Assembly: GCA_963666275.2 (NCBI GenBank)
Contig: CAXXOA010000001.1
Coordinates: forward strand, 1,216,001 to 1,280,000
Direction: 5' to 3'
DNA: 64,000 nucleotides
Origin: Oceanispirochaeta sp.
GTDB taxonomy: Bacteria; Spirochaetota; Spirochaetia; DSM-2461
A program made the position numbers and the translations under genes. Every line of letters begins with the position of its first letter. Positions within the stretch are counted from its first letter, which is position 1. This document shows, piece by piece, positions 1 through 64,000 of this stretch. The notes beneath the pieces were generated by a model. It saw nothing but the letters and a program-made list of their open reading frames with translations. It made no database searches and was not told the DNA's origin.

Positions 1-941
1 CCTACTGAGATCTCTTTGACAACCAGACCGGCTCCGCCCTGGCCGACGACACCGGCAAGACCATCCACGCCGCCGAAGAATGTGACAGACGCGGCTGCCC
101 AGATCAGGGCTATGATTCCTTCTGCAATCATGGCACCGTAAAATACGGGACGACCCATCCTTTCATTGTCAACGCAGCGGGCCATAATGGGAGACTGGGT
201 GGCATGAAAACCGCTGATGGCGCCGCAGGCAATGGTGATAAACAGGAAGGGAAAGAGGGAGAGTCCCTTGGGATGCAGATTGGTCAGATTGATTTCGGGG
301 ATACTATATCCGCCTGCAAAGAGCATAACACCTACTCCCACAGCCATGATAAGAAGAACGACACCGAAAACGGGATAGAGTTTGGCAATGATTTTATCAA
401 TAGGAAGGATGGTGGCGACAAAGTAGTAGATCAGGATAAGGCCTAGCCAGAACCATTTGTTGGCAAAAATCCCTGTTAAACCGAGGTTTGCCAGAAGTCC
501 TGCGGGTCCTGCCATAAAAACGGTTCCCACAAGAATCAGAAGGACTACTGAGAACACTCTCATAACCTGACGCATGACGTTTCCCAGGTACATGCCGCTG
601 ATTTCAGAAATGGATTTTCCGTCATGCCTGATAGACATCATACCGGAAAAGAAATCGTGTACCGCACCGGCAAAAATACATCCCAGAACGATCCACAGAA
701 AGGATGCTGTTCCGAAAAGGGCTCCCATTACAGCACCGTAGATGGGGCCGAGACCGGCAATATTCAATACCTGGATCAGGAAAATTCTCCAGGGTTTGAG
801 GGGAACAAAATCCACGCCGTCCTGGAGAGTGAGTGCAGGGGTCTGCCTCTCCGGTTCGATTCCGAAAATTGTTTCTACAATCTTACCGTAAACAAAGTAA
901 CCGCCTATCAGCAAGGCCAGGCAGATAAGGAAACTGAACAT
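1..941 (-). CDS. cstA: Carbon starvation protein A / BtsT(YjiY)-like transporter, truncated at the window edge
   Basis: Manual minus-strand translation from ATG 941 (GGAG RBS): MFSFLICLALLIGGYFVYGK...DGVDFVP...LNIAGLGPIYGAVMG...IFAGAVHDF...ITIACGAISGFHATQSP, which are CstA-family motifs. Absent from the ORF track because it runs off the edge. Confidence 0.92.
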   Translation of the reverse strand, partial: MFSFLICLALLIGGYFVYGKIVETIFGIEPERQTPALTLQDGVDFVPLKPWRIFLIQVLNIAGLGPIYGAVMGALFGTASFLWIVLGCIFAGAVHDFFSGMMSIRHDGKSISEISGMYLGNVMRQVMRVFSVVLLILVGTVFMAGPAGLLANLGLTGIFANKWFWLGLILIYYFVATILPIDKIIAKLYPVFGVVLLIMAVGVGVMLFAGGYSIPEINLTNLHPKGLSLFPFLFITIACGAISGFHATQSPIMARCVDNERMGRPVFYGAMIAEGIIALIWAAASVTFFGGVDGLAGVVGQGGAGLVVKEISV

Positions 942-970
942 AATGACTCCTTTGATTAAAAACTGTTGGC

Positions 971-1038
971 ATCATAGACAAAAGAGGGGGCTCGGAAGGG
1001 GAAAAAGAGTGAATGGTAAAAAATCGGGAGTGAATGGT
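971..1038 (-). promoter_or_regulatory. cstA promoter with tandem LytTR-type direct repeats
   Basis: Exact 11-bp repeat GAGTGAATGGT at 1007-1017 and 1028-1038 (21-bp period; minus strand ACCATTCACTC). It lies upstream of a TATGAT -10 at 971-976 (minus) and next to a LytTR regulator gene. Confidence 0.75.
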
Positions 1039-1074
1039 TCAGAAGGATGAGATCTTACGGAATCTCCGGAGCTG

Positions 1075-1845
1075 TCAGTCCATATTGAGGATGTTTTTAA
1101 GTTCTCCCGCATGGGAGCGGCTCACGGGAATGAGCTCTTCCACCCCTTTCAGTTTGATCCTCAGTGAGCTGTTGAACCACTGCTCCACCGATTCGAGATA
1201 GTTCAGATTCACAGTAAAACTCCTGTGGCATTTGAAGAGGGAAGGGTCCTGTACCAGACTCTCCAGTTCTCCCAGGCATTTGCGATAGGTGTAGCAGTGT
1301 TTTTCGGTATAGATAAGAGCCTGTTTGTCATCGGCGGCCAGCATCACTATGTCATCGAAATCCAGGGGAATGAAGTGGCCGTCCCTGTACACGGTTATTT
1401 TCCGGAACCGGTTTTTCTGTTCCCTGTCCGAGCTTTTCAAAAGTGATTGAATAGCCTGTTCCAGAGCGCCCGGAGAGTTCCTGTCCATCAGCTTGTTTCT
1501 GACCCGGCTCATGGCCCGCTGCAGTCTTTCGGTCTCTACAGGTTTCAGCAGATAGTCCAGGGCATTGACATCGAAGGCTTCCAGGGCGAACTGATCATAG
1601 GCGGTAATGAAAATAATCTGGGGAAAGATGGGCATTCCCATCAGCTGTCTGGCCATCTCCAGTCCTGTCATCCCGGGCATCTGTATATCCAGAAGGATCA
1701 GATCCACAGAGGTCTTTTCCAGAACCTCCAGGGCTTTCATTCCGTTTTCCGCTTTCAGAATGTGATCCACATCCCTCTCCTGTTCCAGAAGAAAGGCCAG
1801 TTCGTCCCTGGCGGGTTTTTCATCGTCCACTATCAGAACAGTCAC
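1075..1845 (-). CDS. LytTR-family response regulator (BtsR/YpdB/LytT-like)
   Basis: Receiver domain (VLIVDDE, LLDIQMPGMTG, FITAYD, YLLKP) plus LytTR domain (FKCHRSFTVNL, IPVSRS). GTG start at 1845 overlaps the kinase stop. Confidence 0.93.
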   Translation of the reverse strand: MTVLIVDDEKPARDELAFLLEQERDVDHILKAENGMKALEVLEKTSVDLILLDIQMPGMTGLEMARQLMGMPIFPQIIFITAYDQFALEAFDVNALDYLLKPVETERLQRAMSRVRNKLMDRNSPGALEQAIQSLLKSSDREQKNRFRKITVYRDGHFIPLDFDDIVMLAADDKQALIYTEKHCYTYRKCLGELESLVQDPSLFKCHRSFTVNLNYLESVEQWFNSSLRIKLKGVEELIPVSRSHAGELKNILNMD

Positions 1846-3554
1846 GGTTTTTCCTCCCCCGAAGGAATGAAGATCCTGGCGGTGGTTCCCATACTGTCTC
1901 CGCATTCCAGCTGCAGATCCGCCGAAGGCCCGTAGGTGTTCAGGAGGCGCTGACGGATATTGATTAAACCGATGGAATCGCAGTGTTCGTTTTCAGGCTC
2001 TTCACAGTCAGTCCTGGTTCCCGTTTCCAGACCCATGCCGTTGTCCCTGACAAGCAGGATTGTCCCGTTCTCCACGCTGTAGGCTCTGACAGTGACGATC
2101 CCTCCTTCGGGCTTGGGCTGAATCCCATGGATAACCGCATTTTCCACAAGGGGCTGCAGAAGCAGAGGGGGGATGGATATATTCAGATCATCCTGAATAT
2201 CGAACTCTACCTGCAGCCGTTCGTCAAACCGGGCTTTTTCTATCTCCAGATAGGCTTTGATGTGGTTGATCTCCATTTTCAGAGGGATGGAGACCGCTCC
2301 GGACTGAAGATTGTTCCTGTAGAATGTTCCCAGATGGAGCAGCAGTTCCCGGCCTTTTTCCGGTTCCGTCCGGATCAGAGAAACAATGGTATTGATGGCA
2401 TTGAAAAGGAAATGGGGGTTGATCTGAGCCTGCAGGGCCCGCAGTTCCGCCTTACGGAGCAGGTCCTTCTGTTCATCCAGACGGCTCAGTTCCAGCTGGG
2501 AGGAGAAGAGCACCGCCAGCCCCCTGGCCGTTTCTATATCCGCCTGATTGATCGTATCCCGGGCGCCCTTGTAGAGCTTGAGTGATCCTATGCACTCGGT
2601 TCCTCTCATCAGGGGGGCTATTACCGCAGATTTCAGGGAGCAGTCGGGATGGCTGCAGCCTATCTCCTCCCTGTTATGGGCCACCTGAAGTTCGCCGGTC
2701 TGCATCACTTCTTTTGTAATGCGGGTTAAAAGAGAGCTGCCGGCTTTATGATGGTCATCGGCTTTCCCCACATGGACCAGGATCTTGTCCCTGTCCGTAA
2801 CGGCCACAGCTTCCAGAGACATCTCCTTGTAGATGATCCTGGCCGTCTGCCGGGCCGTTACTTCGGTCAGGCCTTTCCGGAGCAGCGAAAGGGTCTGGTC
2901 GGCAATCCTCAGAACCTGCTGGGACTGCCGGGCTGCCCGCCGTTCGGCCTCGCTGAAGAGATTTTCAAAAGCCAGGATGATCAGGGCGCAGCCGATGCTG
3001 TTGGCTGTGATCATGGGAATGCTTATGATTTCCACAAGGAGCAGAGCATCCCCAAAGGGTTTGGCCGTAGCCAGGATGATGATCATCTGGATCATTTCGG
3101 CCAGAGCCGCTGTGACCAGTGCAAAGAGAGGCTTCCTTTCGCTGTTATAGAACCGGCGGCTCAGGAATCCCGCCATGGCCCCCTCCACAATGGTGGAGAT
3201 CATACAGGACACGGCCGTAAAGCCGCCGATATCAAATCCCCAGCGGTGGACTCCCGCAATAGTCCCGGCCAGAATACCCACAACAGGTCCTCCCAGGAGG
3301 CCTCCCACAAAAACAGGAACCATCCGGGCATTGGCCAGAGCTCCCTGAATGGGAACTCCCGTATAGGTGCCGATGATTCCCAGGCCGCCCAGTACGAGCA
3401 CAGGGAATATATAGTCCCTGAACCGCCTTTCGCTGCTCTTAATAATTCTTGTGAATATATTCAGCCTGGAAAGGAGCAGGGATATGATAATGATCAGTCC
3501 CGCCTGCTGAACCAGGGCTATGATTATCTGGATTATGATTTTATCGCTTAACAT
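1842..3554 (-). CDS. LytS/YehU-family sensor histidine kinase
   Basis: N-terminal 5TM-LYT-like region (GALANAR...GGLLGGP), GAF-like region, ALQAQINPHFLFNAIN, LQPLVENAVIHG and DNGMG HATPase motifs. Confidence 0.93.
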   Translation of the reverse strand: MLSDKIIIQIIIALVQQAGLIIIISLLLSRLNIFTRIIKSSERRFRDYIFPVLVLGGLGIIGTYTGVPIQGALANARMVPVFVGGLLGGPVVGILAGTIAGVHRWGFDIGGFTAVSCMISTIVEGAMAGFLSRRFYNSERKPLFALVTAALAEMIQMIIILATAKPFGDALLLVEIISIPMITANSIGCALIILAFENLFSEAERRAARQSQQVLRIADQTLSLLRKGLTEVTARQTARIIYKEMSLEAVAVTDRDKILVHVGKADDHHKAGSSLLTRITKEVMQTGELQVAHNREEIGCSHPDCSLKSAVIAPLMRGTECIGSLKLYKGARDTINQADIETARGLAVLFSSQLELSRLDEQKDLLRKAELRALQAQINPHFLFNAINTIVSLIRTEPEKGRELLLHLGTFYRNNLQSGAVSIPLKMEINHIKAYLEIEKARFDERLQVEFDIQDDLNISIPPLLLQPLVENAVIHGIQPKPEGGIVTVRAYSVENGTILLVRDNGMGLETGTRTDCEEPENEHCDSIGLINIRQRLLNTYGPSADLQLECGDSMGTTARIFIPSGEEKP

Positions 3555-3682
3555 ATGACCCGGAATTATAAACCCTCCCCGGGGATAGATAAACCGTTTT
3601 CTCGTGTTTACAGGGAAATTCCCCGGGAAAGCTTTTGCACAATCTCATTTTCAGGATTATTCCCGGGGAGGGCTCTTCTGAA

Positions 3683-5029
3683 TCAGAAGTCCGGATTGAT
3701 CTCAATGGTTTTGCCTTCCAGGATGGCATTCATATTTTTTACTGCGCACATCTCTCCGCACATACTGCATGTATTCTCTTCGGCGGGAGGGGCTTCGCTG
3801 CGGTACTGACGGGCTTTTTCCGGGTCCATGGCCAGGCGGAACATCCTGTCCCAGTCCAGCTGTTTCCGGGCATAGCTCATCTGACGCTCCCTCTCCTCAA
3901 AGCGGGAGGGATTCTTCACAAGGTCTGCCGCCCGGGCGGCGATCCGGCTTGCCATAATGCCCTCCTTCACATCCTTCAGATCGGGCAGGCGCAGATGCTC
4001 CGCCGGTGTGAGATAGCAGAGAAAGTCCGCCCCCGCCCGGGCCGCCATGGCTCCGCCGATGGCACCGGTAATATGGTCATACCCGGGAGTTATGTCTGTT
4101 ACAAGTGGGCCCAGCACATAGAAGGGGGCCTTGTGGCAGAGCTTCTTTGCCAGGATTACATTGGCCTCGATCTCATCCATTTTCATATGCCCCGGGCCTT
4201 CCACCATGACCTGGACTCCCGCTTCCCGGGCTCTGACAACCAGTTCGCCCAGGGTGATCAGCTCTTCAATCTGACTGGCATCGGTGGCGTCTTCTCCGCA
4301 GCCGGGGCGGCAGCTGTCTCCCAGACTCAGGGTCACATCGTACTCCCTGCATATTTCAAGGAGTTCATCGTAGTATTCATAAAAGGGGTTTTCTCTTCCT
4401 GTCATTTCCATCCAGGCGAAGAGCAGGGAACCTCCCCGGGAGACAATCCCTGTCAGCCGGGGGTTCCTTTTGACCCGTTCGGCGGTCTGTCTGTTGATCC
4501 CCGCATGGATCGTCATAAAGTCCACTCCGTCTTCCGCATGATCCCGGACCACTTCCATGAAATCCTCCCGGGTCAGCTCTTTCAGACCTTTTTTCCTGTT
4601 TCCCACGGCATCGTACATGGGGACCGTACCCACCATCAGAGGAGTTTCTTCCAGGAGAGCCTGTCTGAACTCTCTGGTCTCGCCATAGCAGCTCAGATCC
4701 ATAATGGAATCCGCACTGAACTTCAGAGCCGCCCGGGCTTTATTCAATTCCAGCTCCCTGTCGGCGCAGTCTTTCGAGATCCCCAGATTCACATTCACTT
4801 TGGTACTCATCCCTGTCCCCACGGCCCGGGGCGTCAGGGCTTTGTGGTTTTTATTGGCGGGAATGACAATGGTCCCCTCTGCCAGACCCCGGCGGATCCT
4901 TTCGGGATCGCACTGTTCCTGCTCCGCCGCCTTTTTCATGGCGTCTGTGATGATATTCAAACGGGCGGCTTCGATCTGGGTTGTCCAGCCGAGGGTGGTC
5001 TTATCTATTTCTTTCTCTGTCAATATCAT
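3683..5029 (-). CDS. thiC: Phosphomethylpyrimidine synthase
   Basis: [47 protein letters not shown] and C-terminal [11 protein letters not shown] start at 5029. Confidence 0.97.
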
Positions 5030-6140
5030 ATTTTTTTCCTTTTTCAATCAGATTTCTAATGGTCCGCACTTCATAGGAGGGGTCTTCTGCCCCTGTAATT
5101 TCCGTTACCAGGGCTGTGCAGCGGGCACCCCGGTTCAAAACATCCTGAAGGTTGTGCTTTTTTATCCCTCCGATGGCCACAAAGGGAAGGGTGCTGCGGG
5201 AGACAGCCTGTTCCAGATATTCAAACCCCACTGGGGCACAGACATTTTTTTTGGTACGGGTGGCAAAAATCGGTCCCACACCCAGGTAGTCCACAGGCAG
5301 CTCATGGGCCCTCTGCAGCTGTCCGGGAGAGTGGGTGGAAAGGCCGATCACCATGGACTCTCCCAGCAGTCTTCTCAGGAGCAGGGGATCGTAATCATCC
5401 TGGCCCACATGAAGGCCGTCGGCTTCCACCATAAGGGCCAGTTCGGCATAGTCGTTGATGTAGAACAGGCAGCCGTAGTCCCGTGTCATCTTGCGGATCT
5501 CCAGAGCTTCCGCATAGCGCTGCCGCCCTTCCAGCTCTTTTTCCCTGTACTGGAGGATCTTTGCCCCCCCCTCCAGCATCATCCGGGCGGTCGCTATATT
5601 TCCCCTACCGCAGCTCACTTCCCGGTGGGTCAGGCAGTAAAGCCCGTCGGGCAGAGGATCCGCCCTGGAGGAGGTCCCGAGTTTTCCCAGGATCTCTTTT
5701 TCAAGCTGATAGATCTCCCTCCTCAGGGATTCAAATACCCTGAAATCCAGTTCAGAAAGAGGAGAGGCTGGATCGCAGCTCATCTGCTGCAGGGTTTTTC
5801 CCGTCTCGAAGAGGGTGCGGCAGGCCTCTTCGCTGCGCCTGAAGTTGGCCGCCATAAGGTGCAGGGGAGACTTCCGGACCTCCCAGTCTGCGGATTTTGA
5901 ATCGTCCCATCCCGCATCCCCTGCGGAATCCCGGGACCGGAGCAGCTGGGGTGTCAGAGGCTGGAGAACACTGCGGCTTCTGTGGCGGAGGCTTTTCAGC
6001 TTCCCTGCCTGTCTGTCCAGGCTCAGGGAAAAACGGCACTGGTCCTCCAGAACCCGGAGCCCTTCGCTCAGTCTGTTTCCCGAGGCATCCAGGCTGCGGT
6101 AAAGTCCTGTAAGAGTAAAAAGTGTTTCAGTACCAGTCAT
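5001..6140 (-). CDS. thiE: Thiamine-phosphate synthase with N-terminal ThiD2-like domain
   Basis: N-terminal [17 protein letters not shown]...[14 protein letters not shown] resembles the cyanobacterial-type ThiE extension. C-terminal [39 protein letters not shown]. Confidence 0.92.
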
Positions 6141-6795
6141 ACCCGGACTCCTTTACAGCCTGTTTTATAAGAGCGTGAACCTGTGCGGCCGCAGCAGTGA
6201 CAACACCGGGCATCAGCGGCGGATTCTCCGGGCTGATTTCATGGGTTCCGTCACCGGCCATGACAATAAGTGCAGAATCCTCCCCGGAGCCCCGGTTTAC
6301 CTGTAGCGTGCGGGTGCTGATCCGGCTGATATCCTTCCAGCTGCCCAACCCGCTGGCGGCGGCGATCCATCTGTTATGGGGGGAGCAGAAGTTCAGAATG
6401 GCTGCCTTTACATCCGCTTTATCCACAGCTTCCAGAAGGTATCGACAGTTTTGAAACAGAGCCGGTTCCGCTTCCGGGTTGTAATAGGTATTTCTTGTCT
6501 GAATATTCAGGCCCGGGGAGAGTTCCAGAAGGAGCTCTTTCAGCGCTTCCGCTTTTGGTCTTCCCACATGGCGGGGAAAATACATCTGCCTGTTCAGATT
6601 GGAGGGCTCCACAATGTCTCCGTCTATAAGGTCAAAGTTTCTGAAACCGCTGCGTGCAAGCATAAAGGCGCAGTTGGAACCCAGGCCTCCGCAGCCTATG
6701 ATGCCGACCCGGACCTTTCCGAAATAATCCAGTAAAGGAAGGGGGATGTAGGATTTCAATCCTTCTGCCAGGGAATCGGTTTGAACAGGGATCAT
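6127..6795 (-). CDS. thiF: Sulfur-carrier protein ThiS adenylyltransferase
   Basis: GIIGCGGLGS, DGDIVEPSNLNRQ and GRPKAEA motifs; located within the thi operon. Confidence 0.9.
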   Translation of the reverse strand: MIPVQTDSLAEGLKSYIPLPLLDYFGKVRVGIIGCGGLGSNCAFMLARSGFRNFDLIDGDIVEPSNLNRQMYFPRHVGRPKAEALKELLLELSPGLNIQTRNTYYNPEAEPALFQNCRYLLEAVDKADVKAAILNFCSPHNRWIAAASGLGSWKDISRISTRTLQVNRGSGEDSALIVMAGDGTHEISPENPPLMPGVVTAAAAQVHALIKQAVKESGYDWY

Positions 6796-7919
6796 ACACA
6801 CACCTCCCGGGAAGAGGATTCTGAAGATACCGGGCTTCGCCAGTCCCTGTAGACAGGCTGGTAGCCGATCTCCCTGAGCATAGCCGCAGTGGCTTCAATG
6901 CTGCTCTCATCGTTAACGGCAAACTGACCTGCGCCGCTATTCAGGGTGTACCCTCCCACCGCTGTGGAGGATCCGGCAGAGAGTCTTGTGACTCCCAGGG
7001 GGATCAGCCGGCGGCGTAAGGCAGAGGATTCCCGGGTGGAGAGACTCAATCCTCCCCGGGGCATAAAGAGCCGCCAGGAGAGCATGGCCTGAACCAGATC
7101 CCGTTCCTCCACAGGGTAGGGAACCCTGTATCCGGAAGCCGGTCTGATCCGGGGAAAAGACATGGCCACATCGGTTCCGGGATACCGGGACGCCAGCCAA
7201 CGGGCATGACAGGCGGCGGTAAAAAAATCTTTCCGCCAGGGGGCAAGGCCCAGGAGGACTCCCTGATTGATACTGCGGTACCCGGCCTGACAGGCTGCTT
7301 CGGGGGCAGACACCCGGTGCTCATAAATGCTTTTGGGCCCCGAAGGATGGTAAACTTTGTAAAGTTCCCTGTGGTAGGTTTCCTGATAGATTGTCATCTC
7401 TTCCGCCCCGGCCCGGCCCAGCATTTCATACCCCTGTCTGTCCAGCGAGTAGATTTCCAGTCCTGTACAGGCAGAATACTCCCGCAGGATTTCAAGCTTT
7501 TCGGCAATCCATTCAGGGGGGGAGTGCTTCTGGCTGCATCCTGTTAAAACAAGGATGTGCCGAATGCCTTTACTTACAAGATATTCAGCTTCCCTTCTGA
7601 GGCCGTCATTATCCAGGCGGGACCGTTTCATTGTATTCCCGCTGCTGAAAGAACAGTAGGTACAGGGGCTGCTGCAGTAATCGGACAGGTAGATCGGGGC
7701 ATAGAGAAGCACAGCTTTTCCGAAATTCTTCCGGGACAGAGCCGCGCTTTTCCGGGCCATGAGCTCCAGATAGGGCAGGGCCTGCTCCGACAGCAATGCA
7801 GCCAGATCCCGGATTGTCAGTTTTTCCCGGTTCAGAGCCACTTTTACTTCCGCCTCTGTCACAGGAGTCTCAATCAGGGCCTGACACTCTTCCAGGTATT
7901 CCAGTAATTCCTGATTCAT
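6792..7919 (-). CDS. thiH: 2-iminoacetate synthase (radical SAM)
   Basis: YAPIYLSDYCSSPCTYCSF (CxxxCxxC), YQETY, SFPRIRP, LSTRE, SAGSSTAVGGY. Start MNQELL at 7919. Confidence 0.95.
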   Translation of the reverse strand: MNQELLEYLEECQALIETPVTEAEVKVALNREKLTIRDLAALLSEQALPYLELMARKSAALSRKNFGKAVLLYAPIYLSDYCSSPCTYCSFSSGNTMKRSRLDNDGLRREAEYLVSKGIRHILVLTGCSQKHSPPEWIAEKLEILREYSACTGLEIYSLDRQGYEMLGRAGAEEMTIYQETYHRELYKVYHPSGPKSIYEHRVSAPEAACQAGYRSINQGVLLGLAPWRKDFFTAACHARWLASRYPGTDVAMSFPRIRPASGYRVPYPVEERDLVQAMLSWRLFMPRGGLSLSTRESSALRRRLIPLGVTRLSAGSSTAVGGYTLNSGAGQFAVNDESSIEATAAMLREIGYQPVYRDWRSPVSSESSSREVCV

Positions 7920-7921
7920 AT

Positions 7922-8725
7922 TCACCCCCTGTTGTAGAGAAAGCCCGTCAGAGGGGAGGATGCCGAGGCCGGAGAGGGCGTCAGACCTTCTCCTACCGGA
8001 CATTGGTAACCCGACAGATAGGCTTTCCGGCCTGATTCTATGGCGGCGGCGAATGCTTCGGCCATCACGACAGGATCCTCGGCCAGAGCGATAGCCGAGT
8101 TGATCATACAGGCGTCGGCTCCCAGCTCCATGGCCCGGCAGGCTTCCGAGGGACGGCCGATCCCCGCATCCACGATGATGGGAAGATCGATCTCTTCAAT
8201 GAGGATGCGGATCATCTCTTCGGTTTTCAGGCCTTTATAGCTTCCGATGGGGGCTCCCAGAGGCATCACCGCCGCGGCGCCGGCATCCCGCAGAGCCCTG
8301 GCTACATAGAGATCGGGATTCATGTAGGGAAAAACTTCAAAGCCCTTTCCGGCAAGAATCTCCGTGGCTTTTACGGTTTCATACCCGTCGGGAAGGAGGT
8401 AGGTATTATCGCTGATCACTTCCACTTTCACCCAGTTCCCGCAACCAGCAGCCCGGGCCAGTTCGGCCAGACGGACTGCCTCTTCCGCTGTTCGGGCTCC
8501 TGATGTGTTGGGCATGAGAATCATCTCCCGAGGGATGTGGTCGGTGATATTTTCCTCCGGCCGGCCCCAGTCCATGCGCCGGAGGGCTACTGTAATCACC
8601 TGGGCTCCCGAGGCTCTGATAATGTCGGGGATGAGAGAGTCCCTGCTGTGTTTTCCTGTTCCTGTGATGAGCCGGCTTGTCAGAACCCGGCCTCCGATTT
8701 CAAGAGGATCGGTACTGCTTTTCAT
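7922..8725 (-). CDS. thiG: Thiazole synthase
   Basis: [50 protein letters not shown]. Confidence 0.97.
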
Positions 8726-8726
8726 A

Positions 8727-8927
8727 TCAGCCGCCTCCTACAAGACGGATCACTTCAATCGTGTCGCCTGAGCGGACCTGCACCCGGGCCCATTCGTCTC
8801 TGGGAACAATCAGTCCGTTCTGTTCTATGACCAGCCGGTCTGTAGCGGTTTCTTTGCGGTTTAAAAGATCTGTCAGGGACTCATGTCCCGGACAAACCTC
8901 TTCTGTGCCGTTCAGAATAATCTTCAT
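8727..8927 (-). CDS. thiS: Sulfur carrier protein
   Basis: 66 aa, MKIILNG...[13 protein letters not shown], ending in the C-terminal GG motif. AGGAG RBS. Confidence 0.95.
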
Positions 8928-8948
8928 AAGATTAACTCCTTTGGGCAC

Positions 8949-8976
8949 AAAAAAAGCTTACCCGGGAGGCAAGCTT
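8949..8976 (-). terminator. Intrinsic terminator in the TPP riboswitch expression platform
   Basis: Minus strand AAGCTTGCC-TCCCG-GGTAAGCTT followed by a T run, just before the thiS RBS. Confidence 0.75.
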
Positions 8977-9050
8977 CTCTTCATGGTATGGAAAAACCGG
9001 TTTCCGGCGGAGAGAAGAGTTCTCCGCTGTAAACGTCCTGTTTTTCATCC

Positions 9051-9140
9051 AAAGCTTTCCTCCGACCGTACTAACGGTATCAGGTTCCAAGGGTCGGGTT
9101 TTACCCCTCTCAGTCCATCAGTTGGACTCCCCCAGCTTCT
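9051..9140 (-). ncRNA. TPP riboswitch aptamer
   Basis: Minus strand GGGGGAGTCC...GGACTGAGAGGGG...GACCCTTGGAACCTGATACCGTTAGTACGGTCGGAGGAAAGC matches the THI-box hallmarks (CTGAGA, GAACCTGAT) and sits upstream of the thi operon. Confidence 0.93.
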
Positions 9141-9164
9141 ATTGTGCTGATAATGTCTGGGTTA

Positions 9165-9194
9165 ACTATAGAGGAAGGTGTGGAAAAATGTAAA
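9165..9194 (-). promoter_or_regulatory. Putative sigma70 promoter of the thi operon
   Basis: Minus strand TTTACA-N18-TATAGT upstream of the riboswitch. Confidence 0.55.
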
Positions 9195-9282
9195 GGGGGG
9201 GGGACTGAATTATTTTGAAGCATCAGCTGCATAAAACCTGTTAAATATTCTGTATTAACTTTATATTTAAGGAAGATATAGT

Positions 9283-9636
9283 ATGGGAGAACCGCAGGTG
9301 GATCAGAATCAGCTGGAACAGATTGGTGCTTATGTGAAAGACCATATCGGTCAATGGATAGAGGAAAAAAATATTATCCCTTTTACTAAAGCAGCCAATT
9401 TTGGAGATCCTCGTCTGCTGGAACGGATGGTAGCAGTGGAACAGCAGCTGAAGTTTCAGAATGAGAAAATTGAATTGCTGATTCAGCAGTCAGACAGGCG
9501 ATTTACTGATTTGCAGTTATATATGGAAAAGCGATTTGAAGCAAATGAAAAAAAGTTGACCAAGTTAACCTGGATTATCGGTGTAGGATTTTCTCTTCTG
9601 ACTGTGGTTATGTCATTGTACAGGTTTCTCGGGTAG
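9283..9636 (+). CDS. Hypothetical coiled-coil protein with C-terminal TM helix (Bdr/DUF1640-like)
   Basis: DRRF and EKRFE coiled-coil segments followed by hydrophobic WIIGVGFSLLTVVMSLYRFLG. AAGGAAG RBS. Confidence 0.7.
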   Translation: MGEPQVDQNQLEQIGAYVKDHIGQWIEEKNIIPFTKAANFGDPRLLERMVAVEQQLKFQNEKIELLIQQSDRRFTDLQLYMEKRFEANEKKLTKLTWIIGVGFSLLTVVMSLYRFLG

Positions 9637-9676
9637 GATTGTTTAAACCTGCCCATTACAGATCAAATAAAGCAAA

Positions 9677-9705
9677 TTGACAAACAGGCTGTTGGAAAGT
9701 AAAAT
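9677..9705 (+). promoter_or_regulatory. sigma70 promoter of the methyltransferase gene
   Basis: TTGACA (9677-9682)-N17-TAAAAT (9700-9705). Confidence 0.75.
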
Positions 9706-9910
9706 ATTCTTAATCTGATTTTTACGGGAGTTGCCCACCCGGCCCCTTTGTTAAAGCGGCGCTGGAACTGAATAAAACCAAAATAACAACAACTCAATTA
9801 CCTACTGCAGGTGAGTTGTATGTGTTGGTTTTTTCAGAAAATTCCGATTTCCTATCTATAATTTTTACCAGCACAAACAGCTTGCCTCTGAAAATCATTT
9901 GGAGGACAGA

Positions 9911-10732
9911 ATGAATTTGAATGAAGGGCAACTTTCAGAACTGGATCAATTCTTTGATCTGATACTGCATGGACAGTCCAGACATAAGGGCAAAGAAGCG
10001 CCCGACAGAGCCTGTAAAAGGAATCAAATACTTGATTATATTGAAATTATAGACGCTCATATACGGAAACTCTCCCGGAAAAGAACTCTCACTTTTATTG
10101 ATTTTGCCGCAGGAAATTGCTATCTCAGTTTTTTGACAGCCTGGTACTATAATAATGTTGATAAACGGCCTGTGGAAATTTTCTGTATTGATAGGGATGA
10201 ACGGCTTCTGGATAACTGTAGCAGAAAAGCCGTCCGGATGGGTTTCAATAATATGGAATTTCATGGCTGCGATATCCTTGATTTTTCCTATACAGGAAAA
10301 GTGGATATCAGTTTTTCACTCCACGCCTGCGATACGGCAACAGATAAAGCGATCTATCAGGGATTGAGGCTTGCTTCTCCCTGTATCTTATCGGTTTCCT
10401 GCTGCCAGCATTCTCTTAAAAAACAGTTTAAAACCCGGGAAGAAGCTGGATGGTCCGGCTTCCGTGCTATGAAAGACCGTCTGCTCTATATGACAGCGGA
10501 TACAATGAGAGGGAGGCTCCTGGAAATGGAACAATACAATGTGGATCTGTTTGATTTCACATCCAGCCGGAATACGGATAAGAACCTCATGATCAGGGCC
10601 CGGCGGGAAGGATCATCAGGAAACAGTGATACAGCCCGGTTACGGTATGATGCTTTAAAGAAGGAGTTTTCAATAGAACCGGAACTGGCTTGTTTAATGA
10701 AAAGTAAAACATCTCTGCTAAAGGCTTGCTAG
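9911..10732 (+). CDS. SAM-dependent methyltransferase (Methyltransf_32-like)
   Basis: IDFAAGNCYLSF, SLHACDTATD, VSCCQH and TDKNLMIRA motifs. GGAGG RBS before ATG 9911. Confidence 0.85.
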   Translation: MNLNEGQLSELDQFFDLILHGQSRHKGKEAPDRACKRNQILDYIEIIDAHIRKLSRKRTLTFIDFAAGNCYLSFLTAWYYNNVDKRPVEIFCIDRDERLLDNCSRKAVRMGFNNMEFHGCDILDFSYTGKVDISFSLHACDTATDKAIYQGLRLASPCILSVSCCQHSLKKQFKTREEAGWSGFRAMKDRLLYMTADTMRGRLLEMEQYNVDLFDFTSSRNTDKNLMIRARREGSSGNSDTARLRYDALKKEFSIEPELACLMKSKTSLLKAC

Positions 10733-10829
10733 ATATGATGGTAATGCCGGAATAAAATAAAAACAGGAGATATTCGTTGTGAAAAAAATACTATCAGATT
10801 AAATGATTTTTCTGTATTAAAGAAAAATA

Positions 10830-10877
10830 TTGACAGATCTCGTTTCACTAATTATCATAATTATCGAAACGTTTCGA
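10830..10877 (+). promoter_or_regulatory. sigma70 promoter with LacI-type operator O1
   Basis: TTGACA (10830)-N17-TATCAT (10853), then the perfect palindrome TCGAAACGTTTCGA at 10864-10877. Confidence 0.8.
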
Positions 10878-10898
10878 ATTTTTTTATCCGGAGTTGTA

Positions 10899-11906
10899 AT
10901 GGTTACTATCAAAGACATCGCTAAACGAGCTCAGGTTTCGATCTCAACTGTATCCCTGGCATTGAATGGCGATCCAAGAGTGAAGGAGTCAACCCAGAAA
11001 AGAATTCTCAGTATTGCAGAAGAGATGCACTATCATCCGAATCATGCTGCAAAAAGTCTTCCCAGCGGAAGAACCTGGTCCATAAGCGTTATCAACCCGA
11101 CTAACAGCCCTGCTTTATCAAGCGGTTTTTACAGTCAGTTTCTCCATGGGGTACATACTGTAGCCAAAGACAGGCATTATTCTGTCTCATTATCTTTGAT
11201 CGATGATGATCATGAATCATTGGTACGTATGATGGATGAGCACAGAACAGATGGTTTAATCATTATGAACCCTTCTTTCAGTATCTCTATTTTAGATCAG
11301 ATCCGCAGCAGAAATATCCCCTATGTCCTTCTTGGAAGCGTCTCTAATGAAACGCATCTCAGTGTCGATTCGGATAATTTTTCTATCGGTTATGATGCTG
11401 CTACAGTTCTTTTAAAGGAAAAGCGATCGAGAATCCTGTTTCTCAGTGGTCCCAGCAATCTTATTTTTTCACAGGATAGACTACAGGGGTATAAAAAAGC
11501 CCATGAAGAGTTCCAATGCCCTGTAGATAGCAGACTTTTCCAGTTCTGTGATGGATTTTCAAAATCTGCATTAACACTGGTCAGTGATATTTTGGAGAAA
11601 AGAGATATGGCATTTGATGGCATCATTGCTATGAGCGATGCTCTGGCAATTGGGGCAATGGCTGCTATCCGACGGAAGGGAATACGGATCCCGGATGAAA
11701 TGGGAATTATAGGCATCAACAACGATGATATTTCAGAATTTACAGAACCCCCTTTATCATCAGTGGATCTGAATGCCTATAAGCTGGGAGAAAATGCGGC
11801 ATCTATGCTTTTAAAATGTGTTGAAAGTTTAAAGAACGGAGAAGACATAGGCAAAGAAAGAATTGTGGTTCCTCATACTGTCATTTTCAGGGGTACAACA
11901 TTCTGA
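10899..11906 (+). CDS. LacI-family transcriptional regulator
   Basis: MVTIKDIAKRAQVSISTVSLALN HTH, YHPNHAAKSL hinge and a periplasmic-binding-fold C-terminus. Start ATG 10899. Confidence 0.95.
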   Translation: MVTIKDIAKRAQVSISTVSLALNGDPRVKESTQKRILSIAEEMHYHPNHAAKSLPSGRTWSISVINPTNSPALSSGFYSQFLHGVHTVAKDRHYSVSLSLIDDDHESLVRMMDEHRTDGLIIMNPSFSISILDQIRSRNIPYVLLGSVSNETHLSVDSDNFSIGYDAATVLLKEKRSRILFLSGPSNLIFSQDRLQGYKKAHEEFQCPVDSRLFQFCDGFSKSALTLVSDILEKRDMAFDGIIAMSDALAIGAMAAIRRKGIRIPDEMGIIGINNDDISEFTEPPLSSVDLNAYKLGENAASMLLKCVESLKNGEDIGKERIVVPHTVIFRGTTF

Positions 11907-11937
11907 TTTCTTGAACTTTAAAAAATTTGGATAAAAA

Positions 11938-11951
11938 TTAAAACGTTTCGA
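11938..11951. promoter_or_regulatory. LacI-type operator O2 upstream of the ABC operon
   Basis: TTAAAACGTTTCGA, a near copy of O1 sharing the AAACGTTT core. Confidence 0.7.
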
Positions 11952-12117
11952 TTTAGGTGTTTATTATTTACTGCGCGGTGAATATAGGAAAATGATCAAA
12001 AGATGGAGGGTAGAGGAATACGGTTTTAATGGAAATCTATTATTGAGCAGATTTGAGTTTGCTTATCTCAAAAGAGAATAGACTCGGATCTGAATTAATC
12101 TTAAAAGGAGTAATTAG

Positions 12118-13386
12118 ATGAATAGTGTGAAAAAATTTATATCTTTATTTTTCGTATTATGCTGCATTACCGGATTTGCTTCAGCTTCAGGAGCTCAGGA
12201 GCAATCTGAAAATGGTGTTGTAGAATTGACATTCAGGCAAAATGATCCAGTGGGTGAAGTCGGTGGATTATTGGAGGCCATTGATTCATTCAATGAAATG
12301 CATCCCGAAATACACGTTACCTATGAGCAGGTTCCCTGGGACGATGCTTTAAATCAATTTATCAGGGAAGGACACGCCGGGGGCGGTGCGGATGTTATTC
12401 AGACAGCTTTTGTATGGACGAAAGATCTTGCAGATGCCGGCCTGGTAATGAATCTTGACAATTTTATCAGTGCAAATCCTCCCGGTATCGGGATTGAAGA
12501 TTTTATCGGTACAGATTTAGGCATTATTAAGGAATCCGTCTATGGAATCCCCTGGTCTGTGGATACTTATAGTATGGCCTATAATCCTGAACTTTTTCAG
12601 CAAGCGGGAATTCAGGAATTTCCCGCAACCTGGGAGGAAATGTACGAAGTCGCCAGAGATATAAGTGAAAAAACTGGATCCTTCGGTTTAGCTTTCCCGG
12701 GAGATACATGGTTCGCATTCAATTACTATTTGTGGAGTAATGGTTCTACTCTCCTGCAGCAGGACTCTTCAGGAAACTGGAGTGTTTCGGTATCAGAATC
12801 GGAACTGTCCGAGGCTATAGACTATTTTGCTGAATTTTTTGCTGAGAATATAAATCCAAAAACCCTGATCGGGGCAACAACATGGGGTGATATCGAAATT
12901 CTGGATGGATTGTCAAAAGGAGAGATTGCCATGGCATTCCTTCCTCCCGCACCTTTCAGAGTCGCCCAGGATAAGTCAGAATTCATTCTGCAGACAGCAA
13001 TGATACCTTCCGGTTCAGTGCGGCGTGTTTCCCATCTGGGCGGAAGGGCTATTGTAATGAATAAGAATACGGATCACCCGGATGAAGCATGGGAGTTGAT
13101 AAAGTTTCTTGTCAGCGAAAAAGTATTCAATGATTTCAAATACCCGCAGTTTCCAGCTCAGGTCAGTATGCTGGATAAGCTCGAATACAATACAGGGGAA
13201 GATGGTTATGCGAAACAATTGCCCTTCGCCATAACCCTCAAACAGTATATCGAATCACCTGCTCCTGTCAGTGGAATGGAACATGCTGTAAACAGTGCAT
13301 TGACTTCCGTCTACAGCGGTGAGAAAGACTCTTCGGAAGCTGCATCCAATATGGTCAGATCTCTGGAAGAGTTGCTGGAAAATTAA
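12118..13386 (+). CDS. Sugar ABC transporter substrate-binding protein
   Basis: Signal peptide plus ASGAQE, FNEMHPEIHV, YGIPW, YNPELFQQAG and HPDEAWELIKFL (CUT1/SBP_bac_1 style). Confidence 0.92.
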   Translation: MNSVKKFISLFFVLCCITGFASASGAQEQSENGVVELTFRQNDPVGEVGGLLEAIDSFNEMHPEIHVTYEQVPWDDALNQFIREGHAGGGADVIQTAFVWTKDLADAGLVMNLDNFISANPPGIGIEDFIGTDLGIIKESVYGIPWSVDTYSMAYNPELFQQAGIQEFPATWEEMYEVARDISEKTGSFGLAFPGDTWFAFNYYLWSNGSTLLQQDSSGNWSVSVSESELSEAIDYFAEFFAENINPKTLIGATTWGDIEILDGLSKGEIAMAFLPPAPFRVAQDKSEFILQTAMIPSGSVRRVSHLGGRAIVMNKNTDHPDEAWELIKFLVSEKVFNDFKYPQFPAQVSMLDKLEYNTGEDGYAKQLPFAITLKQYIESPAPVSGMEHAVNSALTSVYSGEKDSSEAASNMVRSLEELLEN

Positions 13387-13394
13387 GTCATTTC

Positions 13395-13436
13395 AGGATT
13401 TTGTCTCTGTACTAATCAACGCAGAGACAAAATCCT
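13395..13436. other. Intercistronic stem-loop after the substrate-binding protein gene
   Basis: Perfect 15-bp stem AGGATTTTGTCTCTG / CAGAGACAAAATCCT. Confidence 0.75.
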
Positions 13437-13456
13437 CCGTAATTTCAATTTGAGGA

Positions 13457-14353
13457 TTGTTTGTGAAACAAAAACATTTATTTCTTTTATTGCCGGGATT
13501 TACAATTCTTATTTTCTTTTTTCTCATTCCTTCGATATACAATATCTGGATCAGTTTTTTTGACCTTGATTTATTTAAATTTTCAAGTAAAGGGAATTTT
13601 GTCGGAATAGAGAATTTTAAAAAGATGGTGGAAAATCCGGATATTTTTAAAGTTTTATTCAATACATTTTTCTGGCTGACTTTTGTAACAGTCGCTTTAC
13701 GAATAGTGCTGGGCCTTGTTATTGCTCTGCTCATCAATTCTGATTCTCTGAAACGCCTGAAACTGGCCACTATCGTGCGTTGCTGTTTACTTCTGCCCTG
13801 GGTTACTCCCCCGATTGTTGCCGTTGCAACCTGGAAATGGATTCTCCATCCCCGTTTCGGTTCAATAACGCATCTATTATTGAAAATTGGGATTATTGAT
13901 GAGGGAATTCCCTTTTTTGTACAGACCTCGGTTGTATGGCTGGGCATAATTCTAATTATTATATGGCAGGAAATACCATTCGTCACAATTTCTATTCTTT
14001 CCGGTCTGCAGAGTATACCGCTGGAACTTTATGAATCGTCCAGAGTTGAAGGGGCGAATACGTTTCAGTCTTTCTGGCACATAACTCTGCCTCTTCTGAA
14101 ACCAGTTCTTTCTGTTGTGGGTTTATTGATCACAATATGGACATTCAACAATTTTATTTTTGTCTGGACATCCACACGGGGAGGGCCCGGATCATTTACC
14201 CAGGTGTTGGCAACAGAACTCTATACTCAGGCATTTATCAATTACAAGCTGAGTTACGGAGCTGCTATTGGCGTTTTCATGACAATGATAATGGTCGTCT
14301 TTTGCTTGGTATACTTTAAATCAATCTTGAATAAATCCATAGACGGAGAGTAA
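13457..14353 (+). CDS. Sugar ABC transporter permease 1
   Basis: FVGIENF, LLLPWVTP and EAA-like loop LYESSRVEGANTFQSFWHITLPLL. Confidence 0.93.
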   Translation: MFVKQKHLFLLLPGFTILIFFFLIPSIYNIWISFFDLDLFKFSSKGNFVGIENFKKMVENPDIFKVLFNTFFWLTFVTVALRIVLGLVIALLINSDSLKRLKLATIVRCCLLLPWVTPPIVAVATWKWILHPRFGSITHLLLKIGIIDEGIPFFVQTSVVWLGIILIIIWQEIPFVTISILSGLQSIPLELYESSRVEGANTFQSFWHITLPLLKPVLSVVGLLITIWTFNNFIFVWTSTRGGPGSFTQVLATELYTQAFINYKLSYGAAIGVFMTMIMVVFCLVYFKSILNKSIDGE

Positions 14354-14356
14354 AAG

Positions 14357-15211
14357 ATGGTAAGTTTAAGAAACAGAAAATTCAATTACTTGATTGTGGA
14401 TAGTATTATTCTCATCCTCGCAATTTGTGTTATTTTTTATCTTGTTTTTCCTTTCCTGTCTATTATTTTGACAGCCATAAGGCCGGAAGAAGATATATTT
14501 GCTAAAGAGTTCTCTCTCTTCTCTGACTCTTATTCTCTTGATAACTTCAGGAAAATCTTTTCAGGAAAGACGAACTTCACCCAATATATTCTCAATAGTA
14601 TTGTTGTCTCATTAATCGCAACGGTTATTAGTGTCTTTATATCCATGATGACTGCCTACGGATTAACAAGATTCAGATACAAAGGCAGAAGAATCATGAT
14701 AACAGGAGTCGCTTTTACCCAGCTTTTTCCATTTGTTGTTCTTATACTGCCCCTGTATCTTGTCTACTGGAAGATTGGATTTGTTAACAGTTTTTTCGGA
14801 CTCATTATAAGCTATATCGCCATAAGTCTTCCTTACAGTATCTTTCTTTTAATGGGGTATATCTCATCCATTCCCATTTCAATTGATGAAGCTGCCATCA
14901 TTGATGGGTGTAACAGGATGCAGACAATATTTAAAATCATATTCCCTGTAGCTCTGCCCGGAATCGCTGCTACCGCTGTCTTTTCCTTTCTGCGCTCCTG
15001 GAATGAATACCTCTTTGCCTTGACGCTGATGACTGATGATATGAAAAAAACTGTTCCTGTAGGTCTGGCAGGATTTTTCGGTGAATACACTGCTGACTGG
15101 GGAGCTATTATGGCCGCTTCTGTTGTTGCGACAATTCCGACAGTTATCTTCTTTTTTATTATGCAGAAACAGATTATTTCCGGATTATCCGCAGGTGCTG
15201 TCAAGCAATGA
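14357..15211 (+). CDS. Sugar ABC transporter permease 2
   Basis: SIDEAAIIDGC, WNEYLFA and C-terminal GLSAGAVK. Confidence 0.93.
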   Translation: MVSLRNRKFNYLIVDSIILILAICVIFYLVFPFLSIILTAIRPEEDIFAKEFSLFSDSYSLDNFRKIFSGKTNFTQYILNSIVVSLIATVISVFISMMTAYGLTRFRYKGRRIMITGVAFTQLFPFVVLILPLYLVYWKIGFVNSFFGLIISYIAISLPYSIFLLMGYISSIPISIDEAAIIDGCNRMQTIFKIIFPVALPGIAATAVFSFLRSWNEYLFALTLMTDDMKKTVPVGLAGFFGEYTADWGAIMAASVVATIPTVIFFFIMQKQIISGLSAGAVKQ

Positions 15212-15239
15212 AAAATCAAATAATTGAAAAGGACTGAAA

Positions 15240-16577
15240 ATGGGAAAACCAAATTATATAGTGATTCTAACAGATGATCAGGGGTATGGAGATCTGTCCT
15301 GTATGGGCAGCCCGGATGTTGTCACTCCGTATTTTGATTCTCTTGCTGAGGATGGTGTCAGGTTTACTGACTGGTATGCCAATGCTCCAGTCTGTTCTCC
15401 TACAAGAGCATCGCTGCTTACAGGCCGGTATCCCGGCAATTGCGGTGTCCGTTCTATTGTCAGCGGACACAGGCATGCTACAGGGCTTAATCAGAAAGTT
15501 CCCACAATTGCTAAGGCTTTAAAAGAACTGGACTATAACACGGGCATTGTCGGGAAATGGCACCTGGGGGTGGATGAAACTTCCAGACCCAGTGAGCACG
15601 GTTTTGATTATTCCTTTACCTTTTTATCCGGCTGTATCGACTATTACTCCCATATCTTTTACTGGGGACAGAATCTCGGCGTCAATCCCAGGCATGATCT
15701 ATTCGAAAACAATAATGATGTCAATTATAATGGCGAATATGCAACTGATCTCATTACCAGGAAAGCTGTAAGTTACATACGGGAGAATGCCCGCAAAAGA
15801 GAGCCGTTCTTTCTGTATCTTGGCTATAATGCCCCTCATTATCCCATGCATGCACCGCAGGAATACATAGACAGGTTTTCTCATCTGCCACCGGACCGCA
15901 GAATCATGGCTGCCATGATCAGTGCTGTTGATGACGGCATTGGTGAAATCCGATCAGAACTGGAAAGGCAGGGAATAACAGAAGATACATGTATCTTTTT
16001 CCAGAGTGATAATGGGCCTTCAAGAGAGAGCCGAAACTGGCTGGACGGGAATGAAGACTTGTATTACGGGGGATCTACAGGACAATTGAAGGGGCATAAA
16101 TTCAGTTTATTTGAAGGAGGTATACGGGTTCCTTCAATCCTCTGCTGGCCCGGGAAAATTCAGGGAAATCAGGTCAATCATGAAGTTGGTTCCTCCATGG
16201 ATATTTTTCCCAGCTTTCTCGAAGCTGCAGGGGGAGATATCAGTCTGTATGAACTGGATGGAAAAAATATATTCCCCATGGTTATGAACGGGGAAGATTC
16301 TCCTCATGATAGGATTTTCTGGGAGATGCTGAATCAAACTGCTGTAAGACATGGGAAGTGGAAACTGGTTTTAAATGGACAGCTTGTTGAGGATGAACCT
16401 GCTGTTGATGACATTTTTTTATCAGATCTGGAAAATGATATAGGAGAAAAGCAGAATCTTAAAGACCAGTATCCCCATATAGCGGAAGAGCTGAAAGAGG
16501 CTGCAGAACTCTGGCGTTCGAATATTGAAAAACGATGGAAGGAAGAATGGATTCCTCTGGGAAGCTGTTTAACATAA
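15240..16577 (+). CDS. Formylglycine-dependent (S1) sulfatase
   Basis: ILTDDQGYGD, CSPTRASLLTGRYP (CxPxR), GKWHLG, NAPHYP, QSDNG, GHKFSLFEGGIRVP. No signal peptide. Confidence 0.95.
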   Translation: MGKPNYIVILTDDQGYGDLSCMGSPDVVTPYFDSLAEDGVRFTDWYANAPVCSPTRASLLTGRYPGNCGVRSIVSGHRHATGLNQKVPTIAKALKELDYNTGIVGKWHLGVDETSRPSEHGFDYSFTFLSGCIDYYSHIFYWGQNLGVNPRHDLFENNNDVNYNGEYATDLITRKAVSYIRENARKREPFFLYLGYNAPHYPMHAPQEYIDRFSHLPPDRRIMAAMISAVDDGIGEIRSELERQGITEDTCIFFQSDNGPSRESRNWLDGNEDLYYGGSTGQLKGHKFSLFEGGIRVPSILCWPGKIQGNQVNHEVGSSMDIFPSFLEAAGGDISLYELDGKNIFPMVMNGEDSPHDRIFWEMLNQTAVRHGKWKLVLNGQLVEDEPAVDDIFLSDLENDIGEKQNLKDQYPHIAEELKEAAELWRSNIEKRWKEEWIPLGSCLT

Positions 16578-16611
16578 TCCATATCTGTTCCACGGAATTT
16601 CAGGAAAACAT

Positions 16612-18717
16612 ATGCATAATAAGAAAGTAGAAAAGGTCCATCTGGTTTTTAAGAATCACCTGGATCTCGGCTTTACTGATACGGCTGAAAGGGTGAAACA
16701 GAAATATTTCACAGAGTTTATTCCCCAGGCTATTACAGAGAGCAGAAAATTAAGAAACACAGGGACTCCCTATCTATGGATAACTGGAGCATGGATTTTA
16801 TCAGAGTTTCTGGAAAATGGACCCCGGGAGTGGATAGACGACTGTATTGATTCCATCAGGAATGATGAACTCGGATGGCATGCTTTGCCTTTTACTTTTC
16901 ATTCTGAAGCCGCTGGTGTTGAAATTTTCAAAACAGGCATGGAGTTCAGTAGAGCAATGGATGCCCGTTTCGGAACTGAAACCACTTCCGGAAAACTTAC
17001 GGATGTTCCCGGACATACAATAGGTATCATTCCTCTACTGAGATCCTCTGGAGTCAAATTTCTCCATATAGGGATAAATGATGTCAGTCACCCTGTTGAT
17101 TTACCTTCGCTTTTCAGATGGAGGCATCACGATGGTAATGAGATTGTGGTCAATTATGAGCAGGGATATGGGAACATCACAGCTTCCCCAGATGAAAAAG
17201 AAATTCTTATCTTTTCCCATAAACATGACAATCTAGGACCGCCATCGGCGGAAGAGGTTTTAAAGGAATATGAAAGAGTTGGAAGATTGTATCCCCATGC
17301 CGCCATACAGGCTGCAAAGCTAAATTCTTTTGGCAATGCAGTCTGGGAACAGAGAGAAGAGCTACCTCTTATCACTGATGAAATGGGAGATACATGGATA
17401 CACGGTATAGGGTCAGATCCTTTGAAAATGGCACATTACAGGCAGTTCATCAGACAGATTCAAACTTGGGAGGATTTCTATAGCGATCCGGTGAAAAGGG
17501 ATGAAATTGAAAAAGCCAAAAGGATTCTCTGTCAAATTCCCGAACACACATGGGGAATGGATCAGAAAACCTATTTACCTGATTATTCAAATTTTGAAAA
17601 ATCCCTGTTTTCCCTGGCCAGGAAAGCTGATTTTATAAGCCTGGAAGAGATCCTGAAGGGAATTGATCTGTTTGTAAAACCAAAATTAACCAGAGATTTG
17701 CCCGGATTGAAAGAGGAGCTTTTTTCGTATTCCCGGTTTGAAAAATCCTGGTTGGAACAGAGAAAATATCTGTCTGAAGCAAAACGTGTTATCAATGATA
17801 GGGATTTAAGTCAGCAATTGAATGATTCTCTGTCGGAGATTGAACCAGACTGGCCGTCAACTTCCGGATGGGAAAAGTTTCATCCCGATTCCGTTCTGAA
17901 TATAGGTCACTGGGAATTTGAACTGGATATCGGGACTGGTTCTGTTTGTAATCTGAGGTATGAAGATACAATGATTTCAAACTCCGATTTCCTCCGTTAT
18001 GAATATCGAATCCACTCATTCAGGGAATACCAGAATTACTGGAATTCATATGTTCAGTCATCCGAAGAAAATGACTGGTGGGGTTATCAGGATTTTATGA
18101 AATGTGGACTGGAAGGGGTGAAGGGACATGAAAGTCAGTGTTATGTACCTGTAAAGCCGACGTTCTATCGTAGGCAGGGAATGGAAAAAGAAGAGATTCT
18201 TGTGGAATTAACAATGCCGGAGCAGTCACGTCACCGTTATGGTGCACCGGAAAATGTCCTGTTCCAATATGAGTTTTTCATTAAAACTGGAATTTTAAAA
18301 ATCCATTTTTACTGGAAGGACAAGGATGCTGTTCGAATCCCTGAATCATCGTGGCTGAGATTCTTCATACATACAAAGGATCAGAAGTCCTGGAAAATTG
18401 AAAAATTGGGAACGGAGATCTCTCCTTTTTCTGTTCATAAGTTCGGGAACCGTTCTTTACACTGCAGCAATTATATAAAGTATTCTCCGCCAGAAAGGGG
18501 GAATTCAAATAAAACTGAAGAACATCAGATAGTTTTGAGTTTACTCGATAGTCCTCTTGTTTCTCCCGGAGAGCCTAGAATCCTGTCTTTTGATCAGGAT
18601 CAGCCTGATCTCGATAAAGGATTTTCTGTCAATCTCCATAACAATCTTTGGAACACAAACTTTCCCATGTGGTATGAGGATGATTTAATTTCCCGGTTTG
18701 TACTGGAAGTCACTTAA
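16612..18717 (+). CDS. DUF5054 / GH38-N-like putative glycoside hydrolase
   Basis: VHLVFKNHLDLGFT (HxD metal motif), WHALPFT, TDVPGHT, GDTWIHG, EHTWGMD, NLHNNLWNTNFPMW. Confidence 0.75.
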   Translation: MHNKKVEKVHLVFKNHLDLGFTDTAERVKQKYFTEFIPQAITESRKLRNTGTPYLWITGAWILSEFLENGPREWIDDCIDSIRNDELGWHALPFTFHSEAAGVEIFKTGMEFSRAMDARFGTETTSGKLTDVPGHTIGIIPLLRSSGVKFLHIGINDVSHPVDLPSLFRWRHHDGNEIVVNYEQGYGNITASPDEKEILIFSHKHDNLGPPSAEEVLKEYERVGRLYPHAAIQAAKLNSFGNAVWEQREELPLITDEMGDTWIHGIGSDPLKMAHYRQFIRQIQTWEDFYSDPVKRDEIEKAKRILCQIPEHTWGMDQKTYLPDYSNFEKSLFSLARKADFISLEEILKGIDLFVKPKLTRDLPGLKEELFSYSRFEKSWLEQRKYLSEAKRVINDRDLSQQLNDSLSEIEPDWPSTSGWEKFHPDSVLNIGHWEFELDIGTGSVCNLRYEDTMISNSDFLRYEYRIHSFREYQNYWNSYVQSSEENDWWGYQDFMKCGLEGVKGHESQCYVPVKPTFYRRQGMEKEEILVELTMPEQSRHRYGAPENVLFQYEFFIKTGILKIHFYWKDKDAVRIPESSWLRFFIHTKDQKSWKIEKLGTEISPFSVHKFGNRSLHCSNYIKYSPPERGNSNKTEEHQIVLSLLDSPLVSPGEPRILSFDQDQPDLDKGFSVNLHNNLWNTNFPMWYEDDLISRFVLEVT

Positions 18718-18733
18718 TAAAGATAAGAAATCA

Positions 18734-18766
18734 GCTGTCCGGTTATTTTGCAAAGAACCGGACAGC
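18734..18766. terminator. Hairpin between the convergent DUF5054 gene and trpA
   Basis: Stem GCTGTCCGGTT...AACCGGACAGC. Confidence 0.6.
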
Positions 18767-18770
18767 CAAT

Positions 18771-19511
18771 TCAACCCAGCAAATACTCAATAACCGCCTT
18801 CACAGCCTTCCTCACGGAAGCTCCTTCCTGATACGCTTTTGTCGCCGCCCGGACAAAGACTGATCCCGCCACCACCGCATCGCAGTGCTTTTCCAGAAGT
18901 TTCACCTGATCCGGTTCGGAGATGCCGAATCCCGCCATGACTTTGCTTGCCGATGGTTTTATCTTCTCCAGCAGTTCCAGGCTCTTGTCTTCTATGGTGG
19001 TATACTGCCCGGTAATACCACTCCTAAGGGCTGTGTAGACCCAGGGCTCTTCCAGATCCATCAGTTCTTTCAGACGCTCTTCAGGGACAGAGGGGGTGAT
19101 AACAGGAACAATCGGGATTCCGACTTTTTTCCCTGTTTCATAGAGTCCCTCATCCCGGCCGAAAACCATATCGGGAATAATCAGTCCAGCGGCGCCGGCC
19201 TCTTTCGCCTGTTTCACAAACTCTTCCATACCCCGGGAAAAAAGGATATTCCCGTAGCTCATCAGAAAAACAGGTTTCCCGGTCTCTTTAATGATCCTTT
19301 CCATAAGGGGAAAGGCCTGGTCCACCTTGAACCCTCCCGACAGGGCCTGTCGGCAGGCGTTTTCAATCACAGGGCCGTCCGCACTGGGGTCGGAAAAGGG
19401 AATCTGCATCTCCAGATAGGCTGCGCCTCCCTCAGCCAGCCCGCAGGCGGTCTCGAAAGACTCCTCCAGTGTGGGGTATCCTGCAATAAAATGCGAAACA
19501 ATATCAGCCAT
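18771..19511 (-). CDS. trpA: Tryptophan synthase alpha chain
   Basis: EMQIPFSDPSADGPVI, MSYGN, GLIIPD, SGITG, GFGIS. Confidence 0.96.
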   Translation of the reverse strand: MADIVSHFIAGYPTLEESFETACGLAEGGAAYLEMQIPFSDPSADGPVIENACRQALSGGFKVDQAFPLMERIIKETGKPVFLMSYGNILFSRGMEEFVKQAKEAGAAGLIIPDMVFGRDEGLYETGKKVGIPIVPVITPSVPEERLKELMDLEEPWVYTALRSGITGQYTTIEDKSLELLEKIKPSASKVMAGFGISEPDQVKLLEKHCDAVVAGSVFVRAATKAYQEGASVRKAVKAVIEYLLG

Positions 19512-20721
19512 AGGTCCTCCCGCTTTCGGCCTTCAGGAAGGCTCTCCAGTTTTCTCCGTCCAGGGCGGCTGCGGATATAAAAATATCCTTATCCCCCCGT
19601 CCGGACATGTTGATTATAAGATTCTGATCCGGAGTCATCTCTTTTGCCAGTCTCATGGCCGCGGCTCCCGCATGGGCCGATTCCATGGCGAATATGACAC
19701 CTTCGGTCCGGGCAAAGAATTTCAGAGCCTCCAGGGCTTCTTCATCTTTTGCATCGGTAAACTCCAGGCGGCCTTCCTCTCCCAGGGCGGCCAGCTGGGG
19801 CCCTATTCCCGGGTAGTCCAGCCCGGCCGAGATGGAGTGGGTGTCCAGCACCTGGCCGTCGTCGTCCCGGAGGAACCGGCTCTTGTAGCCCTGAATGATT
19901 CCGGGGCGGCCCACGCCGGACATCCTTACGGCGTTATTCCCCTCTCCGGGGCCCCGGCCTCCGGCTTCGACCCCCACCATGCGGATCGATCTGTCCTCCA
20001 GAAAAGGCGCCAGAAATCCGATTGCATTGGATCCGCCCCCTACGCAGGCCACCATGGTGTGGATGGGAAAGTCCGCCTGCTGACGGATCTCCTTTCCTAT
20101 GACCGACTGAAACTCCCTCACCATATCGGGGTAGGGGGAGGGGCCTAATGCCGATCCCAGAAGGTAGTGGGTGTCTTCGCTGTTGGCTGTCCAGTCCCGG
20201 AAGGCTTCGTTTACCGCGTCTTTGAGAGTCCGGGATCCTGAAGTGACAGGACGGACTTCCGCTCCGAAGAGTTCCATCCAGTACACATTGGGGTGCTGCC
20301 GGCGGATATCCTCTTCTCCCATATAGATCACACAGGGCAGTCCCAGCCGGGCACAGGCCGAGGCAGTGGCCACACCGTGCTGTCCCGCTCCGGTTTCGGC
20401 AATAATCCTGGTTTTTCCCATCCGTTTTGCAAGCAGAGCCTGTCCGGCGGCATTGTTGATCTTATGGGCTCCCGTATTGGCAAGCCCCTCCAGTTTGATA
20501 TAAATCGAAGCGCCTCCCAGTTCTTTGGAAGCATTGGCGGCTTTCAGAAGGGGCGTGGGCCGTCCTATAAAACCGGTCTGGAACTCCTGCCACTCCCCCA
20601 GGAACTCAGGATCCTTTATGGCTTCCCGGAATGCTTTTTCCAGTTCCGCCAGGGGCGGCTGGAGAACTTCCGGAACATAGCGGCCGCCGTAGGGGCCGAA
20701 AAAATCATTGAACTCGGGCAT
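19504..20721 (-). CDS. trpB: Tryptophan synthase beta chain
   Basis: FGPYGGRYVPE, TGAHKINN, AETGAGQHG, CVGGGSNA, SISAGLDYPG, NMSGRGDKD. Confidence 0.97.
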   Translation of the reverse strand: MPEFNDFFGPYGGRYVPEVLQPPLAELEKAFREAIKDPEFLGEWQEFQTGFIGRPTPLLKAANASKELGGASIYIKLEGLANTGAHKINNAAGQALLAKRMGKTRIIAETGAGQHGVATASACARLGLPCVIYMGEEDIRRQHPNVYWMELFGAEVRPVTSGSRTLKDAVNEAFRDWTANSEDTHYLLGSALGPSPYPDMVREFQSVIGKEIRQQADFPIHTMVACVGGGSNAIGFLAPFLEDRSIRMVGVEAGGRGPGEGNNAVRMSGVGRPGIIQGYKSRFLRDDDGQVLDTHSISAGLDYPGIGPQLAALGEEGRLEFTDAKDEEALEALKFFARTEGVIFAMESAHAGAAAMRLAKEMTPDQNLIINMSGRGDKDIFISAAALDGENWRAFLKAESGRTYG

Positions 20722-22135
20722 AGCTCTCAATCTCCTTGAAGAATCTTTTCATTTTATCATGGTCTTTGACCCCCGGGGAGGCTTCCAGACCGCTGGAAAG
20801 GTCAATCAGCTCGGGGTGATAGGTGGTCAGGATTTCTGCCACATTTTCAGGGTTGATACCTCCGGCCAGCCAGAGCTCCCCTTTCTCCCGGGCTTTTTCC
20901 ACAAGGGCGGGGTCCAGGCGCTTGCCCGTACCTCCCGCCGCATCGGGGCTGAAGGCGTCGAGCAGACAGGGCAGGGGATAAAAGTCATCCATCCGTTCCA
21001 GATCTTTTTCTGTTTTTATACGCAGGGCCTTGTAGCCTCTTTCGCCCACTGCCGCAGGATCCTCGCTTCCATGAAACTGAATCATATCCAGATCCCCCTC
21101 ATCCAGAAGGGCCTGGTATTCTGTGGGCAGGGACTCTCCTGTTTTGAGAACCACCACACCCACTTTCAGGGTCTCCGACTTCGGGAGGGAACGGATAAAA
21201 TCCGGATCCGTCTGGCGGGGGGAGGGGGCCAGGATGAATCCTGTCATATCCGCCCCGAGCTTTACTGCCAGATCAAAGTCCTCCCTCCGGGCCAGGCCGC
21301 AGACCTTCACAAGGGGTCTATCGGATTTATAACGGTAACAGAGCCGGGAAAAGGCGCTCGCTTTGGAGTCGGGGAGACTCCCTTCCAGCCGCTTTTTGAG
21401 CTTTCCGATCAGTGAGGGATCTCTGACCACCCCTTCTCCTACAAGAAGGCCCGAAAAGCCTGCATCCACTGCAAAGGCGCCGTCCCTGTCGGTCAGGATT
21501 CCCGATTCGTAGACGATACTGGTTTCCCAGTCTATGAAAGAGCGGATTTTCAGGGGCTGAAGGGGATAGATCCGGAAGGTTTTCAGATCCCGGCTGTTGA
21601 TTCCCGTCAGACCGGGCTTGGCATGGGAGGCCTTCTGCGCATCCTCTTTGGAGTGAACCTCCACCAGAGGGGTCATACCCAATTGCACACACAGGTCATG
21701 AAGGGTTTTCAGGTCCTCCCGGCTGAGGAGGGAGGAAATGAGCAGACACGCATCCGCCCCGGCTCTGTAGGACACTTCAATATCCTCTTCTGTGAGGAGA
21801 AAGTCCTTCCTTAATACCGCCAGTTCGGGACAGGCTTTTTTGACATCCATCAGGTCCTGAAGGGAGCCTCCGAAATAGTCGGGCTCTGTCAGAACGCTCA
21901 CATGGGCGGCGCCCCGGCTTCTATAGAGTGCTGCCTGTTCCGCCGCGCTGGGGATGTCTTTGATGTGCCCTTTGGAGGGGCTCTTCCGTTTGACCTCGCA
22001 GATCAGGAGAGGGCCTGTTCCGAAGGGCACAAGAGGAACTTCCCGCTCCTGAGGAACCGAGAATCCCTCCTCCGGGCCGAGCTTTGCAACCCGTTCACTC
22101 CTCTGATCGGCGATCTTCCGTCTGATATCCATCAT
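20705..22135 (-). CDS. trpCF: Bifunctional indole-3-glycerol-phosphate synthase / phosphoribosylanthranilate isomerase
   Basis: ICEVKRKSPSKG, SVLTE, LRKDF and GINSRDL, then VKVCGL, QFHGSE, LAGGINPENV and DLSSGLE. Confidence 0.95.
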   Translation of the reverse strand: MMDIRRKIADQRSERVAKLGPEEGFSVPQEREVPLVPFGTGPLLICEVKRKSPSKGHIKDIPSAAEQAALYRSRGAAHVSVLTEPDYFGGSLQDLMDVKKACPELAVLRKDFLLTEEDIEVSYRAGADACLLISSLLSREDLKTLHDLCVQLGMTPLVEVHSKEDAQKASHAKPGLTGINSRDLKTFRIYPLQPLKIRSFIDWETSIVYESGILTDRDGAFAVDAGFSGLLVGEGVVRDPSLIGKLKKRLEGSLPDSKASAFSRLCYRYKSDRPLVKVCGLARREDFDLAVKLGADMTGFILAPSPRQTDPDFIRSLPKSETLKVGVVVLKTGESLPTEYQALLDEGDLDMIQFHGSEDPAAVGERGYKALRIKTEKDLERMDDFYPLPCLLDAFSPDAAGGTGKRLDPALVEKAREKGELWLAGGINPENVAEILTTYHPELIDLSSGLEASPGVKDHDKMKRFFKEIESYARVQ

Positions 22136-23733
22136 GCTTCTTTTTCCTTGCGGATTTTTCTCAGGGACTGAACCAGTTTTGTGACAGAGCCGTTCTCCAG
22201 AGCCGCTTTGGCCTCTTTGTATCCTTCCTCAATGGAGCCGGCTTTCCCGTACACATAGGCCGCCGCCCCGGCGTTGAGACAGCAGGCTTCTATACAGGCT
22301 CTGCTGCCCTTTCCCTTGAGAATCGCCACCGCTGCTTTGGCATTTTCCTCGCCGCTGCCGCCGTCCAGCTCGTGGGTGTCGATTCCTGAAATCCCCACGT
22401 CCGAAGGGGAGAAGGTCTGATCGGTCTCCCGGCCGTCCTGGTCTATCATAAAGATTCTTGTGGGTTTGGCCGGGGATATCTCATCCAGTCCGTCTTCGCT
22501 GTGAACGGTCATCACCCTCTGAACTCCCAGGAGTCTGGCCGCCCGGGCCATGACAGGGCAGAGCTCCCGGTCGTAGACACCGATCAGCTGGCATTCCGCT
22601 TCGGCCGGGTTGGCCAGGGGCCCCAGCATGTTCATAATGGTTTTGATTCCCATCTCCCGCCGGACCGGGGCGGCGTGGCGCATGGCCCCGTGAAAGAGGG
22701 GAGCGAAAAGGAAGGAGAATCCTGTTTTTTCAAGGTCCGCCGCCGCTTCGGAAGGGCTGCTGTCCACGGGGATCCCCAGGCTGTTGTAAAAATCAAAACT
22801 GCCGCTTTTGGAGCTCACAGCCCTGTTGCCGTGTTTGGCCACAGGAACGCCCATGGCGGCTGTGATCAGAGCGGAAAAAGAGGAGATATTGAAGGTACCC
22901 CGGCCGTCTCCGCCGGTGCCGCACATATCCACGGTTTTCCGGGGAAAATCCACTTTCAGTTTCTTTTTTGCCAGAACCCTGGCACAGCCGGCTACTTCGT
23001 GGGGTTTGATCCCCTTGGCATTGAGAGCTGTCAGCATAGAGGCGATAAAGGCATCCGAAAGGTTCCCTTCGGTCAGTTCATCCATAAAGCTCATGGCTTC
23101 GTCTTCGCTCAGGTCCTGTCTGTCCAGGACTTTTTTCAGAAGGGATGTCTTCGGCAGAGGCTCTCTTTTGTACTTGAGGAAGTTCTTCAGAAGCATATGC
23201 CCCTCTTCGCTGCCTATGGATTCGGGATGAAACTGCACCCCTTCCACTATCTGGGACTTATGCCTTACCCCCATGATCTCGCCGTCGGGAGCTCTGGCGC
23301 TGATTTCAAGAGATTCGGGCAGGGAGCTCTCCTCCGCCGCCAGGGAGTGGTACCGGGTAAAGGCGGTTCCCTGAGGGATATTGCGGAAAACGCCCCGGCC
23401 GTCGTGTTCCATCTTCTCCACTTTTCCATGGACAATCCGTTTTGCCGAAATGATCTTCCCCCCCAGGGCCTGAACAATTGTCTGATGTCCCAGGCAGATG
23501 CCCAGTATGGGGACTTTCCCGACAAAATACTTCACAGTCTCCAGGGAGATCCCCGCTTCCTCAGGCCTTCCGGGACCGGGGGAGATGATGATGGAATCGG
23601 GATTCAGGTTTTTCAGATCCTGCAGGGTAATCCTGTCGTTCCGGTGAACCTGGACCTCTTCGTCTGTAATCTCTTTCAGGTACTGGTATACGTTAAAAGT
23701 AAAGGAGTCGTAGTTATCAATCAGAACAATCAT
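22132..23733 (-). CDS. trpGD: Anthranilate synthase component II / anthranilate phosphoribosyltransferase fusion
   Basis: IDNYDSFT, SPGPG, GICLGHQ, RYHSL and QFHPES, then DMCGTGGDG, KHGNRAVSSKSGS and DGLDEIS. Confidence 0.95.
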   Translation of the reverse strand: MIVLIDNYDSFTFNVYQYLKEITDEEVQVHRNDRITLQDLKNLNPDSIIISPGPGRPEEAGISLETVKYFVGKVPILGICLGHQTIVQALGGKIISAKRIVHGKVEKMEHDGRGVFRNIPQGTAFTRYHSLAAEESSLPESLEISARAPDGEIMGVRHKSQIVEGVQFHPESIGSEEGHMLLKNFLKYKREPLPKTSLLKKVLDRQDLSEDEAMSFMDELTEGNLSDAFIASMLTALNAKGIKPHEVAGCARVLAKKKLKVDFPRKTVDMCGTGGDGRGTFNISSFSALITAAMGVPVAKHGNRAVSSKSGSFDFYNSLGIPVDSSPSEAAADLEKTGFSFLFAPLFHGAMRHAAPVRREMGIKTIMNMLGPLANPAEAECQLIGVYDRELCPVMARAARLLGVQRVMTVHSEDGLDEISPAKPTRIFMIDQDGRETDQTFSPSDVGISGIDTHELDGGSGEENAKAAVAILKGKGSRACIEACCLNAGAAAYVYGKAGSIEEGYKEAKAALENGSVTKLVQSLRKIRKEKEA

Positions 23734-23734
23734 G

Positions 23735-25146
23735 TTACACCTCTATTCCCGCGGCCAGGGCAATGGCGCGCATTTTTTCTTTGGTTTCTTCCAGTTCTCT
23801 CTCCGCGTTGGAATCGAAGACGACCCCTCCTCCCGCCTGGAGATAGAGAAACTCGTCTTTTTTCAGAGCGCTGCGGATGGTTATACAGGTATCCAGGCTG
23901 CCGTCGGCGTCCAGGTACCCCACAAGGCCCGCATAGAACCCGCGGTTGATCTTTTCCAGCCGGCTTATGGTTTTGATAGCCTGGATTTTCGGGGCCCCCG
24001 AGACGGTTCCCGCCGGAAAGGTCGCCCGGATCACATCGCCTGCGGTGACCCCCTCGTTCAGGTCTCCCACTACTTCCGATACTATGTGCATTACCTTGGA
24101 GTACCGTTCTATGCACATCATTTCGCTGATCTTGACAGTCCCTGCTTTGCAGACCCTTCCCAGGTCGTTCCGGGCCAGGTCTACAAGCATGATGTGCTCG
24201 GCTTTCTCTTTTTCATCCGACAGGAGTTCCTTTTCCAGGGCCCTGTCCTCTTTTTCATTTTTCCCCCGCCGTCTGGTCCGGCGATGGGGCGGATTATGGC
24301 CTGTCCGTTCTGTACCTTCACGTGGACTTCCGGGGAGGCTCCCAGCAGCTGGTACTGGTCAAAATCAAGATAGATCTGATAGGGCGAGGGATTGCTGGAA
24401 CGGAGATTCCTGTAGGCATCCATAGCGGACTGTTCGGTGTGGACAGTCAGACGCCGGGAGGGGACTGCCTGGAGCAGGTTCCCTTTGATAATCTCCTGTT
24501 TCAGCTCATTCACCATCTGGATATAGTATTTTTCATTGTCCGGATCAGGCAGAAGGGTGCCTTTGGAGCTCCGGTTCTGTTCGGTCATATAATTGAAATT
24601 GTAATCGAAGATCTTTGTTTCCACATCGGCGACGGCCTTTTCAAGATCCACTTCAAATCCCGGATAGTTCAGGCCGATCAGGGATATCTCATCTGTGTAG
24701 TGATCAAAAATCAGCATCACATGACCGAAAAGGAATTCTCCCAGGGGAAGTCCCAGGGCATCCTCACTTTCCACAAAGGGGATATCATCGCAGTAGGCGG
24801 CAAATTCGAAGGAGAGAAAGCCGATTCCACCGGCCGGTACGGGAAACTCCTCGTCAATGTCGCTATGGTAGGATGCCATTTTCTGAAGGACATGAAGGAT
24901 ATCTTCTCCCTGATGGTTGATCCTCTCTTCGCCTTTTGCCGAACGCCTGTAGCACACATCTCCCTGCTGCAGGATCCGGAAGGCTTCGTCCACCAGGAGG
25001 ATGGAGTAGCGGGAATGCCCTCCCGACAGGGAAGAGGACTCCAGCAGGCACTTGGCCTCCAGTTTGATTGCCAGGGCACAGGGTGTGAATTTATCACCGG
25101 GGACTTTCTTTTTATAGTAGTTCTGGGTACCGGTCTGAAATGACAT
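23735..25146 (-). pseudogene. trpE: Anthranilate synthase component I, split by a 1-nt frameshift near 24278 (real lesion or sequencing error)
   Basis: The N-terminal frame (LLESS, NPSPY, GASPE, RPIAG) continues in the -1 frame as [41 protein letters not shown]...FPAGTVSGAPK. Confidence 0.88.
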
Positions 25147-25217
25147 GGTCTCTTCTCCTTTACCGAAGGGTATTCCCTCAGGACGGACTCACTTCGGCCG
25201 CCCTGAATATATCAGAT

Positions 25218-25279
25218 GTATCTATGCGTAGAAACGTACTGATACATAGAAACATACGGGGAAAAACTTATCCTGTCAA
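25218..25279 (-). promoter_or_regulatory. trp operon promoter with two tandem 18-bp operator-like boxes
   Basis: Minus strand TTGACA (25279-25274)-N17-TATGTT. Boxes GTATCTATGCGTAGAAAC (25218-25235) and GTACTGATACATAGAAAC (25236-25253). Confidence 0.65.
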
Positions 25280-25367
25280 GTCCGGTTGAAAAAAAGTCCT
25301 TTTTCCGAGGGTTTTGAGGAAAACAGCTTTCTGAAAGGGGTAAAAATGAAAGAGGGAAAAGGGGACG

Positions 25368-26009
25368 TTACTGTATGACTGTGCCGTTTCCGGGAGGAGG
25401 TCCTGCCGGTGCAGGAGAAGAGGCGCCGCCTTTGCCGCGCTTGGAACGGCTTCCCAGAACATTCAGAAATATACCGTAAACGGCGCCGCAGACACCTCCC
25501 ACAATATGGGATATCTGGGAAATGTCATCTGTGTTGACGATGTTGATAACCTCTTTGACAAGGTAGATACCCAGGATCGCAAAGAAGGAGACGGGAATCT
25601 CGCTCTGCTTGGCTCCCGCAAAGGATGTGAGGAGGATCATCATAAAGGCGATGCCGCTGGCTCCCAGCAGTTCGGTGGGAAAGAAAAGGGCGTTCAGGAT
25701 GCCGTTGATGAGAGTTGTCATAATCATCATCAGCGCCACCTTGCTGCTGCCGTATCGCTCTTCCAGTACCGGACCCAGCAGGAGGATAAAGGTCATGTTG
25801 CTTAAAAGATGGTCCCAGTTGGCATGGCCCAGCGCATGGGTCAGAAGCCTGATATAGGCGGGAAAGTCGTCCAGCTGGAAGGTCAGAGCCCCCTCTGCGG
25901 TGAACACACCCTGGATCATTCCCGGTACCAGATACTGATCGCAGACCAGTATAAAGGTGCATACCAGGGCAAAAGTGAGGGAAACCGGGGCATTGTACTT
26001 CAATCTCAT
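25368..26009 (-). CDS. Rhomboid-family intramembrane serine protease
   Basis: HANWDHLLSN, GASG (catalytic Ser) and ISQISHIVGG (catalytic His); multiple TM segments. Confidence 0.9.
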   Translation of the reverse strand: MRLKYNAPVSLTFALVCTFILVCDQYLVPGMIQGVFTAEGALTFQLDDFPAYIRLLTHALGHANWDHLLSNMTFILLLGPVLEERYGSSKVALMMIMTTLINGILNALFFPTELLGASGIAFMMILLTSFAGAKQSEIPVSFFAILGIYLVKEVINIVNTDDISQISHIVGGVCGAVYGIFLNVLGSRSKRGKGGASSPAPAGPPPGNGTVIQ

Positions 26010-26152
26010 GACTTTAAGACTCTCCTTTTCCCATTGTCGGAAAAAGAGCACCGGGTATTTAACAGTTCTTCCATTAAACCGGTACGCTCCGGACCCTTTT
26101 TGAATCAGATACTCCGTATTGCCTGTATAGCTATGTAACAGGCTGGGGAATA

Positions 26153-26181
26153 TTGCATACGTGTATTACACGTGTTATAAT
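26153..26181 (+). promoter_or_regulatory. hicAB promoter with an operator palindrome in the spacer
   Basis: TTGCAT-N17-TATAAT with the inverted repeat ACGTGT-ATT-ACACGT at 26159-26173. Confidence 0.8.
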
Positions 26182-26195
26182 GAAAGGAGTCACTG

Positions 26196-26378
26196 GTGAC
26201 ATCTAAAGAAGTGATCAGAATTCTGGAAAAGGATGGCTGGTATCTTGTTAATGTGAAAGGGAGCCACTATCAGTTCAGGCACCACCGAAAGAAGGGAAGA
26301 ATTACGGTACCATTCCATAGAAAAGACATTAAGTCCGGAACTCTGCATGCCATTTTAAAGCAGGCGGGTATCAAATGA
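26196..26378 (+). CDS. hicA: HicA-family mRNA interferase toxin
   Basis: 60 aa, KEVIRILEKDGW...KGSHYQF...ITVPFH...GTLHAILKQAG. Confidence 0.93.
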   Translation: MTSKEVIRILEKDGWYLVNVKGSHYQFRHHRKKGRITVPFHRKDIKSGTLHAILKQAGIK

Positions 26379-26395
26379 AATTGAAGAGGTGGAGT

Positions 26396-26779
26396 ATGAA
26401 AAAGTATGTTTATCCCGCAGTTTTTGAACCTGAAGAGGGCGGATATAATGTCAGCTTTCCGGATCTTCCCGGTTGCCTTACCTGCGGTAATGATATGGAA
26501 GATGCTATTAATATGGCTGAAGATGCGCTGAGAGGATTTCTCGAATGGCTGGAAGAGGATAATGAGTCATTTCCGAGGCCAGTGGATCCAAGAAAAGTTA
26601 AATGTTCCAGCAAAGGATTTGTATCTCTTGTTTCTGTTTTTCTCTATCCCATGCACGAAGAAAGATCTGTCAAAAAAACTCTTACCATTCCCAAATGGCT
26701 GAATGATGAGGCGGTTAAAAAAAATATAAACTTCTCCCAGGTTCTGCAGAAGGAGTTGAAGAGGATTGTTCTGCATTAG
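26396..26779 (+). CDS. hicB: HicB-family antitoxin
   Basis: YPAVF...YNVSFPDLPGCLTCG...AINMAEDAL, with C-terminal KKTLTIPKWLN...INFSQVLQ. Confidence 0.93.
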   Translation: MKKYVYPAVFEPEEGGYNVSFPDLPGCLTCGNDMEDAINMAEDALRGFLEWLEEDNESFPRPVDPRKVKCSSKGFVSLVSVFLYPMHEERSVKKTLTIPKWLNDEAVKKNINFSQVLQKELKRIVLH

Positions 26780-26806
26780 GGGACTTTTCAATCCCCCGGC
26801 ATTCTG

Positions 26807-27310
26807 TTAGTTCTGGTTATTATCCATTCTGATCAGATTCTGCTTCTCATCTTCGGTAGGGAAAATATAGGTCATCATGGCGAGTCCCGCCAGATAGAAG
26901 GGATAGTAGATCTCTCTGCTTCCTTTTGTCAGGATAAAGAGGATAAATCCCAGGATCACCACCAGTTCGCAAAGGGCTGAGGGGGGGAGCAGCAGGGCCA
27001 TGGCTGAACTGTTTCCCTGCTGTTTGATCATCTTCAGCTGGAACTGGAGAAATGCCATGACAGGACCCTCTTTCATTGTCCGTATGGTCCTTTTGATAAA
27101 AAATGCCAGGACCAGGAGCACAAAACCTACTACAGTAAACACAGTATGGATTGTTCCGGCCGTGCCGGTACCTGATAAAACCTGTTCGGGCTGAGTGATG
27201 ATTCCTTTGAGCATCAGTTCGGTTATTATAATCAGTACCAGAGCCACTCCCAGCTGAGCGGCTGATACAAGTTTGATCATATTGAACTGACTGTTGTAAT
27301 TGTTCCCCAT
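26807..27310 (-). CDS. Hypothetical membrane protein
   Basis: 167-aa ORF with about four hydrophobic segments and an AGGAG RBS. Confidence 0.7.
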   Translation of the reverse strand: MGNNYNSQFNMIKLVSAAQLGVALVLIIITELMLKGIITQPEQVLSGTGTAGTIHTVFTVVGFVLLVLAFFIKRTIRTMKEGPVMAFLQFQLKMIKQQGNSSAMALLLPPSALCELVVILGFILFILTKGSREIYYPFYLAGLAMMTYIFPTEDEKQNLIRMDNNQN

Positions 27311-27331
27311 TCTCCTGTCCCCCGTTGTTTT

Positions 27332-28093
27332 TTATTTTAAAATCAGCTCTACAGGGCAGTGATCGCTGCCCATCACTTCCTGATGGATCACACTGTCCTG
27401 GACCATATCCATACTGCTTTCATGGGTGCACCAGTAGTCCAGTCTCCACCCCACATTCCTTTCCCGGGCTTTCATCCTGTAGGACCACCAGGTGAACTGT
27501 TCCGGTTCCTTATGAAAGTGACGGAACGTATCCACCCAGCCGCTGTCTGTAAACTCATCCATCCAGGCTCTCTCCTCGGGGAGATAACCGGGATTCTTTT
27601 CATTATTTTTGGGATGGGTCAGGTCTATGGGTTTATGGGCCACATTGTAATCCCCACAGATAAACACATTTTTCCCCTCTTCGCGCAGGGAATCCGCCAG
27701 TTTATGGAGGGTCCGGTTGAATCCCAGTTTGTAATCCAGCCTGGCTCCTTCGGACTGGGCGTTGGGAAAGTAGCAGTTGATAATGGTAAAGTCTTTAAAT
27801 TCCGCTACCTGAGTCCGTCCCTCATAGTCGAATTCCTCCACCCCCATGCCGGTGACAGAAAGAGCTTCCTCCTTTGAGTAGAGTGCCACTCCGCTGTAGC
27901 CTTTTTTTTCGGCGCTCCGGAAATAGCTGTGATACCCTTCCTGTTCCAGAAAGTGGGGCTTCAGCTGCTCAGGCTGAGCCTTTGTTTCCTGCAGGCAAAG
28001 GATATCGGGCTGAAACTCCTTCATCCACTCAAATAGCCCTTTGCCTTCTATCGCTCTGATGCCGTTCACATTCCAGGAAACCAGTTTTTTCAT
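27332..28093 (-). CDS. xth: Exodeoxyribonuclease III / AP endonuclease
   Basis: SWNVNGIRA, LQETK, GYSGVA, GDYNVAH, WWSYR, GWRLDY, SDHCP. Start at 28093. Confidence 0.96.
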   Translation of the reverse strand: MKKLVSWNVNGIRAIEGKGLFEWMKEFQPDILCLQETKAQPEQLKPHFLEQEGYHSYFRSAEKKGYSGVALYSKEEALSVTGMGVEEFDYEGRTQVAEFKDFTIINCYFPNAQSEGARLDYKLGFNRTLHKLADSLREEGKNVFICGDYNVAHKPIDLTHPKNNEKNPGYLPEERAWMDEFTDSGWVDTFRHFHKEPEQFTWWSYRMKARERNVGWRLDYWCTHESSMDMVQDSVIHQEVMGSDHCPVELILK

Positions 28094-28173
28094 TATGTAC
28101 TCCTCTCTTCTTTTCAAAGAATAGATTTCCCCTCTGGAGCTGTCAACACTATCTGTTTTATAATGTTTTTCAT

Positions 28174-28764
28174 ATGCATTTCCTGCCGCAGGGACTACAG
28201 GTACCAGACGACTCCTTTTACAACAGCTCCCCCGACGTGGTGGCTGAAAAACTGCTTGGCAAGATCCTGCTGAGGAGATTCCCCGACGGGTCATTCCTGT
28301 CCGGAAGGATCTGCGAAACCGAAGCCTACAGTCCCGAGGATCCGGCATCCCACTCCTATACAGGGATCACGGAACGGAATGCCCCCATGTTCGGCCCCCC
28401 CGGAAGGGCCTATGTTTATCTGATCTATGGAATCCATCACTGCCTGAATGTGGTGACAGGACCGGAGGGAGAGGGGAGCGCCGTACTGATCCGGGGGATA
28501 ATCCCTCTGGAAGGGCTGGATCTCATACGGAAAAGACGGGGATCCGGATTGAAGGACTCTCAGCTCTGCAATGGGCCGGGAAAGATCTGCCAGGCTCTGG
28601 ATCTTGACAGAACCTGGAACCACCATCCATTTCGCCTGGCCCCACTTCAGATTCTCTCGGATTCCCTCCCTGTCCATCCCGGGTGTATTGTTCAGACCCC
28701 CCGGATCGGAATCACCCTCAATGCCGCCGCCCTGAGGCGTTTTTTGTGGGTTCCGGAAAACTGA
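28174..28764 (+). CDS. 3-methyladenine DNA glycosylase (MPG/AAG family)
   Basis: ICETEAY, DPASHS, YVYLIYGIHHCLNVV, AVLIRG, NGPGKICQAL, PRIGI. Confidence 0.93.
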   Translation: MHFLPQGLQVPDDSFYNSSPDVVAEKLLGKILLRRFPDGSFLSGRICETEAYSPEDPASHSYTGITERNAPMFGPPGRAYVYLIYGIHHCLNVVTGPEGEGSAVLIRGIIPLEGLDLIRKRRGSGLKDSQLCNGPGKICQALDLDRTWNHHPFRLAPLQILSDSLPVHPGCIVQTPRIGITLNAAALRRFLWVPEN

Positions 28765-28797
28765 GATACGAAAAACATATTTTTTTTCCGATTAAGC

Positions 28798-28826
28798 TTG
28801 ACCGGATTATCAGGCGGGAGTAATAT
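28798..28826 (+). promoter_or_regulatory. sigma70 promoter for the Ala leader and aminotransferase
   Basis: TTGACC (28798)-N17-TAATAT (28821-28826). The leader ATG follows 7 nt after the -10. Confidence 0.65.
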
Positions 28827-28833
28827 CACTTAC

Positions 28834-28920
28834 ATGAATACGGGTGGAAATATTTCAGTACAGAAACATCTCTGCGCAGCAGCGGCAGCGGCGGCCTCTT
28901 ACAGAGGAATCGACGGCTGA
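28834..28920 (+). CDS. Putative attenuator leader peptide MNTGGNISVQKHLCAAAAAAASYRGIDG
   Basis: 28-aa ORF with seven consecutive Ala codons (28876-28896), followed by a terminator and the aminotransferase gene. Confidence 0.75.
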   Translation: MNTGGNISVQKHLCAAAAAAASYRGIDG

Positions 28921-28940
28921 CCCGTTAATAAGTCAACTAC

Positions 28941-28975
28941 GCCGCGGTTCTTCCAGGGACTGCGGCTTTTTTTTT
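28941..28975 (+). terminator. Attenuator terminator in the aminotransferase leader
   Basis: GCCGCGGTTCT-TCCA-GGGACTGCGGC followed by T9. Confidence 0.85.
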
Positions 28976-29028
28976 ACCTGAAAACAGCAGCGGTTTTGGA
29001 AAGACCCGGGCAGAACAGGAGTAGAACA

Positions 29029-30318
29029 GTGCGACGGAATATTGTCTGGGAGGGAGCGGATCAGCTCCATTACGAAATTCGTGAAATTGTGGGGACGGCA
29101 CACGGTCTTCAGGCGCTTGGAAGGGATATTATCTTCGAAAACATCGGTGATCCTATCCAGAAAGGGGAAGAAGTTCCCCAGTGGATCCGGGACATTGTCA
29201 CCGGTTTGACAAGTCAGAGCAGCAGCTACGGCTATACAGCTACCGAAGGCGCCCCTGAAACCAGGGCCTTTCTGGCGGATCATGTGAACTCCCGGGGGGG
29301 ATGTCAGATCACTTCCGAGGATATCATATTCTTCAACGGACTGGGTGATGCTGTATCCACGGTTTTTGCCTTTCTGAAAAGGGAATCCCGGGTGATCGGT
29401 CCCTCTCCGGCCTATTCCACCCTGTCATCAGCCGAAGCGGCCCATTCGGGTTATGACCACACCACCTACAAGCTGGATCCGGAAAACAACTGGATGCCCG
29501 ACCTGGAGGATCTGGAAAACAAAGTCAGATACAACGATTCCATAGCGGGAATCCTCCTTATAAATCCGGACAATCCCACTGGGGCTGTCTATCCCCCGGC
29601 CATTCTGAAGCAGATCGTGGACATCGCACGGAAGTACGATCTCTTTGTAATCTGCGATGAAACCTATGCCCATATTGTCTACAACGGCGGCGAAACCTGC
29701 CATTTGAGCGAAGCCATCGGAGAGGTTCCCGGCATCGCCATGAGGAGCATCAGCAAGGAGTTTCCCTGGCCCGGTGGACGGTGCGGCTGGCTGGAAGTGT
29801 TCAACAGGCACCGGGACGGCAATTTCGACAGGTTCATCAAAAGCCTTATAGACGCCAAACGGCTGGAAGTCTGTTCCACCACGCTGCCCCAGCTTTCCAT
29901 CCCCCCTGTGTACAGCGATCCCCGCTACAGGGAGCATCTGGACAGACGGAACAGAATCTTCGGCGAGAGGGCAAGGGAAGCTGTGGAGATCCTGAACCGG
30001 GTACCCGGTGTCCGGGTCAATCTGCCCCGGGGCGCCTTCTATCTCACAGTGCTGATCGACAATGACAAAATCAGGAATTTTACCCCTCTCCCCATGGATC
30101 AAAAGGTGGATGAGTATCTGAGCAGCAGGATTGAAAATGCTCCTGCCGATAAAAAACTCGTCTACAATCTTCTGGGAGCAGTGGGGATCTGTACGGTTCC
30201 GCTGAGCGGGTTCTGCTCGGATCTATCGGGATTCCGGGTGACACTGCTTGAACAGGATGATGAAAAACGTCTTAAAATCTGGCACACCCTGGCGGATGCT
30301 CTATCCCGTATGCTCTGA
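29029..30318 (+). CDS. PLP-dependent class I aminotransferase, AlaA (alanine-synthesizing transaminase)-like
   Basis: GTG start after AGGAG. YEIREIV...ENIGDP, INPDNPTG, DETY and SISKEFPWPGGRCGW (PLP Lys). The N-terminus resembles the AlaA YDIRG...LNIGNP segment. Confidence 0.85.
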   Translation: MRRNIVWEGADQLHYEIREIVGTAHGLQALGRDIIFENIGDPIQKGEEVPQWIRDIVTGLTSQSSSYGYTATEGAPETRAFLADHVNSRGGCQITSEDIIFFNGLGDAVSTVFAFLKRESRVIGPSPAYSTLSSAEAAHSGYDHTTYKLDPENNWMPDLEDLENKVRYNDSIAGILLINPDNPTGAVYPPAILKQIVDIARKYDLFVICDETYAHIVYNGGETCHLSEAIGEVPGIAMRSISKEFPWPGGRCGWLEVFNRHRDGNFDRFIKSLIDAKRLEVCSTTLPQLSIPPVYSDPRYREHLDRRNRIFGERAREAVEILNRVPGVRVNLPRGAFYLTVLIDNDKIRNFTPLPMDQKVDEYLSSRIENAPADKKLVYNLLGAVGICTVPLSGFCSDLSGFRVTLLEQDDEKRLKIWHTLADALSRML

Positions 30319-31839
30319 TACCCTGAGGCTCCCATCCCGGGAGATCTCCCAGACCGTATCGGTGAGGGCCCGGGAAAACTCCCTTTCGTGGGAAACCATG
30401 AGCAGAGCCCCCGGGAATCCTCTGAGGGCTTCTTCCAGAAAGTCTACTGAAGGGAGATCCAGGTGATTTTCCGGTTCATCCAGAATGAGGAGGGCCGGGA
30501 TTTCCTCTCGTGTAAGGGAGATGGCCAGGAACACTTTTCTGGCTTCTCCCGGACTCAGCCGGAGGGAGTCTCTCAGGGATTCGGGGTCTGAACCCAGCCT
30601 GGCTACCGCCGAGAGGACTTCCCCTTTCTGTCTGTTCGAAAGACTCTGAAACATCCTTCTGACCTGATCCATCTCATCCGGAGAGAACTCCTGGGGCAGA
30701 TAGAAGTATTCTGATGGATCCAGAGTACCTGACTGGAGGATATGCTTCAGAAGGGTGGTTTTACCCGCTCCGTTGGGGCCTTCCAGGGTGATCCTGTCAA
30801 AGGGCCGCAGGATCAGTTCGGGGATCTCCAGGACTCTCTCTTCCCTGTTCAGGGGCAGTTTCATCCCCCCTGTCTGCCAGAGGCGGTCTCTCTTCAGCTG
30901 TCTGCCCTTCATTGTTATACCGGTGGGATCGGTCCCCTGTCCCTCCAGGTCTGAGAGTTTTCTGCCGGCCTGATCCAGACGTCCGTCCATCTGCCGGAGG
31001 AGTTTTCCTCCGGTTCCGTCCTTTCCGCTGACCCTGACAAGATCCATCCTGGCTCTTCCGTCGGAATCTTTTCTGTCCAGATGCTTTTTCGAACGCCGGG
31101 ACTGCTGGGACGCCGCCAGAGCTCTTCTGCGGGAGGCTTCACTTTCCAGTCTCCGGAGCTCCCGGAGGGCCTGATCCCTCTCTCTCCGGAGGCCCAGCTC
31201 CTTTTTCCGTTTCTCCTCCATCGCCAGAGCGTAATTTCCATGATAGAAGTCACAAGCGCCCTGTTTCAGATAAAGGATTCCCCGGGGAAGCCGGTTCAGA
31301 AGGTATCTGTCATGACTGACAAGGATGCCTATGCCCCTGTACTGCTCCAGAGCCCGGCTAATGGTTTCTCGGGTCTCCCTGTCCAGATGGTTCACAGGTT
31401 CGTCCAGGCAGAGGCAGTCGGGATCTCTGTAAAGGACAGAGGCCAGGAGGAGTTTTTTCTGCTCTCCCTGGCTGAGGGTTTCAATCCTGAAGAACCAGTC
31501 GAAATCCGCCTCCAGCAGGTTCAGCCATTTCAGGGCCTCCTTTTCGCCCTCCAGAGCCGCATCCTGCAGGACCGCTATGGAACTCAGGGCGGAAGGATCC
31601 GCACAGCCCTCCTGGGGAACAAAAATTGTCAGGAACCGGTCGGCCGTATTGCCGCTGATTCGGCCCTGTCGGGGAGTCAGAATGCGGCTTATAAGCTTCA
31701 GAAGGGTGGATTTTCCCGTCCCGTTGGCACCGGCCAGGCCGGTCCAGCCTGAGGGGAATGTGATATTCAGATCGTCAAAGAGTAAAGAGGATGAGTCATA
31801 ACTGAAACTCAGATGGGTAATATGAAGGTATTGGGACAT
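30301..31839 (-). CDS. ABC-F family ATPase (two nucleotide-binding domains, no TM domain)
   Basis: GANGTGKS, LSQGEQ, LDEPVNHLD and VSHDR, then GPNGAGKT, LSPGE, LDEPENHLD and VSHE, separated by a long charged linker. Confidence 0.9.
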   Translation of the reverse strand: MSQYLHITHLSFSYDSSSLLFDDLNITFPSGWTGLAGANGTGKSTLLKLISRILTPRQGRISGNTADRFLTIFVPQEGCADPSALSSIAVLQDAALEGEKEALKWLNLLEADFDWFFRIETLSQGEQKKLLLASVLYRDPDCLCLDEPVNHLDRETRETISRALEQYRGIGILVSHDRYLLNRLPRGILYLKQGACDFYHGNYALAMEEKRKKELGLRRERDQALRELRRLESEASRRRALAASQQSRRSKKHLDRKDSDGRARMDLVRVSGKDGTGGKLLRQMDGRLDQAGRKLSDLEGQGTDPTGITMKGRQLKRDRLWQTGGMKLPLNREERVLEIPELILRPFDRITLEGPNGAGKTTLLKHILQSGTLDPSEYFYLPQEFSPDEMDQVRRMFQSLSNRQKGEVLSAVARLGSDPESLRDSLRLSPGEARKVFLAISLTREEIPALLILDEPENHLDLPSVDFLEEALRGFPGALLMVSHEREFSRALTDTVWEISRDGSLRVSEHTG

Positions 31840-32096
31840 ATAAAAGCTCCGCACAGGAATTTTGAGGCGGCCGGAATATTCCGTTACAGAGATTGGGAGA
31901 AGTGCCGCATACGGATCACTGCCTGTACTGTTTCTTCTCCAATCAGCTTTTAATAATCAATGTCCCCTGTCCTTTTCATTCTGATAAGATATAAAAAATG
32001 GTAACGGGGATTTTCCCCTGCGTCAAGACCGGGACAGGCCAGTTCTGTCATCACCGGACTTCCCGGCCGGAGCCGTTTGAATTATACTGAAGATCT

Positions 32097-32564
32097 ATGG
32101 CAAAACTTAAAATACTATTTGTTTGTATGGGTAACATTTGCCGGTCCCCTCTGGCTCATGCGGTCTTCGAAGATATGGCTGCCCGGGAGGGATTGGATGT
32201 CTTTGTGGAATCCTGCGGAATGGATGCCTGGCATGTGGGTGAACCTGCTGATTCCAGGATGAGAGAAACCGCAGGAAGGCATGGTGTGAGAATCAATCAC
32301 TATGCCAGGCGCTTTCAACCCTCCGATCTGGATGATTATGATCTGATCATTCCCATGGATCAGGGGAACCTGAGGGATCTGAAACGGCATATGCGGCCCG
32401 AACATGAGGATAAAGTGATTCTTATGCGTCACTGGGATCCGAAGGGGCCGGGAGAGGTTCCCGATCCCTGGTACGGCGGACCAGAAGGGTTTGAAACGGT
32501 GTATACTATTGTGGAAAGAACCAGCAGAGCCCTGCTGGAGGATGTGAAAAAAAGGTTGGCCTGA
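32097..32564 (+). CDS. Low-molecular-weight protein-tyrosine phosphatase
   Basis: VCMGNICRSP P-loop and DPWYG. Confidence 0.95.
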   Translation: MAKLKILFVCMGNICRSPLAHAVFEDMAAREGLDVFVESCGMDAWHVGEPADSRMRETAGRHGVRINHYARRFQPSDLDDYDLIIPMDQGNLRDLKRHMRPEHEDKVILMRHWDPKGPGEVPDPWYGGPEGFETVYTIVERTSRALLEDVKKRLA

Positions 32565-33454
32565 TGGATTCAGTCTATAAAAGTCCCGAAGAAGTCATTC
32601 ATGAGCATTTCGGCAGCTCAGTTTCCATAAGCGGAGAACGCGGTGTCGGGGGAGGCTGTATCAATGATACGGGAATCCTCAACCTCAGCGACGGAAGCAG
32701 GGCTTTTATCAAAAGGAACGGCAGGAATCAGGAGAATCTCTTTCTTCGGGAAGCCGAGGGGCTCCGTGCCCTGGCTGCTGTGGAGGGCGCTCCGGCGGTT
32801 CCGCAGGTGCTGGGGGCAGGGAAGGACAGCCGCTTTGCCTTTCTTGTGATGGAGTATCTGGAACCGTCGCCCCGGAGGCAGGACTTCTGGGAGATCTTCG
32901 GCAGAGAGATGGCGGCTCTCCACAGGAACGGGAGATCCGGTGAGTGCGGTTTCTTTCATGACAATCACATAGGAGCTACGGCGCAGCCAAACGGTTCCCA
33001 GAGCTCATGGATCGCTTTCTTCCGGGAAAAGAGGCTGGAGTTTCAGCTGAAACTTGCCCGGGAGAGAGGACTGGCCGACAGCTCCATGACCCGCCTTGTC
33101 TCCCGGGTGATGGACCGGCTGGATACTCTTCTGATTGAACCGGATGATCACAGGCCCTCTCTGCTGCACGGGGATCTATGGGGCGGAAACTTTATAGACG
33201 GCCCCGAAGGGAAGGCCTGCATCATTGATCCTGCCGCCTACTACGGCCACAGAGAGGCTGATCTGGCTATGACATCCCTGTTCGGAGGGTTCAGTTCCGC
33301 CTTTTACAGCGCCTATGATGAGGCCTGGCCTCTGGAGTCCGGCTTCAGCGAACGGAGAGATCTCTACAATCTGTATCATATGCTCAATCATCTGAATCTT
33401 TTCGGCGGCGGCTATGCGGGGAGTGTTCTCTCCATCGCCTCCCGCTATGCCTGA
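32564..33454 (+). CDS. Fructosamine/ketosamine-3-kinase family protein
   Basis: GGGCIN, EAEGL, PSLLHGDLWGGN, DPAAYYGHREADLAMT, LYHMLNHLNLFG. Confidence 0.94.
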   Translation: MDSVYKSPEEVIHEHFGSSVSISGERGVGGGCINDTGILNLSDGSRAFIKRNGRNQENLFLREAEGLRALAAVEGAPAVPQVLGAGKDSRFAFLVMEYLEPSPRRQDFWEIFGREMAALHRNGRSGECGFFHDNHIGATAQPNGSQSSWIAFFREKRLEFQLKLARERGLADSSMTRLVSRVMDRLDTLLIEPDDHRPSLLHGDLWGGNFIDGPEGKACIIDPAAYYGHREADLAMTSLFGGFSSAFYSAYDEAWPLESGFSERRDLYNLYHMLNHLNLFGGGYAGSVLSIASRYA

Positions 33455-33480
33455 TTCATAATTTGGAAAGGAAATAATTA

Positions 33481-34227
33481 ATGCTACCAGAATTTTTAAC
33501 AACTACTGACTGGATCCTTCTGGCTTCGGGAGCCCTGCTGATGGGTATGGCCAAATCCGGACTCAATGGCGTGAATATCATTGCCGTACCTGTCTATGCG
33601 GCTCTGTTCGGAGGAAAAGTCTCCTCGTCTATTGTCCTGCCCCTGCTGCTGTGCGGTGATATTGTGGCTATTGTGGCCTATCATAAAAAAATCAGCTGGA
33701 AACACTATCTCCGCCTGCTGCCGGCGGCTCTAGTGGGCCTTGTGGCCGGGATGCTGCTGGGACAGTCCATTCCGGATGCCTCCTTCAGGCTCATTATGGC
33801 TGTGATTATCCTTGTCTGCCTGATCCTTATGATCATCAAAGAGTTCGGAAAAAGGACTCTTGCCTTTCCTGATCACTGGGCCGCCCACAGTATGGGTGGA
33901 TTCGCCAGCGGATTCACAACCATGGTGGGAAACGCTGCCGGCCCCATCATGTCCATGTATCTCCTCTCCATGAACCTGCCCAAAAAGGTGTTCATCGGAA
34001 CGGGAGCCGTTTTCTTCCTGACCGTGAATATTCTCAAAGTTCCGGTTCACCTGTTTGCCTGGAAAACCATGACCCCCGATACCCTGATGATCGATGCAGT
34101 TCTGGCTATTTTTGTGTTTGCCGGTTTCTTCGCCGGGTTGAAGATTGTGAAGAAAATCCCGGAAAAACCGTTCCGGATGCTGATCATCGCTGCCACATTC
34201 CTGGGAACTTTGAAGATGTTTTTCTGA
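33481..34227 (+). CDS. TauE/SafE (TSUP) family membrane protein
   Basis: Hydrophobic duplicated architecture: GMAKSG, LPLLLCGD, GFTTMVGNAAGP. Confidence 0.85.
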   Translation: MLPEFLTTTDWILLASGALLMGMAKSGLNGVNIIAVPVYAALFGGKVSSSIVLPLLLCGDIVAIVAYHKKISWKHYLRLLPAALVGLVAGMLLGQSIPDASFRLIMAVIILVCLILMIIKEFGKRTLAFPDHWAAHSMGGFASGFTTMVGNAAGPIMSMYLLSMNLPKKVFIGTGAVFFLTVNILKVPVHLFAWKTMTPDTLMIDAVLAIFVFAGFFAGLKIVKKIPEKPFRMLIIAATFLGTLKMFF

Positions 34228-34240
34228 TTATTCCGGGATA

Positions 34241-34324
34241 TCCGGGGAGTCCGGGGAATTTGGGGTGGCCAGGGTCCGGGGTTCCGGGGAGTCCAGGGAA
34301 TTTGGGGTGGCCAGGGTCCGGGGT
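34241..34324. repeat. G-rich 42-bp tandem repeat (two copies)
   Basis: TCCGGGGAGTCC(G/A)GGGAATTTGGGGTGGCCAGGGTCCGGGGT at 34241-34282 and 34283-34324, with one mismatch. Confidence 0.9.
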
Positions 34325-34375
34325 GTATTGCCATACACCCCATACTCCCCGGAAACCCCGACAACGGAGAGAAAT

Positions 34376-35833
34376 CTATTGCCGTTTCCAGAACCAGGGA
34401 GTCAGGACAACCAGAACCGTGTAGATTTCCAGCCTTCCCATCATCATGGCCAGGCTGAGATACCATTTGATCCCGTCCTGAAAAAAGGCGTAGTTCATGG
34501 TAGGTCCGACTTTACTGAAACCGGGACCGATATTGCCCACCGTAACCAGAGCGGTCGAAAAAGAGGTGAGGATATCATAGCCTCCCCCGGATACTACGAC
34601 TGTGGTGAACAGCAGGGCGAAGACGTAGAGAAAGACAAATCCCGTGATCACGCTGATGATATCTTTGCGCACCACCATCTGATTCAGACGCAGACGGAAA
34701 ACTCCTCTGGGGTGAATCAGGCGCCTCAGCTCCCGCAGGGCCAGCTTGAAAAGAGTGACGATCCGCACCACTTTCATACCGCCGCCGGTGGAGCCGGCAC
34801 ATCCGCCGATGAACATCATCAGAAAGAGGATGACCTTGCTGAACTCGGGCCACAGATCATAGTCGGTGGTGGCGTACCCGGTGGTAGTCAGGATCGATGC
34901 CACCTGAAAGGCGGCAAACCTGAGGCCCTTGCCGAAACTTTCATACACATGATTGTTCAGCAGGGAAAAAGTAATGGCCAGGGAGGCCACTGCAAAAATT
35001 CCCAGATAGGCCTTCATCTCCGTATCGATGATGAGCTCTCTGATCCTTCCTGTGAGAAGCTTGAAATAGAGGGCGAAGTTCAAACCCGCCATAACCATGA
35101 AGATGGTTATCACCCAGTCGATCCAGCCGGAGTTGTAATACCCCACGCTCGTGTTCTTGGGAGAGAACCCTCCTGTTGCCATGGTGCCGAAGGTATGGGT
35201 GAGCGAATCGAAAAGGTTCATTCCCCCCAGCATCAGCAGGATGGTTTCCAGAATGGTCAGTCCCAGATAGATAAACCAGAGGTATTTTGCGGTATGGGTG
35301 ATTTTCGGTGTGATCTTGTCTACCGAAGGCCCCGGCGCTTCCGCTTTGAGAAGCTGCATTCCCCCGATTCCCAGAAGAGGGAATATAGCCACGGTGAGCA
35401 CCACGATTCCCATACCGCCCAGCCAGTGGGTCAGGCTCCTCCAGAACAGGATCGAGTAGGGAAGCCCCTCGATGGCTGTCAGTATGGAGGCTCCGGTGGT
35501 TGTAAAACCCGACATGGTCTCAAAATAGGCATCCGTATAGGAGGGAATGGCACCGGACAGATAAAAAGGAAGGGCTCCAAGGGCGGACGCTGCTATCCAG
35601 CTGAGGGTAACAAGCATAAAACCGTCCCGGGGTGTCAGAACCTTGTTTCTGTTTTTTCTGGTGGCTACATAGATGACCGCCGAAAGGGGAATCAGGACTA
35701 TTATGGGATACACGAAAGCCTTGAAACTCTGCCATTCGCCGTAAAAAAGGGCAATCCCCGCCGGTATCAGCATAAAAGCCGCAATGATCACAAGCAGTAT
35801 GGTCAGTACATGTATTATAAGTTTAAATTTCAT
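34376..35833 (-). CDS. trkH: Trk potassium uptake permease
   Basis: FETMSGFTTTGAS, WLGGMG, ATGGF, TTTGY, GGCAGSTGGG, GNIGPG, GRLEI. Confidence 0.96.
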   Translation of the reverse strand: MKFKLIIHVLTILLVIIAAFMLIPAGIALFYGEWQSFKAFVYPIIVLIPLSAVIYVATRKNRNKVLTPRDGFMLVTLSWIAASALGALPFYLSGAIPSYTDAYFETMSGFTTTGASILTAIEGLPYSILFWRSLTHWLGGMGIVVLTVAIFPLLGIGGMQLLKAEAPGPSVDKITPKITHTAKYLWFIYLGLTILETILLMLGGMNLFDSLTHTFGTMATGGFSPKNTSVGYYNSGWIDWVITIFMVMAGLNFALYFKLLTGRIRELIIDTEMKAYLGIFAVASLAITFSLLNNHVYESFGKGLRFAAFQVASILTTTGYATTDYDLWPEFSKVILFLMMFIGGCAGSTGGGMKVVRIVTLFKLALRELRRLIHPRGVFRLRLNQMVVRKDIISVITGFVFLYVFALLFTTVVVSGGGYDILTSFSTALVTVGNIGPGFSKVGPTMNYAFFQDGIKWYLSLAMMMGRLEIYTVLVVLTPWFWKRQ

Positions 35834-35838
35834 AGGTT

Positions 35839-37242
35839 CTAACCGCTGATGATCGATTCGATACGGCTGATGGAATTGCGTTCAAGGATCATCACAAGAT
35901 GGTCTCCCTGTTCAATGACCGTATCTCCCGTAGGAATAATATCCTCTCCCTGATGGGATATGAAAATGATCAGACTGTTGGCGGGCAGACGGATGTCGCT
36001 GATTTTTTTTCCTTCTATGGGAGAGTCCCGGCTGATAAGGAATTCGATGACTTCCAGTTTTCCCCCCGAAAGGGCGTGAACATTTTTGATATTTCCTTTG
36101 CGGATAATCTTCAGGATGGAATTGACCACCGTGTCGTTCAGGCAGACAGTCATATCCACATTCAGATTGTGGGCCATGGTCCTGTAGCTGCTTCTTGTCA
36201 CAAGGGCCAGTGACTTGGGTACCCCCAGAGTCTTGGCATAGATACTTGTGATCATGTTCAGTTCCTGATTATTCGTGGCTGTGATAAAGAGGTCCAGATC
36301 CTTGAGAAAGTCCTCCTCCTGGAAGTGATCTTCCGTCACATCCGCATGGGTGATAAGAGCCTGGGGATATCTCTCGGAGAGCTCCTTGCATCTCTCATAA
36401 TCCTTTTCCACAATATGAAGCTGTTTTTTGCCCTTTTTGATCATCCTGGACAGCCGCGACAGTCCGGGAATGGGAGAGCTGCTTCCGTCGTGATGAAGGA
36501 TCTCATCGGCGACATAGGTTGTGATATGACCGCCCCCGACAATCAGGATTTTATTGATCTCTTTTCTCTCCTGGTACTCCAGTTTGAAAATGGTTTCAAA
36601 TCCTTTCTCTGTGGATAGTATGTAAAGCTGATCGCCCTCGAGGATCCTTGTGTCTCCCGAGGGAATGATAAAGCTGTCATCTCTCATAACAGCTGCGACA
36701 AGGAAGGCGAAATTCAGATCCTGACGGATGGATTTCAGATCCTTGTTTAAAAAAGCAGAATCCTTGCGGATCGTCAGATTCCGCATCTGAAGGCTCGTAT
36801 TGTCAAAAAGCATGATATCGCTGCGGGCACCATGGCTGATGGCGTAATTAATGATACGGGCGGCTTCAATCTCGGGGTTAATGACATGGTCGATGCCGAG
36901 GAAAGAGTTTGAAATCATTTTTGTCCGTGAATAGTCCAGGTTCCTAACCCTGGCAATTGTTTTGACTTTCTCAAACTCAGCGGAGACCAGGCCGCAGGCA
37001 ATGAGGTTGGTTTCATCTGAAGCGGTGACACTGACAAAGAGATCGGCTTTCTGAATACCGGCTTTTGTCAGGCTTTCAATGTTATTTCCCTTGCCGTTGA
37101 TGACCAGACAATCCAGTCGGTTAGCGGCATCCCGCGCTTTGTCGGGATCCTGTTCAATAAGGGCTACGTCTTTGTTTTCGGCAATTAATTGCCGTGCCAG
37201 CTGCGTTCCTACGCGGCCGGCACCTAATATTACAACGTACAT
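35839..37242 (-). CDS. trkA: Trk system NAD-binding regulatory subunit
   Basis: ILGAGRVG and IVGGGHI Rossmann motifs with two TrkA-C-like domains; adjacent to trkH. Confidence 0.94.
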   Translation of the reverse strand: MYVVILGAGRVGTQLARQLIAENKDVALIEQDPDKARDAANRLDCLVINGKGNNIESLTKAGIQKADLFVSVTASDETNLIACGLVSAEFEKVKTIARVRNLDYSRTKMISNSFLGIDHVINPEIEAARIINYAISHGARSDIMLFDNTSLQMRNLTIRKDSAFLNKDLKSIRQDLNFAFLVAAVMRDDSFIIPSGDTRILEGDQLYILSTEKGFETIFKLEYQERKEINKILIVGGGHITTYVADEILHHDGSSSPIPGLSRLSRMIKKGKKQLHIVEKDYERCKELSERYPQALITHADVTEDHFQEEDFLKDLDLFITATNNQELNMITSIYAKTLGVPKSLALVTRSSYRTMAHNLNVDMTVCLNDTVVNSILKIIRKGNIKNVHALSGGKLEVIEFLISRDSPIEGKKISDIRLPANSLIIFISHQGEDIIPTGDTVIEQGDHLVMILERNSISRIESIISG

Positions 37243-37457
37243 AATGGCAAAAATCATAATCGGAAAATTCCCATCTTGTCAATTTGTCGAGGGAGAAATA
37301 GGAAATATGTTACATTCTGAAGGAATTGACTTTAAAATAAATTTCATAATACCCGGCAGGAAGTGAAACAGTTTTCATTGGGAATCTCCTGTTCTTGCGG
37401 TATACTCTCATTCAAATTATAATAGGTAGTATGTAACAACCCGGGAGCAGCCGTCGT

Positions 37458-38768
37458 ATGAAAGAAAGAGCCAAAACATTTGTCATAGACACAAATGTGC
37501 TTATCCACAGACCTGATGCCATTATGTCTTTCCGAAACAGTGAAATTGTTATACCCATCTGGGTTCTGGAAGAACTGGATAAACTGAAAACAGAGCATGA
37601 AGGACGCGGCAGGAGTGCCCGGGCTGCCATCCGTTTTATCAATGAACTGAGCCGGCACGGGAATCTGCAGCGGGGTGTGAATCTGGAGAACGGCGGTCTT
37701 TTGAGGGTCATCCTTGATTTTGACAAGTCCGTGGAGGATTCTCTCTCCTCAGCCAAAATGGACAATAAGATTATTCTCTGTGCCCGGTTTCTGCAAAAGC
37801 ACAATAAAAATGTCTTTTTTGTTTCCAAGGATATTAATGCCCGTATAAAGGCCATATCCATCGGGATAAAAGCGGTGGACTATGAAAAGCATAAAGTCAA
37901 TATCCAGTCCCTCTACGAGGGAACAAGAGAACTGGATGGAGAGCGGAAGATCATTGACTCTCTTCTGCAGGAGGGGAGTGCGGAAGCTCCTGAAGCCAGT
38001 CTTTTCCCCAATCAGTATCTATTCCTGAAAGAAGGGGGAGATTCCAAAGCCTTCCATCTGGCAAGGTATAATCAGAGCGATAAAAGGGTTGTTCATATTC
38101 CCTCCTCCCTGGAGGAGCCGATCATGGGGATCTGGCCTCTGAACCCCCAGCAGAGGATTGCCTTCGATCTTTTAATGAATGACGATATCAAACTGGTCAC
38201 CCTTGTGGGAAAGGCCGGAACGGGAAAAACCCTTCTGTCTCTGGCCGCGGGACTCCAGAAAACCATGGAAGACAAGAAATACACACGGGTTCTGCTGAGC
38301 CGGCCCGTCATTCCCATGGGAAAGGACATCGGTTACCTGCCCGGGGCAAAAAACCAGAAGATGAGCCACTGGATGCAGCCCCTTTTTGACAACCTTGAAT
38401 ACATCATTGAAGTGGCCCACAGACAGAATCTCAAAAGCATAGACCAGGTTATGAACAACAAGGTCATTGAAATAGAAGCGCTCACCTATATCAGAGGACG
38501 TTCTCTTCCCAAACAGTACATCATCATCGATGAAGCCCAGAATCTGAGTCCCCACGAGGTGAAAACCATTGTCAGCCGGGCCGGAGAGGGGACCAAAGTG
38601 GTTCTGACCGGTGATCCCTATCAGATCGACAATCCCTACCTGGATGCCGAGTCCAACGGACTGACCTGCCTTGTGGAAGCCTTCAGGGATGTGGAGCTGG
38701 CCGGGCATATCACTCTGGGGCATTCTGAAAGAAGTCCTCTGGCCGAACTGGCATCGGAGCTGCTTTAA
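37458..38768 (+). CDS. PIN-domain PhoH-family ATPase (PhoH2/YlaK-like)
   Basis: PIN motifs VIDTNVL, VLEELD, DNKI and SKDINAR; PhoH motifs GKAGTGKT, YIRGRS, DEAQN and GDPYQID. Confidence 0.93.
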   Translation: MKERAKTFVIDTNVLIHRPDAIMSFRNSEIVIPIWVLEELDKLKTEHEGRGRSARAAIRFINELSRHGNLQRGVNLENGGLLRVILDFDKSVEDSLSSAKMDNKIILCARFLQKHNKNVFFVSKDINARIKAISIGIKAVDYEKHKVNIQSLYEGTRELDGERKIIDSLLQEGSAEAPEASLFPNQYLFLKEGGDSKAFHLARYNQSDKRVVHIPSSLEEPIMGIWPLNPQQRIAFDLLMNDDIKLVTLVGKAGTGKTLLSLAAGLQKTMEDKKYTRVLLSRPVIPMGKDIGYLPGAKNQKMSHWMQPLFDNLEYIIEVAHRQNLKSIDQVMNNKVIEIEALTYIRGRSLPKQYIIIDEAQNLSPHEVKTIVSRAGEGTKVVLTGDPYQIDNPYLDAESNGLTCLVEAFRDVELAGHITLGHSERSPLAELASELL

Positions 38769-38771
38769 AAA

Positions 38772-39098
38772 ATGGCCCAGTACAGCAGTAAAGTAGAAGC
38801 GGAACTGATAAAACTGAAGAAAAAGTCCTTCAAGGTAGCCCAGGAGCAGGCTCTGAACGAACTGTCGGGAGAATTTGACAGGTGGAAGAAGAAGAGGATC
38901 GGGGCGGATACTCTGGAAGTGGCCATCGAAAAGCACAAATCCTTCCGGAAGGATATGCTCGAGAGGTTCTATATGAACGATGGAGATCCGGGCGTTCCTG
39001 TTGCCGAAGCCCTCAACAAAGGGTATCTCCAAAAAGAAGATTTATCGCCGGAAGCGCTGAATTCTATTGAGATTTTGATTGATTTGGTTAATATTTAA
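38772..39098 (+). CDS. Hypothetical protein
   Basis: 108-aa ORF directly after the PhoH gene, same strand. Confidence 0.7.
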   Translation: MAQYSSKVEAELIKLKKKSFKVAQEQALNELSGEFDRWKKKRIGADTLEVAIEKHKSFRKDMLERFYMNDGDPGVPVAEALNKGYLQKEDLSPEALNSIEILIDLVNI

Positions 39099-39133
39099 AG
39101 TAGAGATTAATTCTGAAGAACAAGGAGCAGTCT

Positions 39134-39376
39134 ATGGAAGAAGTAAAATTTTGCTCATATTGCGGAAAGCTGACAAGCTCCTGCTATTCCTTCTGCCCCT
39201 GGTGCGGCAAGAGCCTTGAGAATAAAACAGAACTTCAGGATGTTCTCGAAAAACCCTTCAGTAAACTGGAAAAGATTCAGGTTGAAGAAAAACTGGAGGT
39301 TCTGGATAAACTCCAGTCCTGCCTTGACAGCCTGGAAGAGGAACTGGAAGCTTTTTTAGCCAAGTCTCATCATTAA
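39134..39376 (+). CDS. Zinc-ribbon plus coiled-coil hypothetical protein
   Basis: CSYCG...CPWCG motif and AAGGAG RBS. Confidence 0.75.
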   Translation: MEEVKFCSYCGKLTSSCYSFCPWCGKSLENKTELQDVLEKPFSKLEKIQVEEKLEVLDKLQSCLDSLEEELEAFLAKSHH

Positions 39377-39401
39377 GCCCTCTTTTTCCGATAAGACATT
39401 A

Positions 39402-41663
39402 ATGAGCCCTTTGAAAAAAATTCTTTTACTCCTCTGTATCCTTGCGGGAAGCTCTGTGTTTTCCCAGACCCGTCAGGTCCTCCTTTCCGGTCCCGATATA
39501 AGCAGCGACAGTCAGATCGCTGTGATCATGACCAGTCCCGTCACAGAGGGATATGAATACTCCACAGCTGTCCTGGGGGCAGCGGACAAGCCTGCTTCTC
39601 AGGCTGTTACAGTCTATCCGGAAGAGAGTGCCTATTTTTCCCAGAGAAAAGAGCTGAGGCTCTATAATCACTACGGCCTGTATCACTATGAACAGGAAAA
39701 ACAGAGCTGGTATACCGCAGACTATCTCCCTTCCTTCGCAGAGGGCCGGGCGGTCACCCCTCTGAGGCTCCTTCCTGTCTATCACTCCCCCGACGGGAGG
39801 TATACCGTTTTTGCCAGAGAAGAGGAGGATTTTACAGTCTCTCTCCATCTCTATGATCATGACAGAAGAGTCTCTGTGTCCATCACAGCCTTCCTGCCCA
39901 GGGAATTCACCACGGACCTTGTGAAATGGTCCCCCGATTCCCGGTATTTTATCTATCGCCGGAGCCGGGAGCTCTATTACTTTTCGATTGATCAGTATCT
40001 GAGCAGCCGTATCCCCGCCGAAGAGTTCAGAACTCTGGGGCATTCCTATATGAATTCCGCCGCCTGGGGGCTCGGAAACTACCTCTATCTTTTCAGTGGA
40101 AAGCTCCTTTACAGGCTTCACAGTTCCGAATTCTTTACCCGTTCCTTTTATGCGGATCCCTTTCAGAAAGGATCCGTCTGGGGCAGGATCCCCCTGGCTT
40201 TTGATCCTCAGTTCGATCAGTTTTCGGTCAGTCCCCGGGGGGACGCCGTATTTCTGTACCGGGATGAAAAGGACGGATTTGTCTTTTCCCTGGAGAGCGC
40301 CGCCACCGCAGGAGACCCTGTTACCCAGGCCGCCAGTATGGCTGTTCCCGAGGGGTACAGGATCTCTCACCCCGCCTGGATTGACAACACCTCCCTGCTG
40401 CTGCAGGTTTCCGGTCCTGCGGAGGAACACAGCCGGGTCTATCTGCTGGACCGGAGAGAGGACAGCCGGTTCCGCCTTCTTGCGGATAAAGATATCTCCG
40501 GTTTTGCCATCGGTCCGGAGGGAAAAGAGATCGCCCTGCTTGAAAAAGAGAAAATTACAATACTGAACAGTTCGGATAAAGAGGTTTCCAGGACTCTGAC
40601 AATAGATGCGCCTCTTCAGATCTTCTGGACGGAAAAGGGATATATCCTGCTGGGCCGTACCCTCCAGAAGGAAGTCAGCGGCAGTGAAACCCGAACGATC
40701 GGTCTCAGTCAGGCGGAGAGAGTCAGTTTTACAGCGGAGAACGGGCTTCTGGCAGCTGTAGGGAGTGACACTTTCCTGTACCGGGGAAACCTTCAATGGG
40801 AACCCGCAGGAGACGAGGAGATCAGACAGGGCCGGCTCAGTAACGATAATTACAGGATCTACCTGGAGGACAGGCCCGGGAGCTGGTACGCCCAGTCTCT
40901 GAAAATCCGAAAAGCCGACAGCTATACCACAAGCGAATTCCTGCGTCCTTTCCGGAAAAACCAGATTTCCGCCGCTGTGCCTGTTTACAGGCAGAACCGG
41001 CGGGATGTTCCCTGGTATGTAACAAAAGGGAACAGCTTCGGAAGAAAAGAGGTCTCTCTTGTTTTCAATGTGAGCCAGTCAGCCGAAGGGCTGGGACGGC
41101 TGCTGCAGGAACTGGAAGGTTATGGCATCAAAGCCGCCTTTTTTCTGAACGGGGATTTTATCAATAACTATCCCGACGGCGCCAGGCTTCTTGCCGCCTC
41201 GTCCCATACGGTGGGATCTCTTTTCTATACCTACTTTGATATGTCCGATCCCCAGTATCAGATAAACAGGGATTTTCTCAAAAAAGGTCTGGCCCGGAAC
41301 GAAGATGACTATTTTATTGCCACCGGCCGGGAGATGGCTATGATCTGGCATGCGCCCTACTACTATCTGAACAATGAAATTCTTGATACCACGGGATTAT
41401 TGAACTATATCTATATTGGAAAGGAACTGAATGTTCCCGATGCGGTGGGGGAGGGGGAATCTCCCCTCTACAGGGATTCGGATGCTCTTATTGAGGATCT
41501 TCTGGGTCATGTGACCCCCGGCGCCATCATTCCTGTCACACTGGGACGGACTTCCCGGAGAGAGGATTATCTTTACAGGCATGTTTCTCAGCTCATTGAG
41601 GGACTGATTCTGGAGGGATACGATTTTGTTCCGCTGGAAAATTTTACGGATACTCCCTTCTAG
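39402..41663 (+). CDS. Secreted beta-propeller protein with a C-terminal polysaccharide deacetylase-like domain
   Basis: Signal peptide; SPDGR, WSPDSR and SPRGD propeller-like repeats; C-terminal VSLVFN, KAAFFLNG, WHAPY and PGAII NodB-like segments. Confidence 0.75.
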   Translation: MSPLKKILLLLCILAGSSVFSQTRQVLLSGPDISSDSQIAVIMTSPVTEGYEYSTAVLGAADKPASQAVTVYPEESAYFSQRKELRLYNHYGLYHYEQEKQSWYTADYLPSFAEGRAVTPLRLLPVYHSPDGRYTVFAREEEDFTVSLHLYDHDRRVSVSITAFLPREFTTDLVKWSPDSRYFIYRRSRELYYFSIDQYLSSRIPAEEFRTLGHSYMNSAAWGLGNYLYLFSGKLLYRLHSSEFFTRSFYADPFQKGSVWGRIPLAFDPQFDQFSVSPRGDAVFLYRDEKDGFVFSLESAATAGDPVTQAASMAVPEGYRISHPAWIDNTSLLLQVSGPAEEHSRVYLLDRREDSRFRLLADKDISGFAIGPEGKEIALLEKEKITILNSSDKEVSRTLTIDAPLQIFWTEKGYILLGRTLQKEVSGSETRTIGLSQAERVSFTAENGLLAAVGSDTFLYRGNLQWEPAGDEEIRQGRLSNDNYRIYLEDRPGSWYAQSLKIRKADSYTTSEFLRPFRKNQISAAVPVYRQNRRDVPWYVTKGNSFGRKEVSLVFNVSQSAEGLGRLLQELEGYGIKAAFFLNGDFINNYPDGARLLAASSHTVGSLFYTYFDMSDPQYQINRDFLKKGLARNEDDYFIATGREMAMIWHAPYYYLNNEILDTTGLLNYIYIGKELNVPDAVGEGESPLYRDSDALIEDLLGHVTPGAIIPVTLGRTSRREDYLYRHVSQLIEGLILEGYDFVPLENFTDTPF

Positions 41664-41751
41664 GGGATCCGGAGCAAGAAGATTTGGCGGAATAGGAAAA
41701 ACAGGGTTGAATAAAGTGAAGAGGAGTTATAGATTTTTTACCAATTCACTC

Positions 41752-41779
41752 TAAAGCTTTAAAAATACATTGCCGAAAA
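41752..41779 (+). promoter_or_regulatory. sigma28 (FliA)-type promoter of fliS
   Basis: TAAA (41752)-N16-GCCGAAAA (41772-41779). Confidence 0.7.
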
Positions 41780-41812
41780 TATAGTGAAGAATCAGGGGAG
41801 GGCTGCTTTTAC

Positions 41813-42235
41813 ATGAATAAAAATCCTTTAAATGCTTACCATCAGACAAAAGTTAAAACTGCTGGACAGGGACGGCTTATTGTTATGCTCTATGATGAAG
41901 CGATTAAGCAGCTGGATAAAGCCGAAGCCGAAATGACAAGTCCTTCCAGGAAACTGGATATTGTTCATAATTCCATTGTAAAAGCTCAGGATGTTATTAC
42001 AGAACTGATGGCATCCCTGGATTTTGATAAAGGCGGAGATATCGCCCGGAACCTCTACAGCCTCTATACTTTTTTCAATCAGCAGCTGATGGAAGCGAAT
42101 ATTCAGAAGAAACCGGGAAATCTCAAAGACATCCGGAATATGCTTGTGGAACTGAGAGATGCCTGGGCTGCGATCGAGGGGAAAACCCAGCAGTCCGGAA
42201 ACGGCAGTCCCATGGGTGTGAATATCGCCGGCTAG
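41813..42235 (+). CDS. fliS: Flagellar export chaperone
   Basis: AY...VKTA...LIVMLYD, KAQDVITELMASLD, NLYSLY, LRDAW. Confidence 0.95.
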   Translation: MNKNPLNAYHQTKVKTAGQGRLIVMLYDEAIKQLDKAEAEMTSPSRKLDIVHNSIVKAQDVITELMASLDFDKGGDIARNLYSLYTFFNQQLMEANIQKKPGNLKDIRNMLVELRDAWAAIEGKTQQSGNGSPMGVNIAG

Positions 42236-42247
42236 GAGAGTTGCCGG

Positions 42248-42664
42248 ATGCCCCGGGGCAATCCTGAAACCTATCTGACTTCCCTGTTGACAGAACTGGA
42301 CGTCCTTTATGCGGAGTATTCCGCCTTTCTGGAATCCTACAATCTGAAAAACGGCAGGGGAAAGCTCATTTCCTACTACAATTTTCTCACCATTCAGAAT
42401 GACATGTTCAGAAAAATCGAAGCAAGGGAGAAGGTCTTCCGCTCCCTGCGGAAAGATTTTTCCGCTGTTTCCGATGCTCTTGGTTCCCTGCGGCAGCAGG
42501 TGGATCAAAGGAGATCAGAGGCGGTGAACAGAAGCCGTCACTTGATGAATGAGATCCGTTCTGTTATGAATACAAACAAAGAGGAACGGAGAACTCTCTC
42601 TATTCCCCGCAGCCAACCAAGAAAAAAGGAATCAGTTCCGTCGCTGATAGATATCAAATTATGA
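42248..42664 (+). CDS. Hypothetical helical protein (FlgN/FliT-like by position)
   Basis: Helical ORF between fliS and polA ending PSLIDIKL. GGAG RBS. Confidence 0.6.
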   Translation: MPRGNPETYLTSLLTELDVLYAEYSAFLESYNLKNGRGKLISYYNFLTIQNDMFRKIEAREKVFRSLRKDFSAVSDALGSLRQQVDQRRSEAVNRSRHLMNEIRSVMNTNKEERRTLSIPRSQPRKKESVPSLIDIKL

Positions 42665-45348
42665 AAGAACCCGTATATTTACTGGATGGATACAGTGTTA
42701 TCTATCGATCCTATTTTGCTTTTATAAGACAGCCCATGAGAAATGCCGAAGGCAGGAATATTTCTGCGGTTTTCGGTTTTTTCCGCACCCTTTTCAGTAT
42801 CCGGCAGAAACGGGGTACCGATCATCTCGTGGTGCTAATGGATTCGAAAACAAAAACCTTCAGACACGAGATGTATCCGGAGTACAAAGCCACAAGGGAT
42901 AAAACCCCCGATGATCTGCATGAACAGATCCCTTTGATCGAGGAACTCCTGGGCCTTTTGGGGGTCCCCACGCTGAGAGCCGACGGTTTTGAAGCGGATG
43001 ACCTTATGGGAACCCTAGCCGTGAAAGCCCGGGAGGAAGGGCGCCGGGCCTACATTATTTCGGGAGACAAAGACCTCCTGCAGTTTGCCGGGGATTCCAT
43101 ATCCATTCTGAAACCCGACAAGGGCGATCTTGTGGAGATGAACCGGGATGAAGTTTTTGAAGACCGGGGCGTCTGGCCCGAACAGATCGTGGACTATCTG
43201 GCCCTGGTGGGTGATACGGCGGATAATGTCCCCGGAGTTGCCGGTATAGGGCCGAAAACAGCGGCCAAACTCCTTCAGACCTATGGGACCCTGGAGGGTA
43301 TCTATGAACATCTGGATGAAATAAAAAGTAAAAGCCAGAAACAGAAACTGGAAGAGAACAGGGACAATGCTTTTTTCAGCAAAGAGCTAGTTCAGATCAG
43401 AATCGATGTCCCTGTGGACTATACCCCGGAAAGCCTCAAAATCTCCGGGGGGGACAATTCTGAAGCGGCCCGGGTATTTCTCCGGGAGGGAATCACCTCT
43501 CTGGCCCGGGAGCTGGATCCGGATGCGGAAGTCCCCGAAGAGGAGAAGGTGGAGAAAAATAACGGAAAGGGCCGGTATGAAGCGGTTCTGACCGAAGAAG
43601 CTCTCCAGACCTGGATCGGGAGGATACGCGGTAAGGGGATTGTGAGCCTGGATACGGAAACCGATTCACTCAACCCCATGGAGGCCAATCCCGTGGGAAT
43701 CTGTCTCTCTGTGGGAGACAACGAAGCCTGTTATGTTCCACTGGCGGCAGCCGGAGCGGAGTGTCTGGATGCGGAGCTTGTGAAGAAGGCTCTGAAGCCC
43801 CTTCTGGAAGATCCGGAAATCAAAATCATTGGTCAGAATATCAAATACGACTGGAAAGTGCTCAAGCGCTGGGGAATCGATCTGGGAGATGCCTATTTCG
43901 ATACCATGGTGGCAGCCTGGATGATCGATGCGGGGACTCCCGTGAATATGGATTTTCTGGCCGAACGCTATCTGGACTATAAAACTGTTCATTTTGCGGA
44001 TATCGTCCCCAAAGGGAGCATCTTTTCGGATATCCCTCTGGATCAGGCGGTGGACTATGCCGCGGAAGATGCGGACATTACCTGGCGGCTCTATGAGGTG
44101 CTCTCCTCTCTACTGGAGGAGAAGGGGCTGAAAGATCTCTTTCAGACTCTGGAAATGCCTCTGGTCAGGATCCTGGCCAGGATGGAGTACAGGGGAATCC
44201 TGTTCAATCAGATTGAGATGGACATCTATGCCCATGAGCTCAACGATGCCCTGGACCTTCTGAAAAAAGAGATCTATACCCTCTGCGGTAAGAAATTCAA
44301 CATAAACAGTACGAAACAGCTGCAGGAGGTTCTGTTTACAGACAGAAAACTCCAGCCTCTGAAGAAGACAAAAAGCGGCTTCTCCACGGACAACGGGGTA
44401 CTGCAGCAGCTGGCCGAGGAGGATCCGGTTCCCGAGAAGATTCTTATCTACCGGGGCCTGGCCAAGCTGAAATCCACCTATGTGGATACCCTGCCAACCA
44501 TGATTAATCCCCGGACCGGCCGGATTCATACCTCCTATATTCAGACCGGAGCCGCCACGGGCCGTCTGGCAAGCAAGGATCCCAATCTGCAGAATATCCC
44601 TGTGAGGGACGAAAACGGCAGACGGATCCGGAAAGCCTTTCATCCCGAAAAGGGGAGTCTCTTCCTGTCGGCCGACTACTCGCAGATCGAGCTTGTGGTG
44701 CTGGCCCATCTGTCGGAAGACCCCGGTCTGATCGAGGCTTTTACGACGGGTCAGGATGTGCACAGAAAAACAGCATCCCTCATATTTAAAACTGAAGCGG
44801 AAGAGGTGACAGACTCTCAGAGACGGATAGCCAAGACAATCAACTTCGGTGTTATGTACGGCATGTCCGCCTTCCGGCTCTCCAATGAGCTGAAAATTTC
44901 CCGGGCCGATGCCAAACAGTTCATCGATACCTATTTTGAAGAGTACTCGGGCATAAAGAGGTTTGTAGACGAAACCGTAAAGCAGGCGGAGCTGGACCTG
45001 GGCGTCTATACAGTGATGGGCCGGTTCCGGCCGATACCCAGTATCACAAGTAAAAACAAGATGGAAAAAAGCGGAGCCGAAAGGGCGGCTGTGAATACGC
45101 GGATTCAGGGAACCGCCGCGGATATCGTGAAAAAAGCCATGCTGGCCATGGATAAGGCTCTCACAGAGAAAAATCTGAAAGCCCGGGTTCTGCTGCAGGT
45201 ACACGATGAGATTATTCTGGAAGTCCCCGAAGAGGAAGTCGATGTGTGCCGTGACCTTCTGAAAGAGGTGATGGAGAGTGTGATGACCCTGAAGGTTCCT
45301 CTGGTTGCCAATGTGGAAACCGGAAAGAGCTGGGGGGACATTCACTGA
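42661..45348 (+). CDS. polA: DNA polymerase I
   Basis: 5'-3' exonuclease (LLDG, YKATR, EADD, GDKD), 3'-5' exonuclease (DTET, YAAEDAD) and polymerase motifs DYSQIEL, AKTINFGVMYG and QVHDE. Confidence 0.98.
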   Translation: MKEPVYLLDGYSVIYRSYFAFIRQPMRNAEGRNISAVFGFFRTLFSIRQKRGTDHLVVLMDSKTKTFRHEMYPEYKATRDKTPDDLHEQIPLIEELLGLLGVPTLRADGFEADDLMGTLAVKAREEGRRAYIISGDKDLLQFAGDSISILKPDKGDLVEMNRDEVFEDRGVWPEQIVDYLALVGDTADNVPGVAGIGPKTAAKLLQTYGTLEGIYEHLDEIKSKSQKQKLEENRDNAFFSKELVQIRIDVPVDYTPESLKISGGDNSEAARVFLREGITSLARELDPDAEVPEEEKVEKNNGKGRYEAVLTEEALQTWIGRIRGKGIVSLDTETDSLNPMEANPVGICLSVGDNEACYVPLAAAGAECLDAELVKKALKPLLEDPEIKIIGQNIKYDWKVLKRWGIDLGDAYFDTMVAAWMIDAGTPVNMDFLAERYLDYKTVHFADIVPKGSIFSDIPLDQAVDYAAEDADITWRLYEVLSSLLEEKGLKDLFQTLEMPLVRILARMEYRGILFNQIEMDIYAHELNDALDLLKKEIYTLCGKKFNINSTKQLQEVLFTDRKLQPLKKTKSGFSTDNGVLQQLAEEDPVPEKILIYRGLAKLKSTYVDTLPTMINPRTGRIHTSYIQTGAATGRLASKDPNLQNIPVRDENGRRIRKAFHPEKGSLFLSADYSQIELVVLAHLSEDPGLIEAFTTGQDVHRKTASLIFKTEAEEVTDSQRRIAKTINFGVMYGMSAFRLSNELKISRADAKQFIDTYFEEYSGIKRFVDETVKQAELDLGVYTVMGRFRPIPSITSKNKMEKSGAERAAVNTRIQGTAADIVKKAMLAMDKALTEKNLKARVLLQVHDEIILEVPEEEVDVCRDLLKEVMESVMTLKVPLVANVETGKSWGDIH

Positions 45349-45350
45349 GT

Positions 45351-45941
45351 ATGATTGTCGGTCTGGCCGGCAGAAGCTGCGCGGGGAAAAACCAGGTAGC
45401 CCGTCTCCTGGAGGAGAAAGGCTGGGTCTCCTATGATATGGACCTTATGGCCCATGAAATCCTGGACGAACTCTCCCCCCGGGCGGCCGTGCTCTTCGGG
45501 CGGGAGATCCTGGACTCCCGGGGCAGGGTGGACCGGAAAAAGCTGGGTCCCCTGGTCTTTGCGGATCCGGATCAGCTCAAAAAGCTGGAGGATCTTCTCT
45601 ATCCGGAACTTCAGAAAAAACTGGAATCCCTTCTGAGGGCAAGAGAGGACGGGGATCCCCCGGTGATCCTCAACGCGGCGGCCCTGGAGAAAAGCTCTTT
45701 CTGGGAAAACTGCGATGCCCTTATCTGGGTTCACTCCTGCTGGATCAGAAGGCTCTACCGGGCCTGGAAAAGGGACAGGAAACCTCTGAAAGAACTATTG
45801 AGACGATTTCATGCACAAAGGCAACTTAAGCCTCAATATTTTTTTCACAAGGTCGATACTTATATTATAAAGAATGATGGAACAAGGAAGGCCCTGAATA
45901 ACCGTATCAACAGATGGTTGGCCAGTCTTCCTCCGGAGTGA
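45351..45941 (+). CDS. coaE: Dephospho-CoA kinase
   Basis: IVGLAGRSCAGK and DRKKLGPLVF; follows polA. Confidence 0.9.
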   Translation: MIVGLAGRSCAGKNQVARLLEEKGWVSYDMDLMAHEILDELSPRAAVLFGREILDSRGRVDRKKLGPLVFADPDQLKKLEDLLYPELQKKLESLLRAREDGDPPVILNAAALEKSSFWENCDALIWVHSCWIRRLYRAWKRDRKPLKELLRRFHAQRQLKPQYFFHKVDTYIIKNDGTRKALNNRINRWLASLPPE

Positions 45942-45951
45942 GACGGAACAT

Positions 45952-46608
45952 ATGGAAATGGAAAAGAAAAAAAACAGTCTGGAAGATAATTCTATAAAAA
46001 CTCTCTGGGTGCTGTTATCCGCCCTGGGTCTCCTGATCATAGTGGGGGTAGCGGGGGTTTTCTTCTTCTCTCCCGATAAAAGTCAGGGCGAGATTAAACC
46101 TGCTCTGGCCGCCACCACGGCCCTTCCCGCGGAATCACCGGAAGAGTTTGATCCCATAGAATGGGCCAGAAAGTCCGAAGAGTATCCGGTGCTGCAGGAA
46201 GAGAATACCCTGGAAGAGGACTTCATCGTGGAACTTGTGGCCGAAGATGAGGCACCTCCTGAGACGCCCGCAGCCGCAGCTGCTCCCATGGAGAAACCCG
46301 CTCCCGTGGTAACCGCGCCCGAGCCTGTGTATAAAGATGTGAAAGTCACGGTTTACTGGATTCAGGTCGGTTCCTACACCACCATGACCAAGGCCGAAAC
46401 TGTCAGCTCTTTTCTGAAAGACAAAGGGGTCAACAGCACCATTCAGGTCAAAGCCGTAGACGGCTCCACCCGCTACAGGGTCAGGATCGGAGCGTTCAAC
46501 TCCAAGGCCGAAGCGGAAAAGTTCAATACCCAGGTCAGATCTCTGGACGGGTATGAACAGAGTTATGTGGTTCAGTCCACCATAACAAGACAGATAGAAG
46601 CAAACTGA
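45952..46608 (+). CDS. SPOR-domain cell division protein
   Basis: N-terminal TM helix, Pro/Ala linker, then YWIQVGSY...YRVRIGAF. Confidence 0.88.
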   Translation: MEMEKKKNSLEDNSIKTLWVLLSALGLLIIVGVAGVFFFSPDKSQGEIKPALAATTALPAESPEEFDPIEWARKSEEYPVLQEENTLEEDFIVELVAEDEAPPETPAAAAAPMEKPAPVVTAPEPVYKDVKVTVYWIQVGSYTTMTKAETVSSFLKDKGVNSTIQVKAVDGSTRYRVRIGAFNSKAEAEKFNTQVRSLDGYEQSYVVQSTITRQIEAN

Positions 46609-46630
46609 TATTCAGATAAGTCCCATAGAG

Positions 46631-46660
46631 AAAACGGTACCGATTTGGTACCGTTTTTTT
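46631..46660 (+). terminator. Intrinsic terminator
   Basis: AAAACGGTACC-GATTT-GGTACCGTTTTTTT. Confidence 0.85.
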
Positions 46661-46708
46661 ATGGAGAAGTTTCTCATTCCTTTTTGAGATGGTATATACT
46701 TTCTAAGT

Positions 46709-48433
46709 ATGAAGACCAAAGAACAATTGTTGAAAGATATCTACGGCAGCCGGAAAGATGATATTCTGAAAAGGCTGAATCTGCTTCTTGATCAGTGGAA
46801 ACCGGACATCCCCGGCAGGGGAGGCTCGGCTGGAAAACTGCCCCTTACAGAAGACGATGTGATCATGATCACCTACGGGGATTCCATCAGGAACGAGGGG
46901 GATCCCCCTCTGCAGGTTATGAAGGATTTTGCCGACAGACGGCTCCGGGATATGGTTTCGGGGATTCATATCCTCCCTTTTTCACCCTACTCCTCGGATG
47001 ACGGATTTTCCGTTATCGACTACAGGGAGATCGATCCCGATCTGGGCAGCTGGAAGGACATGAAAAAACTGGGGGACCATTTCAATCTTATGTTCGACCT
47101 GGTTCTGAATCACTGCAGTGTTCAGAGCGACTGGTTCAAAGGGTACCTCAGGGGAGAGAAAAAATACCAGGGCTATTTTCACGAGGTGGATCCGGATACG
47201 GATCTTTCCGCTGTTTTCCGCCCCAGAGCCCTGCCGCTGCTGACGGAGTTTGAAACCTCCCGGGGCAGAAAACATCTGTGGACGACCTTCAGCGCCGACC
47301 AGGTGGATCTGAACTTTTCCAATCCCGATGTGTTCCTTGAATTCGTGGATATCATCCTGTTCTATATCTCCCAGGGAGCCCAGATCATCCGGCTCGATGC
47401 GATCGGTTTTCTCTGGAAGGAGATCGGCACCAGCTGTATGCACCATCCCCTGACCCATGCCATGGTTCAGCTCTTCCGGGCGATCCTGCAGGAGGTTTCT
47501 CCCCATGTGATCGTTCTGACCGAAACCAATGTTCCCCACGAAGAGAACATCTCCTACTTCGGCGACGGCAGCAACGAGGCCCATATGGTCTATCAGTTTA
47601 CCCTGCCTCCTCTGACCCTGGATGCCTTTATCCGGGAAAACGCGGCGCACCTTACCGAGTGGGCCTCTTCTCTGCCCCCGGTGAGCGATGATCACAGCTA
47701 CTTCAATTTCATGTCCTCCCACGACGGCATCGGCGTCCTGGGCGCCCGGGGCTATCTGAATGACAAAGAGATCGACAATATGATCCATGTGGTACAGGAC
47801 CGGGGAGGGCGGGTCTCCTACAAAGCCACTCCCCAGGGGGATATCCCCTATGAGCTGAATATCAATTACAGGGATGCTGTGACCCATCCCGATCTGCCGG
47901 ATAATCTCCGGGCCGCCCAGTTCCTCTCCTCCCAGGCTGTTATGCTCTGTATGGCCGGTGTCCCGGGCATCTATATCCACAGCCTTCTGGGATCGGGAAA
48001 CTGGTACAAGGGAGTGGAGGATTCGGGAATAAACCGGAGGATCAACAGGGAGAAAATGGAGCTGGACGCACTGGACGCGGAACTGGATGCGGAAGAGTCT
48101 CTGAGGCAGCTGATTTTTACGGGTTTCCGGGATCTTCTGAAAATCCGGCGGGCCCATAAAGCCTTTGATCCTGTTTCGCCCCAGGTTGTTCTGAAACTGG
48201 ACCCCGAGGTGTTTGCCCTGATCAGAACCGCCCATGACGGCAGTGAGAATATCCTTTGTATACAGAACACCTCCCGACGGAGACTGTATATGACACTGGA
48301 CGGAAGAAACTGCCCGGTTCCCCTGGACGATGATTACGACTGCCTCACCGACGGTGGCAGTTCCATTCAGGCCGAAGGGGGCTCCTGGACGATCACCATG
48401 GAACCCTATGAGGTTCTCTGGGTTAGATTCTAG
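46709..48433 (+). CDS. GH13_18 sugar phosphorylase, glucosylglycerate phosphorylase (YcjM)-like
   Basis: ITYGD, SSDDGF, DLVLNH, WTTFSADQVDLN, RLDAIG, TETNVPH, SHDGIG, PYELN. Confidence 0.85.
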   Translation: MKTKEQLLKDIYGSRKDDILKRLNLLLDQWKPDIPGRGGSAGKLPLTEDDVIMITYGDSIRNEGDPPLQVMKDFADRRLRDMVSGIHILPFSPYSSDDGFSVIDYREIDPDLGSWKDMKKLGDHFNLMFDLVLNHCSVQSDWFKGYLRGEKKYQGYFHEVDPDTDLSAVFRPRALPLLTEFETSRGRKHLWTTFSADQVDLNFSNPDVFLEFVDIILFYISQGAQIIRLDAIGFLWKEIGTSCMHHPLTHAMVQLFRAILQEVSPHVIVLTETNVPHEENISYFGDGSNEAHMVYQFTLPPLTLDAFIRENAAHLTEWASSLPPVSDDHSYFNFMSSHDGIGVLGARGYLNDKEIDNMIHVVQDRGGRVSYKATPQGDIPYELNINYRDAVTHPDLPDNLRAAQFLSSQAVMLCMAGVPGIYIHSLLGSGNWYKGVEDSGINRRINREKMELDALDAELDAEESLRQLIFTGFRDLLKIRRAHKAFDPVSPQVVLKLDPEVFALIRTAHDGSENILCIQNTSRRRLYMTLDGRNCPVPLDDDYDCLTDGGSSIQAEGGSWTITMEPYEVLWVRF

Positions 48434-48453
48434 CCGTTTCCGGTAAGGAGTCA

Positions 48454-48488
48454 GGGCCGGAAATTCTCTCTCCGGCCCAGTTTTTTTT
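48454..48488 (+). terminator. Intrinsic terminator
   Basis: GGGCCGGA...TCCGGCCC followed by AG and a T run. Confidence 0.7.
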
Positions 48489-48669
48489 CCCTCTTTTCAG
48501 GTTTTTCTACCGCTGCTTATTCCCTGAAGAATTTTTTCTCCGGCAGAAATAGTGTTGAAATGTTTTGTCATCTCCTCTGTTCAGACCAGAGTGAAATGAA
48601 TATAATAGGAGCAATTTAAGCAAATGAACCTGCCATCGGCAGGGAAAAAATAATCCGGAGAAACAGCAG

Positions 48670-50091
48670 ATGAAATTTTTTGAGAAGTTGGAAAAAGTAT
48701 GTCAGGAGAAAGAGAGCCTCCTCTGCGTGGGACTCGATCCCCGTGTGGATTTCAAGAGTCCCGGAGACGCCCTCAGATCTATTGTTGACCAGAACCGTAA
48801 AATCATAGAGGCCACTCTTCCCTATACGGTTTGCTACAAGCCTAATATTGCTTTTTACGAAGTCTTCGGACCGGAAGGTCTCCAGGCCCTTCAGGAAACC
48901 CTGACCTACATTCCCAGAGAAGTTCCCCTGCTGATTGATGCCAAAAGAAATGATATCGGATCTACCGCCCAGGCCTATGCGGATTCGCTTTTTGATTTTT
49001 ACAAAGCCGATGCTGTTACCCTCTCTCCCTACATGGGACGCGATGCGGTTGATCCCTTTCTGGAGAAGGGGGATGAACACGGTGTTTTCCTCCTCTGCCG
49101 GACCACCAATCCCGGGGCCCATGCCATCCAGGATCTGCAGGTGAAACTGCCGGGTAACCTCAGCGAGGATCTGTATATCACTACCGCCAGAGAGTGCGTT
49201 TCCTGGGGAAGTCAGATCGGCCTTGTGGTAGCCGGGAATGACACCGAAGCCCTTCAGAAAGTCCGCCATGAGTGTCCCGACACCTGGTTCCTGACACCGG
49301 GAATCGGAACCCAGGGAGGAGATATGCTGGAAGCTGTTTCCGCGGGATGCCGGAAAGACGGCATGGGTATCCTTCCCAATGTATCCCGGGGTATCGCCGG
49401 CGCTGCTGATCCCGGCCTGGCTGCCAGAGAGTATCGGGATAAACTGAATGAAGCACGGAAACAGGTGAGTTCTTCCGAAGCCTACTCTGTGAAGGATTTT
49501 AGAAAACAGAACATCATGAAGGGCCTGATCAGAACAGAGTGTTTCCGGGTAGGGGAGTTCACCCTGAAATCCGGCAAGAAGTCTCCCTTCTATATCGATC
49601 TGAGACGGGTTTCTTCAGACGCGGCTCTTCTGGCTCAGGTGGCCAAAGGATACGCGGAACTGATAAAAGACATGGATTGCGACAGGATCGCCGGGATTCC
49701 CGTAGCGGCTCTGCCTCTGGCAACGGCTGTCTCTCTGGAAACAGGCATTCCCCTGATCTATCCCCGGATGACCATGAAAGCCCATGGAACCGGGAACAGG
49801 ATTGAAGGGGAGTATAAAGAGGGAGAAAAAGTCCTCCTTCTGGACGACCTGATTACCACAGGCAAGAGCAAAGTCGAAGCTATTGAGATCCTCAGAGAGG
49901 CCGGACTGGTTGTGACGGAGCTGGCTGTTCTTCTGGAACGGGGTGTTCAGGGAAGAAAGGATATGGAAGCCGAAGGGATCAACCTTCACAGCTACGCCCA
50001 TGTCCGGGAGCTTCTGAATCCCTGTCATGAACTGGGACTGATCGATGAAAAACAGCTTGAGGAAATGCTGGAATACGCTGCTCAGGAATAA
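48670..50091 (+). CDS. pyrFE: Fused orotidine-5'-phosphate decarboxylase / orotate phosphoribosyltransferase
   Basis: N-terminal LCVGLDP, KPNIAFY, DAKRNDIGST and PGIGTQGG; C-terminal FTLKSGKKSPFYIDLR and LLDDLITTG. Confidence 0.93.
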   Translation: MKFFEKLEKVCQEKESLLCVGLDPRVDFKSPGDALRSIVDQNRKIIEATLPYTVCYKPNIAFYEVFGPEGLQALQETLTYIPREVPLLIDAKRNDIGSTAQAYADSLFDFYKADAVTLSPYMGRDAVDPFLEKGDEHGVFLLCRTTNPGAHAIQDLQVKLPGNLSEDLYITTARECVSWGSQIGLVVAGNDTEALQKVRHECPDTWFLTPGIGTQGGDMLEAVSAGCRKDGMGILPNVSRGIAGAADPGLAAREYRDKLNEARKQVSSSEAYSVKDFRKQNIMKGLIRTECFRVGEFTLKSGKKSPFYIDLRRVSSDAALLAQVAKGYAELIKDMDCDRIAGIPVAALPLATAVSLETGIPLIYPRMTMKAHGTGNRIEGEYKEGEKVLLLDDLITTGKSKVEAIEILREAGLVVTELAVLLERGVQGRKDMEAEGINLHSYAHVRELLNPCHELGLIDEKQLEEMLEYAAQE

Positions 50092-50094
50092 ATT

Positions 50095-51294
50095 ATGAAG
50101 TTTTTTCAAACTCTTCTGGAGATTCTGACAACTCCGATCACTCTGGGGAAAATCGAACTTACCTTCAGTCTGCTGGAGATGATCACCAAAGTCGGGCTTC
50201 CCTTTATCGGGATGATTATTCTCTACTTCATTCTGATGTGGCTTATCCGCAAACTGGTGGGTATGTCCCGTCTTATAGAAGAGACAAGGGTCAAGACAGT
50301 CCAGTACATCCGGCTGGGTTTGAAAATACTGATCATTGCGGGATTCCTCATGACTGTGGGGAATCTTCTGGGAAGCCGGGTCAATTATTATATCAGCCGG
50401 TTTCTCAATATTCTCAATTCACCTTTCTTTGTATCCGGGAATACACAGATTTCTGTTGTCACCCTTCTGATGCTGATACCGGTTTTCTATCTGGCCACAT
50501 GGTCGGGAAAAGCTTCCCGGAGGCTCCTGGAAAAGTCCATATTCGATCAGCTGGGAATCGATGAGGCCAGACGGTTCTCCTTCGGCAGCATCACCCGTTA
50601 TGTGGTTATGTCTCTGGTGTTCCTTTTCGGGCTCTCCATCGTGGGGCTGGACCTTTCCGCACTGGGCGTTCTTCTGGGAGTCCTGGGTATAGGACTTGGA
50701 TTCGGTCTCCAGGGGATCGTGGCCAACTTTTTTGCCGGTCTGATCATTATCTCCTCCCGGCCCATCAAAGAGGGCGACCGGGTCCTTGTGAACGGCTATG
50801 ACGGGATTGTCCATAATATCCGGCTGATCAGTACGGATATCAAAACACTGGAAAATGAAAATATCATCATCCCCAACTCCCACTTTGTGGACCAGGCGGT
50901 GCATAACTACTCCTATCTGGACCGGAAGGTGGTTGTTGTGAATAAAGTACAGGTCTCCTACAACTCCGATCTGGATCAGGCCCTGGCAATCCTCGACAGC
51001 ATCGGGAAACGGAATCCCTACAGGATCAATGGTCCTGACAATGTGGTCCGGGTCCTTTCCTTTGACGATTCGGGCATCACAGTGAGCCTGAGGACTTTTA
51101 TCCGGGATGTATCGCTGAAACCCATGGCCCACTCCTGGTCGAATCTTGAAATCTGGCGGGAGTTCAAAAAGAACGGTATCGAAATACCCTTTCCCCAGAT
51201 GGATGTGCATGTTAAATCACTGCCTGAAAAAGGCGAGGTGCAGGAGGAGGGTTCTGAAGAACCGGAGGATCCGGCTCTTCCAGACTCTCAGTAG
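50095..51294 (+). CDS. MscS-family mechanosensitive channel
   Basis: GIGLGFGLQGIVANFFAG, RPIKEGD, IIIPNS, GIEIPFPQ. Confidence 0.93.
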   Translation: MKFFQTLLEILTTPITLGKIELTFSLLEMITKVGLPFIGMIILYFILMWLIRKLVGMSRLIEETRVKTVQYIRLGLKILIIAGFLMTVGNLLGSRVNYYISRFLNILNSPFFVSGNTQISVVTLLMLIPVFYLATWSGKASRRLLEKSIFDQLGIDEARRFSFGSITRYVVMSLVFLFGLSIVGLDLSALGVLLGVLGIGLGFGLQGIVANFFAGLIIISSRPIKEGDRVLVNGYDGIVHNIRLISTDIKTLENENIIIPNSHFVDQAVHNYSYLDRKVVVVNKVQVSYNSDLDQALAILDSIGKRNPYRINGPDNVVRVLSFDDSGITVSLRTFIRDVSLKPMAHSWSNLEIWREFKKNGIEIPFPQMDVHVKSLPEKGEVQEEGSEEPEDPALPDSQ

Positions 51295-51300
51295 ATCTTC

Positions 51301-52506
51301 CTACTTTTTCTGAAGGAGGATGCCCCTGTTCCCTTTGAAACGGTTGTCCTCTCTGAAATGAAATCCCTGCAGGTGTTTGACAAGAAGAGACAGATCGGAA
51401 CTTCTGCCGTTGATATAGCAGTATTTTCCTTTCTGCAGGATGGCGTTAATGGTTTCCGCAAAACTCTGATGCCACTTTACCTTGGTGATGGGATCCAGGG
51501 AAAAATAGAGAAACTGGAATTTCTCCTCTTCCGCCTGGTCTTTGAGCCAGGGTTCTCCGGGGAGCTGATGGGATACCACTTTTCCCTCGTAGCCGGCTTT
51601 GTTCAGGTTGTGCAGGGTTATTCTGTTCTGCAGGATATCTCTGGAAGCCAGGTGTATCTCTTTCAGATGATTCGACGGCCTTTGAGACATCCAGACGGGA
51701 ATGTGTCCCTGTCCGGCGTTCCAGAAGAGGGCTTTTCCTGAAAAGGATGTATGTCTGAGAAGCTCTCCGGCAATCCGGGTGGCATAGCTCAGCTGATCAA
51801 AATCTGGAAGATTGTAAACAGTTTCCAGAAAATAGGTCTCTTCGGCCAGGTCAAACTCATCGGAGTTTCTTATATACCGGCTAAAGTCCTCTCCCGGAAA
51901 GGGCAGTCCTCCGTCAAAGTGGAAGACCGTATGCATTTTGGTGCTCTCTTTATGGAGAATCCGGCATCCCGCCGCCTCCAGGGCTTTCCGGGCTGTGTCT
52001 TTAAGAGGATCCACGATGACCACAGCCACCCGTCCGCCTTCCCTGAGGAAGCTTCCCGCATAGCTGAAAAAATCCTTCAGAACCTTGTCTCCCGCCTTTG
52101 CGGGGATGTTGGAAACAATAAGATCCCGGCTGGCGGGCTTCAGACCCTCCAGAAGAAGGGCTTCCTCCACCCTGTCGGGAACTATGCTGTTGAGACGGCA
52201 GTTTTCCCTTGTGTAGGCCGTAGCCAGAGCATCCCTGTCCTGAAAAAGCATATCCATAGAAGGGTATTTCTTTTTCAGGCTGATGCCGATGACCCCTGTC
52301 CCGCACCCTGTATCCACCGCGGAGGCAACCCTGGAAAGGTCGACCTCTTTGGCAAGGGTTTTAAGTAGCAGCCGGGTTCCCGCGTCGATGTCAAAGCTGC
52401 TGAAGAGACCCATGGAGAGATGGAATGTCATCTTTTCTCCATGGAACTGAAAGGGAACCTGTTTATTGGAATACACTGCGAGAGAGGGGTCAAACTGCTT
52501 TTTCAT
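51301..52506 (-). CDS. MTS-family (RsmC-like) methyltransferase
   Basis: GLFSSFDIDAGTRLLL, DTGCGTG and SNIPAKAG in the N-terminal half, followed by a degenerate second half. Confidence 0.8.
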   Translation of the reverse strand: MKKQFDPSLAVYSNKQVPFQFHGEKMTFHLSMGLFSSFDIDAGTRLLLKTLAKEVDLSRVASAVDTGCGTGVIGISLKKKYPSMDMLFQDRDALATAYTRENCRLNSIVPDRVEEALLLEGLKPASRDLIVSNIPAKAGDKVLKDFFSYAGSFLREGGRVAVVIVDPLKDTARKALEAAGCRILHKESTKMHTVFHFDGGLPFPGEDFSRYIRNSDEFDLAEETYFLETVYNLPDFDQLSYATRIAGELLRHTSFSGKALFWNAGQGHIPVWMSQRPSNHLKEIHLASRDILQNRITLHNLNKAGYEGKVVSHQLPGEPWLKDQAEEEKFQFLYFSLDPITKVKWHQSFAETINAILQKGKYCYINGRSSDLSLLVKHLQGFHFREDNRFKGNRGILLQKK

Positions 52507-52509
52507 GAT

Positions 52510-53079
52510 TTAGCTGTTAATCCGTTCCTGGTACTCTTTTGTTTCCACGTTGATCCGGATCTTTTCGCCCTGTTTGATAAAGATGGGAACCTTGACTGTC
52601 AGTCCGGTTTCCACTTTGACGTACTTGGTGGCGCCTGTCACAGTGTCGCCTTTCACAGCATCCTCTGCTTCGGTAACGATCAGGTCCATTTTGGGAGGAA
52701 GTTTGATATCCAGGGATTCTTCGCCCCAGCGGACAACTTTGTAGGTATCTCCCTCTCTGAGGAAGTACTGCATATCCTCCATGGCGGCCATGGGAATCTC
52801 ATACTGTTCAAAGGTATCAGAATTCATAAAGAAGAAGTTCTCACCGTCTGAATAGAGAAACTGTGAAGCCACGTCCTGTACATCGATCTCTTCAACAATG
52901 TCCTGAGATTTGTGGGTTACCTTCAGTACGGCTCCGCTTCTGAGGTTTTTCAGTTTCAGTCGTACAAAGGCTGAACCTTTTCCGGGGTTTACAAACTCCC
53001 TTTCGGTTACGATAAAGGGAATATCCTTTTCCAGAAGAAAAGTCCCTTTGGCAATAGAGCCGGCTTTAATTTGTCCCAT
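52510..53079 (-). CDS. efp: Elongation factor P
   Basis: VNPGKGSAFVR, DTFEQ, KGDT, ETG...VPIFI. Confidence 0.96.
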   Translation of the reverse strand: MGQIKAGSIAKGTFLLEKDIPFIVTEREFVNPGKGSAFVRLKLKNLRSGAVLKVTHKSQDIVEEIDVQDVASQFLYSDGENFFFMNSDTFEQYEIPMAAMEDMQYFLREGDTYKVVRWGEESLDIKLPPKMDLIVTEAEDAVKGDTVTGATKYVKVETGLTVKVPIFIKQGEKIRINVETKEYQERINS

Positions 53080-53149
53080 ATTATTTCCTTTTATATTGAG
53101 GCTGGTTCATATAACTGACCAGCCATACTGAATTTGAGATATATTTTGC

Positions 53150-54118
53150 TCACGGGAGTATAGCATTAAGGGGAAATAAAATCACCCCCTCAATCTCACT
53201 CTTGTCCAATATCTGGGCAATCAGCCTGTCCACGCCCACCGCAGTGCCTGAACAGGCGGGAAAAGAAGTGAAAATATCCGCATAGGAGGGATCACAGACC
53301 ACAGGAACAAGGGCTTTCTGCTCTTTTTCCGCCTCTTCGATTCTGTAATAGCGCCGGATCCTTTCCGGATCGGTTTCCTCGGTGTAGCAGTTAGCCACTT
53401 CCACACCCCGAATGTAGAGTTCCCAGCGGTCCGACCAGGGGGTGCCGGGAACCTCTGCCGCCAGGGTTTCCAGTGCGGAAGGGTAGCGGTCCAGCACCAG
53501 AGGGCGGTCCTGGGGAAGGGAGGGTTCCACAAGGGTCAGGAAGAGCTTGTGAAAGAGCACTTCCCACTCCTCCGATTCCTCTGCGGGGATACTGTGCCGT
53601 CTGTTCTGCTCCAGCAGGGCCTCTGCAGACAGGTTCTCCTCCAGGGAAAATCCGGCAAACTCCCGGAAGGCCTCTTCCATGGTCATGACTCTGAAGGGCG
53701 CTCTGACCTCCCGGGGGGTCTCCCGGCGGCACAGGGACTGAATCAGTTCGCAGGTGATCTCAATGTTTTTCCGGGAATCGATGCCTGTCTTGTACCATTC
53801 CAGCATTGTGAATTCGGGATTGTGAATCCTGCTGATCTGCTCGCTGTTCCGGAAGCTCCGGGCAATCTGGAATATATCGCCCGATCCCCGGCTGAGGAGG
53901 ACCTTCATCCAGATTTCCGGAGAGGGGGTCAGAAACAGGGGCTTTGCCGGACCGTAGGGGGAGACAAGGTCGGCTCTGAAATTTTCAATGGACGATTCCG
54001 GAATCAGATGGGGGCTCAGGAGAGGGGTTTCCACTTCCAGGAAATTCCTTTCCCTGAAGAAGGTTCTGATTCCCTGTGTGATCTCCGAGCGCTTCCGGAT
54101 AATATCTGTGTCTATCAT
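53150..54118 (-). CDS. epmA: EF-P lysine aminoacylase (EpmA/GenX)
   Basis: LysRS catalytic domain only: FLEVETP, SPE..MK, FRNSE, HNPEFTMLEWY, EVANCY, GVDRL. Adjacent to efp. Confidence 0.9.
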   Translation of the reverse strand: MIDTDIIRKRSEITQGIRTFFRERNFLEVETPLLSPHLIPESSIENFRADLVSPYGPAKPLFLTPSPEIWMKVLLSRGSGDIFQIARSFRNSEQISRIHNPEFTMLEWYKTGIDSRKNIEITCELIQSLCRRETPREVRAPFRVMTMEEAFREFAGFSLEENLSAEALLEQNRRHSIPAEESEEWEVLFHKLFLTLVEPSLPQDRPLVLDRYPSALETLAAEVPGTPWSDRWELYIRGVEVANCYTEETDPERIRRYYRIEEAEKEQKALVPVVCDPSYADIFTSFPACSGTAVGVDRLIAQILDKSEIEGVILFPLNAILP

Positions 54119-54136
54119 GAGAAACAGTTATAACAT

Positions 54137-54165
54137 AAAAAAGCCGTCTGATAACAGACGGCTTT
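54137..54165 (-). terminator. Terminator after the ferredoxin gene
   Basis: Stem AAAGCCGTCTG-ATAA-CAGACGGCTTT with a minus-strand T tail. Confidence 0.75.
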
Positions 54166-54183
54166 CCTATACATTTAAGAGTC

Positions 54184-54357
54184 TCAGCCTTCTTTGATAC
54201 ACTCGGTGGGGCATACATCGGCACAAGCTCCGCAGCTGGTGCACAGATCGGCGTCAATTACTCTTGCGTCGTCTTTTTCGCTGATTGCTTCAACGGGACA
54301 TTCACCTTCACAGGCTCCGCAGTTTACACAATCTTCTGCAATAATTACATAAGCCAT
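54184..54357 (-). CDS. 2[4Fe-4S] clostridial-type ferredoxin (57 aa, absent from the ORF track)
   Basis: MAYVIIAEDCVNCGACEGECPVEAISEKDDARVIDADLCTSCGACADVCPTECIKEG, with two CxxCxxCxxxCP motifs and a GGAGG RBS. Confidence 0.96.
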   Translation of the reverse strand: MAYVIIAEDCVNCGACEGECPVEAISEKDDARVIDADLCTSCGACADVCPTECIKEG

Positions 54358-54582
54358 GACATTCCTCCATATAACAGTTATTGTTCAAAAATACCTGAAA
54401 GGCCCTTCTGAATCAAGATATAAAGATCAAAAAAACTTCCTTTTTATTTAACTCATAAAGAATTAGCCTATCCTACCTTTGGGAGGCAGTCTTTAAATCC
54501 TGACAGGATAATAATATCCTCAATCAGAGTTTCGGGCAAAGGAAAGCGCCGGTGGAGAAAAAAAATGGAGAGAAAGAAAATA

Positions 54583-54643
54583 TTGACCCCTCAGATGGCT
54601 GCGGGATATAGTGTGAACAGACTATTCCCTATAGGGAATTAGT
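54583..54643 (+). promoter_or_regulatory. Promoter and palindromic operator upstream of the acyl-CoA ligase gene
   Basis: TTGACC-N18-TATAGT, then the perfect palindrome ATTCCCTATAGGGAAT at 54624-54639. Confidence 0.6.
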
Positions 54644-54706
54644 ACTATAAAGGGTCAAACCGTAACTGAAAAGTTCATTTTTGATTAATCAATCAGGGGA
54701 GTATAA

Positions 54707-56611
54707 ATGGAACAAACTGTATTGAAGCAGTTTCAGAAAATTGTAAGTCAGCATCCTGACGCCGTCGCTCAGCAGAGTAAAAATGAGAAGGGTGAGTTCT
54801 ATCCGACCACCTTTAAAACACTTTATGAAGAGATTCAGCAGGCCGCCGCGGGGTTCCTGTCTCTGGGGGTTGCCCGGGGGGAAACTGTAGGGATCATAGC
54901 CGACAACAGGAAAGAGTGGCTGATCTGCGATATGGCACTGCTCGCGCTGGGAGCCAATGATGCCCCCAGAGGCACGGATACGACCACAAAAGTTCTTGCA
55001 CATATCCTGGGTATCCCCGAATGTACCATAGCTGTTCTTGAAAACTCCCATCAGCTGGAGAAGGTTCTTGAAATTGAGAAGGATCTGCCCCATCTGAAGC
55101 AGATTATTATGCTGGATCCTGCGGATGACGCTGTGGCAGCGAAAGCCCAGCGGTTCAGTCTGATCGATTTTTCCGCATTTATGGAAGCAGGAAAGGCGGA
55201 GCTTGAAAAGGATCCTTCCAGAATAGAGGAGGAGATCGCCAAAGGAACACCCGATGACATCGCCACCATTATCTTTACATCCGGTACAACTGGTGTCCCC
55301 AAAGGGGTCATGCTGACTGACCGGGTCTACACCTATCAGGCAAAGGGTATTCTGGATTTCATCCAGGTGGACGTGGGGGATATATGGCTCACCATTCTGC
55401 CTGTATGGCACTCCTTCGAGAGGGTTATCCAGTATGTATCCGTTCTCAACGGTTCCTGTCTTGCCTATTCAAAGCCAGTGGGAAAAACCCTGCTGATGGA
55501 CCTGCAGACCATACAGCCCACGCTGATGACAGCGGTACCCCGGATCTGGGACGCCCTCTACCAGGGGATCCTCCGGAATATCAAAGCCAAGGGCGAGAAA
55601 GCGGAAAAAATGTTCCGGTTCTTTGTGAAAGTCGCCGCCCGGGACGAACACTTCTGCCGGATCCTGGAAGACAGGTATCCCGACTATTCAGGGAAACCCA
55701 TGGGCTTTGAAAAACTGAAAGCCCGTCTGGGCAGACTCCGGACCGCACCCCTGAGAGCTCTGGGGAACAAGCTGCTTTTCAGCAAAATCATTGAGAAGAT
55801 GCTCCCCCGGCTCCGGGCGGGCGTGTCCGGCGGCGGGGCTCTCCAAAAAATGGTGGATGAGTTCTATGCGGCCGTGGGAATCAAAGTTCTGGAAGGCTAC
55901 GGTCTGACAGAATCAGGCCCGGTCATAGGCGTAAGGGATGAGAATCATCCTGTAGCCGGGACAGTGGGCCCTCCCTTCATCGGTACGGAGGTAAAGGTAC
56001 TGGATCAGGACGGGAAGGAGCTTTCGCCCGGTGAAAGAGGGGTTCTTTATGTGAAAGGGCCTCAGATCATGAAAGGGTATTACAAAAACGACGAGCTGAC
56101 TAAAACAGTGCTTTCCGAAGACGGATGGCTCAACACGGGAGATATTGCGGTTCTGTCCCGTAACAATGATATCACCCTGGTGGGACGGGCCAAGGATACG
56201 ATCGTCCTTCTGGGAGGAGAAAATGTAGAGCCGGTTCCTCTGGAATCCAAGCTCAGAGAGTCTTCCTATATTGATAATGCCGTTGTTCTGGGTCAGGACC
56301 GGAAATACCTTTCCGCCCTGATAGTTCCGGATTTTGATGCTCTGGAGGAGTATGCGAAAGAGAACAATATCATTTATGAAAACAGGACTCTCATAGGGGA
56401 AGCCCCCGAAATCAGGGAACTTCTGAATCAGGAAGTTGCCGATCTTGTTTCTCCTTCCAATGGATTCTCCAGTTTTGAGAGGATCTATCAGTTTACGATT
56501 CTGCAGAACCATTTTGAAGTGGGCCGGGAACTTTCCGGTAAAATGGAGCTGTTGAGACCCACCATCTACGAACTCTATAAAAAAGAGATCGACGACCTTC
56601 TGAGCCGCTAA
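54707..56611 (+). CDS. Long-chain fatty acid-CoA ligase (AMP-dependent synthetase)
   Basis: IFTSGTTGVPKGV, LPVWHSFER, GYGLTE, GWLNTGD, GRAKD, GENVEP. Confidence 0.93.
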   Translation: MEQTVLKQFQKIVSQHPDAVAQQSKNEKGEFYPTTFKTLYEEIQQAAAGFLSLGVARGETVGIIADNRKEWLICDMALLALGANDAPRGTDTTTKVLAHILGIPECTIAVLENSHQLEKVLEIEKDLPHLKQIIMLDPADDAVAAKAQRFSLIDFSAFMEAGKAELEKDPSRIEEEIAKGTPDDIATIIFTSGTTGVPKGVMLTDRVYTYQAKGILDFIQVDVGDIWLTILPVWHSFERVIQYVSVLNGSCLAYSKPVGKTLLMDLQTIQPTLMTAVPRIWDALYQGILRNIKAKGEKAEKMFRFFVKVAARDEHFCRILEDRYPDYSGKPMGFEKLKARLGRLRTAPLRALGNKLLFSKIIEKMLPRLRAGVSGGGALQKMVDEFYAAVGIKVLEGYGLTESGPVIGVRDENHPVAGTVGPPFIGTEVKVLDQDGKELSPGERGVLYVKGPQIMKGYYKNDELTKTVLSEDGWLNTGDIAVLSRNNDITLVGRAKDTIVLLGGENVEPVPLESKLRESSYIDNAVVLGQDRKYLSALIVPDFDALEEYAKENNIIYENRTLIGEAPEIRELLNQEVADLVSPSNGFSSFERIYQFTILQNHFEVGRELSGKMELLRPTIYELYKKEIDDLLSR

Positions 56612-56678
56612 AAGGAAGGGCGGTGAACCTGGAAAGATTTTTCCCGATTCACCATAATAGAGGGTGGAGGTATTTCAA

Positions 56679-57233
56679 ATGAGTAAAGTTGCCGTAATAC
56701 TGGCCGACGGAATGGAGGAAGTGGAGGCTGTGACCCCCATAGACTTTCTCAGACGGGCCGGAATCGATGTTGTCACCGTGGGACTGACAGGTACGAAAAT
56801 TACAGGATCCCACAATATCCCCGTTCTTGCCGATGTGGATCTGAAAGATTTTTCCTTTGATGTGGACGGTCTTGTCATTCCCGGGGGGATGCCCGGATCG
56901 GCCCATATAGCCGCAGACAGCCGTGTCAGAGAGCTGATCGTGAAGTTTGACAGGGAAAAGAAACTCGTCGCCGCCATCTGCGCCGCTCCGGCTCTGGTTC
57001 TGGGGGGCGCAGGGGTTCTGGAAGGACGGCGCTATACCTGTTTTCCCGGCATGGAGTCCCAGGCGGGCCCGGGGGGAGAGTATACTGCGGGCCGTCTGGA
57101 AGTGGACGGTCACATCATTACAGGGATCGGCGCCGGGGGCGCTGCGGAATTCGCGGCAGGAATTATCGGCTACTTCCTGGGACAGGAAGCGGCGGATAAG
57201 ATTATGCAAACCACCGTACAGCCGGGGGCCTGA
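56679..57233 (+). CDS. DJ-1/YajL/PfpI family protein
   Basis: GMEEVE, LRRAG, IPGGMPG, AAICAAP. Confidence 0.93.
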   Translation: MSKVAVILADGMEEVEAVTPIDFLRRAGIDVVTVGLTGTKITGSHNIPVLADVDLKDFSFDVDGLVIPGGMPGSAHIAADSRVRELIVKFDREKKLVAAICAAPALVLGGAGVLEGRRYTCFPGMESQAGPGGEYTAGRLEVDGHIITGIGAGGAAEFAAGIIGYFLGQEAADKIMQTTVQPGA

Positions 57234-57337
57234 AGGATTTTCCCCTGCGGGGGAATTCCCTGAAAAAACTGTTCCTGTCTTGTCAGATCCGGCTGGAAAA
57301 AATATCCTTAGGGAGAGATTGAAGTAAGGTTGGAATC

Positions 57338-58261
57338 ATGGACGATGACAGATCGCTGACACCACAGGAAGTTGCGGACCTGCTGAAAATAACAAAAAAC
57401 ACTGTTTATGAGCTTATCAAGAGGGGAGAGCTGGCATCCTATAAGGTCGGAAGAAAAATCCGCGTGGATGCAGCGGCCGTGGAAGCTCTGAAGAGGGGAA
57501 AAGAGACGCACAAGACGCCGGAGGCGCCTCTTCCCGGCAATTCTCCCCGTCCCCGGTCTTCCGGTCCCGGCAGTTTTGTAATCTGCGGCCAGGACAGCAT
57601 TCTGGACATCCTGGCCCGGTATATGGAGCTGGAGGGGATCAGAACCTATCGCTCCCATCAGGGCAGCTATAACGGCCTCTATTCCCTTTATAACAGGGAA
57701 GTACAGGTTGCCACCTGCCATCTCTGGGACGGCGACTCCAATCTCTACAACATTCCCTTTGTCAGAAGGATGCTTCCGGGAACACCCGTCCGGATCGTTC
57801 ACATTGTGAAAAGGATGCAGGGCTTTTACGTGGCTCCTGGCAATCCCCTGGGCATTCACTCCTGGGAGGATCTCCTGCGGGAGGATGTGTCTCTGATCAA
57901 CAGGGAGAGGGGCAGCGGAACCCGGGTTCTTCTGGATGAAAAGCTCATGGCCATGGGGGCATCCGGTGCCCGGGTCAAAGGATACGACCGGGAGGTAACC
58001 TCTCATCTGGCCGCCGCCAGTGCGGTCTGCCGGGGAAAGGCCGATGTGGCTATCGGAACCGAAAAAGGGGCCCTCCAGGTACGGGATGTGGAATTTGTCC
58101 CGGTTCAGAAGGAGCGGTACGAAATGGTAATTCCCCTGGACGATCTGGAACTCTTTCCCTTTTCCACAATCCTGAAAATCCTGAACTCTCCGGATTTCCG
58201 GGATGAAATCGACGGCCTGGGAGGCTACGATACCACCGAGATGGGAAAAGCTATTCTCTAA
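57338..58261 (+). CDS. Excisionase-type HTH fused to a PBP-like (molybdate-binding-like) domain; regulator
   Basis: LTPQEVADLLKITKNTVYELIKRGEL, then GSYNGL, NRERGSGTR and LGGYD. Confidence 0.85.
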   Translation: MDDDRSLTPQEVADLLKITKNTVYELIKRGELASYKVGRKIRVDAAAVEALKRGKETHKTPEAPLPGNSPRPRSSGPGSFVICGQDSILDILARYMELEGIRTYRSHQGSYNGLYSLYNREVQVATCHLWDGDSNLYNIPFVRRMLPGTPVRIVHIVKRMQGFYVAPGNPLGIHSWEDLLREDVSLINRERGSGTRVLLDEKLMAMGASGARVKGYDREVTSHLAAASAVCRGKADVAIGTEKGALQVRDVEFVPVQKERYEMVIPLDDLELFPFSTILKILNSPDFRDEIDGLGGYDTTEMGKAIL

Positions 58262-58446
58262 GCTCCTCCATTCCCCCCGTACAGACGCGATTTATCGCGT
58301 CTCTTTTCAAGGCTCCCGCATCTTCTCCAGGCATGAGAATCCTTCTCTCTTCCGGCCCCCCTTCGGCTTCCACCCTCACCCCCGGCTCCCCCTTCGGCTC
58401 CGCTCAGGGAGCGAGAGGGCGAGGGGAGAAATGTATTTATAAAAAA

Positions 58447-58477
58447 AGGGCTTCCGTGAGATCATCACGGAAGCCCT
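58447..58477. terminator. Bidirectional terminator
   Basis: AGGGCTTCCGTGA-GATCA-TCACGGAAGCCCT flanked by A and T runs. Confidence 0.85.
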
Positions 58478-58506
58478 GATTTTTTTTATGGAAAAATTAC
58501 CGGTGC

Positions 58507-59844
58507 TTATTTAGGCTCGGCAATGACCGCTTTGAGGGCGGGATTTTTTTCGAGGTTTCCGGGAAGGGCTCTTTCCCTGGCCTTGTTTATATACTCTTTA
58601 CTCTGGAAGTAGTAGGTATAGTTGGTGTGAACGTCGTAGGTTCCGTTCATCAGTGCGTAGGTGTCTTCGGTCATTACCAGTTCTTCATCGGTGGGAATAA
58701 CAAACACTTTTACAGCGGAATCATCGGCGGAAACACAGGTTTCGGCGTTTCTTGTGATACTGGCGGCATTCTTTTCGCTGTCCAGTTTGACTCCCATGGT
58801 TTCCAGGTTTTCCAGGGCTTTGGCTCTGTAAACGGGATTCATTTCACCTACACCGGCAGTGAAGACAATGGCGTCTACCTTACCGATGGCGGCGGAGTAG
58901 GCACCGATGTACTTTCTGATCTTGTAGCACTCCATCTCAAGAGCCAGGGTACAGCGTTCGTCCCCTTTCTGGTAACCTGCATACACATCCCGGCGGTCGA
59001 TGAATTCTTCGGTAATTCCCAGAACACCGCTCTTTTTGTTCATGATGCTGTCCATCTCTTTGGGAGAGAGGTTTTCGTTTTCCATAATGAAAGGAACAAT
59101 GGCGGGATCGATGTCACCGCAGCGGGTTCCCATCATCAGACCTTCCAGAGGAGTCAGACCCATGGAGGTGTCGATACATTTTCCATCTTTAACCGCACAG
59201 ATACTGGCGCCGTTACCGATATGACAGATAATGACATTGGTTTTATGAGGATCCTTGCCCAGAAGGACAGAGGCTCTTTTCGCTGTGTAGACATAGCTGG
59301 TTCCGTGGAAACCGTAGCGTCTTACATTGTGTTTTTTGTACCAGTCGTAGGGAAGGGCATACATGAAAGCGTAATTGGGCATGGTCTGATGCCATGCTGT
59401 ATCCATGACCGCACAGTGGGGAACATCGGGAAGAACGAGTTTTGCCGCTTCCACACCCATGATGTTGGCGGGCATGTGGAGAGGTCCCAGGTGATAGAGA
59501 CCTTTGAAGGTTTCCAGAACTTCGTCATCGATGATCACAGACTGTTTGAAGGCTTCTCCGCCGTGGAGAACTCTGTGTCCTACAGCTTTGATTTCGGACA
59601 TATCTTCGATACAGCCGGCTTCTTTATCAAGGATGGTTTCAATGATCCATTCGATCGCTTCTTTGTGGGTGGGACAGGCTCTGTCCGCTTCAAATTCGGG
59701 TTTCCCCAGGGGTTTATGTTCGATATTTGACATGTCCTGGCCGATCCTTTCGACCATGCCCACACCCAGGACTTCTTTTTTGTCCCAGTCATAAACCTGA
59801 AATTTTGCAGAAGAACTTCCGCAGTTCAGAGTTAAAATAACCAT
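58507..59844 (-). CDS. ackA: Acetate kinase
   Basis: NCGSSSAK, GHRVLHGG, DTAWH, RRYGFHGTS, HIGNGAS, TSMGLTPLEG, PTDEE. Confidence 0.97.
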   Translation of the reverse strand: MVILTLNCGSSSAKFQVYDWDKKEVLGVGMVERIGQDMSNIEHKPLGKPEFEADRACPTHKEAIEWIIETILDKEAGCIEDMSEIKAVGHRVLHGGEAFKQSVIIDDEVLETFKGLYHLGPLHMPANIMGVEAAKLVLPDVPHCAVMDTAWHQTMPNYAFMYALPYDWYKKHNVRRYGFHGTSYVYTAKRASVLLGKDPHKTNVIICHIGNGASICAVKDGKCIDTSMGLTPLEGLMMGTRCGDIDPAIVPFIMENENLSPKEMDSIMNKKSGVLGITEEFIDRRDVYAGYQKGDERCTLALEMECYKIRKYIGAYSAAIGKVDAIVFTAGVGEMNPVYRAKALENLETMGVKLDSEKNAASITRNAETCVSADDSAVKVFVIPTDEELVMTEDTYALMNGTYDVHTNYTYYFQSKEYINKARERALPGNLEKNPALKAVIAEPK

Positions 59845-60093
59845 TTAATTCCTCCAGAGTATTCTTAATTCCTATGTATATCCGAGATTTCTATTCGAAA
59901 AGGGTAATTTTATTCGGATTTTTATTATTTTACCTTAGGAAGAATAAAATTCAAGTAAAACAGCTCCCATATAGTTGTTAATAGGGAATTTTCTTCCGCA
60001 GACATATCGCTATTTTTTCACTGTTATCTTGCAGTTCTCACATTTACCAAGAATTTATTTGTCATATACTGAAAGCTGTACTATACTGATCCA

Positions 60094-61059
60094 GTGATTT
60101 CGGAAATTGAAAACTCTGATACATGCAGCGGTGAAGCGTTTACATTCCTTGCAATCGACGAAACTGAGATTCATGGATACCGCTGGATACCAAGAACAAA
60201 AAGTATAAAGGCAATCCTCATTATCAATCATGGTATGGCTGAACATGTGGCCCGTTACGACAGGTTTGCCTCGTATCTTCAGGAGAAAGGCATCGCCGTT
60301 TTCGGAGAGGACCACAGGGGCCATGGAAGGACCGCCGGAGACACTGACAATCTGGGCTATTTTGCCGACGACTTCGGCTGGCGTATGGTTGTTCAGGATA
60401 TCCGGGACCTTCACCTTCTGATTAAGGAGGAGTATCCCGGGATTCCCGTGATCATGATGGGGCACAGCATGGGCTCATTTCTGACAAGGGACTATCTGAA
60501 AGAGTTCGGAGACGATCTTTCCGGCGTGATCCTTTCCGGGACAGGGTACACCCCGGGGTTTATAACAGCTCTAGGCAGTTTTATCGCCTCTCTTGAGATC
60601 AGACTGAAAGGGAAAAGGCACAGGAGCCGTCTTCTGGATGCCATGAGCTTCGGTTCTTTCAACAAACCTTTTTCTGACGACGGCGATACGGGGTTTGAAT
60701 GGCTCAGCCGGGACAGGGAGCAGGTAAAGCTCTATCATGAAGATCCCTACTGCGGTTTTATCTGTACATCCAGCCATTTCAGGGATCTGTTTTCCGGGCT
60801 GCGTGTCATCAACCGCATCAATGCATTTATGAAAACACCGAAAGATCTGCCCCTTCTTCTCATTTCGGGAGAACAGGATCCTGTGGGAGACCGGGGACGG
60901 GGCGTGAAAAAGGTGTATTGGGCCTATAAAAAGAGCGGCGTCGAGGACGTCACTATGAATCTGATACCCGAAGGCCGTCATGAGAGCCTGAATGAAATCA
61001 ATAAAGATGAAATTTACACTTACTTGACTGATTGGATGGAAAAGAAAGTGATCAGCTAG
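60094..61059 (+). CDS. Alpha/beta hydrolase (lysophospholipase/monoacylglycerol lipase-like)
   Basis: HGMAEH, DHRGHG, GHSMG, GEQDPV, GRHESLNE. Confidence 0.9.
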   Translation: MISEIENSDTCSGEAFTFLAIDETEIHGYRWIPRTKSIKAILIINHGMAEHVARYDRFASYLQEKGIAVFGEDHRGHGRTAGDTDNLGYFADDFGWRMVVQDIRDLHLLIKEEYPGIPVIMMGHSMGSFLTRDYLKEFGDDLSGVILSGTGYTPGFITALGSFIASLEIRLKGKRHRSRLLDAMSFGSFNKPFSDDGDTGFEWLSRDREQVKLYHEDPYCGFICTSSHFRDLFSGLRVINRINAFMKTPKDLPLLLISGEQDPVGDRGRGVKKVYWAYKKSGVEDVTMNLIPEGRHESLNEINKDEIYTYLTDWMEKKVIS

Positions 61060-61133
61060 GTTTTTTTGTAAACCTGAGCGGAAAAAAAGGGGAAACACTT
61101 CAAGCCATTGCGGTTTGAGGTAAAAAAGGAGTT

Positions 61134-61173
61134 AGAGGCTGTCTCTTGCATGCAGGGGCAGCCTCTTTTTTTT
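61134..61173 (+). terminator. Intrinsic terminator
   Basis: AGAGGCTGTCTC...GGGGCAGCCTCT followed by a T run. Confidence 0.7.
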
Positions 61174-61217
61174 CTCTTTTTTGAATTTTTACTGCCGAAT
61201 TGCCTGTTCCTTTCTAT

Positions 61218-62510
61218 ATGCGGAATCTATTTTTACATCTCATCTTCCTCCTTTGTCTGATCCCCGGCGCGGCCGGCGAAACCGGGGGGATATTCCGGTA
61301 CGGTCAGGTCAGTTCGGGGCCGGCAGATCTTCTGTTCCGGGCATCCGAAGGGAGTGACGGAGCGGAGCTTTTCCTCGGTTCAGATACGGGGAGGGAGTGG
61401 GAGCTGAAGCGGCTGATCTTCGAATCCTCCCGGTTCCTGGCGGGGAATATGAAGCCCCGCGGACTCTTTGCCCGGATGGCCATGGAGTCCCTACCGCCCG
61501 GCGGAGAGAGCCCGGGGGAGACAGGATGGGCCCCCGACAGGGGAGAGACAAACCTGAACAATCCGGGAGGAGCCTTTTTCTTTCCCCGGAGGGGAGGGAT
61601 CTTTCTGGAGGGAACAGATTCCTCCTCCCTGAGGAGCGGCCTCTGGTATTCCCTTCCTCTGGGACGTTATATGAATCTGGAAGGGGCCGGACACTCCTGC
61701 CGGCTGGACCCGGCAAAGGCGCCGGAAGAGTGGTTCCCCCGGGAAGAGCCGGGCCCTGCAGGAACCCTGTGGCATACAGCGGGGGATCTGAACTTCCAGG
61801 GCCCCTGGTACGCAGGGAGCCTGAAGGGATTTTTTTCCGGAGGAGAGCACTATCTGCCGGGGAGCGCTCTCCTCTGCGAGCTGACCCTCTACGGAGAGCG
61901 GAGTGTTCTGACGGGCCTGTACTGGGAGCCTTCGGATGTCTACAGGAACCGCGAGGGGCAGCTGATCCCCTGGGAGAGGCAGTTTCACTTCCGCTTGACC
62001 CGGGGCTTTCCGGATTTTCAGCTGGATGCGGGCGCTCTGGTCGGAAAATCTTCGCTAAGCTCTCTGCAGGAGGTGGTCCTCTCTCAGGACTACCGCTGTT
62101 CCCTGGAGGGAAGCCTGCGCCGCTGGACCTGGCGGCTGAGGGGGCAGGGCCTGATAGATCCGGAGGAAGAGGTGCTGCTGTCCTGGATACCCCGGGCAAA
62201 ACTGGGATACCGCCTGAAACACTGGGATTTTACGGCTTCCGCCGGGGGGACCTGGGAGGAGTTCTTTCCGGATCCCGCCGAAGTGTCAGGAGAAGTGGCT
62301 GTCAGAAGGAAGGGCTCTCCCGGGTTTGCCCAGAGCCTTTCGGCCGGGTACAGGGCCGAAAGGGATGCAGGGGATATTTCCATCAGAGGAGAGGCCCGGG
62401 GCGGGGTGAAAAACTGGACTCTCAAGGGGAGATTTCTCTACCCCTTCCTCCTCTACGGGGAAGAGGAAAGGGCTTTTGAAATCGGCTGGGATCTGGAGTG
62501 GGCTTTTTAG
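61218..62510 (+). CDS. Hypothetical exported protein, possible outer-membrane beta-barrel
   Basis: Signal peptide MRNLFLHLIFLLCLIPGAAG, alternating Gly/aromatic strands and a C-terminal EIGWDLEWAF. Confidence 0.6.
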   Translation: MRNLFLHLIFLLCLIPGAAGETGGIFRYGQVSSGPADLLFRASEGSDGAELFLGSDTGREWELKRLIFESSRFLAGNMKPRGLFARMAMESLPPGGESPGETGWAPDRGETNLNNPGGAFFFPRRGGIFLEGTDSSSLRSGLWYSLPLGRYMNLEGAGHSCRLDPAKAPEEWFPREEPGPAGTLWHTAGDLNFQGPWYAGSLKGFFSGGEHYLPGSALLCELTLYGERSVLTGLYWEPSDVYRNREGQLIPWERQFHFRLTRGFPDFQLDAGALVGKSSLSSLQEVVLSQDYRCSLEGSLRRWTWRLRGQGLIDPEEEVLLSWIPRAKLGYRLKHWDFTASAGGTWEEFFPDPAEVSGEVAVRRKGSPGFAQSLSAGYRAERDAGDISIRGEARGGVKNWTLKGRFLYPFLLYGEEERAFEIGWDLEWAF

Positions 62511-63979
62511 CTCTTTTTTTCCGCTGTATTGAGTTCGGGAGCCTCTTCGGCAAAGGCTGCGACTTTTTTGCGGGAGATCGAAGGCTGGCAGATGGTTCCC
62601 GGTCCGGCAACGCAGCCTCCCTCGCAGGCCATGACTTCCAGAAAGTTTCCTGGAGTGTTGCCTTTGGCATAGAGTTTCAGGAGTTTTATCTGCTTTCTGT
62701 CCAGCCCTTCCATACAGAAGGGGATCACTTCAGGTGGATTCTGCAGGTATGCGGCCACAGAGTTGGAAACACCCCGGCTGACGGCAAAGCTCCGTCCCGC
62801 CTTGTGGGCTCCCGGCAAAAGGTCCGTGGCGGGAACTCCCTCTGTGCTCATTTCGGCCACATCGATGTCCGCCGCTGTCAGAAGGGCTCCCAGTTCCTCA
62901 AAGGTCATCACATAATCCACCGCTTCGGACCGGAAGGCTTCTTCCTTTTTGGCCGTACAGGGCCCGATGAAGACCGTTTTTACCCCGGAGTCCTGTTTTT
63001 TGATCATCCGGCCGGTGAGCTCCATGGGGGAGGGGGTATCGGACACCATGGGAAGCAGTTCGGGAACATGCTTTCTCACGGCCTCCACATAGGCGGGGCA
63101 GCAGGAGGTTGTCATAAGGGTTTCTCCCTTTTCCAGCCGTTCCAGAAGCTCCGCTCCTTCCTGACGGACTGTTTCGTCCGCTCCGGTGGCCACTTCGTAG
63201 ACCGCGCTGAACCCCAGCTGCAGAAGGGCTTCGTTGATCTGATTCAGAGAGCCCGGCAGCTGCCCCGCAATGGAAGGGGCGTACATGGCGGCGATTTTAT
63301 CGCCCTTTTTCATCTTATTCAGGACCTGCACAATGTGGGATCTTCCCATGATCGCCCCGAAGGGACAGGAGGTCATGCACTTGCCGCAGGAGATACATTT
63401 GGTATAGTCGATGTTTTCCCTGTCGTTTTTGTCCTTCGAGATGGCTCCCACCGGGCAGGCTTCCTCGCAGGGAACGGGGATTCTCAGGATGGCACCGTAG
63501 GGGCAGACTTTGGCGCATTTTCCGCATTTGATGCAGTTTTCCCCGTCGATCACAGACCGGCCGTTTTTGATGGATACAGCCTCTTTGGGGCAGATGCCCA
63601 CACAGGGGCGGGCCACGCAGCCCCGGCAGATGTCCGAAACGTAGTAGCGCGCACCGGGACAGGAGGAACAGGCTTCGCTGATAACAGTCAGCGTGGTTTC
63701 GGGAACCTGATCCTTTTCAATGGCTTCCCCGTAGTATTCCGCCAGGGGTTTCAGTTCATCCTGCTCGTCTTCTACCGCAAAGCCCATGGCGGCCATCATC
63801 CTGTATTTGAGGATGGCTCTGTCCTTGTATTTGCAGCAGCGGTAGGACTGGTCCATTTCATCCACCATGGTATAGGGGATACGGTCCAGATCTTTGACAG
63901 GTCTGTCATTGAGTATGTGATTGGAAAGTTTATTCAGAACCTTCCATTTCAGGTTATAGGTACTGTTAGGATTAATCAT
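62507..63979 (-). CDS. Monomeric [FeFe] hydrogenase, group B-like
   Basis: Several 4Fe-4S motifs, plus H-cluster motifs TTSCCPAY, GPCTAKKEE and EVMACEGGCVAGP. Confidence 0.9.
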   Translation of the reverse strand: MINPNSTYNLKWKVLNKLSNHILNDRPVKDLDRIPYTMVDEMDQSYRCCKYKDRAILKYRMMAAMGFAVEDEQDELKPLAEYYGEAIEKDQVPETTLTVISEACSSCPGARYYVSDICRGCVARPCVGICPKEAVSIKNGRSVIDGENCIKCGKCAKVCPYGAILRIPVPCEEACPVGAISKDKNDRENIDYTKCISCGKCMTSCPFGAIMGRSHIVQVLNKMKKGDKIAAMYAPSIAGQLPGSLNQINEALLQLGFSAVYEVATGADETVRQEGAELLERLEKGETLMTTSCCPAYVEAVRKHVPELLPMVSDTPSPMELTGRMIKKQDSGVKTVFIGPCTAKKEEAFRSEAVDYVMTFEELGALLTAADIDVAEMSTEGVPATDLLPGAHKAGRSFAVSRGVSNSVAAYLQNPPEVIPFCMEGLDRKQIKLLKLYAKGNTPGNFLEVMACEGGCVAGPGTICQPSISRKKVAAFAEEAPELNTAEKKS

Positions 63980-64000
63980 AAATTCCTCGGTTTTAAATTG

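Follow-up and report, generated by a model that had tools for sequence, protein, structure and literature searches.

A likely alanine-sensing ribosome-mediated attenuator upstream of a PRK06855 aminotransferase gene in Spirochaetia

Leader anatomy at the aminotransferase locus

An aminotransferase gene of Oceanispirochaeta sp. lies within the 64,000-nt stretch of DNA analysed here (the window, in which all coordinates below are given) and is preceded by a promoter, a short open reading frame (ORF) with a run of Ala codons and an intrinsic terminator. The features of the locus, all on the forward (+) strand, are as follows.

28798..28803, + strand: −35 hexamer TTGACC (promoter scan listing and direct reading)
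28821..28826, + strand: −10 hexamer TAATAT, 7 nt ahead of the leader ATG (direct reading and promoter scan)
28834..28920, + strand: leader ORF with ATG at 28834, 27 further sense codons and TGA at 28918–28920, encoding MNTGGNISVQKHLCAAAAAAASYRGIDG
28876..28896, + strand: seven consecutive Ala codons, GCA GCA GCG GCA GCG GCG GCC, the proposed sensing codons
28886..28899, + strand: region 1, the final four Ala codons and TCT, which form the 5′ strand of the 1:2 hairpin and pair with 28903–28919 in the MFE structure of the free leader
28906..28917, + strand: region 2, 5′ strand of the antiterminator, GGAATCGACGGC, made up of the codons Gly-Ile-Asp-Gly, the last four sense codons, directly before the stop
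28941..28951, + strand: region 3, terminator left arm GCCGCGGTTCT, common to antiterminator and terminator
28956..28975, + strand: region 4, terminator right arm GGGACTGCGGC (28956–28966), then T9 (28967–28975)
29017..29021, + strand: aminotransferase Shine-Dalgarno AGGAG, 7 nt before the GTG (direct reading)
29029..30318, + strand: PLP-dependent aminotransferase, 429 aa, NCBIfam PRK06855, with a GTG start at 29029

An earlier note, made from the sequence alone, had reported much of this anatomy. Its promoter, TTGACC-N17-TAATAT, is present with a 17-nt spacer and scores 9 of 12 matches in the promoter scan, and direct reading bears out its 28-aa ORF with seven mixed Ala codons and no Ala codon outside the run. 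The ribosome-binding site and GTG that it placed after the terminator were likewise confirmed, and the GTG start is backed by an invariant M-R-R N-terminus among 13 aligned orthologues. Because the next gene is convergent, the aminotransferase is the sole gene under the attenuator.

One point absent from the earlier note is that the −10 box abuts the leader ATG, which has no Shine-Dalgarno sequence in front of it. Since the −10 box lies 7 nt before this ATG, and since TTGAC precedes an in-frame ATG by 33–40 nt in 28 of 28 spirochaete leaders (by 35 or 36 nt in 24 of these), the leader mRNA is probably leaderless, with a transcript start predicted on the A of the ATG or on an immediately neighbouring nucleotide. 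Given the lack of a Shine-Dalgarno sequence, translation of the leader would depend on such a start. The source genome appears to use leaderless starts, the corresponding geometry being enriched at real genes: 67% of the 70 sites with a −10-to-ATG gap of 5–8 nt open an ORF of at least 80 aa, as against 11–40% for other gaps.

Mutually exclusive terminator and antiterminator

The terminator claimed for positions 28941–28975 was found there, as a stem of 11 pairs (28941–28966), 7 of them G-C, with a loop of 4 followed by the T9 tract. Region 2 can pair with the whole left arm of this terminator to give an antiterminator, again of 11 pairs, with a predicted energy of −16.3 kcal/mol versus −17.7 kcal/mol for the terminator; the antiterminator duplex has a z-score of −3.3 to −3.5 against shuffles at the source locus, and in the source genus the stop codon marks the exact end of its pairing. 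The earlier note had proposed a smaller 2:3 pairing, CGGC:GCCG plus TGAC:GTCA, which does exist but is merely the inner part of this larger antiterminator, which uses the last four sense codons. We rejected TGAC:GTCA as the main antiterminator, because it is unconserved (for example, in leaders L003, L007 and L008), whereas the pairing of the motif GGAATCG.CGGC (28906–28917) with the left arm (28941–28951) is conserved. The trpL/hisL-type architecture that had been suggested for the locus is complete, comprising the regulatory codon run, the 1:2 hairpin, a 2:3 antiterminator extending up to the stop and the 3:4 terminator.

Folding of the alternative structures, a check proposed in the earlier note, gave a mutually exclusive antiterminator and terminator. 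At equilibrium, masking a ribosome onto the Ala run does not keep the terminator from prevailing, and such folding gave no antiterminated MFE structure in the source genus; truncation of the RNA ahead of the terminator right arm was needed for the switch to the antiterminator to appear. Read-through would therefore depend on co-transcriptional kinetics. The argument that a ribosome at the stop codon masks region 2 uses a general value for the ribosome footprint.

An alignment of 17 sequences was used to evaluate the three helices. The terminator helix is paired in 97.9% of cells, with compensatory changes, and none of 500 shuffles matched it. The antiterminator is paired in 87.2% of cells (slid control, 38–50%) and the 1:2 hairpin in 77.9% (partner-slid control, 25–55%). 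Covariation in the antiterminator is weak: both sides change at one pair, and the paired percentage is reached by 39 of 500 shuffles. Of the 26 spirochaete leaders that were scored, 23 have a duplex z-score of −2 or lower; only about one-third of the scored leaders from Desulfuromonadales do so. The attenuator architecture is retained across spirochaete genera while the sequence changes.

Conservation and specificity of the element

The upstream regions of orthologous genes, which the earlier note had suggested searching, contain an Ala-run or Ala-rich short ORF plus a terminator at 21 of 30 loci from spirochaete relatives; the remaining 9 have the gene but lack the element. The 136 orthologues placed on a tree comprised 42 rows from spirochaetes other than Leptospira, 10 from the Leptospira clade, 34 from Desulfuromonadales and 50 others. 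Within this tree, the element occurs in 28 of the 42 non-Leptospira spirochaete rows, in none of the 10 Leptospira-clade rows and, as a separate clade, in 29 of the 34 Desulfuromonadales rows. Among the other rows it was flagged once (1 of 50, or 1 of 60 with the Leptospira clade counted in), in L075 from Planctomycetaceae; this match to the automatic criteria was rejected as likely false, its ORF lying inside the 3′ end of the upstream gene.

The leader resembles coding sequence. In all 28 spirochaete leaders, the ATG and the GCN run share a reading frame uninterrupted by a stop, and the ORFs are 18–33 codons long. Runs of 3–7 Ala codons are found in the other spirochaete leaders and of 2–8 in those of Desulfuromonadales. 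All four Ala codons are used in the 28 spirochaete runs (GCA 51, GCC 46, GCG 45 and GCT 10), and 26 of the 28 leaders contain more Ala than any other residue, with flanking residues that vary freely. In most Desulfuromonadales leaders, a GGAG-type motif is found within the 13 nt ahead of the ATG. Many clades that lack the leader lie between the two positive clades, and these two differ in translation start (leaderless versus GGAG Shine-Dalgarno) and in terminator sequence, which points to two independent origins of the Ala leader, in Spirochaetia and in Desulfuromonadales, on one enzyme family.

These data bear on whether the short ORF is read by ribosomes at all. The leader ATG of the source locus lacks a Shine-Dalgarno sequence and the alternative structures exist independently of translation, so the hairpins could in principle be set by a ligand or an RNA-binding protein, as in a metabolite- or protein-binding RNA switch with an untranslated ORF. 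We consider this very unlikely: the start codon, the frame, the stop position and the fixed promoter–ATG distance are conserved while other sequence drifts, and most of the Desulfuromonadales versions have the GGAG-type motif. Moreover, the alignment has no conserved unpaired core resembling a binding pocket, and neither the region nor eight related loci gave an Rfam match to account for such a switch. In the Rfam scan of the region, the best matches had E values of at least 0.57, all below gathering scores, and no leader family (His_leader, Trp_leader, Leu_leader, Thr_leader or others) was matched; the scan of the eight related loci returned only a tRNA and one weak unrelated match.

The element is also rare within genomes. 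Of 1,233 terminator-like sites in the 5.27-Mb source genome, two have an upstream short ORF with an Ala run of at least 4, and the site described here is alone in having a run of at least 5. A covariance model of the element had a single match at E ≤ 0.01 in the source genome (E 4.6e-24), and 13 other genomes with a match at E ≤ 1.7e-10 contained one such match each, always adjoining the orthologue. The genome-wide search found no further Ala leaders in the source genome. Weak matches of the model in relatives were examined as candidates and rejected, being other elements with a short ORF and a terminator rather than Ala leaders.

A chance arrangement, with a spurious short ORF and a hairpin that merely serves as terminator of the preceding DNA glycosylase gene, is contradicted by the conservation data, and we regard it as extremely unlikely. 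That gene (28174–28764) has the same orientation and must itself be terminated, and consensus scans of the region did not exceed shuffle expectation significantly on their own, with 4 promoter-like sites found versus 1.8 expected and 3 terminator-like sites versus 2.6. However, the element has its own promoter, accompanies the aminotransferase gene in genomes with different sequence upstream of that promoter and has no counterpart elsewhere in the source genome. Its rarity among the 1,233 sites and its conservation upstream of orthologues thus make chance unlikely.

The regulated aminotransferase

The protein matches PRK06855 with 636.6 bits (cut-off, 443). Only one curated alanine-aminotransferase model, PRK08363, matched it, at 168.2 bits and below the cut-off of 534. 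The closest solved structures are E. coli AlaA (4cvq, E 2.3e-39) and the alanine aminotransferase of P. furiosus (1xi9, E 8.7e-37), and all three enzymes have the class I/II aminotransferase fold (Pfam PF00155). The description of the enzyme as AlaA-like in the earlier note thus holds in that E. coli AlaA is its nearest solved relative, but not as a family assignment, as PRK06855 is a different curated family from those of AlaA and the P. furiosus enzyme. Some relatives carry the JGI name 'alanine-synthesizing transaminase'. We know of no PRK06855 member that has been assayed. Homology, these automatic names and the logic of an Ala leader suggest that the enzyme most likely makes alanine from pyruvate. 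The sub-cut-off score to PRK08363 and an alanine dehydrogenase that the source genome also encodes count against the explanation proposed below.

Proposed mechanism

On the basis of the observed anatomy, alternative pairings and conservation, we think it likely that the element acts on one aminotransferase gene by ribosome-mediated transcription attenuation, with charged tRNA-Ala as the signal; leader translation, its leaderless start, the response to alanine and the reaction of the enzyme are the parts that we infer. In this model, transcription would start about 7 nt past the −10 box, so that the RNA begins at the leader AUG, and a ribosome would load onto the leaderless transcript at that end. 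With alanine in good supply, the ribosome would pass the seven Ala codons and reach the TGA at 28918, where its footprint would cover region 2; region 3 would then pair with region 4, and the terminator and T9 tract would halt RNA polymerase short of the gene. If Ala-tRNA runs low, the ribosome would stall within the run, covering region 1 and leaving region 2 free to pair with the emerging terminator left arm, and the polymerase would read through into the aminotransferase gene. In the absence of translation, region 1 would pair with region 2 and the terminator would form. If the enzyme makes alanine from pyruvate, as is most likely, the loop would be a negative feedback on alanine supply.

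A broader proposal is that two lineages independently placed an Ala-codon attenuator on PRK06855, with a leaderless version in Spirochaetia, in which the sensing ribosome would load at the 5′ AUG just behind the polymerase, and a version led by a Shine-Dalgarno sequence in Desulfuromonadales. We hold the chances of this proposal being correct or incorrect to be evenly balanced.

Comparison with known systems

Classical attenuators (trpL, hisL, leuL, thrL, pheL and ilvL of E. coli and Salmonella) combine a short ORF, in which codons for the regulated amino acid stand in tandem, with regions 1–4 that form mutually exclusive 1:2, 2:3 and 3:4 pairings, the stop codon being sited so that a terminating ribosome masks region 2, and an intrinsic terminator precedes the biosynthetic gene. 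The locus shares the tandem codon run, the four regions, a stop codon placed to let a terminating ribosome mask region 2 and the intrinsic terminator. Unlike the classical systems, it is proposed to sense alanine, targets a single aminotransferase gene, has a leader without a Shine-Dalgarno sequence that apparently starts at the transcript 5′ end, occurs in Spirochaetia and separately in Desulfuromonadales and matches no Rfam leader family.

Our literature searches for an alanine leader or attenuator found only work on mycobacterial whiB7, and no report of a cis-acting Ala leader on an aminotransferase gene. The statement in the earlier note that no Ala-codon attenuator of an alanine transaminase had been described thus stands for regulation in cis, but whiB7 is a partial precedent with AspC in its regulon. 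According to that report, the whiB7 upstream ORF is enriched in Ala (25–40%) and controls a choice between terminator and antiterminator, and the system is induced by alanine starvation and raises the alanine aminotransferase AspC (PMC10274678). The locus is similar in combining an Ala-rich upstream ORF, a terminator/antiterminator choice and a link to alanine aminotransferase. It differs in that the whiB7 ORF is longer, of mixed composition and responsive to many starvations and antibiotics, and controls a transcription factor that acts on aspC in trans (PMC10274678), whereas here a compact run of 4–7 Ala codons would act in cis on an aminotransferase gene and the downstream gene is not that of a WhiB7 transcription factor.

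The breadth of the whiB7 response, in what is the closest precedent, raises the question of whether any slowing of the leader ribosome, by antibiotics or other starvations, might cause read-through, with the GCN run kept mainly to give the 1:2 hairpin a GC-rich strand. Region 1 does include the last four Ala codons, so part of the run could serve pairing rather than sensing. Nevertheless, such a general translation-stress sensor seems unlikely to us, since the run is in the Ala frame in all 28 leaders with all four synonymous codons used, its first three codons lie outside the hairpin and it is kept in leaders whose stop directly follows it (L014, L017, L020 and L027). In addition, an Ala-rich leader of separate origin is found on the same enzyme family in Desulfuromonadales, and the target is an aminotransferase gene, neither a stress nor a resistance gene. 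An alanine-specific attenuator remains the reading that we favour.

A second mycobacterial system resembles the locus in its predicted leaderless short ORF with a run of codons for one amino acid: in leaderless polycysteine ORFs, the preprint describes a stalled ribosome that remodels downstream RNA and switches on cysteine genes (bioRxiv 10.1101/834739). The sensed amino acid is cysteine there and, as proposed, alanine here; the polycysteine ORFs free a sequestered ribosome-binding site and so act on translation (bioRxiv 10.1101/834739), whereas the output at the locus is an intrinsic terminator with a T9 tract.

Implications

Alanine is among the few amino acids for which no classical leader-peptide attenuator is known. 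The element would fill this gap and would show the attenuation mechanism at work in Spirochaetia and Desulfuromonadales; if the two-lineage proposal is correct, it would be the first cis-acting alanine member of this class. The leaderless start would offer a simple natural system for the coupling of a 5′-end-loading ribosome to RNA polymerase, and the compact cassette of about 180 nt is a potential alanine-responsive genetic part. The leader also acts as a built-in functional label, predicting that the widespread PRK06855 aminotransferases make alanine, and two independent origins, if true, would single out PRK06855 as the principal transaminase of alanine synthesis in these anaerobes.

Architecture of the leader

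The earlier note had described, upstream of an AlaA-like aminotransferase gene, a promoter, a leader ORF with seven Ala codons and no others, a terminator with a T9 tail, a ribosome-binding site and a GTG start. Each was found, at the following positions in the window.

Features of the leader and flanking genes
28798–28803, + strand: −35 box TTGACC, read from the sequence
28821–28826, + strand: −10 box TAATAT, after a 17-nt spacer and seven bases before the leader ATG
28834–28920, + strand: leader ORF MNTGGNISVQKHLCAAAAAAASYRGIDG, from ATG (28834) to TGA (28918–28920), read from the sequence
28876–28896, + strand: Ala run GCA GCA GCG GCA GCG GCG GCC, seven codons, the only Ala codons of the ORF
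28941–28966, + strand: terminator hairpin, 11 pairs (7 G-C), loop of 4
28967–28975, + strand: T9 tail, directly 3′ of the hairpin
29017–29021, + strand: AGGAG, 5′ of the aminotransferase GTG
29029–30318, + strand: aminotransferase ORF, 429 aa, GTG start
30301–31854, − strand: gene of an ABC-F ATPase ('ribosomal protection-like'), scoring 287 bits to NF000355 (under the cut-off of 380)

Because the next gene lies on the opposite strand, the terminator governs a single gene; this ABC-F gene is convergent with the aminotransferase gene, and the two share the final 18 bases of the latter. By themselves, consensus scans for the promoter and terminator did not exceed shuffle expectation, and folding of the region as a whole exceeded that of shuffled sequences by a small margin (z −1.82). 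The argument for the element comes from its comparison across genomes and from its uniqueness within its own. Elsewhere in the window, two adjacent small ORFs (60 and 134 aa, overlapping by 4 bases; 26196–26779, + strand) are, by the look of their sequences, presumably a HicA/HicB-type toxin–antitoxin pair.

Conservation and specificity

An orthologue of the aminotransferase (E 2e-141 or better) was present in 35 of 61 genomes of relatives; 30 of these loci were fetched. The search of orthologue leaders suggested by the earlier note, here for an ATG-started short ORF within 400 nt upstream that contains at least three Ala codons in a row and precedes a hairpin and T run, recovered the element at 21 of the 30 spirochaete loci. 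It was absent from nine (L013, L018, L019, L022–L026 and L029), of which L025 retains a short ORF and terminator with merely scattered Ala codons. A wider scan added named loci from Spirochaetaceae, Spirochaetia and Treponema (L032, L071, L081, L083, L084, L086 and L097), as well as two variants with 3–4 Ala codons and no T run (L043 and L056). Conservation of the leader peptides is confined to the Ala run and the final few codons. Alanine makes up 26% of all residues in 28 spirochaete leaders and is the commonest residue in 26 of them, with runs encoded by GCA (51), GCC (46), GCG (45) and GCT (10).

Within the window's own genome (5.27 Mb), 1,233 terminator-like sites were found; a short upstream ORF with at least four consecutive Ala codons occurs at two of them, and one with at least five occurs here only. 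Nowhere else in that genome does a terminator follow a short ORF of leaderless type. With a threshold of E 0.01, a covariance model built from 17 leaders matched there once (E 4.6e-24, window 28834–28974); each of the 13 other genomes with a match at E 1.7e-10 or better likewise had one such match, always adjoining the orthologue.

A putative leaderless start

No Shine–Dalgarno sequence precedes the leader ATG, and 7 nt separate it from the −10 box; at the usual distance from −10 box to transcript start, the first base transcribed would be the A of this ATG. In every one of the 28 spirochaete leaders, TTGAC is followed 33–40 nt later (35 or 36 nt in 24) by an ATG that shares its frame with the GCN run, uninterrupted by a stop. 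The set was selected for some in-frame ATG, so that only the promoter distance counts as independent. Together with the mixed Ala codons of the runs, this points to a short ORF that is probably translated codon by codon. When the window's genome was scanned for TTGACN-N16–18-TANNNT followed by ATG after a set gap, gaps of 5–8 nt gave 70 sites, with 47 ATGs (67%) opening ORFs of at least 80 aa; gaps of 0–3, 10–13, 15–18, 20–23 and 25–28 nt gave 32–49 sites, 11–40% with long ORFs. Because the 5–8-nt gap is over-represented and richer in long ORFs than the others, leaderless mRNAs seem to be common and in regular use in Oceanispirochaeta sp. In four relatives without the attenuator (L013, L018, L019 and L022), the same promoter geometry stands immediately 5′ of the aminotransferase ATG, which suggests that the aminotransferase mRNA itself is leaderless there. 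This geometry reads TTGACC-N18-(−10)-N6–7. At L024, where the attenuator is also absent, there is instead a leaderless ORF of 13 codons, with a stop that overlaps the aminotransferase ATG (ATGA).

Mutually exclusive structures

Folding of the alternative structures, as the earlier note had proposed, yielded mutually exclusive antiterminator and terminator helices. With a ribosome placed on the third Ala codon and the RNA beyond it cut ahead of the terminator right arm, folding gave a single helix, in which GGAATCG-A-CGGC (region 2, 28906–28917) pairs with the complete 11-base left arm GCCGCGGTTCT (region 3, 28941–28951). The TGAC:GTCA pairing put forward in that note is present, but merely as an inner extension of this larger helix. 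The energy of this duplex is −16.3 kcal/mol and that of the terminator stem −17.7 kcal/mol; the duplex has a z of −3.3 against shuffles, and z was −2 or lower in 23 of 26 scored spirochaete leaders (L017 and L020 lie outside the 26; L017 gave −4.1 in a separate folding). The 2:3 pairing stops exactly at the stop codon in the window's genus, begins just past it in leaders with a stop directly after the Ala run, and lies 30–50 nt downstream, behind an extra hairpin, in the longer leaders L016, L028 and L071.

Over an alignment of 17 sequences, pairing reached 97.9% for the terminator, with compensatory changes and at a level that none of 500 shuffles attained. It was 87.2% for the antiterminator and 77.9% for the 1:2 hairpin (28886–28899 with 28903–28919), against 25–55% for slid controls. 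Antiterminator covariation was weak here, in part owing to the shifted pairing register of distant members.

A ribosome is assumed here to cover about 12–15 nt 3′ of its A-site codon. At the TGA (28918) it would thus reach about 28930–28933, masking region 2 and letting the terminator form; waiting at Ala codons 1–6, it would reach about 28906 at most and mask region 1 (28886–28899), so that region 2 could still capture region 3. The terminator remains lower in energy at equilibrium even with the ribosome mask, so the decision must be kinetic, as in classical attenuators.

The regulated enzyme

In a profile search, the aminotransferase belongs to NCBIfam NF005334 (PRK06855; 636.6 bits, cut-off 443), which carries no name beyond 'PLP-dependent aminotransferase'. 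It scores 168 bits against the alanine aminotransferase model PRK08363, under the cut-off of 534. Its best solved-structure matches are E. coli AlaA (4cvq, E 2.3e-39) and a Pyrococcus furiosus enzyme (1xi9, E 8.7e-37). The earlier description as AlaA-like holds as resemblance but not as family membership. JGI automatic annotation names some close relatives 'alanine-synthesizing transaminase', and alanine synthesis is the presumed reaction. The genome also encodes an alanine dehydrogenase (C2:513847–514947, − strand, 511.6 bits to TIGR00518), so the aminotransferase is not the sole possible route between pyruvate and alanine.

Leaders in Desulfuromonadales

An Ala-rich short ORF also precedes a terminator at four Desulfuromonadales loci of the named set. 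The orthologue is present in 59 of 61 sampled genomes of this order, and under looser, Ala-ranked criteria a candidate short ORF with a T run behind it was found at 28 of the 30 loci fetched, with Ala runs of 2–8 and Ala contents of 16–50%. Most have a GGAG-type motif within 13 nt 5′ of the ATG and then a conserved terminator, AAGGCCATGG...CCATGGCCTTTTT. A candidate region 2 lies 8–25 nt before the stop in most leaders, with z at −2 or lower in about a third of those scored, against shuffles of GC-rich windows. The stem AAGGCCATGG...CCATGGCC is nearly invariant across the order, and among the leaders of loci L112–L140 an A-A-R-A motif often occurs a few residues ahead of the main Ala run.

On an unrooted, quick FastTree phylogeny of 136 orthologues (after exclusion of three duplicate loci and of one of the remaining 137, which gave no usable protein), the leader occurs in 28 of 42 non-Leptospira spirochaete rows, 29 of 34 Desulfuromonadales-clade rows, none of 10 Leptospira-clade rows and one of 50 others. 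That one, L075, is probably a false call, as the flagged ORF lies within the end of the upstream coding region. The label needs at least 15 changes, against a shuffled mean of 44. A single old origin with many losses is an admissible reading of a tree that is unrooted and quick; we read the pattern as two probable origins, because many negative clades separate the two positive ones and these differ in predicted leader translation mode and terminator sequence.

Precedents and related leaders

No Rfam family matched the element. The earlier note knew of no described Ala-codon attenuator controlling an alanine transaminase; no cis-acting alanine leader was found in open-access papers and preprints, an older report in a subscription journal being possible, but there is a partial precedent. 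The nearest is the likewise Ala-rich mycobacterial whiB7 uORF (25–40% Ala), termed an 'Ala leader' by its authors; its target is a transcription factor that in turn supports AspC, an alanine aminotransferase (PMC10274678). A second analogue is the leaderless polycysteine short ORFs of mycobacteria, whose reported output is a freed ribosome-binding site and not a terminator (10.1101/834739).

The weaker covariance-model matches proved to be other short ORF and terminator elements rather than Ala leaders. Four loci of a genus without a PRK06855 orthologue (L143–L146, genus g3) have a conserved Shine–Dalgarno-led short ORF ending ...SN(C)NAPVRC*, followed by two successive terminators. At L147 (genome G028, about 200–420), a leaderless 22-codon ORF and terminator precede an ABC-type ATPase gene, which may be another leader-controlled gene. 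At L148 (G045) and L149 (G037), about 200–330 in match orientation, acetolactate synthase large-subunit genes are preceded by leaderless Ile/Leu/Val-rich short ORFs (for example MKRPVSGKSLISILSIIILLNKHSEQGD), each with a terminator, which look like branched-chain amino-acid attenuators.

Together, the element is a real, conserved regulatory element of textbook kind and, judged from sequence, probably an alanine-sensing attenuator; what would be new is its alanine specificity and its putative leaderless start. With the Ile/Leu/Val leaders before acetolactate synthase genes in relatives, leader-peptide attenuation would be more widely used in this class.
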